Positions 1 through 64,000 of a DNA stretch of 64,000 bases are shown here, piece by piece (within the stretch, counting starts at the first letter, position 1; the number at the start of each line of letters is the position of its first letter). Where the stretch lies: contig MU058451.1 of the NCBI GenBank assembly GCA_013265495.1, positions 760,584 through 824,583 on the forward strand, read 5' to 3'. The translations under genes were made by a program, and so were the position numbers. The DNA comes from Vicugna vicugna (Eukaryota). A model generated the notes under the pieces. The model did no database searches. It worked only from the letters and a program-made list of their open reading frames with translations, and was not told the DNA's origin.

Positions 1-1930
1 AAAATTGTTTCTGTATTAAAATGCAACCTTACAACTAACCTGGATCTCAATTCCTGCAAAGGCATATGTTCTAAAACCACCTCCTCTGCATCCATTTTAT
101 TTGACATCCACAGTGACTGTGTGCAAGAAACAAAGTTACTCTCTTAACCTGCAAGGCCCAGACCAAGTGTCAACTTTTCTAGGAAGCCTTGCCAGGCTCC
201 TCACTAGGGGCTACGTGCATTCTTTCTGTGTTCAGTATATACTGAATGTGAGGCATTAATCTCATCTATTAAAATTGATTTAATATATCTGTTTTCCCTT
301 GGGGCCCATGAACTTCTTTCAAGGGCAAGGATCACATTTTTCTCCACACATGCAGCACCTCCCCCAAGTCCCCACTGTCTGATAGGCTGGTCCTCGGAGT
401 CCTTTTTAAAATGATGACCATTTGCATGTGAAAATATACTCATTTGCATATGGAAACATTTATCTTTAAGAAGCCAAACCAGCTGTATCCTAATTAGGAA
501 TCGCTAAGTTATTAGCTTTGATAAAATGTGAGACAGCTCTTAAAGTGGGAAACATGGAAATTAAATCCAGGTCTTCAGTACCACCACATTACTGGGATAT
601 CACATAGTCCCATGACTGCCAGCTTCTTCCCTTCTAGGAGGCAGTGGGAAAAGCTCATGTTCTGTGTGAACGGGAATGACTGAAAAAAGTGAGAAATCAA
701 CCGTTCTCTCTGTGATGTGTAAATATGATGTTACTTATTTGAGTCTTATCTGCAGCTTCTGTGTAGAAGGACTATTGCTGTTTGACTTTTCTTTTTATAC
801 CTAACTTGAGTAATAAGACTACTTGAACAAATGCATTTCTTCTCTCCCACCCTCCTGCCCAGCAGCCTGGTCTCTCCACATCTGTGGTTTTCCATTGATT
901 GCATGCCACACAGCTTAAGGCTGAGCCTCCCTGAGTCCTTGAAATGTTGATTTTCTCTTCTTCATTTTTAAGATAATAGAAATATATCTATTAATAATAC
1001 AAACATTAAGACATAATATTTTCTATACAGTTACTTATTTATAAAGGTGGCTTCAAATAGGTCCATTGTTTGGTTCTGTTGTTAACAGTTACAAGATGTT
1101 TGATAATGACATTATCCTGGCTCTATTCTCAGGTATCTGAATGTTACCTTTAAATTACCAAAATGGTTTCCTGAATTTGTACACAGATCTAGCCCTTGGC
1201 CTATAAATCTCAATACTGCCATTCCATTTTGGTTCTTGGTGTAAGTAAAATGTGTGTTTCTGTGTCCATATCCTGTGCATTGAGGGAAGAGATTTTTCTT
1301 CTCCATTTATAATGGCTAATAATCATAATTGCTAGTATTTTTCTGAAGTTGGGCAATGGGATACATGATAAAGAGTTGTGCTGGTGCCGCTTGCTGTAAC
1401 CAAGTTTATGAGTTATAACTCTTACTCCAAATGAAATACAGTTTTATTTGAGGTAGATCTGCAAGTGGGAGAATGACTATTAATTCTGCAATTCCAAAAT
1501 AACTAATGTACTTGGTTTGAAGCCAGGTACACTGTGAGTTCTGGAGTTAAGTGCTCTTGTGGGAAATACAGAGAGAGACTTTAACATATGGATTCTCAGA
1601 AGAAAATGCAACTGTTCCATACAAGAAATATTGAGTTATTCTTAGTACTTTTTAATGCGTGGTTGACTCTGTATTTTTGAGTGGTGCCATTTTTAACACT
1701 TGGCAATGCAAACCAAAGATCTTCATTTCCTGGGGTAATTTTACTAACTCACCCATTCATACAACAAGCATTTAGTGAGGATTGATGGTATAGCCCTGTA
1801 CTTGATTTGATGAGAAATACAAGGAAAGCGGAGGCAAGATCTGTCTTCACTGGATTTATAATATTGTTGGAAAATAAAAAAGATAAATGTGTATGCATGT
1901 ATCTATATAGATAGGTACACATAAGTATGT

Positions 1931-1952
1931 ACACACACACACACACACACAC
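1931..1952. repeat. (AC)11 microsatellite
   Basis: Uninterrupted AC run read directly from the sequence. Confidence 0.95.
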
Positions 1953-2639
1953 GACAGGTAGAAAGCAAAATGGAACTTCATGATAATGTATTAAAAAATT
2001 CACATTGACTCCCCTCTCTGCTGTGATCCAGGCAGAGGTTTTGGAACACCTGCCTTTGAGAAGCTCATCATCGGGTAGAGGGATGGGTGGGCCAGATGGA
2101 TGGGGTGATAATCAAGGGATGAGCCAACTGTCTTGTGAGAACACTGTTGACATGGCTGTAAGTTCTGCCCGTGAGAGCGGAGGGAGGCTTCAGAGAAGAA
2201 GGGGAGTTTGAGTATGTTCTTGGAAGAAAGTGTAATCACACTGGGTTTTGTGTACATACGCACTGAGAGAGAGCAGAGAAGAACAGAGGTGCCTGTGAGG
2301 TCACAAAGCCTCCTTTGACAACCGAGTTACATCTTGCAAGAAGTTTACATAGCACAAGGGTAAATATTTATAATTTATAGTGTTTGGTATATGCATGTCA
2401 AAGAAAGAAAAGTGGGAAGAGAGCTCAGGCAAGAAAACCCTCACAGGCAAAGGTGGAAGAGGGGGAACCAGTTACACGTAAGGAGAGTGGTCCACTGAAA
2501 TGGAAGACCTTTCACTAAAAAGAGACCAAATTAGGTGGATTTAGGGATAAACAGTATCTGACTGAGGGCTTGGGTCAAACGAGAAACGAAAGCTGTTTAA
2601 AAAAATACAAAACGTGATGCAGGTGCAGGTTATTCCAGT

Positions 2640-2830
2640 ATATTGGTTAAACACAGACTGGCTTCGAATCACGGCTCCATCCATTACTGTCTGGCTGTGT
2701 GATCTTGGGCAAATTATTTATTGTCTCTGTGCCTTAGTGTCCTCATCTATAAAAAAGAGGAAGTACTAGTTTTTACCTCACAAGGTTGGCATGAGTATTC
2801 AATGAGTCTATATTTTTAAAAGTTTAGAAC
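2640..2830 (+). mobile_element. MIR SINE fragment
   Basis: Contains 'ctggctgtgtgatcttgggcaaattattt...tctgtgccttagtgtcctcatctataaaa', resembling the MIR core. Confidence 0.8.
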
Positions 2831-2949
2831 AAACCCAGCACATTGAGATAATATATGTATATATGTAACATATATAAAAGGATGTACACTAGGTAGTAGA
2901 AAACTAGCATGGCTTCTTAAGCAGTGGGTGTTAAAATGGTGTGTCCTGA

Positions 2950-3590
2950 TACACAGGGCATAGGGAGGGAAGTTCTGGAGGCTGGCCGATGAGATGGGGC
3001 AGATTCCAGGGATGTTTGGATGAAGACAGTGAGGGCTTGGAGCAGAGTAGAGAAAAACTAAGAGGTTTGAATAGAAGATGTATTTATTTTTTTGGAAGGG
3101 TATGTGTATAAGTTTTTACTGAATTATAGTCAATTTACAATGTTGTGTCAATTTCTGGTGACCAGCATAATGCTTCAGTCATACGTGAACATACATATAT
3201 TTGTCTTCATAGTCTTTTTCACTGTAAGTTACTACAGAATATTGAATATAGTTCCCTGTGCTATAGAGTATGAACTTGTTGTTTATCAGATTTTGTGAGA
3301 ATCGTCTTATATTTGAAAGCGAGAAACACTGCCAGAGTTCAGTAGGTGTTCTGTGCAATTCAGTGGGTTTGTAGATGCAATTCTTGGTGTATTTGTGGGC
3401 GAGGGTGAGCTGTTAGTCTCTTTACTCGCCATCTTGGCACCGCCCCCCAGAAGACATATTTCAAAGAAAGAAAGAACCGTTAGAACTTGTGGGATTGGGG
3501 TGGGTGTGAGGATGTGAGAAGTTGTAGCCAAAGATGACTCTAATGTTGAGGCTTTGAGAAGCTGGGAAGAGCCGGGGAGGGGGCATGGAC
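2950..3590 (-). mobile_element. L2 LINE fragment split by the L1-derived insertion at 3086-3448
   Basis: Purine-rich L2-like sequence on both sides of the insertion, e.g. 'gccaaagatgactctaatgttgaggctttgagaagctgg'. Confidence 0.5.
3086..3448 (-). mobile_element. Internally deleted or spliced L1: 5'UTR head (3287-3448) fused to 3' tail (3086-3286), with TSD
   Basis: The minus strand starts 'ggggggcggtgccaagatggcg', like an L1 5' end with a YY1 motif. It then switches to the L1 3' tail 'ataaacaacaagttcatactctatagcacagggaac' and ends in an A-rich tail. The TSD is agaagatgtattt (3073-3085) / agaagacatattt (3449-3461). Confidence 0.8.
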
Positions 3591-4060
3591 AACAAATGAG
3601 AGAGTTATGCATGAATGGACCTCAAAGCTCTGTAAATGAAATCTACAGCACTTAGCCTGAATGTGCTCAAATAATAATAATCATTAGCTAGAATTTCATC
3701 TTCCTTTGTGCTTTTCTGCAATTCTTTTGCCATCTTTTCTGGGAACAATTCAGGATGTCAGTGCTTTTTGAACAGAAAGCAAATTCTAAAAGAAGAGATT
3801 TCTGATTTAAAAACATGGACTTTCCAAGCATTTATTAAATTATAAAATAAGACAAAGATAAGGAAAAACTTAACTTTCCAATCCCTTGGAATTTTACAGA
3901 ATGAAGTTGAAAACTTATTTCAGTTGGGAATAGAAAAAACACAAACAATGAAGCACAATAAAACAAAACAAAAACTCGGTTAAGAAATGACCCTGAGGCA
4001 AAGTCTTAAATCTTAAAGGTCAACAGGTCGGTATACTTTAAAAACTGTAATTATAGCTCT

Positions 4061-4224
4061 NNNNNNNNNNNNNNNNNNNNNNNNNNNNNNNNNNNNNNNN
4101 NNNNNNNNNNNNNNNNNNNNNNNNNNNNNNNNNNNNNNNNNNNNNNNNNNNNNNNNNNNNNNNNNNNNNNNNNNNNNNNNNNNNNNNNNNNNNNNNNNNN
4201 NNNNNNNNNNNNNNNNNNNNNNNN
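4061..4224. other. Assembly gap (164 N)
   Basis: N run. Confidence 1.
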
Positions 4225-4654
4225 TGACTCTTTTCCATCAAGTTGAAAATTCTTTTCAATTAAAAACTCATCTCTACAGATGGTATTAGCATTAGGAGAG
4301 TCCTGTTCTGTCTAAAATAACAAATATTGAAATACTTCAGGAATTGCTCTATAAATCTTTGGAAGTAGAATCAACTAAAGGGTTCAGTTGATGTGTGTGT
4401 GTGTTTTGTTTTGTTTTATTTTGTTTTAAGTGAGTAAAAGTTGAACTGATGAGAATTTGGCCCATATGCTTTATTTATTATTGCTCAAATGGATCAGTTT
4501 TATCCCAGTGCTTGGACAATTTTGTTGCACGTTAATGTGAAATATTGTGAATATTTTAACTGAACTATCAACTATGAAATACTTTATCCAAAACATTATG
4601 ATTACAAAGGCAATAAGAGAAACAGTTTAAACCAGGAGAGAATGCTCTGTTAAA

Positions 4655-4922
4655 NNNNNNNNNNNNNNNNNNNNNNNNNNNNNNNNNNNNNNNNNNNNNN
4701 NNNNNNNNNNNNNNNNNNNNNNNNNNNNNNNNNNNNNNNNNNNNNNNNNNNNNNNNNNNNNNNNNNNNNNNNNNNNNNNNNNNNNNNNNNNNNNNNNNNN
4801 NNNNNNNNNNNNNNNNNNNNNNNNNNNNNNNNNNNNNNNNNNNNNNNNNNNNNNNNNNNNNNNNNNNNNNNNNNNNNNNNNNNNNNNNNNNNNNNNNNNN
4901 NNNNNNNNNNNNNNNNNNNNNN
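4655..4922. other. Assembly gap (268 N)
   Basis: N run. Confidence 1.
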
Positions 4923-6099
4923 GACACCATATGTCTGGGCTGATATGTCACCATAGGCTGCTCTGAAAAAACACATGGCTTTATGGAAACGGCTGTCAGC
5001 CTGGGGAAGAAACCTTGCTGGCTACTGCCCTTCTATCAAAGAAAACACAGGCCATCCAATAAATGCAGCTCTGATGATCAGAAATGACTGGTGTTTGGTT
5101 TGGTCTGGTTTGAACTAATTGGCCAGCATCTAGAGAGAGCCTGCTGTTTAGATTAGGGCATGAACAGTTAGAGCCTGTTTTGGGTGTGTTCCTTTAAATC
5201 TCCAAGTGAGGGGGAGCAAGGTTTTCAAACTCATCAGTTGGCCTGCTCTGCATGGGTCTTAATGATACACCTGTCTTCATCTAGCTCTTAGCAACTCCCT
5301 TCATGGTATTTTATAGGCGTTGTCTCACCAATCCTTACAGCATCCTCGGGAGGCGTCAAGGACTCAGATTTATTTTCTTCCAGGGCAAACCGAGGCACAG
5401 AAAGGTTACGGTCACATTAGCCCTTAGGACGCATGATTCTGGGGACGACTCAACCTTCTTTACTCCAGTTGGTCAGCATTTGACCAGGCGTGCCAGACAC
5501 ACTTTATGGGAAGGAGGATTTGTCCTTCTCTCCTGGGCTGCTGCCTCCTTCTCCTGGCGTGCACAGTGCTGGCCAGGTGCCCACTTCAAGGCTTCTCCAC
5601 TCCAAAGGCTCTGCGCCTGGGTCAGCAGCCGTGTGAGTGGGATTCCACAGTTGTCGTTGGGAAGCTGTTACCAGAGTTTTCCTGCTTGGACACAGAGACT
5701 CCATTGCATGGTGATTACATCCTGGGTAACTGCTCTGAACAGCCTGGAGCTCTGCAGGGTACACGGTCCCCCCGCACACTGGAATCGGCAGCCCCGTGTC
5801 AGCTGCACGCCTCCTGCATTGTCTGGACCTTGGTTTCCATCACAGTTAGTCCAGTGGTACTTATAGTAGATTGTGGCCAAGATAAGCATTTGGAATGGTT
5901 TATACTTAATTTTATTCATAAGGACAGAGGCAGGACCAAGAAAATTGTGTGACTCAATCTGATATAAGGAAATCTACTTTATATATATATATGAGTTTTC
6001 CACATAAGAGCCTTTCCCCCCAAAGAATTTAAAGTTAAAAACTTTTAAACAATGCACTCAGCAAAAGGCTGCGTATCTCAGTCACTTAGAGAGTCTTCC

Positions 6100-6101
6100 T
6101 G

Positions 6102-6136
<35 letters not shown>

Positions 6137-6137
6137 G
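6100..6137. repeat. (TG)n microsatellite with one interruption
   Basis: Read directly from the sequence. Confidence 0.95.
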
Positions 6138-6569
6138 ACTGATTCACTGGATCCAGAGCACAGCCTGGGATTTTAATAAGCCCTCCCCTGTGAGTCTGAT
6201 GTGAAGTCAGTGATGCCTCAGAGGGCTGCACATGCCTCAGTTCCTCTAGCCCTGCCGCTCAGGAGTATAAAACATCAAGGGCAAAGTGAAACAGATAAAA
6301 AAGATTTGTGGTTTCCTGACCAGACAGAGGTGTTTCCCATTCAGCAGTGTAATGTCAAGAAATGGAGAGGATATTCTAAATGCAGCAGTTCAGGCTGAAT
6401 CTGAAAAATGGACTTTAAGGCATGTAAAGGAAGCCTGTGGAGCAAGCACAGTGAGAACTTGCGATGGATTTCTGCACCCCATCACTATCCTAGTTCCCCA
6501 TCCCTAGTTGTTTGTGATAGTAACCCAGTTCTCTGTCGACTGCTTTTCCCTTTCTTGAAATCAAAGGAC

Positions 6570-7090
6570 AGAGGGTATGCAGAGAAATGATGGCCACAAA
6601 TTCAGAAAGTATATATTTCTCCATCTCCTTGAGCTTGGGCTGAACCTGTGACTGATTTAATCAACAAAACCATCAGAAGTGATGCCATGTCCATTCTCAG
6701 CCCACATCTTTGAAAGGACTGGCTGCCTATGCTTCTCCTCTCTTACCTCCTTAGCTCAGATGTTGCTCCCTCTTGAAACCCTACTGCCATCCGGATGTGT
6801 AGCCCAGATCAGAGGAAGAGGCTGCATCCAAACATTTTGTTCAACATTCTTACCAAGCTCATGGCCAAGAACCAATATTCACTCTTGGCAAGGAGAGTGA
6901 ACCATCTTGGTAGTTCTAGCCCAGTTGAGCCCCAGATAACTGCAACCTCCATCAGCATCATGTGGAGCAGAAGTACTGCCCAACTGAGCTCGGTCAACTC
7001 ATACAGTCTCAAGAATTAACACAACAGTGGGTGTTTTATGCCCACTAAGTTTTGGGGTGGTTTGTTACACAGCAACAAATAATTGAAACA
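6570..7090 (+). mobile_element. MLT1-type (MaLR) solo LTR
   Basis: Ends in 'cactaagttttggggtggtttgttacacagcaacaaataattgaaaca', like an MLT1 3' end. Internal 'atgtggagcagaagtactgcccaactgagc' is also MLT1-like. Confidence 0.75.
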
Positions 7091-7296
7091 AAGTGTATTT
7101 TCCAGTCCATGGCATTCTGAAGGCGAAGATTTGGATCACAACTACAATTTCAATGTAGTACTTTGGCTGTACCTTCACCTACTTTGTGGTAACTACATTC
7201 CCATCATGTTCTTCCCACATAATTTCTCTAAGTGATATCCAGAACATACAATATGTGGACCAGTCCTTTTGGCCACTATTTGATATTGGCTATTTT

Positions 7297-7515
7297 ATTT
7301 TTATTATTTATTTATTTAAAAAATTTTTAAACATTTTTATTGATTTAAAATCATTTTACAATGTTGTGTCAAATTCCAGGTGTAGAGCACAATTTTTCAG
7401 TTACACATGAACATATGTATATATTCATTGTCACATTTTTTTCTCTGTGAGCTACCATAAGATCTTGTGTATATTTCTCTGTGCTATACAGTATAATCTT
7501 GTTTATCTGTTCTAC
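7297..7515 (-). mobile_element. 5'-truncated young L1 3' end (camelid-type)
   Basis: Perfect 19-bp TSD atttgatattggctatttt (7278-7296 / 7516-7534) followed by aaaa, an L1 endonuclease TTTT/AA site. T-rich tail on the left. Confidence 0.92.
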
Positions 7516-9544
7516 ATTTGATATTGGCTATTTTAAAATTCTCACTTGGATGACATCTCTGCTCTTAGGTGATGTCTTGTTTGCCGAGTAGGAGCCCGGC
7601 CCCCAGTGTCTCTGAAGCTGCACTGCTGTTGACCATGATGGCTGTTGAAGATGACCGTGGGCCTGAAGGTGAGGGCCCTGGGATCTGAATCAAAGTGCCA
7701 TCTCTGTTACTATTGCAGCTACTGGTGCCACTGGAGCTTTGGGAAATACTTCATTATTATAATTAGCAACCTAAGTGGCTATATATTTATAGTAAATAAC
7801 TGTTTCTTTCAATTGAACTAAAGAGTTAAGATGTACTGCTTAGATAATTCTTCCTCTTCCTCTCCCTCTCCCTCCCCCACTTCTTCTTCACGCAAATATT
7901 CTAAATTAAGAACCCTGGATCAATGTTGCCATAGTTGAAACATTTAGCCTACAAAGAGATGACCAATCAAATTGTTTTAATAGGGTCCAGGTGGGGAGGC
8001 TTCTAATCAGGTTTTCCTCAGCAGGAATTCCTGCTTTATTTATGTGAGCTAAAAGTATTTGACTAATTTTTTATTCTTTAAATAATATGAGTAGAAGATG
8101 AAATATTGTTCTCTTTAAACACTAATGATATCTTTAACAACATCACAGCCTAAAAAATAGGAAATATTTAAAAAACAAAGATTGGAAATCCAGAGAACAG
8201 ATTTTTGTCTCTAATCCACTAATTTGGTAGATGTTTGGTATCACATTTATTACACCAATATCTTGGGATTATTTCTGGGAAATAGTTGTGTGTACTTCCT
8301 TTTTTTTCTGTTCTATAGGACTGAAGTTGAAGCAGATGGAAAATATTTAAAGTAAAAGATCATTGTTTGAAAATATGAGGATACATAAAAATTTAGTGAG
8401 ATGGGAAATGAGAGAATAAGAGGAAATAAACACAAAGCAGGAGGGTATCAAGGTGGAATTGTCTTCTGAGCATATGTTATAGAGCAGCTCAATTCTCTTG
8501 AATGTGGTTTTGGAAGATTGGAGGGAAGGAGAAAGTCCATGTTTCCTGGGCATTAGGGCATCAAGAGATTAATGGGAAATTGAAGGGGACCTTCATGCCT
8601 GAAACAGAACCCTCTATGATGTTCTTCTTTGAGATCCTTAGAGAAATAAGATCAGAAAAGGATTCTACTAACTGATTAGGCTACTTCCTACAGTAATATG
8701 GTGATTGGACAATGATTAATCCCCTGTGACACTGATGTATTTCCAGTGTCAAGAAACATCTTAGAAAAATGGAAACATCAGAAAGAACTGGAAAAATGGA
8801 TGCTTTCCATACTATTTTATCTGCCCCCCAAAGATTTAAGGGGTCCCTTTTCAGAAAGCTAAATACTAATGTTGGAGAATTATTGTTAAATATTTCTAAA
8901 AGCAGATTGAGTTCCTTTGAGTCATGTTAGGCTTGGTGGTTTTCACAGCAGAGTATGAATAGGTCCTTGCTTAGTTAACTCGGCTGTTTTTCCTCATAAT
9001 GAACATCTGGTTAAATTCTTATATACAAATGTGAAGGAATTCTGTTTTTTGGAGGTACAGTTCTAGGAGTCCATGTGACACTTGGAACTCTCTTTAACCT
9101 GCCAAAAGTTGCTCTGATAACTTTCAAATTTTGAGACTCACTTTGTCAGACATGTTGGCAGGAGGCCTTTATTTGAGGAGTAAACCTTTTAGAAGTAGGA
9201 CCCCTTGGCCAATTTGGAAAACTTTGAATCTTTGTTGGAACAATGAAGTTGAGTTCTAAACCCTTTCACCACATGTTATAAATATTAACAATGGAGGTAA
9301 TGTGGGTGGTGGAGATTTTTTTTTTTGAAATGGGGATTTCAGTATTGGCTGAGATGATAATAAAGTCATTCACTGAGAAACAGAACAGGAGGTTGTTCTA
9401 ATTTTATATTTGCCCGTTTTTCATGAAGGGGAAGGGAACAAGAAACAGCTTTAGCATAGTAATCAAATTTACAGGGTCAATACTAATGGATATAATGGGT
9501 TAGGCCAAATTACACAAGTATTTATAGTTTGAAATTTTGAGGAA

Positions 9545-9790
9545 GCACTTTCCTTAGTAGTTAAGAAGGCAGGCTCTATGGGGCTTAAGCCCTAGCCCTG
9601 ACCCTTACAAGCTACGTGAGCTTGAGCCGTACCGAACTTAAACAACTTGCCTTATTTTCTCACCCTTGTGCCTGCTAGGGTTAATAATTGGACCTAACTC
9701 ATGAAATAGTTGTGAAGATTTATTTTAGTTCTTGGTATGATATCTGGAGTGAAGCACTAAATGCTCAATAAATATCAGATGTTGCTCTTA
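9545..9790 (+). mobile_element. MIR SINE
   Basis: 'tagtagttaagaaggcaggctct...gctacgtgagcttgag...gttgtgaagatt...aaatgctcaataaatatcag'. Confidence 0.7.
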
Positions 9791-12700
9791 CTAAACAGAA
9801 AAAAATTGCCCGTGAACAAATTTATTCACCCAGGAAGAAAAAGCAAAAGAATTTCTTGCTAGCGTTTCCTGGTGTCTTTCAGATATGAGGAAAGAGAGTG
9901 GGCGAATTGAGAGAATTTCCACAATGATGCACATGAGTTTAAGGAATTATTCCTTACATAAGCGTCTTACTTGCAATGCTTAATATGTTGGCTTTAATGG
10001 TATTAATTCTTTTGGTACACTTCCTTAAACACATACTGAGCTAGAACTCTTCTTCTGCCTTGCTGGACATGGAAGATCTCTAGCATCCCCTTCATTTTAT
10101 TATTGAACCACAATTATGCTTCCATAAAACCAGCCAAGCAGCAGAGGCAAGACACTGGAGCCATATGGGAGCATGGCACACAGCAGAATGCAGTTCCAAA
10201 TTTGGAAGCAAGGTCAGAAAATGTCACTTCTGAAGGTGAATATCGGAAGAGAAAACATTATAGATTAATTTGTCATCTTCTCAACTGCAGAAGTAAGCCC
10301 TCTGGTTGGAGTCTAATTTGTGTGTTGCCCACAAAGCTATTTTGTTTCCAGATTTTTATATTGGAAATGCACAGTGCCTCACAAATTCAGTCAAAGGCCC
10401 TGGACCTTTTCCCTGGCCCTGTCAAAGTTATTGGGTTCTTTTGTTATTTTTTTTTTCAGAAAAAGAATGTTATAATTTACTCAATCACATTTTTAAAGGG
10501 ATTATCGCCTTATTGTTTAGGATGGTAGTGATTTACCTAAATTCTAGAAAAATATTAGGAGACTAGTTTATCGGAGGGTCAGCACTGACCAAAGATTGTC
10601 CTCCTGTCCTCTTTGAGAACTGTTCCTAGAAATGGATTGGGTAGCACAGCTTGTCACCCCTTGGTGGTAGTTCCTGTGAGCATCACCCACTGCCTTTTAA
10701 ATGTAATTTAGATTCCTATGTGATTTTTCCTCTAGAGGAGATAATGACCTGATTACACTCAAAGGCCACTCTGAGCCTTTGGGAGTTATATTTATCACTG
10801 TGAATACTTTGGTGTTTTGAATCAGTCTTATAGGTATTTGGCTCATGTCAATATCCGGAAGCCAGTCACCCTCAGTTAATAGAAAAAAACCCAAAACACA
10901 ATACATTGCAGAGCTGGACCTAGCAGAGGCTGCAGTGGGCCTTTTCAAGATGCAGCCACGCAGGGCCAGTCTAGGGCAGTCAGCATCCCTGCTGACCTTG
11001 CTCACCTGCAACCCTGCAGCGAGGACCTCGAAGATCAGGGAAATCTAGCCTCCCTTTCTTCCAGCCTCCATCTACAGAAACATATATTACCACACTCCTG
11101 TGAGGCTAGGCAGTGTTCTGATTTTTCATAAATTGGCAGAGGGTGGGAAGAAAGTAATTCAATTGACTAAGGAATTAGTGAGAATAACAGCTGAGATCCT
11201 GTGAGGTTTCCTAATCTCAGCTCCAATTATGATATCACCGGCACAGCGTCGGAGAAGACGCTCGATTTGTGCTGCATTTTCTTGGCCTGGATCTAATTCT
11301 ACTAAAAACTGAAGGTGAGATTTTATTTCTTACATCTCAAGTTCTTGGCAAATATCCAGAGAAGTACAGGATCAAAAAGTAGTGTTTGTTTAAAATCTGT
11401 CTTGTTCGAGGGGGTAATAATAAGGCTGATGGCTGAGGAAATGTGTCTGAGAACTACAGAAAGGTGAATGCATATAATCAAAATATGGCTAATATTTAAA
11501 CTCGCCCTCACGTCCACCCATGCCATTGGTTCCTGAACATCTTGGATCTTGATGTGGTTATAAAAACTCATCCTGAGAAGTAAACTCCTCCCAAAGTCGT
11601 TAGGGCCCAGATAATAAAAAGTTTTAATTAGACATATCCTGTTTGTTCTCATAAAATCTAAAGAAAATATTAACTATTTTTGCCTGTCCTGTTTAGTTTA
11701 TGGAGAAATTGTGTTCAAGAAAATCCATATGCCTTTTGAGAACCAGTTTGAGATGGGGAATACTTTTCCTGGCTTTATAAAAAAAAAAGTGCCAACCCAA
11801 ACATAGCCGTGGCTGACAGCCGCTGCCCTCTGCTTTACCTGTGGGAAGTGGCGCAAACCCCAGGAGCCTGCGCACAGAATGCCCCAGGCACCAAACCTGC
11901 AGTCTTAGAAGCCACTAACAAGGTTATTTCTTCTCGCTGACACTTCGCCAGGAACATAAAGAAGATGGGCTACCTCTTAAACTCCTGGCTACCTCTGCTC
12001 CCCCTGCAGTCACAAGTTCTTTGTTTATCTTTTCTTTTGGAACCCTGGGAAAAGTATATCAAAGTGACTGGATTTGCCAAAATTTGTGCACTTAGCAGCT
12101 GGCGCTGTGACAAACGCCTGCAGAGAAGAGAAAAGATTCCTGTGTTTCTGAGTGTTATTTTCTCCCTTGAGAGGCTTCCAGAGACTTGAAAGGAGGGCCG
12201 TGCCGAGGAACTGATTAAATTTGCTCGTATGGAAATTGAAAGTCGGTGTGAACAACCCGCTCTCTCTGCCTCTGCTCCCGGCCCAGCTGCCCAGGTAACC
12301 AGGGCTCCTTATCACAGAGACGAGGGCTGGAAAATGCCAGCGCAGCCCCCGTCCCCTAATACCTGGCAAGCGGAGGGCTGTTCCCTGTGGTCTCCATTGT
12401 TTAGTCTGGTTGAATTTTAAAACATGCTTCAGGAAGACAGTGGTCCAGATTTCCTTGGGGAGTTCTCTTCATAGATGAAAACTTGTTCGGCTAATAAGTT
12501 GAAGATTTCTTTTGCTTCAGCTCATCCTATTATTTTGAGACAGTCTTGCCTCTTCTGTGCTTTGTGGTCTTAGGAAATTATTCAGTTCTCCAATTTCTCC
12601 ACATCTGAAGAGGGGGATTGTATCATCATTAAAATACTGTTTGGAGACGACGGGAAAGAGCTGGGGCCACAGCGAGTGTTTAAACCATCCGCTCCAGGAC

Positions 12701-13489
12701 TAGCTCCATGTGGCCTCCCTCAATATTACTTCAGAAAACTCGAGGTTTTCAGAATCTGAAGAAAGCCCTGGCGAATTTTGTGGTTGGCCTGCTCTGTTGT
12801 GGAGATGCTGTGCTCAGGACCGAGAGGAGAATCTGGGCGCTGAGCCTGGTGGGACCTTCTGACATGAAGCCTTGACCGAACTGAGAAGGTCAGTAACATT
12901 TTTAGGGAGTGCTGACCACCACATTCGAGGCCTTTCTTCCACAGCCAGGCTCCCCATGTGTTGTTCACATCACTCCAGGGCTCTCCTGTGTGGTACCCTT
13001 ACCCTCATCCCCATTAAGTGTCACCTTGGAGCTGATGCTGGGTTACCCCTTCTCCTGGCCACCTCAGGGCAGTTACCTTTAACAGTGAACATTGCCTTTA
13101 AACAAAAGGAACATTTTCCAAACTCCCGAATTCCGGGTGCCTGGAACAGAAGTGGCAATTGTGGAACATTTTTTTCCCTTTGATACTGAGGAGGGAGGGT
13201 CTTATCACAACACTTCCAGTGTCATGCCACGTAAATAAAAGGATAGACATGTGAGAGCCTAGTGATATGCTTGTTGAACTTGAACTTGACTTCCGCCTTT
13301 GTTAGGCCAGTACCATTGTAGTTCCTAGTCTCTGGATAAGCAAATCAAGTCTTGGGAAGCTTAGGTAACTGGTCAAGATTCCACAGTAAGAGACAGGATT
13401 GAATTGAACTTAAGAAGTCTGCCCCTAAAATCTATGTTCCTCAATCACACTCACTTTTGGTGGTGGTGGGGGTTGTGACACTCACCGTG

Positions 13490-13735
13490 GCAGGGTACGT
13501 TTATTGACAGCTTATGCACCAGGCTTTGTGATAAGTCCCTCAGGGGTATTACCTTATTTAATCCCATTAATCATCCCATAAGGCTGGCAGATTTAAAATA
13601 TCCTCTTTTTATATACAAAGAAAATCAGGCACAGAGAGGGAAAGGTTGTCTCATTCAAGGGAGTGTTCATGGTTGCCCAGCTAGTAAGCTGCAGAGTTGT
13701 GGATTCAAACCCAAGCAAGCTGACTCTGCAGTCTT
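13490..13735 (-). mobile_element. MIR SINE
   Basis: 'aaaatcaggcacagagagggaaagg...cccagctagtaagctgcagagttgtggattcaaacccaagc'. Confidence 0.8.
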
Positions 13736-15264
13736 CCTACATACGTGCCTTTTGTGAGGACTCAGCCTTTACCTCCACAGAGACAGAGGTGGCCCTGCCA
13801 CGTGGCCATGATGACGTGCAGGCCTTCAGCTGTTGCTCTAGAAACTGGTCCACTTATAACTTACTGTACTTGCTGAGGATGGAGTTGGCACCCAAAGGAG
13901 GCAGCAAGATGACAGAGTAGGCCCAGTACCATGTGGTCCATCATCTCTGTGCTGTCTTATGTAAGTATAGCTATTCCAAGTGGAAGCAAATTTATCTCAC
14001 TTTAGTTTCTTGTCACCCACTACACCTGTAAAACATGATCAGAATGCCAACCAAACACTGTCTTTCAAAAGGCCTCCCAAATTGACACCACATGGACAAC
14101 GCTAGGGAGAAAGAGTTTAGATTCTAACCTGAAAGTCAGTTGGGATAGAGATGCCAGGTGACTATATCCCAAAGGGCTGAGAAGCCACCCGGGAGAACCA
14201 CTGGCCCGAGGGAAGAAGGAACCAGGCAAGATGCTCCTCAGTAACAAAGCTTGGCCGTTAGTAAGGAAGATGGGATGAGGATTCTGAGTGTAGCCTGGAA
14301 TATTTAAGGGGCTGCGGGTAAAAGTTTAAAGAATTCTTCTATGCCTAGCTCTGTGGCACCGGAGCATAAGCAACACTGCTTGCTGACTTGCTCTTAGAGA
14401 TGCAGAAGGCCTTCCCCTGCACTTCTCCCTTCCCCAGGCCTTCAGCCTTCCTGAGGCCCTTGTGTTCCCTGGTCAGAGTAGTTCAGGGATGACCATGCAA
14501 CCCCACTGGAACCAGTCCCTGGTCTTTTACAAAAGCCTTTGGTAGGAAGGAAGGCTTATTTCCTCAGGGATTTAAATCTGGGAGGATATAGCCTGTTGGT
14601 GCTGCTTGTGGACATGTTTTCATCACAAGACCCCTGTAAATGAAGCCATCATGGAGGGCTGCAGATTCGAGAGACGGAGACATCATTTGAGCCTTTGGAT
14701 TAATGTCGCTTCCTGCGTAAACCAGTCTGATTTGGGTTTTCCGACTTTTGGCACCCTGAGTTTCCACAGTGGGGTTGGTGGTGATGGACTGGGTCATTTT
14801 TTAGTTAGATTTGATGGGGCAGACCTCTCTGAGCATCTGGGTGTCTATAGACCAATGTGCTGATAGTGCACATCATTTCCCAGGGCAGGATTAGGGGTGA
14901 TTTTTTGTTAGAAACAATTGTTTCTTTGTTAATAGCAAAATATTGAATATACAATTTCAGCTTTTCCTAGAATTGTGAGGCAGTCCACTGACCACACTGC
15001 TTCTTTGTCTCAGGCCCTCGGTATTGGAGATGGAACATTTCCTCCTCTCAACTCACGGGGAGGATGGCGAGGGAGCTCACAGCTGGGCTTTTGCACACAC
15101 GCGCACCTCATTTGTCTTCCTTTAATAAGGTGAGGTTTAGTCTTCTTTCCTGTCACTTGGTTTAGCATCTTTTCTAACCCAACAGGTTTCCAAAATCTCG
15201 AATCTTGTGAGGTCAATTGCAGAGTTATTTGTCAAATAAAATCATGAATTTTTTTATGATATCC

Positions 15265-15450
15265 TCAAACTGGGAGCTGATGGTGACTAACAGCTTCCGG
15301 AGACCAGGTGGTCCTCTCGAAAGAGACCGGAGTGAGGAGAATCCAAGTGTATGACCAGATTTGTTTTCCTGGCATGTGTATCTTCTGCTTGAACACACCC
15401 ACACGATTCACAGGAGAGGTAAAATGGGAGGCTTTATTTGAATAAAAGCC
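15265..15450 (-). other. Candidate terminal coding exon (unverified)
   Basis: Minus-strand acceptor 'cctttagcctaccttcag|GGC' is in phase 0 with an open frame of 61 aa (GFYSNKASH...HHQLPV) to a TGA. No homology recognised. Confidence 0.15.
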
Positions 15451-15999
15451 CTGAAGGTAGGCTAAAGGCTCCACTTAAACCCAAGGTCATCTTTGTCCTC
15501 TATCTGGGTAGGAATTAGGAATTGTGCATGGGGTGGGGGGAGTCTAGGGGGAGGCATGGGGCCCTTAAAATGACTAAATTTACTAGCTCCTCTGAATCAG
15601 CTTCCTGTACTTCATCTTGGGGAAAAAAAATTCAGAGCAAGTGACAAAAAAGTACTTCTGGGCTTTTTGAATACCCTCAGGGGGGAAGGCTTCTAACCTT
15701 TCAGAAATTCTTTCAAATTGAAGCTTAAAGAGAATGTGTGTGAGCTCTTGTGTGCTTTCCACACAAATTCTGCTTTTACTGTTAGTTGCATGGGGACTTA
15801 ATTCTCCTGAAAATGCCTCTTCACATTTACCGTGGATCACGAGATGAATAATGCTAGCGGTCAAAACCCAACTGTCTGCTGTACCGTATAGAGTCTCATG
15901 TTAACTGGATTACTGGAGCACTGGATTGTATGCTTAAAAGTTTGCTTAGAGGACAAATCTTAAGTTGTGTTCTTATGTCAAAAATATGTGTAAATAATA

Positions 16000-16112
16000 G
16001 GGTGAGAGGGAAGTTTGGAGGTGGTGTTTGTTTCCTGGGTGTCTACATATCTCCAAAATCATCAAGCTGTATACATTAATTATGTACAGCTTTTGTATGT
16101 CAAAAAGAAAAA
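16000..16112 (+). mobile_element. Old L1M 3' end fragment
   Basis: 'catatctccaaaatcatcaagctgtatacattaattatgtacagcttttgtatgtcaaaaagaaaaa'. Confidence 0.7.
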
Positions 16113-16405
16113 CCAGACTGGCCCATCTTACCCAAAATGGAATTCTTCATTTCTTTTTCAATTCTAATAATAAGGAGAGTTATGGTTGCTCCAAAGATGC
16201 TGATCAATGTGTACTTCCAGCAGCAGAAATTAGAGGGATGGGATGTGTTTCTCTAAACAGATACATGTGTGTCTCTTGCCTTGTGTTCTACTTACATGGG
16301 CCATGCATGCATTACTCTGTGGTCATTGTATATTAAATAATGTAAATAATGTATTAATATTTTGCTTCCAAGATTTTAATAACTTCATAACATATCCTAT
16401 TATTT

Positions 16406-16753
16406 CTTGAAATTTTTAAAAATTGAAGTATAGTTGATTTATAATGTTGTGTTAGTTTCTGGTGTACAGCCTAGTGATTCAGTTATACATACATGTATAT
16501 ACATTCTTTGTCATATTCTTTTTCATTATAGGTTATTACAAGATACTTAATACAGTTCCCTGTGACAAATGAACTTAATTACAAAAGAGAAACAGACTCA
16601 CAAACATTGAAAATAAACTTACGGTTACCAAAAAGGAAAGGGGATGGAGGAGGGATAAATTAGGAGTTTGGGATTAGCAGATATACACTACTATATATAA
16701 AATAGATAAACAACAAGGTCCTACTGTATAGCACAGTGAACTATATGCAGTAC
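16406..16753 (-). mobile_element. Twin-primed (5'-inverted) L1 3' end
   Basis: The L1 terminus lies on the minus strand (about 16410-16564) and is joined to the upstream L1 segment in plus orientation (16565-16753). TSD cctattattt at 16396-16405 / 16754-16763. Confidence 0.8.
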
Positions 16754-17624
16754 CCTATTATTTTTAATTATGAATTTTTAGACATATCTTAAGACATAAA
16801 ATCTTTGGAGATAAGAGTACAGAGAATAGTGTGATGAACTGCCATATACCTATCACTGAGATTTAATACATATTTGCTTCATTTTTCAAAGTATTTGAAA
16901 GTCAATCACAGACCTATACCATTCCATTTCTAATATTCTCTTCTATGTGCATCTCTAAAAGAATTTTTCTATAACAACACTAGTGTCGCCACACCTATAA
17001 AAATTAATAATTTTTATTAGTAAACATAAGTAGTAAAGTTTTTTTCTTAACTTTATGTAACAGAGAATGTATTTTACGTGTTAAGTTTTTAAGTTTATAC
17101 TCAGAATCTTCTTGAAATTTATATCATTATCAACAGACAATAGTTTTGTTTTTTATATTAAAAACCTTGACAGAACATTATGGAATGAAACATTTCTAGT
17201 GTTCCATCCTAGAGGTTTTATTGAAAAGCTCTCAGAATAAATCTACATCATTTTTCTCTCACATTCTTTAACATAACGTTTTCTTGTTCAAAATACATGT
17301 GCTCTTATCACCGTGAATAATCATTTATTCCTTTATGATTCTTTTTTGGTAGGACTTGATGGCTTACTGTGAGAACAGCTGAATCTCCTCTCAAGTCCTA
17401 CTCCTGGTGTACGTGAGAACAGATGACACATTAAACTGTTTCCATTCTATGGGATTTAAGTCACTAATATGTTGGATGGTCAGGTGTAAGAATTACCACA
17501 TTAGACCTTCGAATTTCTCGCTAAGGACCTTGTTAGAAACCATGTATTTTCACAATGTCCGTGGATGCTTTATAAGAACAGCTACTAAAAGGTGACCAAT
17601 ACAAAAGGTCATCCTGGACACTGG

Positions 17625-17790
17625 GAAAGAGCTCTAGAATCCCAATAAAAGGCACGTGTTGAGTTCCAGCTTGCATCTTACCTGCTGTGTGACCTTGGAT
17701 CAGCCAACTGACTTCTCTGAGCCACAGTTACCTAATTTGTTAAATGGAACAAATCACAAAGTTATGGGGATTAAATGATATAATTTTTTT
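17625..17790 (+). mobile_element. MIR SINE fragment
   Basis: 'cctgctgtgtgaccttggatcagccaactgacttctctgagccacagttacctaatttgttaaatgg'. Confidence 0.8.
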
Positions 17791-18044
17791 TTTGAAAAAC
17801 AATACTCTATTGATGTCAAGTGATAGGGGCTGAGCTATGGACAGACTTCCAACTTCCAGAACTGTGAGAACATAGATCTCTGTTAAGATACAAAGCCTAT
17901 GGTCTCTTATCATAGTCACCCAAGTAAGAAAAGAATGTGTCCTATGGGTGGTGATCTCCTCTCTATTTCAGCTAAAAGATCAGGAAAATGGGTGTACTTA
18001 GTAGCAGAAGGAAAGTAGGTGAACCATAATGTAGAGGAAGAACC

Positions 18045-18180
18045 TTGGCCTAGAATGACAGTTGAAACTTCTAATCTTGCCTTGGGCCTTGCCTGTCTGA
18101 GAGATCTTGGGCAAGTAACAAAAGATGAAAGCTTTTGGGATCTTAGTTTCCTAATTTCTAAAATGAAGACAGTTTAACAA
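18045..18180 (+). mobile_element. MIR SINE fragment
   Basis: 'gagatcttgggcaagtaac...cttagtttcctaatttctaaaatgaaga'. Confidence 0.65.
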
Positions 18181-18462
18181 CATATCTTTCAAGGTCTTTC
18201 TCCCTCTTAGAAGTTTGTTCAAGTTCCATGATCTTTTCTGCCTTCATCTGATGAAACAGTGGGACACTTGAGAGCTGTCTGGGAGAATTATGGAGGCATG
18301 TACCATATAAGTGAGACTGAACCTCACCTGTCTTAAATAATATGTGCTGTTTTCCTGTGAGTACACATGCTAGTTTCTCTCTGGCATTCTCTCTAGTCAC
18401 CAAGTTTTCTGGTACCTGGTCTTTGCTTTAAATAGTTCGTAGATAGAAATCATAGATTTTTT

Positions 18463-19286
18463 TTTTCTTTTTTGAAAAACTGAAGTCTATCTGATTTACA
18501 ATGTTGTGTTAGTTTCTGGTGTACAGCACAGTGATTCAGTTATGCACATATATATACACATTCTTTTTCATTATGGGTTATTACAAAATACTGCATATAG
18601 TTCCCTGTGCTATATAGTAGGACTTTGTTGTTTGTCTTTTTTATATATAGTAGTTTTTATCTGCTAACTGCAAGCTCCTAGTGTATTCTCCTTTCCCCTT
18701 TGGTAACCATAAATTTGTTTTCTATGTCTATGAATCTGTTTCTGTTTTGTAAAAAACTTAATTTGTTTCATTTTTTTAGATTTCATATTTAAGTGATACC
18801 ATATGATACTTGCCTTTCTCTGTCAGGTTTACCTCNNNNNNNNNNNNNNNNNNNNNNNNNNNNNNNNNNNNNNNNNNNNNNNNNNNNNNNNNNNNNNNNN
18901 NNNNNNNNNNNNNNNNNNNNNNNNNNNNNNNNNNNNNNNNNNNNNNNNNNNNNNNNNNNNNNNNNNNNNNNNNNNNNNNNNNNNNNNNNNNNNNNNNNNN
19001 NNNNNNNNNNNNNNNNNNNNNNNNNNNNNNNNNNTTTCGAATTAGAGTTCTCTCCAGATATATGCCCAGGAGTGGGATGGCTTGATCATATGGTAAGTCT
19101 GGTTTTAGTTTTTAAGGAGTCTCCTTACTGTTTTCCACAATGGTTGCACTAAATTACATTCCTAGCAACAGTGTAGGAGGGTTCCCTTTTCTCCACAGCC
19201 TCTCCAGCATTTATCCTTTGTGGGCTTTTGAATGATAGTCATTCTGACCAGTGTGAGGTGATACCTCATTGTAGTTTTCATTTGCA
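18463..19286 (-). mobile_element. 5'-truncated L1 3' end spanning a gap
   Basis: Artiodactyl-type L1 tail 'tttacaatgttgtgttagtttctggtgtacagcacagtgattcag', plus 3' ORF2-region sequence after the gap. TSD agaaatcatagatttttt (18445-18462) / agaaatgatacatttttt (19287-19304), with 2 mismatches. Confidence 0.9.
18836..19034. other. Assembly gap (199 N) inside L1
   Basis: N run. Confidence 1.
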
Positions 19287-19428
19287 AGAAATGATACATT
19301 TTTTAATTCAATAGACAGAAGCTGTGGTGGGGTTACTAATCCAGGTAAATGTATGTTAAACCTTACTTTATACTTTGAGAAAATGCTTCGCTTGTTTTGA
19401 GCCTGGCCTTGTCACAGTGATTTTAAAT

Positions 19429-19449
19429 ACACACACACACACACACACA
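19429..19449. repeat. (AC)n microsatellite
   Basis: Read directly from the sequence. Confidence 0.95.
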
Positions 19450-19458
19450 GAGACATTT

Positions 19459-19890
19459 AATGGTGGCCCCTCTAAAGCTCTATCACCTGGAACCTGTGAA
19501 TATGACCTTACTTAGTTAGGACCATGGTATTTGCTGTAATTCATGAAGGATCTTGCGATCATCTTGAATTTCCCAGGTGGCCCTTGAATCCAATGACAAG
19601 TGACTTATAACGGGCAGAAGAGGAGAAGCCACAGAAGAGCAGAAGGCTGGTGGAGACAGAGGCAGAGATTTCAGTGATGCAGCCACAAGCCAAGGAAGGG
19701 ATGCCTGGACCCACCAGAAGCTGGAAGAGGCGAGAAGGATTCTCCCCGATGCCTTCAGAGGGATCAGGGCCCTGCTAACACCGATTTCAGACTTCTGGCC
19801 TCCAGAACTGTAAGAGAATAAATTTCTGTTGTTTTAAGCCTCCTAGCTAACTCGTGGTGAGTTGTTGTGGCAACCCTAGGAAACTAATAC
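19459..19890 (+). mobile_element. MLT1C/D-type solo LTR
   Basis: 'cctggaacctgtgaatatgacctta...gcagccacaagccaagga...agacttctggcctccagaactgtaagagaataaatttctgttgttttaagcc...ggaaactaataca'. Confidence 0.9.
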
Positions 19891-19975
19891 ACATACTCTT
19901 TTATTGTCTATACTTTCATTGTATACCACTTCCCAATAGATCCATTAACTAGATTGAAACGATTTTGCATCTTAC

Positions 19976-20108
19976 GGAAGACAGGCGTGTTTCTGGAGTT
20001 AAGCTGCGGATGATTCTGGCGTTGAAGGGCGAATACTTATCAGCACACTGATACACTTCTGGTTGAATATTGAGGGGGATCTTCCTGGTGATTAGTGTTG
20101 GCTCAGTT
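19976..20108 (-). other. Candidate internal exon (133 nt)
   Basis: Acceptor 'actgtccttccgtctttcag|A' and donor 'TCC|GTAAGA'. One open frame: TEPTLITRKIPLNIQPEVYQCADKYSPFNARIIRSLTPETRLSS. Not in a recognisable repeat. Confidence 0.35.
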
Positions 20109-20163
20109 CTGAAAGACGGAAGGACAGTGGTAATGTTGAGTAAGATGAGGTTTTTAGTGTGAA

Positions 20164-20393
20164 CAGAATTTTTCAGCTTCAGTCCCAGTGACATTTGGGG
20201 CCTGGTAATTCTTTATTGTCGGGGACTGTTCCACCCATTGTAGGGTGTTTAACGGCATCTCTGGACTCCACGCACAAGATGCCAGTAGTCCTGCCTGCCA
20301 AGTCCCCAGTTGTGACAACTGAAATTGTCTCCACGCATTGTCAAATGTTCCCTGGGGGCAGAATCTCCACGCCTCCCCCATTAAGAACTGCTG
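20164..20393 (-). mobile_element. MER20 (hAT-Charlie) DNA transposon
   Basis: The minus strand starts 'cagcagttcttaat...ctgcccccagggaacatttgacaatgcgtggagacaatttcagttgtcacaactgggg', resembling the MER20 consensus. Confidence 0.85.
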
Positions 20394-20649
20394 CTTCAAA
20401 AGATGACAGATGTATAGGCTCTGGGATAAGGACAAGAATGTGCCTATGAAAAATATTCAACAGTACCGCAAAAATGGCAGAGAATTTTTGAAGCAGAACC
20501 ATTTTCTTAACAATCATAAATGACTCTGTAACTTAAAAGTGGATGTACATGAGAGAACGTTTGCCATTGCTATGATTATCACCCTGACAGTTTTTAATGT
20601 GAAAGAGGATCATCCTGTGACAGAAGATTTTTTCTCAGAGTGGAAAATG

Positions 20650-20820
20650 ATATATATGTCTGTTTATATACATATATATATAAAACACACATACACACAC
20701 ATGTATACTTATATACACGTATACGTATGAGTGTATGTATGTATTTTATACACATATGTAGATATGTGTGTGCACGCATGAGTACATGTGTATGGCATGT
20801 ATATATGCATGCATCTGTGT
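20650..20820. repeat. Degenerate TA/CA/TG purine-pyrimidine alternating low-complexity tract
   Basis: Read directly from the sequence. Confidence 0.85.
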
Positions 20821-21991
20821 AAATGCTTTGTTAATGAAGAGGCCTAAAGGCGTTTCATATTCTTCATTGTCCTGCTTGGGAATTCTGAAATTACGGAGCA
20901 TAATGAGTCATTTCTAATGATGACGGAGTAAATGAAAAGCCTTTGAGAAAGCTCATCTTTCAGAACAGGTACAGGGCGCATTAGTATAAGCAGGTTGAAC
21001 AGGAACAATAGTGGTGCGAGTGTTTTCCAAAAGCCTTCATTTCTCTCACAGATCTAAGATTCATCCAACTAATATGAAAACAGAATTTTGTTCTTTTATT
21101 CTGTTCTCTGCAAAGTGCTTATTACCTATTTGGAACATTGTAATCTTCCCCATGCAGTGCTGTGAGTCACCCAGCTGAGAACCGCTCTGTCTACTCACAC
21201 ACACAGTTGCCTAATGTGTCTTATAAGCCACATATAATTACAGTGAATGCATCCTTCTAAGGATACACTTGTGGTGAGCCTGGGTCCTTCTAGAAGAATG
21301 TTCACATGCGGAGAAAAATGCTTCCTTTGACAATATGTAAAATCTTCTTTAAGTAGAGAAATATCTATTTATCTCTACCTTTAAAGTATGCATTTCACAG
21401 GATGCAGACAGAGGCTGAAATTTGCTAAGGGCTGTTTCCTGGCTTGGCAATTACACCGAACTGGCTGATCTAATGGTTCACTGAGATCTTGTTAGAATGA
21501 CACGCCTTCCCAGAGACAACGAGAATCATGAGATAAGCTCTGGAAACAAATCAAGGATTTTGTGAGAACACTCCTGGAGTCCCAGGGAGCAAGAAAAACT
21601 GTAGGGAGTGTCTTTTTAAAATTGATTTTTGAAATTGAGTTTCATGAATCACAAGTGTTCTTCAGATTGTCTACAGATGTTACAAATATTCCAGATGGTA
21701 ACTGAGAAACAGGTAAATTAGCTTAGAAATGAAGGAGAACATCAGACCAGCAGACAGCTATGGGGTTTGCTTGGACAGGGTTATTGGGGGCAGTTTGAGA
21801 TTCTTTTTCTGCTTACAGCTCATTCTCATGTTTGGAATGACTAGCAGTCTGCTGGTAGTGGGAGCAGTGCAGTCCCCTGAGGCTGTAACCCAGTTTGGAG
21901 TCATGTCCCAGGTGCATGTCATCTGGGAAATACCTTTGTGCCTGAAATAATTAGTAAGATGCCCAGTTCTGGTTATAGAACACACTAGCAG

Positions 21992-22274
21992 GTTTTTTTT
22001 TTTTTAATTGAAGTATAGTTGATTTACAATGTTGTGTTAATTTCTGGTGTACAGCCTAGTGATTCAGTTATACATATGTATATATTCTTTTTCAAGGTTA
22101 TTACAAGCTATTTAATATAGTTCCCTATACTATATGGTAAGACCTTGTTGTTTATCTATTTTATATACAGTAGTTTTTATCTGTTAATCCCAAACTCCTA
22201 ATGTATCCCTCTTCCCTCTTCCCCCTTTAGTAACCATCAGCTGGTTTTCCGTGCCTGTGAGCCTTAGAGATGAT
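21992..22274 (-). mobile_element. 5'-truncated L1 3' end
   Basis: Poly-T, then 'aattgaagtatagttgatttacaatgttgtg'. TSD core cacactagcag at 21981-21991 / 22275-22285. Confidence 0.9.
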
Positions 22275-22435
22275 CACACTAGCAGACTTTTGAAGAGAAC
22301 AGCACCTGCTCTCGGCCTGCGGTCCCAGGCCACAGGGTGCGGCCGTTTCAGTGCCAGCGTGTCGACCGCCGTGTGGATGTCGCTGGCGTAGGCTGGGTTT
22401 TTCCACCGTTAACTGGACGAGAACTTGTTCCTTAC

Positions 22436-22541
22436 ATACACTTTTGCTTGTACAAGTGCTGGCTTCTGCCCACACGAGCAACTCCAAACCCCAAACTGTA
22501 AGTCTCATTTGTGGTTACTGGGATGGGACCTGATGGAAAAC
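22436..22541 (-). other. Candidate internal exon (106 nt)
   Basis: Acceptor 'ttttttttttgtctttatggtcag|G' and donor 'TAT|GTAAGG'. One open frame: FPSGPIPVTTNETYSLGFGVARVGRSQHLYKQKC. Confidence 0.2.
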
Positions 22542-23190
22542 CTGACCATAAAGACAAAAAAAAAAAATCATGTGAAAAAAAAAGTCCTCTGGTACAGAAA
22601 TCAGGAAAGGATTCAAATAATATATTTGTGTAACCAACACTTGCTTCCCTAACGCTCACAGCAGCCTGCCGGCAACATGAGCCGGGTGGTGACGACACCG
22701 CCACCACCACCACTTTTTGATCTGAATCCCCACGGCAGGGTCGCTGGTCTCTCAAGACTAGTCTTTCCCCGCCAGAGTCTGAGGGTCTCCCCCTCTCTCT
22801 TTCCCACCTTGGTTGCTTTCCTGAGGCTGCTCTGCCTCAGAAGTGGGTCTCTGCAGCCTCACCTCAGCTCCAGAAGTGGAGCGCCCCTCGCACCACAGTG
22901 TTATAAGTTCTTCTGTCTCTAAAGCAGGAATGACTCGCTCCTGCCCAGTGGATGCACCATGTTAGGCCCCTCAAAACTCTCCTGCTGCCTCCAAGTTGTA
23001 CAGTAATAACAGTAGCAGTCATATTTATATCTGACATAGGAAATGACTGTTTCTCTTATAGATGTAAGTTATAATATGACACTTACAGTAAGATACTGTA
23101 TCTTAATATTAAAAAAACTGTTCATGGACTCATCTTTAGAGAACTTCACTCTTTTTATCAAACTAACAAAGTCTAAAGTAAAACCATATC

Positions 23191-23593
23191 TTTATTTTTT
23201 TTTTAATTGAAGTATATTCCATTTACAATGTTATGTTAATTTCTGGTGTACAGCATAGTGATTCAGTTATACATGTGTGTATATGTATATATTTCTTTTT
23301 ATATTCTGTCTCATTATAGGCTATTACAAGGTATTGAATATAGTTACCTGTGCTATACAGTAGGATCTTGTTGTTTATCTATTTTATATATAATAGTTAG
23401 TATCTGCAAATTCTGAACTCCAAATTTATCCCTCTAGATCTCCTTCCCCCTTTGGTAACCATAAATTTGTTTTCTGTGTCTGTGAATCTATTTCTGTTTT
23501 GTAAATAAGTTTATTTGTCTCATTTTTTCAGATTCCATGTGTAAGCGATATCATATGGTATTTTTCTTTCTCTCTGGCTTGCTTCACTTAGTA
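23191..23593 (-). mobile_element. L1 3' end running into a gap
   Basis: Poly-T, then 'aattgaagtatattccatttacaatgttatgttaatttctggtgtacagcatagtgattcag'. Confidence 0.9.
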
Positions 23594-23776
23594 NNNNNNN
23601 NNNNNNNNNNNNNNNNNNNNNNNNNNNNNNNNNNNNNNNNNNNNNNNNNNNNNNNNNNNNNNNNNNNNNNNNNNNNNNNNNNNNNNNNNNNNNNNNNNNN
23701 NNNNNNNNNNNNNNNNNNNNNNNNNNNNNNNNNNNNNNNNNNNNNNNNNNNNNNNNNNNNNNNNNNNNNNNNNNNN
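23594..23776. other. Assembly gap (183 N)
   Basis: N run. Confidence 1.
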
Positions 23777-24933
23777 ATTTTTTTAAATTAGAGTTCCTTC
23801 CGGATACAGAAAGCGTGTCTTTAGAATACAAACTCCACATGCCTCAGCCCCCCAACCAGGAGGCTTTTCTGGAAAATCCAGAACATTTTCTTTCAGGGGG
23901 CTAGGTTTGTGTTTGTGTTTTCAGCATCCTGGAAGCCATTCTTTAAGGGACCTTGCAACTGCTTTCTGAGAACCTGGGTCATTGTTCAATAACAGTGTCC
24001 CTACCACCTCTACTCTCAATTGATCCTGGGTCTGTCACGCCAGAATTTGCTTCCAAAGTCACTTTTCATCTAAGCTGCATATGCCACTACTCTCCATTTT
24101 GAGAATAAAAGCTGGCACAGTGTTGCTTCTCTTCCTTTCTTCTTTTTTTTCATACTCTGAAATGGAAATCTCATCCATGGGAGACATAGTGGGGGCACTA
24201 AGGGGCTGTAGGTGAAGCCATGTGGATCTTGAGTGCTGGGGGCTGACTTACTGCTTTAAAAATATCCATGTTGTGCTATAACCACCTTCCACCTGACTTT
24301 CCATCGGATCTCTGAGTCTCAGAGTGGGGAGGAATGTGTCACCTTGTGGTTGTGGGGCTAAATCTTTTATTCTCATAAAACACTGAGCACAATCCATGTT
24401 TGATAGACAGCGTGCCATTGCACCTCACCATCATCATCACCATGAGAGAGCTGAACTGGCTTTTTGTGTCAAGATGAATAAAGGGCTTTTAAAAGTGGCT
24501 GGGGTGGGAAGAGGGGGACCAAGGCAGGAAGCAGCCTCTCTCCCGCCCCATCACATCTTCCCTCTGCATCTCGGTCTTCCTTGAACTGGAAGGTCTTCCT
24601 GAACTTGTCTGTCAGGGTCTATTGTAATGGTGGTAGAGCAGAGTCAATCAGAGGAGAGCAGTTTGTTATTTACGTTTGGAACTGAGGAATCCTATGAGAT
24701 CCCAGAACCATGCATTGGAGCTGCTTTCATTTTTTTTTTCCGTATTTCTACGGGTACGTGACCTTCAAAATGGAAACTTGAGGAGTTAAAAAAAATTATC
24801 AAATCACTTTATAAAGACTTCTTTTTTCCTCTTAATTTCTTTTATCTCATATAAGTCTTCATGGAAATTCTCAAAGCTTTAAAATATGCCTAAAATCCCA
24901 ACAAGAATTGTGTCCATTTGTCTTCTGTCTTAC

Positions 24934-25060
24934 CCGCTGCGGATCATGGCTCTGTAGGGTTGGCAGTTCTCACAGTAAACTCTTCAGTTTGGGGTCTCCA
25001 CAGCTATTTTTGAATACAATTTTAATTTTTTCTCTGGATGTGATTATAATCGAGGTAGAA
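24934..25060 (-). other. Candidate exon ending in a Kozak-context ATG (GCC ATG ATC CGC AGC GG|GTAAGA)
   Basis: Strong donor 'CGG|GTAAGA' and moderate acceptor 'gtcttttgaatag|'. The only ATG in the exon is at 24947. Confidence 0.2.
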
Positions 25061-25489
25061 CTATTCAAAAGACTTAAAATCTTAATTAGTTGATTTTCTT
25101 AAAACAGCAGGTGAATTTTTGAGCAATAATTATAAAAATTAGTAGAAATGTGAGTGGTGGTCAGCTAACATGCATGCCCCCAGCATGGCACCTCACCTCA
25201 ACCTGGTCTTACTGGGGAGTGACCCTCACAGCACTCTTAAAATTAACATTCTCATTCCTTCCATTGGGTAAGTGGTTAACTGTAGGAGAAAAGGGATCAG
25301 ATAGCATTTACTACTAGATACTTTGTATGTTCTGCCAGGGAAGTTTACATTTTAAATATTTGAACTTGGTAGACTAAAGAGGAGGAGAATGGGACAGAAA
25401 ATGTGAAATATGCACCTTATACTCTGTACAAGTGAGAAGTCACCTTGCTGTACTAGGAACCCCGCACCCCTCCCTCTCCCCCTCAAAAA

Positions 25490-25860
25490 CCCCAATGGCT
25501 GGAATGAATCAGGGGTCATTTTTATCTCATGCAAAGGCAGAATGGAGATAGGTAGTTTGGGACTGGCATGGTGGCTTCATGATGCATCAAGGATTTGGGC
25601 TTTGCCTTTGCCATCCTCGAGGAATGTGTCTCTTGTCCTCACGCTCCCAAGATGACATCTGAGCCCAAGCCAACTTGTGCACATATCAGGGAGAAGAAGG
25701 GAAAGGGGAAAGGACAAAAGAAACATGTCTCACTTGCATCAGTAGCCTTTAAAGAGTTTTCAAAGCCCTGTCCGGTCCCTCTGCTTGTACATCACTGTCT
25801 GTAGCTTGTGACCACCCCTTGCTATAAAGGAGGCTGGAAAACACAGTCGTTTATTTAGTT
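25490..25860. mobile_element. Old MLT1-type LTR fragment
   Basis: 'gtgaccaccccttgctataaaggaggctggaaaacacagtc' and 'ggcatggtggcttcatg' resemble old MLT1 LTRs. Confidence 0.55.
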
Positions 25861-27949
25861 CTTTGTAACTGAGCACTTGCAACCGTGGAAAAAATTGGGT
25901 TCTGCTGGACAAGGAGAGAATGAGTTGACCCTTGGAGAGGCGTCGGCAGCTCTGCGCTCTTCTTATCATACAGTGTATAAATATCCCAGTTAGAGAAACA
26001 CTTTATCGACTAGAATCAACTCCTGAATCTCGCCCAGGATTTTTCTATTTGTCTTCTGTCTCTCCCCACTGAGGAACATGATTCTATGGGGTTGGGAGCT
26101 CTCACAGAGAACCCTTCAGTTTTGTACATCCACAACCTGTTCTGAAGCATTTCCCATTGTTAGAGCCATTTATATTTAAACCCATTTCTACTGGTAAAAC
26201 AACCCATCTAAGAACCCTGAGCATTAAACACCTCCTTAAAACTACTCAAACGGTTTACTCTTTAGCTTACAACGTGGTTTACACCATCCTCCCAAAGAGG
26301 CAGTCAACTGAACATAGCCACCTGTTCCCCCTAGCCTCACCCCTACCCTGACCTTTAGGTAGAAACAGCATCAGCTTCTCAACACTGCAGGGCTTGCTTT
26401 GAAGTCACAATTTGCTAAGCTGTCCTGGTCAAAGCAGCAACAGTTAAGTCTGCCTTTTTAACTGGAATATTTGTCTGTGAATTTCTAAGTTAATGCATTT
26501 TGACACTAACCTGGTTTTTTGATCTTGATTTTCTTCATGTCCAATTTGTGTTCTTAGCACCTCAGAACTTCTCTGAACTAGTTTTCCACCTTAAATGATG
26601 CTACCTTTTCATGTAAACCCTGGGCTGTTGTCTTTACTACTCCATTGCCTGAAGAAAAAGTTACCTTAAAGTATTTTTCCTGCCACATCAGCTATAAGGT
26701 AAATCATTCCTTTATTCTTACCATTGTTAAATTATCTGCCTTTGGCAAGAGATCACAGAAAAACTACAAACGGGTCTAACCACACTGTCTACACTCTCAC
26801 TGGTCTGGCAAGAAACACTTTCTCTTCCAGACTTCTCCCCGTTCGCTGCACTCTCTTCTTTAGCAAGTTCCCTCTCGTAACGTTTGCATCTTGAATATCT
26901 CCTTTCTCTCTACACCCCTAACTACATCACTAGCTCTACACCCCTTCACTCGTATCATGACATTGAAATTATCTTAAATAATGAAGTAAAAGAGAAATGA
27001 TGAGCAGAGTGTGAAAATGACTTTCCAAGAAAACCCTTGGAAAAATCAGAATGTTTCTGATGTATTTTAGCCATGTACACATTTTTTTTTATAAAGCTCT
27101 TGTATCCATGAATTTGTGGTAGTTCTCCAAATTATATCTTTTTTTTACCAAGTAAATTTAAAGTTCATTAAATTGCCTCAGATTTGATGGAGGACTGAGC
27201 TCTGAAACGTGATTGTTTGAAGTGAGGCATAGATTAGCAAAATGATTTCCTTTTCTCTACGCATGGAAAAGATTATGCCACATTTAGCGAGGACCTACTG
27301 GAATTCTTGACTGCAGTTAAATCATGTTAGTATTTTCCTTCGGGTAGAGGCAGAGTGGTTGAGTCTGGTGAGTGATTCCATATAGGTGAAAACTTGGCGA
27401 GGAGCCTTATAACCTCAGGCTGTGAATCTGAGCTGAGCCATAATTTCCACACATCCCTCCGCATCTCTTAGAATACATATGGGGGACTAAGTTTTAAAGA
27501 GGTAGTGGAATTATTTCTATTTACTCAAGAACCGAACAGAGCTATTAGAAAGAAATCTTCAGGTCTTCTGCGGGATGAAAATAATTCTTCCACTGCTGCA
27601 AGACAGTGATGGAAGTTTTGTGAGCCAAGAGGAAGGCAGCTGAAAAGGACAAGAAAAATCATTATGAGTGTTTTTCCACTGCTTCAAGTCATTAAAATTG
27701 GCTAAAAATATTGAGAGTGATTTTTCATTGAAATGGCTCCTCCTACTATAACCTGTCAACATAGTGGTTCCTTTTCTTTCTTGATTTTTAAGTGTTACAC
27801 TGAAGCAAGGTAAGTTTATTCAGAATTGCGACAGTGCCGACGTTTCTAGAAGCATTCATGCTCTCGGGTGTTCCTTTCTCTGGTGGTAGAACTTAAAAGA
27901 GAAGTTTTTTTTTTTTTAAGTTCAAACAAATAAATACTTAATGAGCATA

Positions 27950-28200
27950 GGGTTTTTTTTTTTAAGACAAATTTTTAGAGCAGTTTAAAGTTTACAATAA
28001 AATTGAGAGGGAGGTACAGAGATTGGTTTGGATATCTGCACACATGAATAGCCTCCTCGTTATCAGCATCACTCGCCAGTATGATACTTTTTTTTTTGCT
28101 AACGATGAGCCTACACTGACACATCATAATCATCCAAGTCTGTAGTTCACCTAAGGGTTCACTCTTGGTGTCGTATATTCAGTGGATTTAGACAAATGTG
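27950..28200 (-). mobile_element. Old L1M 3' end
   Basis: 'cctacactgacacatcataatcatccaagtctgtagttcacctaagggttcactcttggtgtcgtatattc'. Confidence 0.8.
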
Positions 28201-28259
28201 CACGATTGGTTCTTAGTAGTGGAAATAGTAAGTCAACAAGAAGGTATACTTTTTATTTG

Positions 28260-28420
28260 ATAATTATTAGCAAATTTCTCTCCAAAAAGGCTGCCCCAAT
28301 TTTGACTCCCCAGTAAAGGCATCTGAGAGTGCTCAATACTCCAAGCCCTGACCAGGGCTGGGTATTTTAAAAGTTTCAATTTGGCGGCCCTCTGAGAGGT
28401 AAGATCATCTATTATACTGG
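28260..28420 (-). mobile_element. L1ME-like fragment
   Basis: 'ttctctccaaaaaggctgccccaattttgactccccagtaaaggcatctgagagtgc'. Confidence 0.55.
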
Positions 28421-29439
28421 CAAATCATTAGTACAGGATTTAAACCTAAAAATCCGGGGCAGTTTCCAGGAGCCTCATTCATGAAGTGCTATCTATATTT
28501 GAATACCGTGACCTGCCTTCTTCCTTCACTTGGCCTGCCCTTCTTTCCACTGTTTAATTGCCAGGTGAAAACACCCTCCTCCTGCTCCCCTCCATGTCCC
28601 TCCAGGCTTTTGCGGAGTCCTGTTTTGTAGCCCAAAGTAGAACAAACAAGGGATGAGCTTGTCATCACAGTCCCTTATTGCCAGAGGAACTTCTCTAGGC
28701 CAGTCCTGTCTCAAATCGGCAGAGACTGCAATGCTCAAATTGGAGTGTGTATAAAAGCCAGAGCATTGTGAAAAAGATTTGTGGGGTCTCCTCAGTAGGG
28801 TCTCATCCTGTAGATCTAAGATGGAGCTAGAACGTTTGTATTCAATAACACCATAGGTGATGCAGGCAGCCCCAAATTAGACTACTATAGGAGATGGCCA
28901 GCTTTTACCCAACCAGATTCAGGCTCTCTGAAGATGTCTTTATAGTCATGAGTGACAAGTAGGTCCCCGGTAATTGGGCTCCCCCAGTTACTGTGTACTC
29001 TCTGCCTTTAGGCTGTAATGAGACTTTGGGAGGGGCAGCTAAAAAGCCAATACCTGATGGCAGTTAAGAAAGGATTTTATTGACGTGGTGATCACTCAGT
29101 CACCCGAAAACAACTCCACTGAAGCGCCTTGGTGTGGCCGCATCACGTGCCCTTCCAACTGCTCTCTGCACTTCATATCACCTGGACCTCTGTCACCTCA
29201 ACGGAATTGGCAAAACTCTCAGGGGCAGCACCGTAATTGCGGTATGTAATTGTGGCTTGTGAGGGGGAGGAGGCAACGGGGGCACCCAGAAGTAGCTCTT
29301 GTTTGTCTCGGAGTTTTTTAGCTCTCTCATCAAGTTTGTAGATGTTGCTATTAATTGGTTCAGCTGGCCTGGCTCTGCTGGCTTCTGATTCCTTTTGCTG
29401 GCTTGATCTGCACTTAGCATGGTTCCCAGCTCATGCATG

Positions 29440-29720
29440 TAGTCAATACGTGTTTATTGAAGGTTCATATGTGCCTGCAACAAACTTCTTTGGAGAGTCT
29501 GCCTCTGGGCAGGCATTTGGGTCCTAGGGTATGAAGGCAAACAAGGTGGAGCTGGTCCTTGCCCCAGGAGGGTTCACATTCTAATTGTCAAGTCCACTGC
29601 AAACTGTAGTTCTATCAAGTGCTACAAAGAAGAACGTACAAGCTATAGTGGGAATGAGTAGTCTAACTGGGGGATCAAGTTCAGAAAAGTGTTCCTTTGG
29701 AGCATCCAAGACCAAGAAGA
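29440..29720 (-). mobile_element. L2 3' fragment
   Basis: 'caatacgtgtttattgaagg...ggtccttgccccaggagggttcacattcta'. Confidence 0.65.
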
Positions 29721-30858
29721 ACTGAAGTGATGAATCTTTTTGGTCAATATTATCATCTGTTTCGGGGTACTTTAAGTCGTTCTAATGGAGAGCTTTCCAG
29801 GACTGATGGGTTTGTCTTCTAGAGTCAATGTATAATGTATAGGGCTTCTTACTATGGCTCCCTGGTTCATTCTTAAAGACAAGTAGATGTCTTTTGCCTC
29901 TTTTTGCCCAGTATCCAGGCATGTGCTAAGTTCCCTGTGATCGTTCCAATATCAGAGCTAATTCTAGGCCCCAGACATGGCTTCCGGCCAGAGCAGTCAT
30001 GTGACCAGCTCCTGATGTGCTCCGGGAAGCACAATGACTACTCTCTGGAATGCTGATCAGACTTCTGTGAGCAGTGTGCTTTGTAGACAGATGACCCCAT
30101 GGATGGGTGGCTGGTGGACAGCTTGAACATCCTTATGCAGTTGTCTTTTGGATATCTCTTCATCACCATATATAGGGACATCTGCCATTGGGATTCTGTG
30201 AAATAAATTAACTTATTATGATTTGATCAGTCTGCACAGGGGACCTGGATACTCTGGTTTTCTTTGCTCCTACTATGCAAATGAGTAGTTTCTGATACCT
30301 ATTAAAGTAATCCAAAAAAAAGTATGTGCTGTGGACACAGTGACATAATTAAGACTGCTCTCTGATCTGCTGGGAGAAAGCTTTTAATGTACTTATCACT
30401 GGTACCATTGTAAGCACGTGAGTCTGGAAGTGATTGTGGAGTTGCTAAGTGAAACCTCTCTGAGCTAATTTCATAGAGAATCTGAAACTCCAGCAGTACT
30501 CAAATTTGAGAATGCATAAACATTAGAGTGTCTGTAAGGGATTGATGCCCTCTGGCATCATAAGATGAAATATTAAGAAGCAATGGTTTATGCTTATCAA
30601 AATCTGGTGATACCTATTTGCTTTTCTGAGGAGTGGCCTCAGACTGCCTTAGAATTCCTGAAGTGATTCAGTGATTGTTCAGGTCAACTTGACATAACTG
30701 ATTAAAGACCTAAACTGTTTCAGGGACATTGTGCTGGATGCTGGGAGGTGGTAAGAATGAATAAAGTAAGGTTTCCACCCTCAATATTTCATTAACCCCA
30801 GGGAATTTGTGGTATAGAAATCACAGTGCAGTTGACCAATATCAAGATAGTTTACTGT

Positions 30859-31083
30859 GAGGGTGGGAAGGGATAGACTGGGATTTCAAAATTGTAGAAT
30901 AGATAAACAAGATTACACTGTATAGCACAGGGAAATATACACAAAATGTTATGATAAATCACAGAGAAAAAAATGTGACAATGAGTGTGTATATGTCCAT
31001 GAATGACTGAAAAATTGTGCTGAACACTGGAATTTGACACAACATTGTAAAATGATTATAAATCAATAAAAAATGTTAAAAAA
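30859..31083 (+). mobile_element. Young 5'-truncated L1 3' end (camelid-type)
   Basis: Perfect 15-bp TSD aagatagtttactgt (30844-30858 / 31084-31098), with aataaa and an A tail. Confidence 0.93.
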
Positions 31084-31088
31084 AAGAT

Positions 31089-31542
31089 AGTTTACTGTAA
31101 TACCCCTTGTGACATAGGACAAGGTGGAGTAGGTGTGGCTAGTGACAAGGGGGTGAATAACACAGTAACGTCAGCCTTGATGGGGTGACCAGAGAGCACC
31201 TCATTTTACATCTTTCCTAAAATTTTCACATCTAATATAACAGAGCAGTTCCAAACTAAATGAAATCTCTCTGGAAATTATTTTATTGGTCTACTGTTCA
31301 CTTTTCAACATTTACAGTTTACTGTAATACCCCTTGTAACATAGGACAAGGTGCAGTAGGTGTGGTTAGTGACCAGGGGGTGAATAACACAGTAACGCCA
31401 GCCTTGATGGAGTGACCAGAGAGCATCTCATTTTTACATCTTTCCTAAAATTTTCACATCTAATATAACAGAGCAGTTCCAAACTAAATGAAATCTCTCT
31501 GGAAATTATTTTATTGGTCTACTGTTCACTTTTTAACATTTA
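31089..31542. repeat. Direct tandem duplication, two copies of about 227 bp
   Basis: Units are 31089-31315 and 31316-about 31542. I count 8 substitutions and 1 indel by eye. Confidence 0.95.
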
Positions 31543-32469
31543 GTGCAGTTGTTGCCTCTCTTGTGTGGCCACCCTGCCTGCCCTCCCACTTTGGTTCACA
31601 CTGTGCCCTCTATCTTCCCACAGCTGAGACGGCTCAAAGCAAAGAATACTGCCTTCTGAGAATCAGAACTTTTGAGTATTAGAAAACAACTAAAAAATCA
31701 ATCAACTAAAAAAAAAAAAATTCTCTGCATGTCGGAGCGGCTCCCCGCATCTGCATAGCCCATTTGGATCCAGTCAGCTATTACACTCATTCCCTTAAAA
31801 ACAGGAATGTACTTTTTGCACCATGGAAAGGTGGGTGGGGGAGGGGAACAGGAAGCAGGCATCTGGGTCTTAAATAGGCTGTCCTGGCAGGAGTTTTACC
31901 ACTGGAGGTGGCTGACACAGAGTCGGTCTGTGCTGAAGCCCCATGCTGAAGTGGAATTAGGGTGACTTCTTGCAGGGAAGGAGACAGAGTAGCCTCAACC
32001 TGTACTCCTACAAGTGTCCAAACCATTGCTCTGGCTGAACCATATAGCTCTTGACCAACTTATCCCAGGAGGCTGTCGCCGGTACTCCTGCAGATGCCCA
32101 AACACAGCCTTGTCCGGAAGGGAGGAAGGCAGGAGGGGCGATTGAGCTCCTCCTCTGAGGAGTTGAATGGAGTTTGGATGTTGGGATGGAGAAAGATGGA
32201 AAGTAGTTCCAAGTGCCTTTTTGGTGCACTTGGAGAGTTAATAAATGGTTCTGTGATTTGAGCTGAGCCTGCCTGGGAATTCAAGTTCCTACTCCCTACA
32301 CTACACAGCCGGCTAGCGTTTGGGGGCTTCTCTGCCTAGGAACCATCATGATCATTCAGTGTCAGGTAGTGTGGCTGCTTACATTTTCTGGTTTTAATGA
32401 ATGAGTATCATAGTTTCTCAAGATGACTTTTCCTGTTTTAGAATCTGTATTTCATAAAGGGAGTTTGAT

Positions 32470-32715
32470 GTAATGTAGAGGGTGTGGGCTTTGGGGTCAA
32501 GTGGACTCCAAAGTGGAATTTGTCTTCGAATCCTGGCTAGGGCATCTGGTAGAGCTATGACTCTGGGGCAAGTTACTGAAACTCCCTGAGCCTTAGTTTC
32601 CTCATCTATCGGGTTGTGAGGAAAATGCTCACCTTGTAGGATATAGTGAGTAGCAGTGATGTATATAAGGCATTTAACATAATATCTGGCCAAGAGTAGG
32701 CACTGGATAAATTAC
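32470..32715 (+). mobile_element. MIR SINE
   Basis: 'atgactctggggcaagttactgaaactccctgagccttagtttcctcatctat'. Confidence 0.8.
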
Positions 32716-34949
32716 TACATCTTTCATTTCCTTGAATCTGCCAGCAGGGCTTTGGTATAATCCTCTATAGTCATGGTTGGGGCTCAGCTGTCTAAACTGA
32801 GTTACGGATGTGGCAAAGAATACCTTTCTCTGCTTTCCACGATCCTCTGGGTGAGCCTGGGCAGAATGGATTTCAGAAGTTGCTCTCTTTAGAATCTCCC
32901 AAACAGGGCTGCAGTTGGTTGCCTGAGAGGTAGAGAATCTCTCTAAGGCTGTGGTTCTGCCTGTGAAATGTCAGTCTCCAAATTGTGCCTGAGGATGGTG
33001 AAAAGACTTCCTTCCGTAACTGTGCAAGCTGGTCAGATGTCTTGGCACCAGATGAAGCAGGGTTTTATGGGAGCTCACTACTATACATGTTTTGGCTGTA
33101 GAGATGAGAACTCTAGACGTTTTTGTTCAGGATTTTCTATTTTGTTTTTGGAAAAACAGGCAGAAAAGTTCTTGGAGTCTGAGTGGCAGCAAGCACACTG
33201 CTTGTCTACCCCTGAGATGTTATTTCATGTGCGAGATGGTCCCAATTCCAGAGTAAAGGGCACACCCAGTTGCCTACAAACTATACTTGATGCTGAACTC
33301 ATGCTGGCTGCTTGATGTCTTTATTCATTTCACCACCTTGGTATGATTACAAAGGGGCCAGATGCTGCAGGGGAGGCAGAGGTGACCTCAGGCTCCTCAC
33401 CTGTGTACCCAACTTCTGTGGGAGGGTACAAGGGACATACACCCCAAGTGTGGAAAGAACTACTCTACAAAGTACTGGATGTCTTAGGAGGTGTAACAGC
33501 CAAGTGCCTTGGAGGTTCCAAGGAAGGCAATGCTAAATCCAGGGATGGAGAGTTGGGACATTTTTGGAGAGGAAAACTCCTTCCTTGTGGTTAGAATATC
33601 ACGTGTTGGGTAGCAGTAAACCAGGTAAGAGGCAAGTTGGTCTTAAATAAAACCATACTCTGTTATTGAAAAAGAGCATTGGACTAATATGACTCTCAAT
33701 CACTTTAACATATAAGAACAGAAAAGGGAACCACTAGTGAACTAGGGCTCCCCGAGACACACACTGCAGACTCTTCCAGGAGACAAAAATGGGATTTTTT
33801 TTTAGTGCAAGAGATTACAGCTTATTTACTGAAGCTTAAATACATAAATCTAAATAGACCAAGTGCACAGATTTCTGAAGGCCAGTATCTCTCTGGAGAG
33901 TAAGTGAATGTTTTTCTAGAGATGTTACCAGTGTTACCAGTGTCAAGGATCCATAAATCCACCATTCTGTGTTTAGTTCATAACACCTTCAATCCTAAAA
34001 TAAAGCAAGCCTGGTTTTATGACATATTGATAGGGTCTTAACTGGCTTAAAAAAAACAAAAACCTTTTTTTTCTTTAAGAAAAAGAAGACCTACCTTTTC
34101 TTTCTCAAAACATTGGTGGCAGAAACATGGACAGACATACCAAATTAAAGGGGGACCCACGTCCCCATTTTATCTGAGTTTTATTGTGGGCCTGGAGTGG
34201 CCTTTGTATTTCTCCTCAGGGCTTTGAGTTCTTCTGGCAGGGCTGGAATTTTATAATTGAAATTTTTTCCATCTGACTTTGGCCCTTCGAGTAAATACTG
34301 TATAAGCTTTTCATTTTAAATCATGCTGAGTTTGAAGGGTGTCAAAGCAGATATGTAGTTCCTGTCTCCAACAGGAGCCTCCCCCGCAAGCAATCTCAGC
34401 TGCTTCTGGTCTTGATCTGCATGGATGGAGATAGACAAAAAAGGGATTTTGTGACTGTGCCATTCAGTGCCTTTTCATGCTGCCCCAATTACTCACCGTC
34501 CACCAGGAACATCTCCCCAAAGGATCAGTGCTTAACGCGCCTATCAGCACAAACCCTGAACGGCCTCAGCTCCATGCCTCCCTGCTTTCTCCTCTCTCCT
34601 GTGCTGTCTTTGTACTGTGTCTCCTCCCTACTCCTCCCCACCATCCTCTCTGAAACCTGAGTTGTTGCTCACTTGCTGCCTGGGATGCCCTTTACCCTGC
34701 TCTCCATGGTGACTTTTCCAATTGTCTCCCATTCCGCAGCCCCATTAAACACCCCTTTTCTCTCTTGTATCCGCAATCTTTCCCTCCCCACTGGCTTATC
34801 TTTTCCATCTGCTCATAAACATCTTCTTGTTTTTTTCATGTCTTAACAAACACAGAGATTAAAAATAAAGAAACAGTGACAATGAAAAGCTTTCCTAGAC
34901 ACGTAATGGTCATTTCTGATTTCTTTGATGTCTAGATTTCTGATGAGAC

Positions 34950-35450
34950 GAGGCTATATTTCTAAGCTGTTACTTATTCCACTAAATGTTGCTTTCCTCT
35001 CCGAGCAATTCAGACAAACTGCTCTCCCAAAGGTTACCCGAGGCTTCCTGAGATCAGATGCATTGCAGTTTCTCCACTCCCATGTGAGTTGACTTTATAC
35101 AAACCCTGACATTGTTGGCCACCTCTTCCAGCCCCCTTGTCCTCCATCCTTTAGATCTTCTCCACTGCTGGCTCCTCGTCTCCCATCTGTTCCTCAGAGG
35201 CACGTGTTTCTCAGGGTTCTGTGCTTATCTCCTGTTTGTCAGGCTACGTTTTCTCCCGACTCATCTCATTTAGGTCCAAATCTTTGGCTATCGTGTCGAC
35301 ACAGATGACTCCTAAATCTAGCTTTCTAACCCCAATTTCTCTCCTAATTACAAAGTCTCTCCTGAGACTGTTGAAAAAATCTGTTTGTGGATATGCATCC
35401 AGGCTTTTTAAACTCAACAGCACATACATCCAATTCATCTCCAGTTTATT
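34950..35450 (+). mobile_element. L2 LINE fragment (reverse-transcriptase region)
   Basis: 'cacagatgactcctaaatc' resembles the degenerate YADDSQI-coding L2 segment, and the flanking sequence is pyrimidine-rich and L2-like. Confidence 0.65.
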
Positions 35451-36804
35451 TTCCCGTCTAACCTTGCCTCTCCCCCCGGCAGCCCTCATCTTTGGTAGTA
35501 ATGTCCATCTCAAAGCCAGGCAGGCTGGGCCCCTTTGACCTGGTTGACATGTTCTCCACCTTCACTCTCGTCATCTGGTCAATCCAAAGTACCCGCAGTC
35601 TAGTGGCAGCGGGGTGAGAGAGTTCTGTGCCACTAAAGGGGGCTGGGGTCTGAGGAATATATTTTGGACATCAGATTGTACGTTTTCCCAGAGAAATGTG
35701 CAATGGGCAGAGACTGCGGGCACCAAGATCCACAGAGGGGCCGTGGGAAAGGGACTCAGGTCAGGTTCGGGAGGTGCCTGGAAGACAGTGATTCTCTGAT
35801 ACCCTCACACGGACTCTTCTAGAACAGTCTCAGAAAGGCTCCATCCTTTCTTATCGTGGTCATTCATTCACCTGCTTGTGCTTTACTTAGGATGACCTGT
35901 AATTCTATTAGAAATCTACTTAGCTCTGAGAAGGGACTTTGCATTTTCATTGGTAAGTTATTATTTTTTTTTTAATAAAAATTCTCTAGTACAAGCTACT
36001 TGCAAGCTGTGTTCAGCACAGTGTTCTTTCAGTGAATGGAGGTGATTCACATTCTGTAATGTGTGTTCTTCAGTGTTTAATAAAACTTGTAGTAAAAGAT
36101 ATTTCTAACGTCAGCAACAAAAAGTCCTCAAGTGCTAGGGAAGCTATAATTTTTCTGCCTTGTGATATACTGAAAAGCTTCCAAACATCTGCAGGTTAGT
36201 GATCTTTAAGGTATGTTAGAAGGAAACGCAAAAGGTTGTAGTGATTTTGAATTCATCTGGGGACTCTTTAGCTGTTGGTTATTTAAAAAATAGACCGAAG
36301 AAACAAATGAAATGCTCGAAAGATTATTTTATCCTCACTAAACTCTTTGAACATCCTAGGTACAAGTTTTCTCATGAAATTTTAAAAGTCTGGTAAGATT
36401 TGAAATTTTACAAGGGTACAAATTTGAATTAGATCTATGATTGAAAAATTTTAACTTAAAAACACAAAATCTTTGTTTCTATGATTTACAAAATACAAAT
36501 TGATCTATATAATAATTCCTTTTCAATTTTGTCTTAGTAGAACAACAATGTTTTTCAAACGAAAGGAATTAAATATAGGATGTTGGGAGGTCATAGGATG
36601 AACTAAGAATAGGTTAAAATTCAAAATTCTATGACTAATTGAATCAAATCAATGACTATTCTAAATATGGATCATAATTCTACATCTCTATATAAATTTG
36701 GATGAGAATTTTAAAATAATTATAACTTGTACCACATATAAAATCTAAATGGCAAATTCTTTCTTTATAAGAACAAATTCAAGTTTTTGTGTTCATGATG
36801 GCAT

Positions 36805-37130
36805 TTGGCTAAAAGCTTGGGCTCTGGGGCCATACTGCTAGAATTCAAATCCTAGATCTGCTGCTCACTAGCTGTGTGGCCTTTGCAAGTTTCTGAACTT
36901 CTCAGACTCAGTTTACTCATCTTTAAAATAGTTATCATCTTTTGAGCATTTAATGTCTACCAGCACTATTTCAAACATTTTACGTATATTATAGCAATTA
37001 ATTTTCATTAATATTCCTATTTTGTTGATGAAAGACACAAAAACACAGAGAGGTTAAGTAATTTGCTTAAGGTCATGCAGCTAGTTAAGGGGGTAACCAA
37101 CACCAGCCCTATCTCACTCTAGTATCCATG
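36805..37130. mobile_element. Two MIR fragments in opposite orientation
   Basis: Plus-strand MIR at about 36805-36930 ('gctgtgtggcctttgcaagtttctgaacttctcagactcagtttactcatc'). Minus-strand MIR at about 36930-37130 ('cacagagaggttaagtaatttgcttaaggtcatgcagctag'). Confidence 0.8.
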
Positions 37131-39554
37131 CTGTGCTCTTAACTGCTTAACTACTAGGCTAAACTCTCTGAACATATATCTTAGGGAATCTGCCTGTTGG
37201 ATTTATTATTATAATTAAATAGAAAGCCCATATAAATGGAATTGTCTCATTAAATTAGATGAGCACTTTTGTGTTCAGTAAATGTTAGCAGATGAATTAT
37301 TATGATTATCATCACCATTATCATTATTTGGCTTTTCACTTGGTTGCTGAGATACATTTACCATAAATGGACTCCCAGTTTTCTTTCACATTAGCTATCA
37401 TCATAAGACCCATTCAAAAGTATGCAGTTGTTTCTAAAACAAAAATTTCTTTCTGGCATTTCCAACCACAGTGTTTTGCAGTAACAGGTATTTTGAGATG
37501 TATAGTTTCTAAGCTGTGTCAGCAAAAAGCCATTCTGGTCAGTTTTTTAACATTTGATATGTAGCACGATTTATTTTTCTATCTTGCAAGGTCTGAAAAT
37601 GTATTAGGAATGACCAGATCTTAAGAAGCTATGAATTCAGTTTTAAAAATTAATGTGAAATAGTGTTGATAATAAAAATGTGCATAAATGTAATAGTGTA
37701 TAAAAGTCGTGTCCACCGTAAAGACTGACACATTGAAATTTTTATGTCAATGCTGAATCCTTCAGCAACAGCAGTGTGTCATTTAATACATCAGGAACAT
37801 GAAACTCCACAGAGGGTGAGTGTTCCGATACTTTGTGTTGCCTCCTCTGCATGTCTTTTTCATGTTAGCCCCGTGTTGCATAGCACCCTCCTGTTCAACC
37901 TGTTTTAAGGGCCTCAGTTGCTTAAATCAAGATCTCCATTCTCATAAACTTGATTTTGCCTTATAACATGCCTTACTAAGACCTTTGCTTGTGAGATTTT
38001 GGTAGACTGAGCTTCCATGTAATATGAAAAACATCTTACAAGTTTGGCTGTTTTCCTGTTTCCAAATCCACAGCTCCATTCTGAAATCTGAGTTTCTTCC
38101 TTAGAAAAGCTTTTATTTTTCTTCTTTATAGCTGGCTTTCTCTTTTCTACCATCACCACACCTGTGTCATATTATCCTGTAAATGCATATTGAGTGCAAA
38201 TGTATATTTCTCTTTGAGGGATATAAAGTAACATGTATTCAGAAATATGAATCCATTTCTACAGAATATATGCAATCAATCATTTCATGAATGAATGAAA
38301 CTTTGGTACTATTCTGGTACTTTCAAATAGCTTCTTAATAATTTTAGATATTAATAAATAAGTATGCCATTAACTTGTATGTATATGGCTCCCTTATGTA
38401 ACAAGGATGTGTTTTAGAATGGTTTTTCCCCAAAAGATTTTAAATGCAATTAGAGAATGAAGTAGGTATAGGTGGATAAATAAATAGCTTAGAATAGTTG
38501 GCTACTATGAATAAAAATCAGAAGTGAATTCTACAACTGATAAATATGTTTCCTAAAAGCTGTTTGTTCTAGGGACTTAAGAATTTGCTTTCCAAAAATG
38601 AACCAGCTGTTTCTCACCTCTATGAGCAACTAGGAGCATATGGGGAAACTTAATAATTTTAGTATATAGCACCTTTCACTCAGGCATCTCCAAAGAGCTA
38701 ATAGGTATTAAGCTCCTGCTAGACACCAACTCAATGGCACTTTTCAGAAAACAAGCCGTGCTCTCAACCAACTAAAACTGAAGTAAGATTTTGGTGGTGA
38801 TAGGTCTGCCAAGGTAGTCTTGGCAATTCCTCATTAACTATTCTCTCGGGAGGAAGAGAGGTGGGAATGAGATAAATGCTGCACAAACAGGATCTGGAGG
38901 ACTTGCTACAACATCTTGCAGTGTTAGGGGCATGTATATCCCATACTCATTTCTCTATTGGAAAACCTAAATCCTCTGTCTACATCTGGGCTTAAAAAAT
39001 TGAGTCATAACCCCACACTCCAAATTCCACCTTAGTTTCCCATTTAAATGTAATTAGAGCTTTTTCTTTTTTTTTTTTTTTCCTTAACTGGCTAAACGGT
39101 GCTTCTCCCCACTATTGAAACCCTCTTTTTCCCTATTCCTGTTTCCAAGCTATTGTTTAACCACAATTGCTCATTCTCCTCTTGGGAAGTCTACACTGTG
39201 CAATTTTTCCACACTTTTTCCATCCTTCTCAGCTACCAAAGACTCAATAGTGCCCATTTCTCAAGGACTTCAGCACCTTCCTTCATTTAATAAATATTTA
39301 TTGTAGGTCTACCATAACAGGGCCAGAGAAAAGACGGTAATTTTGTTTCCTGCTCTATTGAAGTGTAGATTGGCAGGCTTGATTGTTCACTCATCCATAT
39401 CTGTGTTTCTCTTGGATTCAGCTGGACATAATTTTCACATGCTCACCCAACCTATGCACATGCAAGTGTTCCATGAATCATTAAAAAATGTATTTAATTT
39501 ATAAATGTTGACAGGTCTTGACTGTTAATAAGAATTGCTTTGGATTTTTGAGTC

Positions 39555-39899
39555 TGTAACGGGGGCACACATTCGAGAATCTGCTTTTACCTTCTGAAAA
39601 GCTGTATTAGGTGTTGGCAGCCTTAAGTGAGTAGGGCGTGGGGCCCAGGCCAAAGTTCACAATAGCTTGCACCTGGTAAGAGGTAAATGTATGCATGCGC
39701 TAGTAGCATGAGTCAGCATTATGAACACTAGGCATGCACCACTAGTATTATAAAAGGACAAGTGCGTACACCTGAGGCACACATGCCACCCACCTGTACT
39801 GCAATAAAGTGCTGTTTTGCTCCATGTCGGCTCCTTGCGCCTTCTTCCAGTTGGGCAGCTCACCTCCTCGAATCCCTCTTCAGCCACCCTCAGCTGACA
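39555..39899 (+). mobile_element. Probable solo LTR of unassigned family
   Basis: TGTAAC...TGACA termini, with TATAAAA (39749), AATAAA (39803) and AP-1 TGAGTCA (39709) in LTR order. No TSD found. Confidence 0.5.
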
Positions 39900-40149
39900 T
39901 TAGGTTAATGATTTGTTGCTCTGTCAGTCTTTGGACTTTTGAAGGATAGTGTTTCAGAAGAGATTGTCAATCATGTTTTCAATAACATAGAAATAAACTA
40001 GGTGTGTTACTACTTTATTAACTACAAAGATCTTCCAGGGTTTTGTGTGCATGTGTGTGTGTGTGTCACTGAAAGCATGTCAATAAGTGTTTACCTGCAA
40101 ACATCAAGGGCTGTCACGGAAAATCTCAGGGCTCAAGAACATGTGCAGG

Positions 40150-41000
40150 GCACCTGACCTAGCTTGAGCATCAGCCCTGGTCCCTGTGGGAGGGAGACTC
40201 TAATGGAGATTGGATGGATCTAGATTAGCAGGTCAGATGCAAGCAAAAGTGATTCTGCCAGAGGGAGCAGCACGTCAAAGGGGCAGAGGTTGTACTGCAA
40301 GGTCAGTGAAAGGTGGCTTCAGAGACCAAGGTGGATGGTTTGAGATGAGTCTGAAGAGGTGGGCAGGGGTAGGGTCATCGGGCCTTTAGAGCCACTTTAA
40401 GGATTTTGGCCTTTATCGTATTGGGTCACCATTTTCCAGTCTCTACCATCTCCCACCATTACTCATCAGGACCTCAACCTCTCTTTTGCTGATTGTTCTC
40501 AATCACTGGCCTCACGATTCCTCAGCATCTCTCACTATTCCTTCACAGCTGGTGTAGATATAGCAGATAGCGCAAAAATTGTTAACGTTGGTGCTGGGTG
40601 AAGAGTACTAAGGAAGGGAGCAACAAGGAAAGGCTCACAGAAAAGGTGATGTTTGATCAGCAGCATTTCTACAGGTAGACATGGGCATTAAAAATCACAC
40701 CCGGATGCTGCTGTCATTCTGTGCAGAGTTAGCATTCAGAGGCTTTAACGTAGGGTGAGGGTGTGATCAGTTTGATCTCTTAGGAAGATACCTCTTAGAG
40801 GTAATTTGGAGAAAGGACAGAGCAGGGAGGGACCAGAGACAGCTTCAGTTAGGAATAGGCCTTGATAGTTTAAGTCAGACGTAAGGAGGACACAAAACTC
40901 AGGAACTAGGCTGGCAAAAAGAATGCTAGGTGAAAGAGGTTTTCAAAGAGAAAGATCTATAGGATTTGAGGACCAAGGAAAGCCAAGATTGACTTACAAG
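40150..41000 (-). mobile_element. L2 fragments
   Basis: 'gaggtgggcaggggtagggtcatcgggcctttagagccactttaaggattttggcctttat' and 'gtgatcagtttgatctcttaggaagatacctc'. Confidence 0.65.
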
Positions 41001-41249
41001 AGTTCTTTCTTTTGGCTAAGAATATGAATAATGAAGGCAATATAAGAAGTGGTAATGACAGGCGGTAGGATATATTTGGTGGTGAAAAAGGATAACTGAA
41101 TGGGGGTGAGGAGGAAGAAAGAATGGGGGTGATCTTCGAGATATGTTGGGTTCAGTATCTGTGATTAATAGGAATTTCAGACTATCTTTAATTTCCCAAC
41201 TTCCATCTCCCTCTCTAATACCTCACCAGTGACTCATGTCAGTTAATTC

Positions 41250-42060
41250 AAGGACTTTGGTTGGCAAAGACTTCCAGGTTCACATTTCTCATTTCACCCT
41301 CTCTTCTGAGCTCCAGATATGCATGTCTAGGTTCCTGGCACACATCTATGCCAGATCCGGTGCTCTCGGGGACCTCAGATTCAACATATTTAATTGGCCC
41401 TCCACGTCCCTTTCAAAGACCCCTGTCTCAGTTAAAGTGAGATGATGCTTTGAGGCATTATTTTCAATACCTCCTCTATCATGCCTACATCCAAAATCAT
41501 TGCCAAGTTCAGGTGATTACATGTCTAAGACTTGCTAAATCTTGTTTCCCTTCTTCCTTATTTACACTACCCTTGTCTTAGTTTGCGCCTTCAATATGAC
41601 TCAGCTGTCCTCTCCACCACATGTCTCTCCTACTTCTGTTCCATCCTGCACGTGGACGCCCAACTCATTCTCTCAAAGCTCAAATCATCTAATCATGTTT
41701 TTTCTAGGCAAGCAATAACAACACCAACCAACTGGCCAAAAGACAACAACAAAACCACACACACACAACTTTGATAATTCTCCTTTGCCTAACAGAATGT
41801 CCAGTTTATTTTCAAAGAAGATGTGTTCTTTCTTGCTTTGTTTCCAGCCCACTTTTTCCCATTTCCTTCCAGCAGGCAGTTTCTTGCACCCAGTGCTCCA
41901 TTCAACGTAATCCATATGCTGTTTTTCTCTGTAATTAAACCGCTCACCTCTGTAACCTATGCAGTACCTGAAACACTGCTCGGAGCATGGTGGGCACTCA
42001 ACAGATGCATTTGTATTTGGAACTGAGGTAATGATAGCTGTGTCTGAGTGAATGGAGAAT
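41250..42060 (+). mobile_element. L2 LINE 3' region
   Basis: 'ctcttctgagctccagatatgcatgtc', 'cacgtggacgcccaactcattctctcaaagctcaaatc', and terminal 'gagcatggtgggcactcaacagatgcatttg'. Confidence 0.75.
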
Positions 42061-42361
42061 TCCCATTCTTTTAGGGGATGGAGCAAAACAGCAGCAAAAA
42101 AGGTGTAAGATTTACTTCCTTTTAAAGATTCATTAACATTTAAAAATAAGTTAAAAAGGTACTATTAGAACGTGTGTCCCTCATCAGAGTGAAGGAATGC
42201 TTTTACCCTGAAGCTTGGATTGAAGTAAAGTAGAGCCCTCAGGTTCTAGACTTCTTCTTGGTTTATAAATAGTTTTATAGATTTGTACACTTTGTTTGTA
42301 GGGGTGACATGGGCAGCTGATGGAATGTATCACTCTGGAATTTATTGTTTGTTAGTCCATT

Positions 42362-42430
42362 CTTTTTTATTTTTAACTGAAGTACAGTCAATTATAATGT
42401 GTCAATTCCTGATGTACAGCACAATGTCCC
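42362..42430 (-). mobile_element. Very short L1 3' terminus
   Basis: 'ttttttatttttaactgaagtacagtcaattataatgtgtcaattcctgatgtacagcacaatg'. Confidence 0.75.
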
Positions 42431-42435
42431 AATAA

Positions 42436-42548
42436 TTTTTTTCTTCTTCTCCTCTCTTCCTTCTTCTTCCTCCTCCTCCCTCTCCCTCCCTCTCCCCACC
42501 TCCTCTCCCTCTTCTCTCCTTCTCTCCCTTCTTTTTCTTCTTCTTCCT
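42436..42548. repeat. 113-bp polypyrimidine (TC/TTC/TCC) tract
   Basis: All pyrimidines except one A at 42498. Confidence 0.95.
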
Positions 42549-45500
42549 ACATTATGTAGGAATTTATTCCTCTTCTTTCCTGAGGAAGTTAAAGTTGTTA
42601 ATTAGATTATGCCCAATATGTGCTTTGATCACTTCAGAAATGCCATAATTACAATTAAATTTTAAATGTCCCCAAATACACAAGGTAATGATACAGATAA
42701 GTGGAGTACTAAATCCCCAAGCCTCATTTTAGGACATTTAGCTTCAACATTCCCCCATACTAAACCTTTTAGGAGTTCTGTTATAAATAGTGGAATGGTG
42801 TGCTTTATGTCTTAAACCCTTCTTTCCTTAGTGTCAGGAAAATATGTAATTATAAAAGAAAACTAGAAACAATACCCACAAGAAAAGCCATCAATGTTCT
42901 AAAAACTGGAGATTCAGATACTGATCAAGTTGACTATAAGTACTAGATTATGTAGAAAAAATGTTCTGACTAATTTTCCTAATTTCCATTGAGCAACACT
43001 TGTTTAGAATCCAGGAATATTTAGGGGTCTTCATTTCATGGCTGCAAGAGTGACCCAGAAAACAGTGATTTGTCCAATACCCCATGGTTACCTGGTGGCA
43101 TTGGTGGGGTATCATATGGGTGAGCAGTAATTTCTAACTTACAGTTGGGGTGACCATTTCTACAACATTTCCCGGAATGTGGAGGAAGCTCATCAAAGGT
43201 CACGATGTGTATAATAATGCTGCATAACTGAGATTGCTCTGAATGCCACGTTTGTACTTTCTTCTCTGGGCCGATGAGCTGGTGATGGGGGCAAGGATGG
43301 TAACAATGGCCATCAGAACTCACTCTCTCCCTGAACTTTCAGAGAACCACTTTTCATATATTATATATTTCAGATTATATTTGAAAACTGAAGCTTGGCT
43401 GAATAGATAAATAGAAGTCTAGGGAGCTTTTGTCTTTTTCTGTCTGCTGAGTGTGGTCAGGTCTTCTCAGTGATCTTATGAACAATAAATAGTTTAATTT
43501 TTTTCTTTTTCTAAGAGTCAGTCTGAGGTGTAGATGAACTTCTCATGTGGCTAAAGCTTGTATATCATTGTAATAAGAGACTGTCATTAAAAACTTTCTA
43601 GAAACAATTTCTTAATGTATACATGCTGAGGAAAGTAAATTAATCATACATGCCAGCTATTTAATATTGTAATTAGGTGTATTTATAGATGCATCATCGA
43701 TGTGACACTAACACTTATTGGCAATGGATACATCATTAATGATCGCTGATACTCTGAGGATCTTGCTCCGGTCTTATTAATGCTTTATTGTGGAAAGGTG
43801 GAAAGTTCATTAGACCGTATGTATATGCATATGGGTATATATAATATATGTATTTTTAGGCTAAGATAAATATTTCTACATTTTCTTTCTTAGCTGTTTT
43901 CACAACATATAATGATGCTTTTTTAGAGCTTTAGAGAGAATAAATGATGCCGTTGGGGGAAGAAGTGCATTGTAAGGAGGGAGACGGGGTCATGTGAGGG
44001 AAAGGGGCAGAGGGACAGTGAGAAGGAGAGATCAGTGGAGCTGTGTGTGAGAGACCTGAGTGTGACCTGAGGGGCGTTTGAGGCCCTTACCTCACCAGTT
44101 ACCTCTCATCGCTTCTTCAGTATCACTACACAAAATTCAAAATTAAGTAGCAGCCAAGGTCAGACAGGACTAGCAGGAGGCTGTTTTCTTTCCATTACAG
44201 TAAGACCTTCTCTTTTAATTCAGCCCTTTATTGCTTCATTTTGTCTTTCCATTGCTTGAAGCTGTTGCTTGCTGTGTTATCTGTGGAGTAGAAACAATAT
44301 CTCTGATTTTAGAACTAGAACCCTGGTCATATACGAATGAGCACTAAGGTGGTGCTATCCATGCTTTCAAGGGCAATTCATCTGTTAGGCTGACACCCAG
44401 GGACTCATCTTTCCAAAAAAGAAAAAGAAAAAAAAAAAGACCAGAATAAACACATTCTCTACCATTCTATAACTTCAGGGGTATTTTACTAACTAGGTAA
44501 AACCCTTCAAAATTAGACTTTAAATGAATCTTATTTCATTCTGATTAATTTGAAGAAACAGCACTAGTTTCTGCAGAACTCCTTTCTCCAATAGATTATT
44601 TGTGTGCAAAATTTAGAACATATTAAGTTATTCAGGAGCATGAGTACTTGGCGGGGGGTGGGCAGTGTGGCTTCTGTTTTGTTATGCTGTTTAGTTTTAA
44701 TGCCAAATTGTTTTATGAAAATCCCATTGTTGTGAATTCACTCATGCAGAATCTATTTGGTTGTAGGCCATGTTGGTTTACATTAATATTATTTTCATTA
44801 TTGAATAAGTAAGGATCTTTTCAGAGGTTTGATAGTCTGTTTCAAGGAAGCTTTTTTCCCAAACATGCCTCAAAGGCTCATGGGACTATTTTTTTCACGT
44901 GTGATGTATTTATTTGTGTTGGTTTGCATGGATATAGCAATGATTTGCATGGGGAAATGAGGACATTTGTTAAAGCAGCCATCTCTGTGAAGCATGGTAA
45001 TAAATGTCTTCTTAGCTGTCTTTTCCCCTTAGTTAACAGATTCTTTTGAAAAAGTCAGTGGATGGTCATTACCTTAAATTCTGGGTATGCTAATTTCCTG
45101 CCATTTTTTTCTCCAAAATCTGTCTGACTGTTAAATTCTCTTCTTCCCAAATTATTCTTATAGAGAGAATCTTCTTGAATATATAAAGGCAAATATAAGA
45201 TGTCTTTTCTTTAAAACATAAGGGTAAAGCAGCCCAAATAAAGACTGTAAGAATAGAAAATGAATCTTTAAAATTTATCTAGGAGCAGAAGATAGATCAA
45301 ATGTTTCCAATTTATCCTGGAATTTGACATATGGCCTATTTACAATAGAAGATAATTGGGGTCAAACCCAATGGCCTTGGGGATTCTTTTGACCACCCAC
45401 CTCGCTGAGTGCTGACTTCCCAGTGTCAGGTAGCAGGTGCTATGGGTGGACTCACGGCTTTTAATCATTTTCTGTAAGTCTCATCAATGTTTTTTGGTTT

Positions 45501-47699
45501 GTTTTGCTTCTTTTCTGTTTTAACTTGCTGTATTTCTTAGCCTAAACGCTATGAGAGTTTTACACAACTATGACTGGAATAATTATTTCCTAATTTCTTT
45601 GACATACTATTTGAATTTAAATACACCTCAATGGAGAGAAGCTAATGGGAAACTTGACTTTCCCCGAAACTTCTACAAATCTTAGAGATATGCATATTCA
45701 TATAGGTGTGGCTTAGAGGTATACAGTCAGGGTAGATGTATGTATGCTGTGTGTGTGTGAGGGGACAGATGTAATTATATCTCTTCTGATCTTACTGGAA
45801 CTACTACCAGCTACTAAGGCAAGAAGAACTCCCATAGTGATTTGAGGCTGATAAACTTTAGCCCATTTGCTCACATGTTTTGCCCTTGAACCAGCCTCAG
45901 TGTGTACACTTCTGTTCATATGTATTTAGCTCTGAGAATCCTTGGCTTTGTCATTTTCTAAATAGAGGATTTTTTTTTTCTGAGCTTTGGGGGAATTTAT
46001 TGAGAGCAGCTTTCATACACTAAGACGATGCTGAGCTTTTCCCCATCACTGGCAGTTGTCAAAGCTGGTGGCCCCTTGATTGCCACTAGTGTGAGGTGTG
46101 AAGATTTGAAGTGTATTAGTTTTGAATAAAGAATCTGAAAGAATAGATCTGATATGATCACAAAGTATCTCATGATTTTGTAAGCTAGTTGCTTTTCCTT
46201 TACATTTCAAAGTTTATTGATTCCATGCCTAATAATGAACTCACATGCAGTATAATTTTTATCGAATGTAGATAAAGATTAAACTCAATGGGAAAATTTA
46301 CCTGATGTCATCCTTTTCTCCTTGTGTACATTTTTATTCACTTAACAAGTATGAAATGAGTGTCTGCAAGTGAGATGGAAAACAGGTGGCATGCATGCTA
46401 TACTTTCTCCTCTTGATCTCAGAGCAGACATCACTAATCAATCATCTGCAGGCTTGCTTGGTGTAGTCTAGTCATGAATTCACAATCTTTGTCTGTGTAC
46501 TTCTCCCTAGACAGACACTGCCACTAAAGTGGAAATGGGAAATAAGACATTTGTTATTCCTACTTTGTTATTTACTGAGCTCCGTTCTAGGCATTGCTGG
46601 GAAACACAAGTGTGAGACATAATTCTTTAAAGAGCTTGTAGTGTATTTAAAGAAAAACAAACAAACAAACAAAACAAGAGAGCAGCATAAGGCTTTAAAA
46701 TTCAATTTAAAATGAATTGTAATTAGAAGAGGGAAATATTTTAATCATCTGTCATATATTTAATCAACACAGCAATAATGTTTTATTTATTCTGATCCAG
46801 TAGTTCGAAATTCTATCTGTTCATTTCTTCAATTTATCAATAATTCACGGCCTGTGGATAGCTCTTGAAGAACAGCTCTGTGTCCTTGAACACAATTTCT
46901 TAGATGTTTTGAAGACAACTTTGCTTCCTTTGTTCCTCTGTGTTACCTTCATTTCAGGATTAACTTGGCTAAAGATCAGAAGATAGACAGCCTAGTCAAA
47001 AGTTACAATGTGTTAATAAATAAATGTTTATGTTCAGAGATGTCTGTGAAGAGCTAATGAAAAACTGAACTTAAAATAAAATCTCCTTAAATTGGATTAA
47101 TTTGGAATTTATGATAATCTGGTCAGGGCCTGGGTAGATGGTTACCAGTCTGTTAAGTATTTGAAAGGACTTAGAAAATGTTAATGCTGCAAATAAAGTT
47201 ATAAGACAAAGTCCTTAATGATGTTAGAGTATTGTTTTTAACAACTTTAGAAGCATCTGCTTTATTTTTTACAGTATAATTGCATGTAATCAGAGGTTTC
47301 CCTTTTGAATTCTCTTTTGATACAGTAATTATAAATGCTACTCATTAGTAAACTATGACCTTTTCTAGGCATTGTTTCTTGACCTCGTTCAAATTCCATT
47401 GTGTACTTAGAATTAATCATAACATTTCATTAAAAAATTTATAATTCAGAAATCAGGCAAATGTATTGGCTTCTCCTTATATAGTATGAGGCACTGTCTT
47501 GGTGCTGGTGGTTTTCTTTATCTTATTTCCTTTAAAAAAATTATTTCCCCAATCATACTTTAAACTCCAAAAAGAGGCATAGGATCCTAAAGGTCCTGGA
47601 AACCAGATGGCTTAAAATTAGATATCTAGATGGCATTAGGGTCCTAGCTCCACCTCCTTCAGGAGTGAGGGAAGCAGTAGAAAAACTAAGAACTTTGAA

Positions 47700-47810
47700 G
47701 TCCATCAGACCCAAGACCAGGTCTCAGGTTGGCCTTGCTCTCTAGTTGTGTAAATGCAGGAACTAAACTCATTTCTTCATTTATGAAATGAGGATAATTC
47801 CTGCCATCAA
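47700..47810 (+). mobile_element. MIR fragment
   Basis: 'actcatttcttcatttatgaaatgaggataattcctgcc'. Confidence 0.55.
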
Positions 47811-48004
47811 GGGGCTAGTCAGTCATGATTTAGTATAATAATTTTTGTAAAGAATTTGGCATAGGACTGTATATTAGATAATATACTTTTGTTTATAAGA
47901 AAAGTAAACCGATTCCAGCTAACTTCACATAAAATCAACTTATTATAGTTTCTCTGTCTCTGTCTCTCTGTCTCTTTCAAATCTAAAGTTATTGCTACAT
48001 CTTG

Positions 48005-48290
48005 GGCAGAGAACATATCAGGGCAATGTTGGAGTTCTCAGCAGTAGGATTGCATGATTATTTTCTACAAGGGTTTACATTAATAAGGCTCAGGTTTAGC
48101 CAGTCTCTGGTTACATTCCTGAGGGAGAGACTCCCATGAGCTCATCTAGGTCGGGTATAGATCAATCAGCTTTGGCCGGGAAGCGTGGAAACACTGATGA
48201 CGTAGCTCCTGGGGCCCCACTCTGTGTGTAAAGTGTGCCTCCCTCAGAGGGGGAGTCAGGCAGCGAACCATTTACTGTGTTCCACCATAC
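48005..48290. mobile_element. Old MLT-type LTR fragment
   Basis: 'atcaatcagctttggccgggaagcgtgg' and 'cctgagggagagactccca' resemble old MaLR LTRs. Confidence 0.45.
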
Positions 48291-48894
48291 AGCTCCTGAT
48301 GCACCTGCTCTTGCTCGTGCATTTGTGTTCACACAAGCCCACCCTACCTTCTCCTATTTTCAGATGTAAACTGCTATTTGGTTAGAATTAAACTGATTAA
48401 TCTAACTTCCCTCTGAAATCTTCAGTGGAGTCCAAGCAGAACCTAACTGCTCAAAGGCAAGGAAACTTGGGGTGCCAGCCAGAATCATAGATTAAATTTG
48501 AGTCTTAGAACTGATTTTCTGGACCTTTCCATTCAGGTAGTAGTCTAGAGTCTGGCCTCTGTAGAGGTACAGTGGAGATTTCTGAATTCCTTTATCTACC
48601 ATTAGCCTATCAACAGCGTGGCCACCTCTGAGTCATAGAATTTCTTCTGTAATGTAGAGGAAAAGCCCAAGAGAGCTGGAGGATTTAACTGCAAGTCCAC
48701 CCTTTCTGGCCACAGGTATTGTGAGGAGACAGACACATTTAAGGGAAGCATGGAATGAAACACGAGTTGCCCTATTTCTCTCTCAGACCAAAGTTCAGAA
48801 GAAAGGAGACCATCATATCAGTTGATGGGGATTTGAGGGTAGAGTGGATTTTATCATGTTCATATCTGGGAGTCTGGGAAGAGGTGGCCCTAAG

Positions 48895-49081
48895 CAGTGG
48901 TTCTCAAAGTGTGGTCCCAGGATTACCAGTAATCAGTATTGCCTGGGAACTTGGTGGAAATGCAGATTATCGTGCCCCACTCTAGACCTACTGAATCTGA
49001 AACTGTGTGATGAGGCTCGGCAGTCTGTGTTTTAACAACCCCTACAGATGTTCTGATGATAGCCTAAGTCTGAGAACTACG
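48895..49081 (+). mobile_element. MER5A (hAT-Charlie) MITE
   Basis: Termini 'cagtggttctcaaagtgtggtcc' ... 'tctgagaactac', and internal 'gacctactgaatctgaaact'. Confidence 0.9.
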
Positions 49082-50217
49082 ACCCCTCTCCTCCTTCCCT
49101 GCCTGTCTCTGCTGCCTCTATTTAGGGCAGAGGAGATTGGAACCAGAGACAAGTTTGTTCCCCAAAGGCCCTTGAGATTCTGCACGTATAAGATAATTGT
49201 GGTCTTCTGACTGTGTACCACTGGCATCACAGTACACAGAGGTGCCCTATGGAGGCTCCTCAGGTTTCAACTGTATTCCTCTTACATCCTGTGGGGAAGT
49301 AACAACCATATTTTCCCCATGCAATGAGAAATACTCTAGCAAAACAAAGATCTGTGACCCCTTACCCCGAACTTCTGAAATGGCATATGGAAGACTTGCC
49401 TTCTAATGCAGTGGAATCATTATTTGTCTCTAGGAAGAAGCATTCCTCTTTTGGGCACTAAAGTCTTCAATCAATAGAGTTTAAAATCTTGGCCATGAAG
49501 CAGTTACTTTGCAGATGAATCATTAGGTACATTTATGAGAAGCACCAGCTCCACCTACCCAGACGGCTTCCCAGATTTCTTATATTCTGACCATTAAAGA
49601 AATGGCAATATATTTGGGCTGTAGGCCTACAGTATACATTGCATCCCTCAAGACAGTATCCCAGAATCATCACTATAGCTGAGTCATAAGGTCAGTGTCA
49701 TCTTTCTAAAAAGTCATCTACCTCTGCATGACAATGAAAATGAGAAGACTACAAATTCATAGGGATGAGCCCGTTACCACACTATGTAAGAAGTCAAAGC
49801 AGTGTGTAAGGGATTCAGTAAATCCATGTGCAGAAATGATGGTGGTTTATCAGCCATGCAGCCTACAGCATTCTGTTATAGCAGCCTGAACACACAGGAA
49901 ATAACTAAGACAGTAAATAACAAGTAGTGGACCGAGGGGTACAAGTTGGGGACACCAGGGATGACTGTGGAGGAATTCCTCAACCACAAGGCTTCTTTTA
50001 AGTAAACAGGGGGTTGAGAGGGTCAGTATTATCAGGTGGGGCATTCTCTGACTTGGGGACCTAGTACCAGACATCAGCAAGAATGTAGAACTGAATTCTT
50101 CTTTGAATAGCAAGAGCCTAGAAAACCGAAATTATTTGTCCAAGGTTACACAAGTGACTACTGTCAGATTGAGAGCTAGTATTCCTCCCAAACTAGCCAT
50201 TCATTAGGACAGATCCA

Positions 50218-50350
50218 GCACAGGGAAATATAGCCATTATTTTGTAATGGTTTTAAGGGGATATAATCTATACAAATATTGAATCACTATGCTGTACACC
50301 TGAAACTAACATAATGTTATAAATCAACTGTGTTTCAATTTAAAAAAAAT
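50218..50350 (+). mobile_element. 5'-truncated L1 3' end
   Basis: 'gcacagggaaatatagcc...gaatcactatgctgtacacctgaaactaacataatgttataaatcaac' followed by an A tail. Confidence 0.85.
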
Positions 50351-52687
50351 AGGCAGCTGGTTTTCACTGATGACCAACATGTTCACAAAAGTCATTCCAA
50401 GGAGCAACACAAAAGCAGTGACATCAGCATATAACAAAATGAAATTCTTTGTGGTATAATTAATTACAGAAATTGTAGTCACACAATGGCTCAAACTTCA
50501 GTGATCCCAAAAATCTAGTTTTCATAATCCCATCAGCAGTATCACTTTACATTTCCAGTGACCAGTTTAATAGTAAGGAGTGATAGTCAGCTATAAAATT
50601 ATCAAGATTTCATTGCTTTTACAAAAAGCACTAGAAAGCAGTTCCTGGCATGTTACAAAATATCATAATTAAAATGCATCTACTTATTACAATAGCAGGA
50701 TAGTGATGCCATAGCCTAGTTGTTTATTTCCTTTAGTAACAGTCATTTGTAAAATTCAGTAACTTCCAGAATTCAATAACTTCCAGACGTTAACTGTCAT
50801 TAGTACAAAATGGAATACCATATATGATTAATGACAAAAGAGAAAATGGGGCATTGACTATATATTTTACTGAAAGATAAGAATTAATGTCTTCATTTGG
50901 GAATAAGCAATTCAGAAATGAATCAATATTTTGCTAGCATTCAGTTGGAGTGTTGTTTTGGGGACAATTACTGAAGTTCTACTTATGAGTAAATTACAGT
51001 TATATTCATCATTGAAATGTTGGTTGAATCTCTATTATTGAAAATATCAATATGAAAGTCAAACATCATAATTCAAAAACCTTTTCACTTGTTTTAATAT
51101 TAGTAGCTTCATTTGAACAGAGAACATGTAATCCAGCCTCGACAAACTGTGTACCAAGAAACTATGATGAATTTGCAAATTATTTTTCCCAACTAAGGAC
51201 AATATCCAGCATTTGATTTTTTTTTTTTAAAGATCACTTGATTTTGGAATTGACTTTGGAATCAGCTTTCCTGGGTTCTTCAGGGTGGTGAAAGAATTAA
51301 TGGGGCACCATACTGTTTTTCATCGTCTCCTGATGGGAGTGTCTTCCAACAACCTAATATCCTATTTTGCTTTCTCCAGGCCACCTAATTTTTATCCATG
51401 TCCTTAATTGCTCCGGCCATTGGCACCATATGTGTCAGCCCACAAGGAACAACGTCAGTATCATTTGCTGCAACATGATCCTCGCTCCAGGTGGTTTCAT
51501 GGCAAGATGAACAAAGGCGAATGAGAAAGTAATTTATTTTTTAAAAACCAGAATGCCAGTTTACTAATGGACAGTTAGAATTGTAACTGTCACACAGACT
51601 AAAATATGCATCAGTAAGAGTTGGGCTGATAGGAATATTCTGGTCTGTGTGACAGTTATGATTGTTATTGTAGCTTATGAGTTTGTAAGCATGTAGGCTG
51701 GTGTATAAGGAAAGCCAACTTTCATCCAAAGAGTGAGTAAAGGAAAAATTTTAATTTGAACATTAGTAGTATCAGGCTGATAAAACCTGGGGCCATAGCC
51801 ATTTCCAAATGGGGTGAGCCTATTATAATTTTAGAATAGAGTCCTATTGTGTACCTGAAAGTTAAGAGATTGTTATTTAATCACATTATGTCAAAAATAA
51901 TCTAAATTTTACATGTAGGGGACTACAGCAATAATATTTTGGCATATCTAATTATCTGTTCAAGGTTGTAGTTCCTGAAACATAGGGACATTAAAGATTA
52001 AAATCAACACTTTGAATCTTGGAATAGAATAGTCAGCCAACATGGTGCGCAAAGCACTGACTCATCTCAAGTCGTATTTGATGATACATCTCAGAATAAA
52101 GAATTTATATTTCACTTTATGTGTTGAAAGCAGATATTAGCACTTTGGCATGACAATTTTAGTGCATGCATTTTTATTTTATTATTTTAACTAGCTCGCC
52201 AAATTCTTATTGACTTTATAACAAAATCCACAGTCTAAACAAATAGTATTTATTAAAATTAACCCAGTATTTACAATAACATTTTATTGTGTACCTGAAA
52301 GACCACACACAAACATAGATTAGTAATTTGAATCCATTTGTGAAAATGACTTATATATTTGACTATATCTAAATAGCCAGCATTTCATCTATGATGTTGG
52401 TGATGCCTTACTTTCCTAGGCATTGTGCAACAGTCCTAAGCGCTGAGAAGTCTGACGTTACGTTTTGAACATGGATGTGACTTTTTGGGAAGGTGAGAGG
52501 GAGTATTACTGCCCTCCTGTAAAAAACAGACACAGACACAGACAAATACACATAGTTTTTCTGACCATTTTTAAAGACACAGAGAAAGAGTTGATGAGGA
52601 GTAAACAAGATGGTAAAATGATTTTGAGTGATACCATGTCCTTTAAAACAAATCACTTAAGTTGCGTTAACAAGCAGGAAGTTAGTC

Positions 52688-52911
52688 CAGTTGACCCTTA
52701 AACAACGGGGGGGGGGGAGGTTAGAGGGGCTGACCCTCTGCATGGTGGAAAATCCGCATATAACTTTTATCGTCCCTCCTTACCTGTGATTCCACATCCG
52801 CAGATTCAACCGACCAGCAGATCCTATAGTACTATGGTATTTACTACTGAAAAAAAACCATGTATTAGGGGACCTGTGCAGTTTAAATCTGTGTTGTTCA
52901 GGGGTCAACTG
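52688..52911. mobile_element. Tigger2-derived MITE (TcMar)
   Basis: Terminal inverted repeats cagttgacccttaaacaac / gttgttcaggggtcaactg match at 17 of 19 positions. The 224-bp element has no transposase. Confidence 0.85.
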
Positions 52912-52944
52912 TGTATTGAAAAAGTAGTGCAACTAACTTCAGAT

Positions 52945-54620
52945 CATCTATCTTAATTCATCCATTTGTTCATGCCTCCACTCATCTACTAACATACCCT
53001 ATCAGGGTCCATTCAGAGATAGATGAAAATTGGTCCTTACTGTTGACAAGTGCACAGTCAAGACAGGAAAATTATTTAATCCTTTAAGCAGAGAATATTA
53101 CTTTAGGTCATTGGTCTTAGCTTGTTCTTATATTATTGTGTAGTGTGATCCTTCCCCCTTTCAACTTAGGTTTCTATTCACTATAGCTCTAATTTTCTGT
53201 TTTAATGCTTTGCCTTCCTTCGCTGCATTCATTACTTCTCATTGAATTTCTCTGGATACATCTTCTGATAGGTAATTTGCCCTCTTCTTGGTTTTACTCT
53301 TTGATGTTTCTTAATTGTTCTCTTCTGGACCTCATAGCCGTCCATTGCTTGGTTACCCACCCTCTCCTAAACTTCCTGCCTCTGATGGGGTCTGGCTTGT
53401 GTTTTACTGGAAGGTAAACCATGAACCAGAAGGATAGGGACCTGGGTCCAGATAAAGATGGTGACCATGGTTGCAATAACCATCACCATAGGCTGATGTT
53501 TCCCTTAGGGGAAGGGCTTTCAGAAGTCATAGTTTTAAAAGATGAGTGGATTAGTTAGTCCCTGCCAAAAACTGTCAAGATGCAGAAAGAGAAGGAGAAG
53601 GGTTTGGAGGAGATTGAGATTACTTTGGCAGTTTTCCAGAGTGTAACTTTAGGATAAAAATGCTTATAGACTTTTTAAATTGAGTTTTACTGTATATGAT
53701 GAGATAGAACCTTTTCCTCAATAAAACTGAAGGCATTCCAGTAGTCTCTGGGACATTGGAGTTGGTTTTGTTTGGATGGAGCAATGTACTGAGACCAGCC
53801 TTAAAGAGAGAAAAGGAGTCTGGTTGTATTCAGGACGACTGCACTGTGGTGGCATCCTGGTCAACTTCGACTTACTCCCTGACGCTGTTCCTGACATGAT
53901 AAATCATAGTTGCTATTAATAGTTCAAGGAATGACACATTTTTTTTCTTGAACATTGGGATCCTTCAGGGTAAATGTTGCTAAACTTCTGATCACGATGT
54001 TTAGCAGGAATTTGAAACTTCGGTGCGCATCACAATTATCTACGCACCTTTAACAAGATACAGCCTCTAGATAGGGCCACAAACCAGACCCACACAATCA
54101 GCTTCTACCAGGGGGACCTGCATGTGTGCATTTTCAGTAAGTTTCTTAAGTATTTCTGAAGTTCAGGAGGGTATGAAACCTCAAGCTTTCATGCCTTCCC
54201 TTGTCATGACCTCAGGGGCAAGGAATTCTGACCATGTGCTCTGCTTTTGAAAGTAGGAAAAGTGGATCTGGAACTTAGAAGCCTGGATGTATAAGGGTGT
54301 TGAAGTCGTTTTGCTGAGGGTGCAATAGAAAAGGAAAGAAAAGGAAAGCCTAGGAGGAAGTGCTGAAGAGTGCATTTAGTGGAGGACCTTGGAGGAGGAG
54401 TTTTGTTGGGGAAGAAGACAAAGACAGACCGTCAAAGATGTCGAGAGCTCTGTCTTACTTCAGGAGAGTGGAATTATTCATCAGGGCTGATGCTGCAGGA
54501 TGGTGAGAATGCCGCAAAGGCAGGTGGACTTGGTGATCCAGAGGTTTTCAGGGATGTTCAAGAGAGAAAACAGTGTTGGAGGTAGAAATCAGGTCGCAAA
54601 AGTTGAAGGCTAGTCCTGTC
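52945..54620 (-). mobile_element. Patchy L2 remnants
   Basis: L2-like 3' end at about 52945-53090 and purine-rich L2-like patches at about 53400-53860 and 54400-54620. Confidence 0.45.
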
Positions 54621-55648
54621 AATCCTGACTGTGCCTCATAATCACTTGTGAAGAATTAAAACCAAGGAATTTCTGATTTCTAGCCCAGATGTGCTAAACT
54701 GGGATTTCCAGAAGAGAGGCCTGAACATTTGTTATCTGAATTTTCAGAAAGCTACACAGGGCATTTAGTACAGAAGCCGAGCCCAGGGGCTGGGGAGGAT
54801 GTGGAATGTAAGAAGGGCGGCAGGAATATAGACCACTCTCTGAAAACAGAGGCAGGGAGGAAGAAAAAGCAGATTGCAGAGAATTAGAGGTAGGTAGAGC
54901 GGGTGGAAGGAAACCTTCTGTGCTTTTGTTTTTCTCTGGAAGGAAATGAACATGTTTGAAGGGAAAGAATGGTTGAGACCAAGAGGTTACAGCAGCAACT
55001 AAAAAAGGGTAGTTGAAGTAAAGTCCTTGAGAAAATAGCATTGAAACCTGCCTTGGTGAAGGGGAAGGTTAGGTCAACAACCAGTTCTTATTTCATTGTT
55101 AAAAGGAGCTGAAGGTCACCCTGAAGAGCCAGAAAAGTAATTGGTTCTTATCTGTGGCTACTGAGGGTTCACCTGTTTGAATGTTGCTTTTCAGTGTAAA
55201 CCCTTCAACCCACTTCCCAGCTTTGACAATGATGGGCCAATGTCAGGCTTGAACAAGCTAGAATGGGCCTGTGGGGGTGATCCTGAAGAAGTTCAGGAAG
55301 GCCTGAGAAAGGTGGCTGCATGCTAGGTATTTCCATAGGTTTATGGAAATGGTAATTAGGCGGAGTTTAAGCTTCTGTAGACTTTCAGGTCTATTAACAA
55401 GTTACAGAGCTTCTGTAATTCTCCACAAAGACGGCCGTTGATTCCGAGCAATGATTTTTCATCACATCCGAGTGCTGAGCAGCACTTATTTCTGCTCTCA
55501 AAGAAAGTTTCCTTTTGCTCTGAGATGATTGATTTTTCATTTTAGGGGACTTCCTTTCTCCTGCCTTAAACTGCAGGAAATGTGGGGGTGATGCGTATTC
55601 AGCACGTATTGCAAGTAAATCATTAGAACTCTTGCAAACACACCTTAC

Positions 55649-55702
55649 GGCTGTCAACCAGCTTATCCTCAGTGCATGGTTCTTCGGCAATATGTGTTTA
55701 AG
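55649..55702 (-). other. Candidate 54-nt exon
   Basis: Acceptor 'ccctgtttttcgtattcattgtcaccag|C' and donor 'GCC|GTAAGG'. Confidence 0.3.
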
Positions 55703-56699
55703 CTGGTGACAATGAATACGAAAAACAGGGTCGAATTTTAACCCATGTTGTGCCCAGGCAATAGCTTAGTTTACCCGGCCACTACTTTCCTTTTCTAGGT
55801 GCAGCAAACATAAACTTTCAAAGAAAATAACCTAACTATTAAATTATTTTCAATAAAATCTAGGGGAATGTGGCTGCTGCCTGTCGCTGTGTTTATCTAT
55901 TCTTTTCCTTATTGTGGGGGGACAGTCATGCCTACCTCCCCTTTTATTGTATCTTACCCTCTGTTTGGGGATTAAGAAATGCAGGTGAGCTTATTTAAGT
56001 GAATGATTTCAGGGTTAGACCTAAGCAGTAAATTTTGTTAGATTCTCTTTTTCATTCAGCTGTTGCACTTTTTAAGATAAAGTTAAAATCCACTGGGCCC
56101 TTGGAAAATATGTCAGATGGACGCATAATCTACTTGTTGACTTTACAGTCTTTTTGAAGCAAGGGTCCAGGATGGAGAACTCACAGCATTTCTCCAGGGC
56201 GCTTATACTGCCTGGAATGAGGTGAGGCTTGTTCCCGGGGCCTCTTGTAGGAGGACTTTCGGTTTAAATTTTAGCAGATGTGTCTGCCCTACAGAGATGC
56301 CATGTGGACCATTTGTGGTTATTTTAGATGTTACTCTTGTGAGTAAGAAATTACTGTTCCCCCAGATTTTGAAGACTTTATTGCTAAATTCTAAATAATT
56401 TTTACAAGTTCATTTATTTATTCTGCCAGCAAATGGAGTCCCTTCTGCTGTGTGCGAGGCACCGAGAGAGGTGTTGAAGTCACAGAAATGGGTAAAATGG
56501 ATCCTGACTGCAAGAAAATCACAATCTGGTAGGGCAAGCTGGAGTGTAAGTGACTAATGGTTAGTACTTTAGAAATACTTCAATATTATGCATATTTGAA
56601 TGACGATCTAGTACTTTCCATGCTGGTGTAGCCATTTAAGAGTGGATTGCTAATCCCTGAGAATCAATCAGGAAGCCTGAAATACTCTTTGAAAGGAAG

Positions 56700-57300
56700 T
56701 GCCTTCACCTGCGAAGCAATTGAAAGCCCCACCTCCCCCTCGCCCAAACCAGAGGGCAACCTCGAGGCGCAAGAACGTCAGTCCTTAAGAAGTTACCTCG
56801 CCTTCCTCGGCCAGCACTCCAGTTCTCTCCCTGTGGTAGGTCACTTCAGTTTAAATGGAAGAGGATTTCTGTTGTCAAAAGCTCATGGTAGGATGAGTTC
56901 CTCGGGTGAAAAACCAAGCCCCACCAGTACTGAAGGTGAAAAAGAAATATATCAAGAGGAGAAATCTATTCAGAGATTGATTTTGTTTCCTTCAACAGCC
57001 AAAGTGGATTTTGAAAATCAATAAGTCCTTTGCAGTGCTGCCAAAAGCCAGCAAACGTGCCAAGTCATAAGCTGTCAGAGGAGTAACTACAGGAAGGCTG
57101 CCAGGTCCGAGGCGGCTGCCTGGCCGCCTGGCTGCCACTGACCTCGTGGCGGTGTGGAGCTGGAGCCGGAGCCGGAGCCGTAAATCTTCGCCTTGTCGCT
57201 GCCGCAGGGTGACTTGGCTTCGCGGGCAGCATACGGAGGTGAGTACTTCAGGTCTGGGGAGCCTCTCTGACCTGGTGACTGAGTTCACACGCTCGTGTAA
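56700..57300. promoter_or_regulatory. CpG micro-island, probable promoter with + strand first exon ending at 57238
   Basis: About 16 CpG between 57105 and 57295 in an otherwise CpG-poor window. Consensus donor GAG|GTGAGT at 57238/57239. The gene is not identified. Confidence 0.6.
57156..57179 (+). repeat. (GGAGCY)4 hexamer repeat
   Basis: ggagct ggagcc ggagcc ggagcc. Confidence 0.9.
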
Positions 57301-58614
57301 GAACCTAGATATGAGGAAAAGCAAATCCCGCTCTTACTTTTAATTTCATTTCCCCAGGGAGAGATGGGCCCCAACCCATGCCATCCTTTCTAGAACTGCT
57401 GGAGCTGGTGTGATGGCTTTTCGGGGTTTTGGAGCATGTATGAGGGGTTGCGGCTAACTGGCAGAGATAATCAAATCCATGGCAGTGACTGGAAGCTTAC
57501 TTTGCAAGTAGCTCAATATGAGCTTCTATTAAACAAACGCCATTATTAAGATAAGTTTTCCATGGGCATTCAGATGGGGAGGAGAGAAACAGAAGTGGCT
57601 CGCTCCTGGAAAGAAAGTCAACCGTTTTAGTTGTCAGAATGTTCTCCCAAGAAACCAGGGTTATTTGCTGGATTTTGATAGAAATCTTAGGGAAAGTAGT
57701 GGATAACTAATGTTGAAGTAACTGAAACAAATTTTAAAATCAGTTGAGTAACTTCTGTGAACAACCACAAAGAACTATTTTGCAACCAAAAAAGTGTGAC
57801 GTGTGACTGAAGCGTCTCTGAAATGTCATCGCTAGACGTGCAGTTGCCGTTCTTGGTTTGCATCGCTGCTGGACTGAGGGGAAGTGGTGCAGAATGTGAT
57901 TTGGGCCCATCTTTTAGTTCTGTTAAATGAACCGTATGGACTGGCACATCAGTGAAAGAGATAGGGTCTCGGATTTGCATGATAAAGGATTTGTTTCACT
58001 TGCCACATATTTTTATTTATTCATTTATGCAGTACCTCATTAACTGTCTCTTAAGGGCAAGGGGCTGGGTGAATAAGTCACTATGAAAAAATCACAGTCC
58101 GTAACCTTAAGGCACGTAGCATCGAGTTAGTGGGAGAGAGACCTACAGGTGCCGTTAATGAGGAAGCCGAGTGGAACAAACCTGGAAAGCTTGTTTGTGT
58201 TTAATAACTTCCGTCTCGTCAGTAGAAGTTATTTACTGAAAGTGAGGTGGAAATGGTTGGCCATTTAAACAGTGCTGGAAAGATTTGGGAAGGCCAGCAG
58301 GTAGCACTAATTTGCCTTGATGAAGCTGAACCATCCTCATAAACTGCCCTGTGGCGGATAATGAGGACCAGGAACACATGAAAAAGTCCTGTGGGCTGGA
58401 GGCCACTGAGGGTGGTTGTCTCAAAACAGGACACTTCTGTCTTCTTAAGAGATGATAACTCAGGAAGCACGGAGTGGGAAATAATTTCTGGCCTTGCCAA
58501 AGGCACCAAAGAGGTAAAAGTCAACAAGCAAAAAGCCATTTAGTAACGAGTCAACATCACGGGGATGAGGGTGAGAACACAATCTTGCAGCGCACCACTG
58601 AGGCGGTGGGGTGT

Positions 58615-59780
58615 AGCAGAATTGCTGGGGCTTTTTGTAACTCTGTGTTTAACCTTTAGAGGAGCTGCCGAAATGTTTCCAAAGGGACTGTCATCCCATT
58701 TTATATTTCCGCCAGTAATGTATGAGGGATCCAATTTTACCTCATTCTCATCAACCCTTTTTAATTCTAGCCATTCTAGTGGGTAGGGAGTGGTGTTTCG
58801 TTGTGCTTTTGATTTGCATTTCCCTTACGGCTACTGATGCTGAACATCTTTTCGTGTTGTTGGTAGCCATTTGTATGTTTTCTTTGAAGAAACGTCTATT
58901 TGGATACTTCACCTGGGTTGTCTTTCATTACTGAGCTGTTAAGTGTTCTTTAAGTGGTTTAGAACAGTTGTATATCAGATAAGTGCTTTGCAAATATTTT
59001 CTCCCATTCTGAGGTGTTTTTCTTTTTCATTTTCGTGGTTTCCTTTGAAGCACAGATTTAAAAATTTTGATTAGATCCAATTTATCTATTTTTTTCTTAT
59101 CATTTGTTTTTGCTGTTGTATCTAAGAAATCCTTGTCTAAGACAAGGTCATGTAAATACTCCTATAGTATGACTTTTGAAATAGGAACTCTTGGATATGG
59201 ATAGCTGAAGTGTGATACATCCAAACAGTGGAATATTAATCCTCAACATAAAGGAATATGTGTATATGTCCATGAATGACTGAAAAATTGTGCCGAACAC
59301 TGGAATTTGACACAACATTGTAAAATGATTATAAATCAATAAAAAATGTTAAAAAAAACAAAAAAACATAAAGGAATAAAGTACTAATACATCCTACAAA
59401 CTGGTTGAACTTGGAAAACATTATTTTAAGGGCAAGTAGCCAGTCACAAAAGAGCAAGTGTTATACAAGCCCATTTATATGAAAGGTCCAGCACAGGCAA
59501 ATCTATAGAGACAGAAAGTAGGTTAGTGGTTGCCTGTGGCTGCAAGGTTGGGGATGGGAGGGTGGGGGAGGGCAAGGATTGTGGGGAAATAAGGAGTAAT
59601 TGCTAATGAAGACAGATTTAGTTTTGGTGAAAATATTCTAAAATTTACTGATGGTTGCATAACTTTGAATGTATGAATATACTAAAGGACATGAATTTTA
59701 CACCTTAAAGGGGGTAAATTGTATGGTATGTGAATTAGCTCAATCAAATGGTTATGTGCATATTTTAAAAAAAATTCTGT
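58615..59780. mobile_element. Old L1M with 5' inversion and a nested young L1
   Basis: The L1 ORF2-end segment lies on the minus strand (about 58615-59150), followed by the downstream L1 3'UTR on the plus strand (about 59190-59780). Confidence 0.8.
59259..59364 (+). mobile_element. Young 106-bp L1 3' end (camelid-type)
   Basis: Perfect 14-bp TSD aacataaaggaata (59245-59258 / 59365-59378). One mismatch to the 30859 copy over the shared body. Confidence 0.93.
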
Positions 59781-59789
59781 GAGCAAGAC

Positions 59790-59935
59790 CTCTGCCAAGT
59801 CTTTCATATTCATTATACTGTTTAATGATTACAGCAGCCCTGTTAAGGGGGGTGGTTATTATTACCATTTTGCAGATGAAAAAACTGAGGCTTAGAGAGG
59901 TTAAGTAACTTGTCCCAGGTCATATACCTTGTAAA
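59790..59935 (-). mobile_element. MIR SINE
   Basis: 'ccattttgcagatgaaaaaactgaggcttagagaggttaagtaacttgtcccaggtcata'. Confidence 0.9.
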
Positions 59936-61339
59936 TAACAGATTAAGGCAGGCAATGTGTTTGTGAAGCCCAAAGCTAACCACGGACCTCTTCTAGCTAA
60001 GGAGACATTTTATTTCAGCTCAGCTGACCTCTGTGTACCCCACTTTTTCCATCCTTGGTCATACTTTTTGTATCAGTATAGTGAAAGAAAAATGGAGGCT
60101 AAAAGCTATTTAAATAACAAGAGTAGCCTTATAAATTTGTACCTACTAAAGAAGAAACAGAATGATGGATGCCGGCTATTTAAGATGACAGCTCAACTCT
60201 CCATGTGTTTTTTCTGTACAGACACATTCTTCAAGAGAATTCATGTCTATGAACATTTTTAGAAAAGACTGTTGGAGAGAATGGCTTGTTTAAAACACTG
60301 ATTTGTGCTGCAATGAATTAAGGCAGGGGTATAAGGATCTATTTTGCTCTTTTGAAACTTTTGCCATCTGGTTCTCAGCGTCCCCTCAACATAGTTTTCA
60401 GGCTGTGAAATTCTGTACATCTTTATGAAGCCCAAGACTTGACCTTTGGGAGGGAGAAGTCTTATTTTATTATGCTGACACCACACATCATAACTCTTAT
60501 TTTGCTTGGAGATCTCATTCAATGTCATCGCCAACATGTGCAACAAGAGATACGTCATGTTTATGGCTAGAATATTCCTTTTATTTCCAGTTACAGTTTT
60601 CCCATAAAATCTCTACTGAAAATAATCTCCATGCAGTCATTGAATGTTATTGCTTGGAATAGAAATGCTAAAACAATTTGCTTGTTTAGGATCCTGAGTA
60701 TTTCCCAACATTTTGAAGCATCTCAGTCCTCCACAAAATATCTTTCCAGCCAGAGCAGTAGTAATGTAAGTCTGTGGCTTTTCTTGTCATGTATTTTATG
60801 GGATTGTTACCTCTCACGTGTATTTTGTATTCCTCCCACGTGTATTGGAGTACAACGGGGAAATAATTCTATTTGGACTCTTCTAGATATTTTATAGCTA
60901 TGATTGACATTCTCTCAAGAATTGTTCATTAAAAAAATAAAATTTCCCAATGAGATCCTTGGATGGGCAGAGTCTGCCCATCATACTAAAATTCAAAAAA
61001 TACTTGTATACATCTTCAAAATTAGACCTTGTCTTCTCCCTATCATCTTTTTCTATATGTACAAATTCCCTCTTGAACTGGGTAAGTAGGCTGGGAGGGT
61101 GACCTTGCTCCAGGAGGCCAAGGGCAAGAGAAACAGAGGGTCCCTGGAGAACCCTGAAGGTCAAGCCCTGGGAACAAAATTCAAAGGGTTGACGGGGGTG
61201 GGAGGTGGGGGAGGGAAGGTTGCAAGGGAAGAAGCTGAAAACAAAGGTCAGAGAGGAAGAGCCTGGCAGAACTAGCAGGATAGGGGCAGAGGAAGCAGTG
61301 ATTTGGGTGATTTCCATAAATGCAGGTACATGTGATCTG

Positions 61340-61715
61340 ATGCAGTGAAATGACCGTGGCTTTGGAGTGGGATCTGAGTTCAAATCTTGCTTAATAAACT
61401 AGCTCCAAGAAGTGATCTTCCCCCTCTGCACCTGAGCTTATCTGTTTGATGAGCATCTTCATCATCACATCAACACCATTACAACAACTGTCACTTTCCA
61501 AATACCTGTTATATGCTAGTTATATGCTACGTAGAAAATTGTGTTTAACCACCCATACAATCCAATGAAGCTTTTTTAAAATTATTATTATTATCCTCAC
61601 TTTGCAGATGGGGGAAATCGAAGCTCAGAGAAGTTTTAATTTGCTCAAGGTCCTTTCCAACAGCTGGAAAGTAATAGAACCAGGATTTTAATCCAAGTCT
61701 GTTGGACTCCATAGT
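61340..61715. mobile_element. Two MIR fragments (+ about 61340-61445, - about 61480-61715)
   Basis: 'ggatctgagttcaaatcttgc' and 'ctcactttgcagatgggggaaatcgaagctcagagaag'. Confidence 0.75.
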
Positions 61716-61729
61716 CTGCTGGACCACTG

Positions 61730-62050
61730 GCTCCGAATGACCCAGAGCACATATTACCAGAGGCTCCTAGACTCTCCCATGGACCTTCTGTGCTTGCATG
61801 TCTGGGGTGGGTCCCAGAAGCATGCATTTGAACTTGCCTCTCAGGTGACTCTTACGCTCTACATAAAAGTACTTGCTCCTCAAGGCGGGGTCTGTGGTCT
61901 GGGGCCAGCAGCCTCAGCACCCCCTGGGAGCTTGTTGAAAATGTAAATTCTCAGCCCCTACCCTGGTCCTGCTTAATCAGAACCTGCATTAGAGCTAACC
62001 AGGTCCCCAGGTGATTCATGTGCCCATAAGTTTCAGGGAGGCCTGTTCTA
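61730..62050. mobile_element. MER5A/MER5B-type fragments
   Basis: 'ccagcagcctcagcaccccctgggagcttgttgaaaatgtaaattctcagcccctaccc...tcagaacctgcatt...ccccaggtgattcatgtgc'. Confidence 0.75.
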
Positions 62051-62299
62051 CAGGGCTGTTGTGAGGATGAGAGATACTAAATGTAAAGTATCTACCATAC
62101 CAAAAGTACCCTTTGTTACCATTCCCTTTTTGATCAAGTAGAAGACGGTGTTCTGGGAGGGCCCCCAAGCATAGGGTTAAGGGTAAACACCTGTTCTGCT
62201 CTCCCCTTCCTCTGGGATCTATGTCAAGTGCTGTTTTGGGATTTCCCAGTGTATGCCACACCCCCTTCCTTTCCTGAAGGCTGGTTGTGATGTCCTTCC

Positions 62300-62470
62300 T
62301 CCACCAACACTGGAGTCAGAAGATACGGCTTTGACTCTTGGCTTGGCTAATTATTGCCTGTGTCCTTGGGAAAATTAATTAGCATTTTAATGACCCTCAG
62401 GTTTATCAGTTATAGAAAGAGAATGATGATGAAAGTAATACATTTTATCACGCTCAAACTTAAGAGTTAG
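62300..62470 (+). mobile_element. MIR fragment
   Basis: 'gcctgtgtccttgggaaaattaattagc...ccctcaggtttatcagttatagaaagagaatg'. Confidence 0.55.
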
Positions 62471-63379
62471 TCCTCTCTGCCTGTAGTATTGTTGGGGGTA
62501 TCAACTGGAGAAGTAAGCAAGAAACAGAAAAGTCTTAGAATCTCTTTTTCTTCTAAATTTTTAACACTTCAGTCCTTTGAATACATTTATTGAAATCATC
62601 TGTTCTGCTCTAAGGACAAAAATCTGCTTTTAGAAATAGGGTACAAATAATCTATAATAAAAAAGTTTAGCTCTAAATCCAGAAAACTTAAAAAAATGGC
62701 CAGGATCTTTAGGAAATCATACAGTTCAAATTCTTGATTTCTGTGGTGGTAGAAGCAACAGTTAAGTGACTTTAAAGTGGTACCATTCTAGTTACTGGAT
62801 GTATTTGATTCTAATTAATATAATTGGCAGAAATTTCTGTTGAATGCTATGTTTCTAAGTAAAAACATCTCTCTCAATGAATACTGAGTAACCTCCTGTG
62901 GTACAATCTATATATTAATTCATTAGTCCCAGCATTTAACTGGGTCACAGCTAGCAATTCTATACTGAAGTTCAACTCAGCCTTACTGGGGGTGTGTTTT
63001 GGGATTGTGTTATCTTAGGAAGGACAGTAGGAAGAAGTTCCATCACTCTCAAAGGTGCACTTGGCTGGTTTTTTAAAAATTGTCTTTTCAAAGCGTTTTA
63101 CGTGACTCTTGGTCTTGGATGGACTGTGTGTTAGAGTAGATTCAAATGGTGTTTTGAGGTAGTGCTTGGCCCCGTCTGTATACATCCCCAGGTCACTTCT
63201 ACGTGGAGTCCCCTTTTTCAGACATCTGGTTCCTTGTAGCATTTAAATTTCATCTCCTCAAGGAAGCCTTCGGCGGCCCGGGACTGGGGCAGTTCCTCTT
63301 CTCCACATCCTCTCAGCACCCCTGCTTCCTCTCTCTGAACTGATTCATTGTAGTTTCCTAGGGCACGTGCTCTCTAGAT

Positions 63380-63580
63380 CACTGGTTCTGCAGGGGATAT
63401 TTGGCAACATCTGGAGACAGTTTTGCTTGTCACAACTGGTGGCATTGCTACTGGTATGCAGTAGAGAGAAGCCAGGGGTACAGCCAAACCCCCTATGCTG
63501 CACAGGACAGCCCCCCACCCCAACAAAGGGTTATCCAACCCCAAACATCACAGTGCTGATGATGCCCTAGATTGATTTGC
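63380..63580 (+). mobile_element. MER20 DNA transposon
   Basis: 'ggggatatttggcaacatctggagacagttttgcttgtcacaactgg...ctgcacaggacagcccccc'. Confidence 0.85.
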
Positions 63581-64000
63581 CATTTCCATGAGGGCCCCAG
63601 AGTGGCCAAGGCAGCTTCGGTCCTGTCTGGTAGACTAGCACACAAATCTCTAGAAAATAAGTACTCAGTAAGTGTTGAATTACTTTTTTTAAAATTTCTT
63701 TTTCTGGGGAGGGGGCAGGGGAATCCTTGCTCACCACCTCCTCCACGAGAGGGAATAACCTTCCAAGAGGAGTTTTGTTCTAAGACTACATGAAACATGC
63801 TTTGGGATGATTTTTTAAACCTGCTCCGTTCACAAAGAGAGACCAATAACTAGGGATTCATTATAATGAAAAGGCATTTAAGCCAGGAGCCTTCTTGGAT
63901 TGTGCAGTGCATTAATGAAAAGCTTTAAAAAACAGCATTTATTACAATAGACTGCTTGTCTTTGAGAGTTTTCTAAGTATAAATGAATCAGTAGGGGAGA

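What the first reader, a model, noticed from the sequence alone, without database searches (positions are those of the whole stretch)
3073..3461. Mini-L1: complete 5' head fused directly to the 3' tail, TSD-flanked, possibly a spliced L1 or a non-autonomous family
Seen in the sequence: a 363-bp minus-strand insert with a 162-bp L1-like 5' start (GGGGGG...CCAAGATGGCG), a 201-bp L1 3' tail, an A-rich end and a 13-bp TSD. All ORF1/ORF2 sequence is missing. Ordinary truncated L1s lose the 5' end, but this one keeps it. The junction is ...AAAATCTG|ATAAACAAC, and the L1 copy at 16701-16715 in this window reads AATAG|ATAAACAAC, so the 3' breakpoint falls right after an AG. Established knowledge: spliced L1 RNAs can retrotranspose (SpIREs). 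Inference: either a single intron of several kb was spliced out before insertion, or this is a member of a short non-autonomous L1-derived family that keeps the internal promoter. From memory, artiodactyl L1 5'UTRs have a GTAG close to this point, but I cannot verify that here.
Basis: partly seen in the sequence, partly recalled or inferred. Interest (0 to 1): 0.7.

Follow-up and report, generated by a model that had tools for sequence, protein, structure and literature searches.

The report
ORF-less mini-L1 retrocopy, head joined to tail
A 363-base insert made only of the first 162 bases and the last ~175 bases of a LINE-1 element was pasted in by the LINE-1 machinery; it would matter only if it belongs to a self-copying short L1 family, a kind one 2012 paper said had not been seen for L1, and I could not test that.

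Summary
On the minus strand, 3086-3448 is a 363-nt insert between two 13-nt direct repeats. The repeats differ only at one decayed CpG (11/13; chance about 5e-4). It starts with a G run and a YY1-type core at nt 13-21, as a full-length L1 transcript would. After 162 nt it runs straight into the last 174 nt of an L1 3' UTR, which is 73-81% identical to nine L1 3' ends in the window. It ends in a 19-nt extra piece and A7T. No ORF1 or ORF2 sequence is present.

All four L1 copies that cover the tail breakpoint have AG just before it. That fits a splice acceptor, but its pyrimidine tract is weak.

Four other first-reader notes on other DNA of this genome describe the same architecture at 328-396 letters. 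These are untested leads.

Best reading (0.72): a trans-mobilised retrocopy of an ORF-less L1 RNA whose join already existed in the RNA. That splits into a replicating mini-L1 lineage (about 0.40) and a fresh splice (about 0.32). One-off deletion or template jump: about 0.22.

The parts
3449..3461 (-). 5' copy of the 13-nt target-site duplication (AAATATGTCTTCT)
   Evidence: It is 11/13 identical to 3073-3085. The two differences are TG versus CA at one ancestral CpG. Empirical chance 5.4e-4.
3287..3448 (-). Head: 162 nt starting at an L1-type transcription start (G6 run at 3443-3448)
   Evidence: No other copy in the window. No Rfam family. No tRNA. CpG observed/expected 0.58, with 5 CpG kept.
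3428..3436 (-). YY1-type core CAAGATGGC at element nt 13-21
   Evidence: Searches give the position. That this is the same offset as the YY1 box of human L1 comes from established knowledge (Athanikar et al. 2004, listed as a reference). Binding was not tested.
3278..3294 (-). Head/tail junction AAAATCTG|ATAAACAAC (join between 3287 and 3286; the G at 3287 could come from either side)
   Evidence: It is unique in the window even with 3 mismatches allowed.
3113..3286 (-). Tail: the last 174 nt of an L1 3' UTR, ending ...TTCAGTAAAAA
   Evidence: blastn and alignment against nine L1 3' ends in the window, 73-81%. It lies between the window's two L1 tail groups: 81.0% and 78.7% to their majorities. 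At 41 diagnostic columns it follows group A 18 times, group B 17 times and neither 6 times.
3115..3120 (-). AGTAAA hexamer, a variant poly(A) signal in the place of the AATAAA found in three of the seven L1 3' ends that reach this point (the other four have AATT); it lies 21 nt before the A run
   Evidence: alignment columns about 190-200. The coordinate and the 21-nt spacing were counted by hand from the sequence printed; the script reported a different AGTAAA, in the head. The signal's function is inferred.
3094..3112 (-). 19-nt extension (CTTATACACATACCCTTCC) between the canonical L1 end and the A run; possibly a 3' transduction or a lineage-specific end
   Evidence: It follows no other L1 3' end in the window.
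3086..3093 (-). Short A tail (A7T)
3073..3085 (-). 3' copy of the target-site duplication (AAATACATCTTCT)

Best explanation
This is a retrocopy of a roughly 0.36-kb LINE-1 RNA with no ORFs.

Steps, with their basis:
1. The RNA began at the normal L1 start. Shown by the sequence: the insert abuts the duplication with a G run, and a YY1-type core sits at nt 13-21.
2. The RNA already lacked everything between 5' UTR nt 162 and a point 174 nt before the L1 end. This is inferred.
3. It was polyadenylated 21 nt after an AGTAAA hexamer. This is inferred.
4. Because it encodes nothing, ORF2p from a competent L1 must have copied it in trans by target-primed reverse transcription. The nick was at a bottom-strand site ATTT/CA, the A tail was used for priming, and a 13-nt duplication was left. 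The hallmarks are shown; trans action is inferred.

The join most likely arose as a splice onto the AG in the L1 3' UTR. My odds within this reading:
- The parent was itself a mini-L1, meaning a replicating non-autonomous lineage that keeps the first 162 nt of the internal promoter: about 0.40 of the total.
- Each copy is a fresh spliced isoform of a full-length L1 and a dead end, as SpIREs are: about 0.32.
For: - The insert boundaries are exact and flanked by an 11/13 repeat whose only differences are a decayed CpG.
- The 5' end is untruncated and L1-like.
- The 3' part is a true L1 3' end followed by an A run.
- AG precedes the tail breakpoint in 4 of 4 L1 copies, against a 7.2% background.
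- The tail belongs to neither L1 tail group in the window. It is about 19-21% from both majorities, while group members are 1-13% from their own, and the flanking repeats show no non-CpG change. This hints at a separate source lineage.
- Spliced L1 RNAs are known to retrotranspose (PMC5860796).
- Leads only, not tested: four other first-reader notes in this genome report L1 5' end plus 3' end units of 328-396 letters.
Against:
- The donor GT is untested.
- The acceptor has a weak pyrimidine tract, 0.35-0.5.
- The junction G is ambiguous, and AAAAT..G is shared by both parents, as a template jump or a repair deletion could leave.
- L1 proteins strongly prefer their own RNA in cis.
- A human 5' UTR cut down to its first 97 nt plus the part from nt 622 on kept only weak promoter activity.
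- Eickbush and Eickbush 2012 state that no L1 SIDE had been observed.
Confidence: 0.72

Rival explanations
1. Post-insertion deletion. A full-length L1 inserted here with this duplication, and a later genomic deletion of about 6 kb removed everything between 5' UTR nt 162 and the last 174 nt.
For: Both ends and the duplication would look exactly as seen. The shared AAAAT..G at the two breakpoints is the kind of microhomology that end-joining leaves. No second copy was found in the window.
Against: AG exactly before the tail breakpoint would be a 7% coincidence. Four other notes describing nearly the same size elsewhere in the genome would be hard to explain if they hold up.
Confidence: 0.12
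2. One-off template jump. During this insertion, ORF2p copied the last 174 nt of a full-length L1 RNA. It then jumped to nt 162 of the same or another L1 RNA and ran to the 5' end.
For: Template switching by L1 reverse transcriptase is the accepted route to sense-oriented 5' chimeras such as U6/L1 (PMC13174262). There is 1 nt of certain microhomology plus the nearby AAAAT. Internally deleted L1 insertions are seen in cell culture.
Against: Switches usually land on the 3' end of the acceptor RNA, not inside it. The AG coincidence applies again. So does the recurrence lead.
Confidence: 0.1
3. The head is L1 only in its first 45 nt or so. The rest comes from another RNA, so the unit is a three-part chimera and not L1 5' UTR joined to L1 3' UTR.
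For: Only the first 45 nt or so could be recognised as L1-like. No comparator for nt 46-162 was available.
Against: No Rfam family or tRNA matches the head. There is no internal break, A run or repeat inside the head.
Confidence: 0.05

Closest known systems
SpIREs, spliced integrated retrotransposed elements of human L1 (Larson et al. 2018, PMC5860796)
   Same: Full-length 5' end; an internal segment missing from a 5' UTR point to a downstream AG; target-site duplication, A tail and an endonuclease-type site. Made from processed L1 RNA.
   Different: The SpIREs studied there splice within the 5' UTR or into ORF1, and their spliced mRNAs can still yield ORF2p. This one has lost both ORFs and must be copied wholly in trans. 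The donor GT is unverified here. The 162-nt head is longer than the 97 nt left upstream of the splice in the human forms.
SIDEs (short internally deleted elements) of R2/R1 in Drosophila; TbRIME (related to L1Tc/ingi-clade elements) and Ag-Sponge (Eickbush and Eickbush 2012, PMC3414825)
   Same: Architecture: the 5' end plus the 3' end of the parent LINE, no ORF, dependent on the parent's enzyme.
   Different: Those are documented multi-copy lineages. The Drosophila SIDEs use a 5' ribozyme, and R1 and R2 recognise their own 3' UTR. Here the parent is mammalian L1 (Pol II internal promoter, priming on the A tail), and multi-copy status is not shown. The paper says no L1 SIDE had been observed.
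HAL1 (half-L1)
   Same: A non-autonomous derivative of L1 that is moved by L1.
   Different: HAL1 keeps ORF1. This unit has no ORF at all.
U6/L1 and other 5' RNA/L1 chimeric insertions (Law and Burns 2026, PMC13174262)
   Same: A sense-oriented RNA piece fused to a 5'-truncated L1 3' end inside one duplication.
   Different: The 5' piece here is L1's own 5' end, not a small RNA or a gene's first exon. Rfam finds nothing.

Membership tests
L1-mediated (endonuclease-dependent TPRT) insertion | Target-site duplication of about 7-20 nt flanking the insert exactly | tested here: met
   13 nt, 11/13 identical, differences only at one CpG, chance 5.4e-4.
L1-mediated (endonuclease-dependent TPRT) insertion | 3' A tail directly before the 3' duplication | tested here: met
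   A7T at 3086-3093. It is short.
L1-mediated (endonuclease-dependent TPRT) insertion | Nick site resembling 5'-TTTT/AA on the bottom strand | tested here: inconclusive
   The inferred site is ATTT/CA (read). It is T-rich and plausible, but not the consensus.
SpIRE-type spliced L1 retrocopy | 5' end at the L1 transcription start | tested here: met
   The G run abuts the duplication and the YY1-type core is at nt 13-21. The comparison with human L1 comes from knowledge.
SpIRE-type spliced L1 retrocopy | AG at the 3' edge of the missing segment in full-length L1 | tested here: met
   4 of 4 L1 copies read ...AAAA(T/A)AG|A(T/C)AAAC. The AG background is 7.2%, and the pyrimidine tract is weak at 0.35-0.5.
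SpIRE-type spliced L1 retrocopy | GT at the 5' edge of the missing segment in full-length L1 | not testable with these tools
   The window has no L1 5' UTR, and none could be obtained from any collection.
SpIRE-type spliced L1 retrocopy | The spliced RNA isoform exists | not tested
RNA runs hold 15-25% of the words of 2700-3900, but which part is unknown.
SIDE/RIME-like non-autonomous LINE derivative | Only the 5' and 3' ends of the parent LINE, with no ORF | tested here: met
   162 nt plus 174 nt. No Pfam family on the open frames. 363 nt in all.
SIDE/RIME-like non-autonomous LINE derivative | Many copies at different loci that share the junction and have their own duplications | not testable with these tools
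   One copy in 64 kb. Pattern scans for the junction or the head-to-tail architecture were empty. Only untested notes exist: s1-223556, s1-234063, s1-243785, s1-268326.
SIDE/RIME-like non-autonomous LINE derivative | Copies form their own lineage, distinct from full-length L1 subfamilies | tested here: inconclusive
   The tail lies between the two L1 tail groups in the window and is 19-21% from both. That rests on one copy and nine comparators only.
HAL1 | Carries ORF1 | tested here: not met
   No ORF1. The longest junction-spanning ORF is 59 aa and has no homologues.
U6/L1-type small-RNA chimera | The 5' part is a known small RNA, typically full-length | tested here: not met
   No Rfam match on the head even at E up to 10. 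No tRNA.

The most novel reading that the evidence does not exclude
This is one copy of a replicating, ORF-less 'L1 SIDE'. That would be a camelid family of about 0.36 kb keeping only the first 162 nt of the L1 internal promoter and the last ~175 nt of the 3' UTR. It would be transcribed from its own copies and moved in trans by L1 despite cis preference. The rate of first-reader notes suggests hundreds of copies (5 notes in about 29 Mb surveyed, untested). It would be the mammalian counterpart of TbRIME and of the Drosophila R2/R1 SIDEs.
Probability: 0.38. Interest if true: 0.7.

Novelty: new variant of a known kind. Interest (0 to 1): 0.45.

Why it matters
L1 proteins strongly prefer the RNA that encoded them. 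Among L1-derived elements, that is the usual explanation for why mammals have HAL1 (which keeps ORF1) but no reported families made of bare L1 ends. A 2012 survey states that no L1 SIDE had been observed.

A multi-copy mini-L1 would show two things. First, 162 nt of 5' UTR plus about 175 nt of 3' UTR are enough for transcription and for capturing ORF2p in trans. Second, it would give a natural minimal substrate for mapping what L1 recognises.

If it is only a one-off or a dead-end spliced copy, it is an ordinary curiosity that extends the SpIRE idea to a 5' UTR to 3' UTR splice in a non-primate.

Tried and rejected
Read and contig test:
- Read laying on 2700-3900 with four runs at 80% likeness was meant to count contigs crossing the junction, to find full-length L1 heads running past nt 162, and to find an empty site.

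Protein route:
- The 59-aa ORF that spans the junction has no homologues.
- A 187-aa window ORF is not on record.
- 142 open frames of 70 aa or more gave only one chance Pfam hit.
- I therefore had no gene or L1 protein with which to fetch orthologous or other camelid DNA.
- The window's L1 pieces are all 400 nt or less at the 3' end, and they carry at most about 19 codons of ORF2.

Collection scans:
- Viral contigs, searched for the head, the junction and an L1 tail: 0 hits.
- Metagenome contigs, searched for the head-to-tail architecture: 0 hits.
- The head 21-mer in metagenome contigs and genome contigs gave three hits that match over only 23-25 nt; I take these as chance.

Other checks:
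- The search of earlier findings by sequence was blank.
- Rfam and ARAGORN found nothing.
- The RNA fold is unremarkable, z = -0.86.

Rejected readings: HAL1, small-RNA chimera and tRNA-type SINE.

Not done:
- N runs were left untouched.

Full report
**Observation.** I read 3073-3461 on the minus strand.
- The stretch begins with AAATATGTCTTCT (3461-3449) and ends with AAATACATCTTCT (3085-3073).
- The two 13-mers differ only by TG versus CA at one position pair. That is what two independent decays of an ancestral CpG would leave.
- A match of 11/13 or better within 21 offsets occurs in 5.4e-4 of random pairs from this window.

**Anatomy.**
- The head (3448-3287, 162 nt) abuts the duplication with GGGGGG. 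It carries CAAGATGGC at nt 13-21, followed by AACAGCTC.
- By established knowledge this is the layout of a full-length L1 transcript start. The YY1 box of human L1 is at the same offset (Athanikar 2004, listed).
- Only about the first 45 nt can be called L1-like on that basis. The window holds no other L1 5' end for comparison.
- Rfam and ARAGORN find no small RNA or tRNA in the head.
- The head keeps 5 CpG (observed/expected 0.58).

**Tail.**
- 3286-3113 (174 nt) aligns with nine L1 3' ends in the window at 73-81%. It ends ...TTCAGTAAAAA, where those that reach this point end in A runs.
- It is followed by 19 nt that follow no other L1 3' end in the window (3112-3094), and then by A7T.
- AGTAAA sits 21 nt before the A run. 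I counted this spacing by hand from the printed sequence. It is a normal hexamer-to-cleavage spacing, so the RNA was probably cleaved a little beyond the usual L1 end. The cause may be a short 3' transduction or a lineage-specific end. This is inferred.
- The window's L1 tails fall into two groups. The mini-L1 tail is 81.0% and 78.7% identical to their majorities. At 41 columns that tell the groups apart it follows one group 18 times, the other 17 times and neither 6 times. Group members are 1-13% from their own majority.
- The duplication shows no non-CpG change. Much of the tail's distance is therefore likely inherited from a source lineage not represented among the window's L1 copies. This is a hint, not proof, of a separate lineage.

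**Junction.**
- The join reads ...CACAAAATCTG|ATAAACAAC.
- Four L1 copies that cover this point read ...AAAA(T/A)AG|A(T/C)AAACAAC. AG therefore precedes the tail's first base in 4 of 4 copies, against an AG frequency of 7.2% in these L1 pieces.
- That favours a splice acceptor, but three points weaken it. The preceding 20 nt are only 35-50% pyrimidine. The G at 3287 could belong to either parent. Both parents share AAAAT..G next to the breakpoints, which a template jump or an end-joining deletion could also use.
- The donor side (GT after head nt 162 in a full-length element) could not be examined.

**How it got here.**
- The exact boundaries, the 13-nt duplication, the A tail and a T-rich inferred nick site (ATTT/CA) are the marks of L1 endonuclease-dependent target-primed reverse transcription.
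- The unit encodes nothing. Its longest junction-spanning ORF is 59 aa without homologues, and its open frames match no Pfam family. The enzyme must therefore have come from another L1 in trans.

**One-off or family?** This is the question that sets the interest, and I could not answer it.
- The window has one copy.
- Read laying was set up to count contigs crossing the junction and to catch full-length heads.
- The frame overlapping them was left out. Only local scripts on the whole window and local ORF and translation listings touched them. I worked beside them.
- Scans of the viral, metagenome and genome collections found no camelid L1.
- No protein handle was available for fetching other camelid DNA.
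- The scan's notebook lists four other first-reader notes on other DNA of this genome with the same architecture: a 328-bp unit, a 362-nt unit, and stretches of 372 and 396 letters. None has a follow-up.
- If they hold up, five such units in about 29 Mb surveyed would argue for a recurrent form of fixed size and against a private deletion. I use them only to set odds, not as support.

**Comparison with known kinds.**
- The nearest mechanism is the human SpIRE. The SpIREs studied there can still yield ORF2p and are regarded as dead ends with weak promoters.
- The nearest architecture is the SIDE of R2/R1, together with TbRIME. The paper that names SIDEs states that an L1 SIDE had not been observed.
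- HAL1 is excluded because it carries ORF1.
- Small-RNA/L1 chimeras are excluded because the 5' piece is L1's own start.
- From memory, repeat databases have a class for 'L1-derived' retroposons. I could not check whether a camelid entry like this one exists.

**Verdict.**
- Best reading (0.72): a trans-mobilised retrocopy of an ORF-less L1 RNA whose join was already in the RNA. That splits into a replicating mini-L1 lineage (about 0.40) and a fresh splice (about 0.32).
- Later genomic deletion: 0.12.
- One-off template jump: 0.10.
- Head only partly L1: 0.05.

Noticed in passing
They lie about 50-85 nt upstream of the insert in its own orientation, in flanking DNA.
   Followed up: no
window 2700-3900: Four RNA-seq or metatranscriptome runs labelled 'reproductive system metagenome' hold 15-25% of the sampled words of this 1.2-kb stretch. 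The mini-L1 makes up 30% of it. Which part is transcribed could not be seen.
   Followed up: no
window 16402-16754: Two L1 3' pieces lie head to head. A minus-strand tail (16402-16564) meets a plus-strand piece (16561-16754) that covers the L1 region just upstream, with an overlap of about 25 nt in L1 coordinates. This is the pattern of a twin-priming inversion.
   Followed up: partly
window 18836-19034 and 23594-23776: N runs cut two L1 3' pieces (18460-18821 and 23191-23573) about 380 nt from their A tails, just inside the end of ORF2.
   Followed up: no
window 31089-31542: A 227-bp unit occurs twice in tandem at 96% identity, directly after the A tail of the L1 3' end at 30906-31083. Tandem Repeats Finder did not report it.
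   Followed up: partly
window 22251-22750 and 56751-57250: These are the only 500-bp windows with GC above 0.5 and CpG observed/expected above 0.6. No Pfam family matches the open frames there.
   Followed up: no
window 3094-3448 (minus): In the minimum-energy fold, the 5' G run pairs with the CCCUUCC at the end of the 19-nt extension. The fold as a whole is no better than shuffles (z = -0.86).
   Followed up: no
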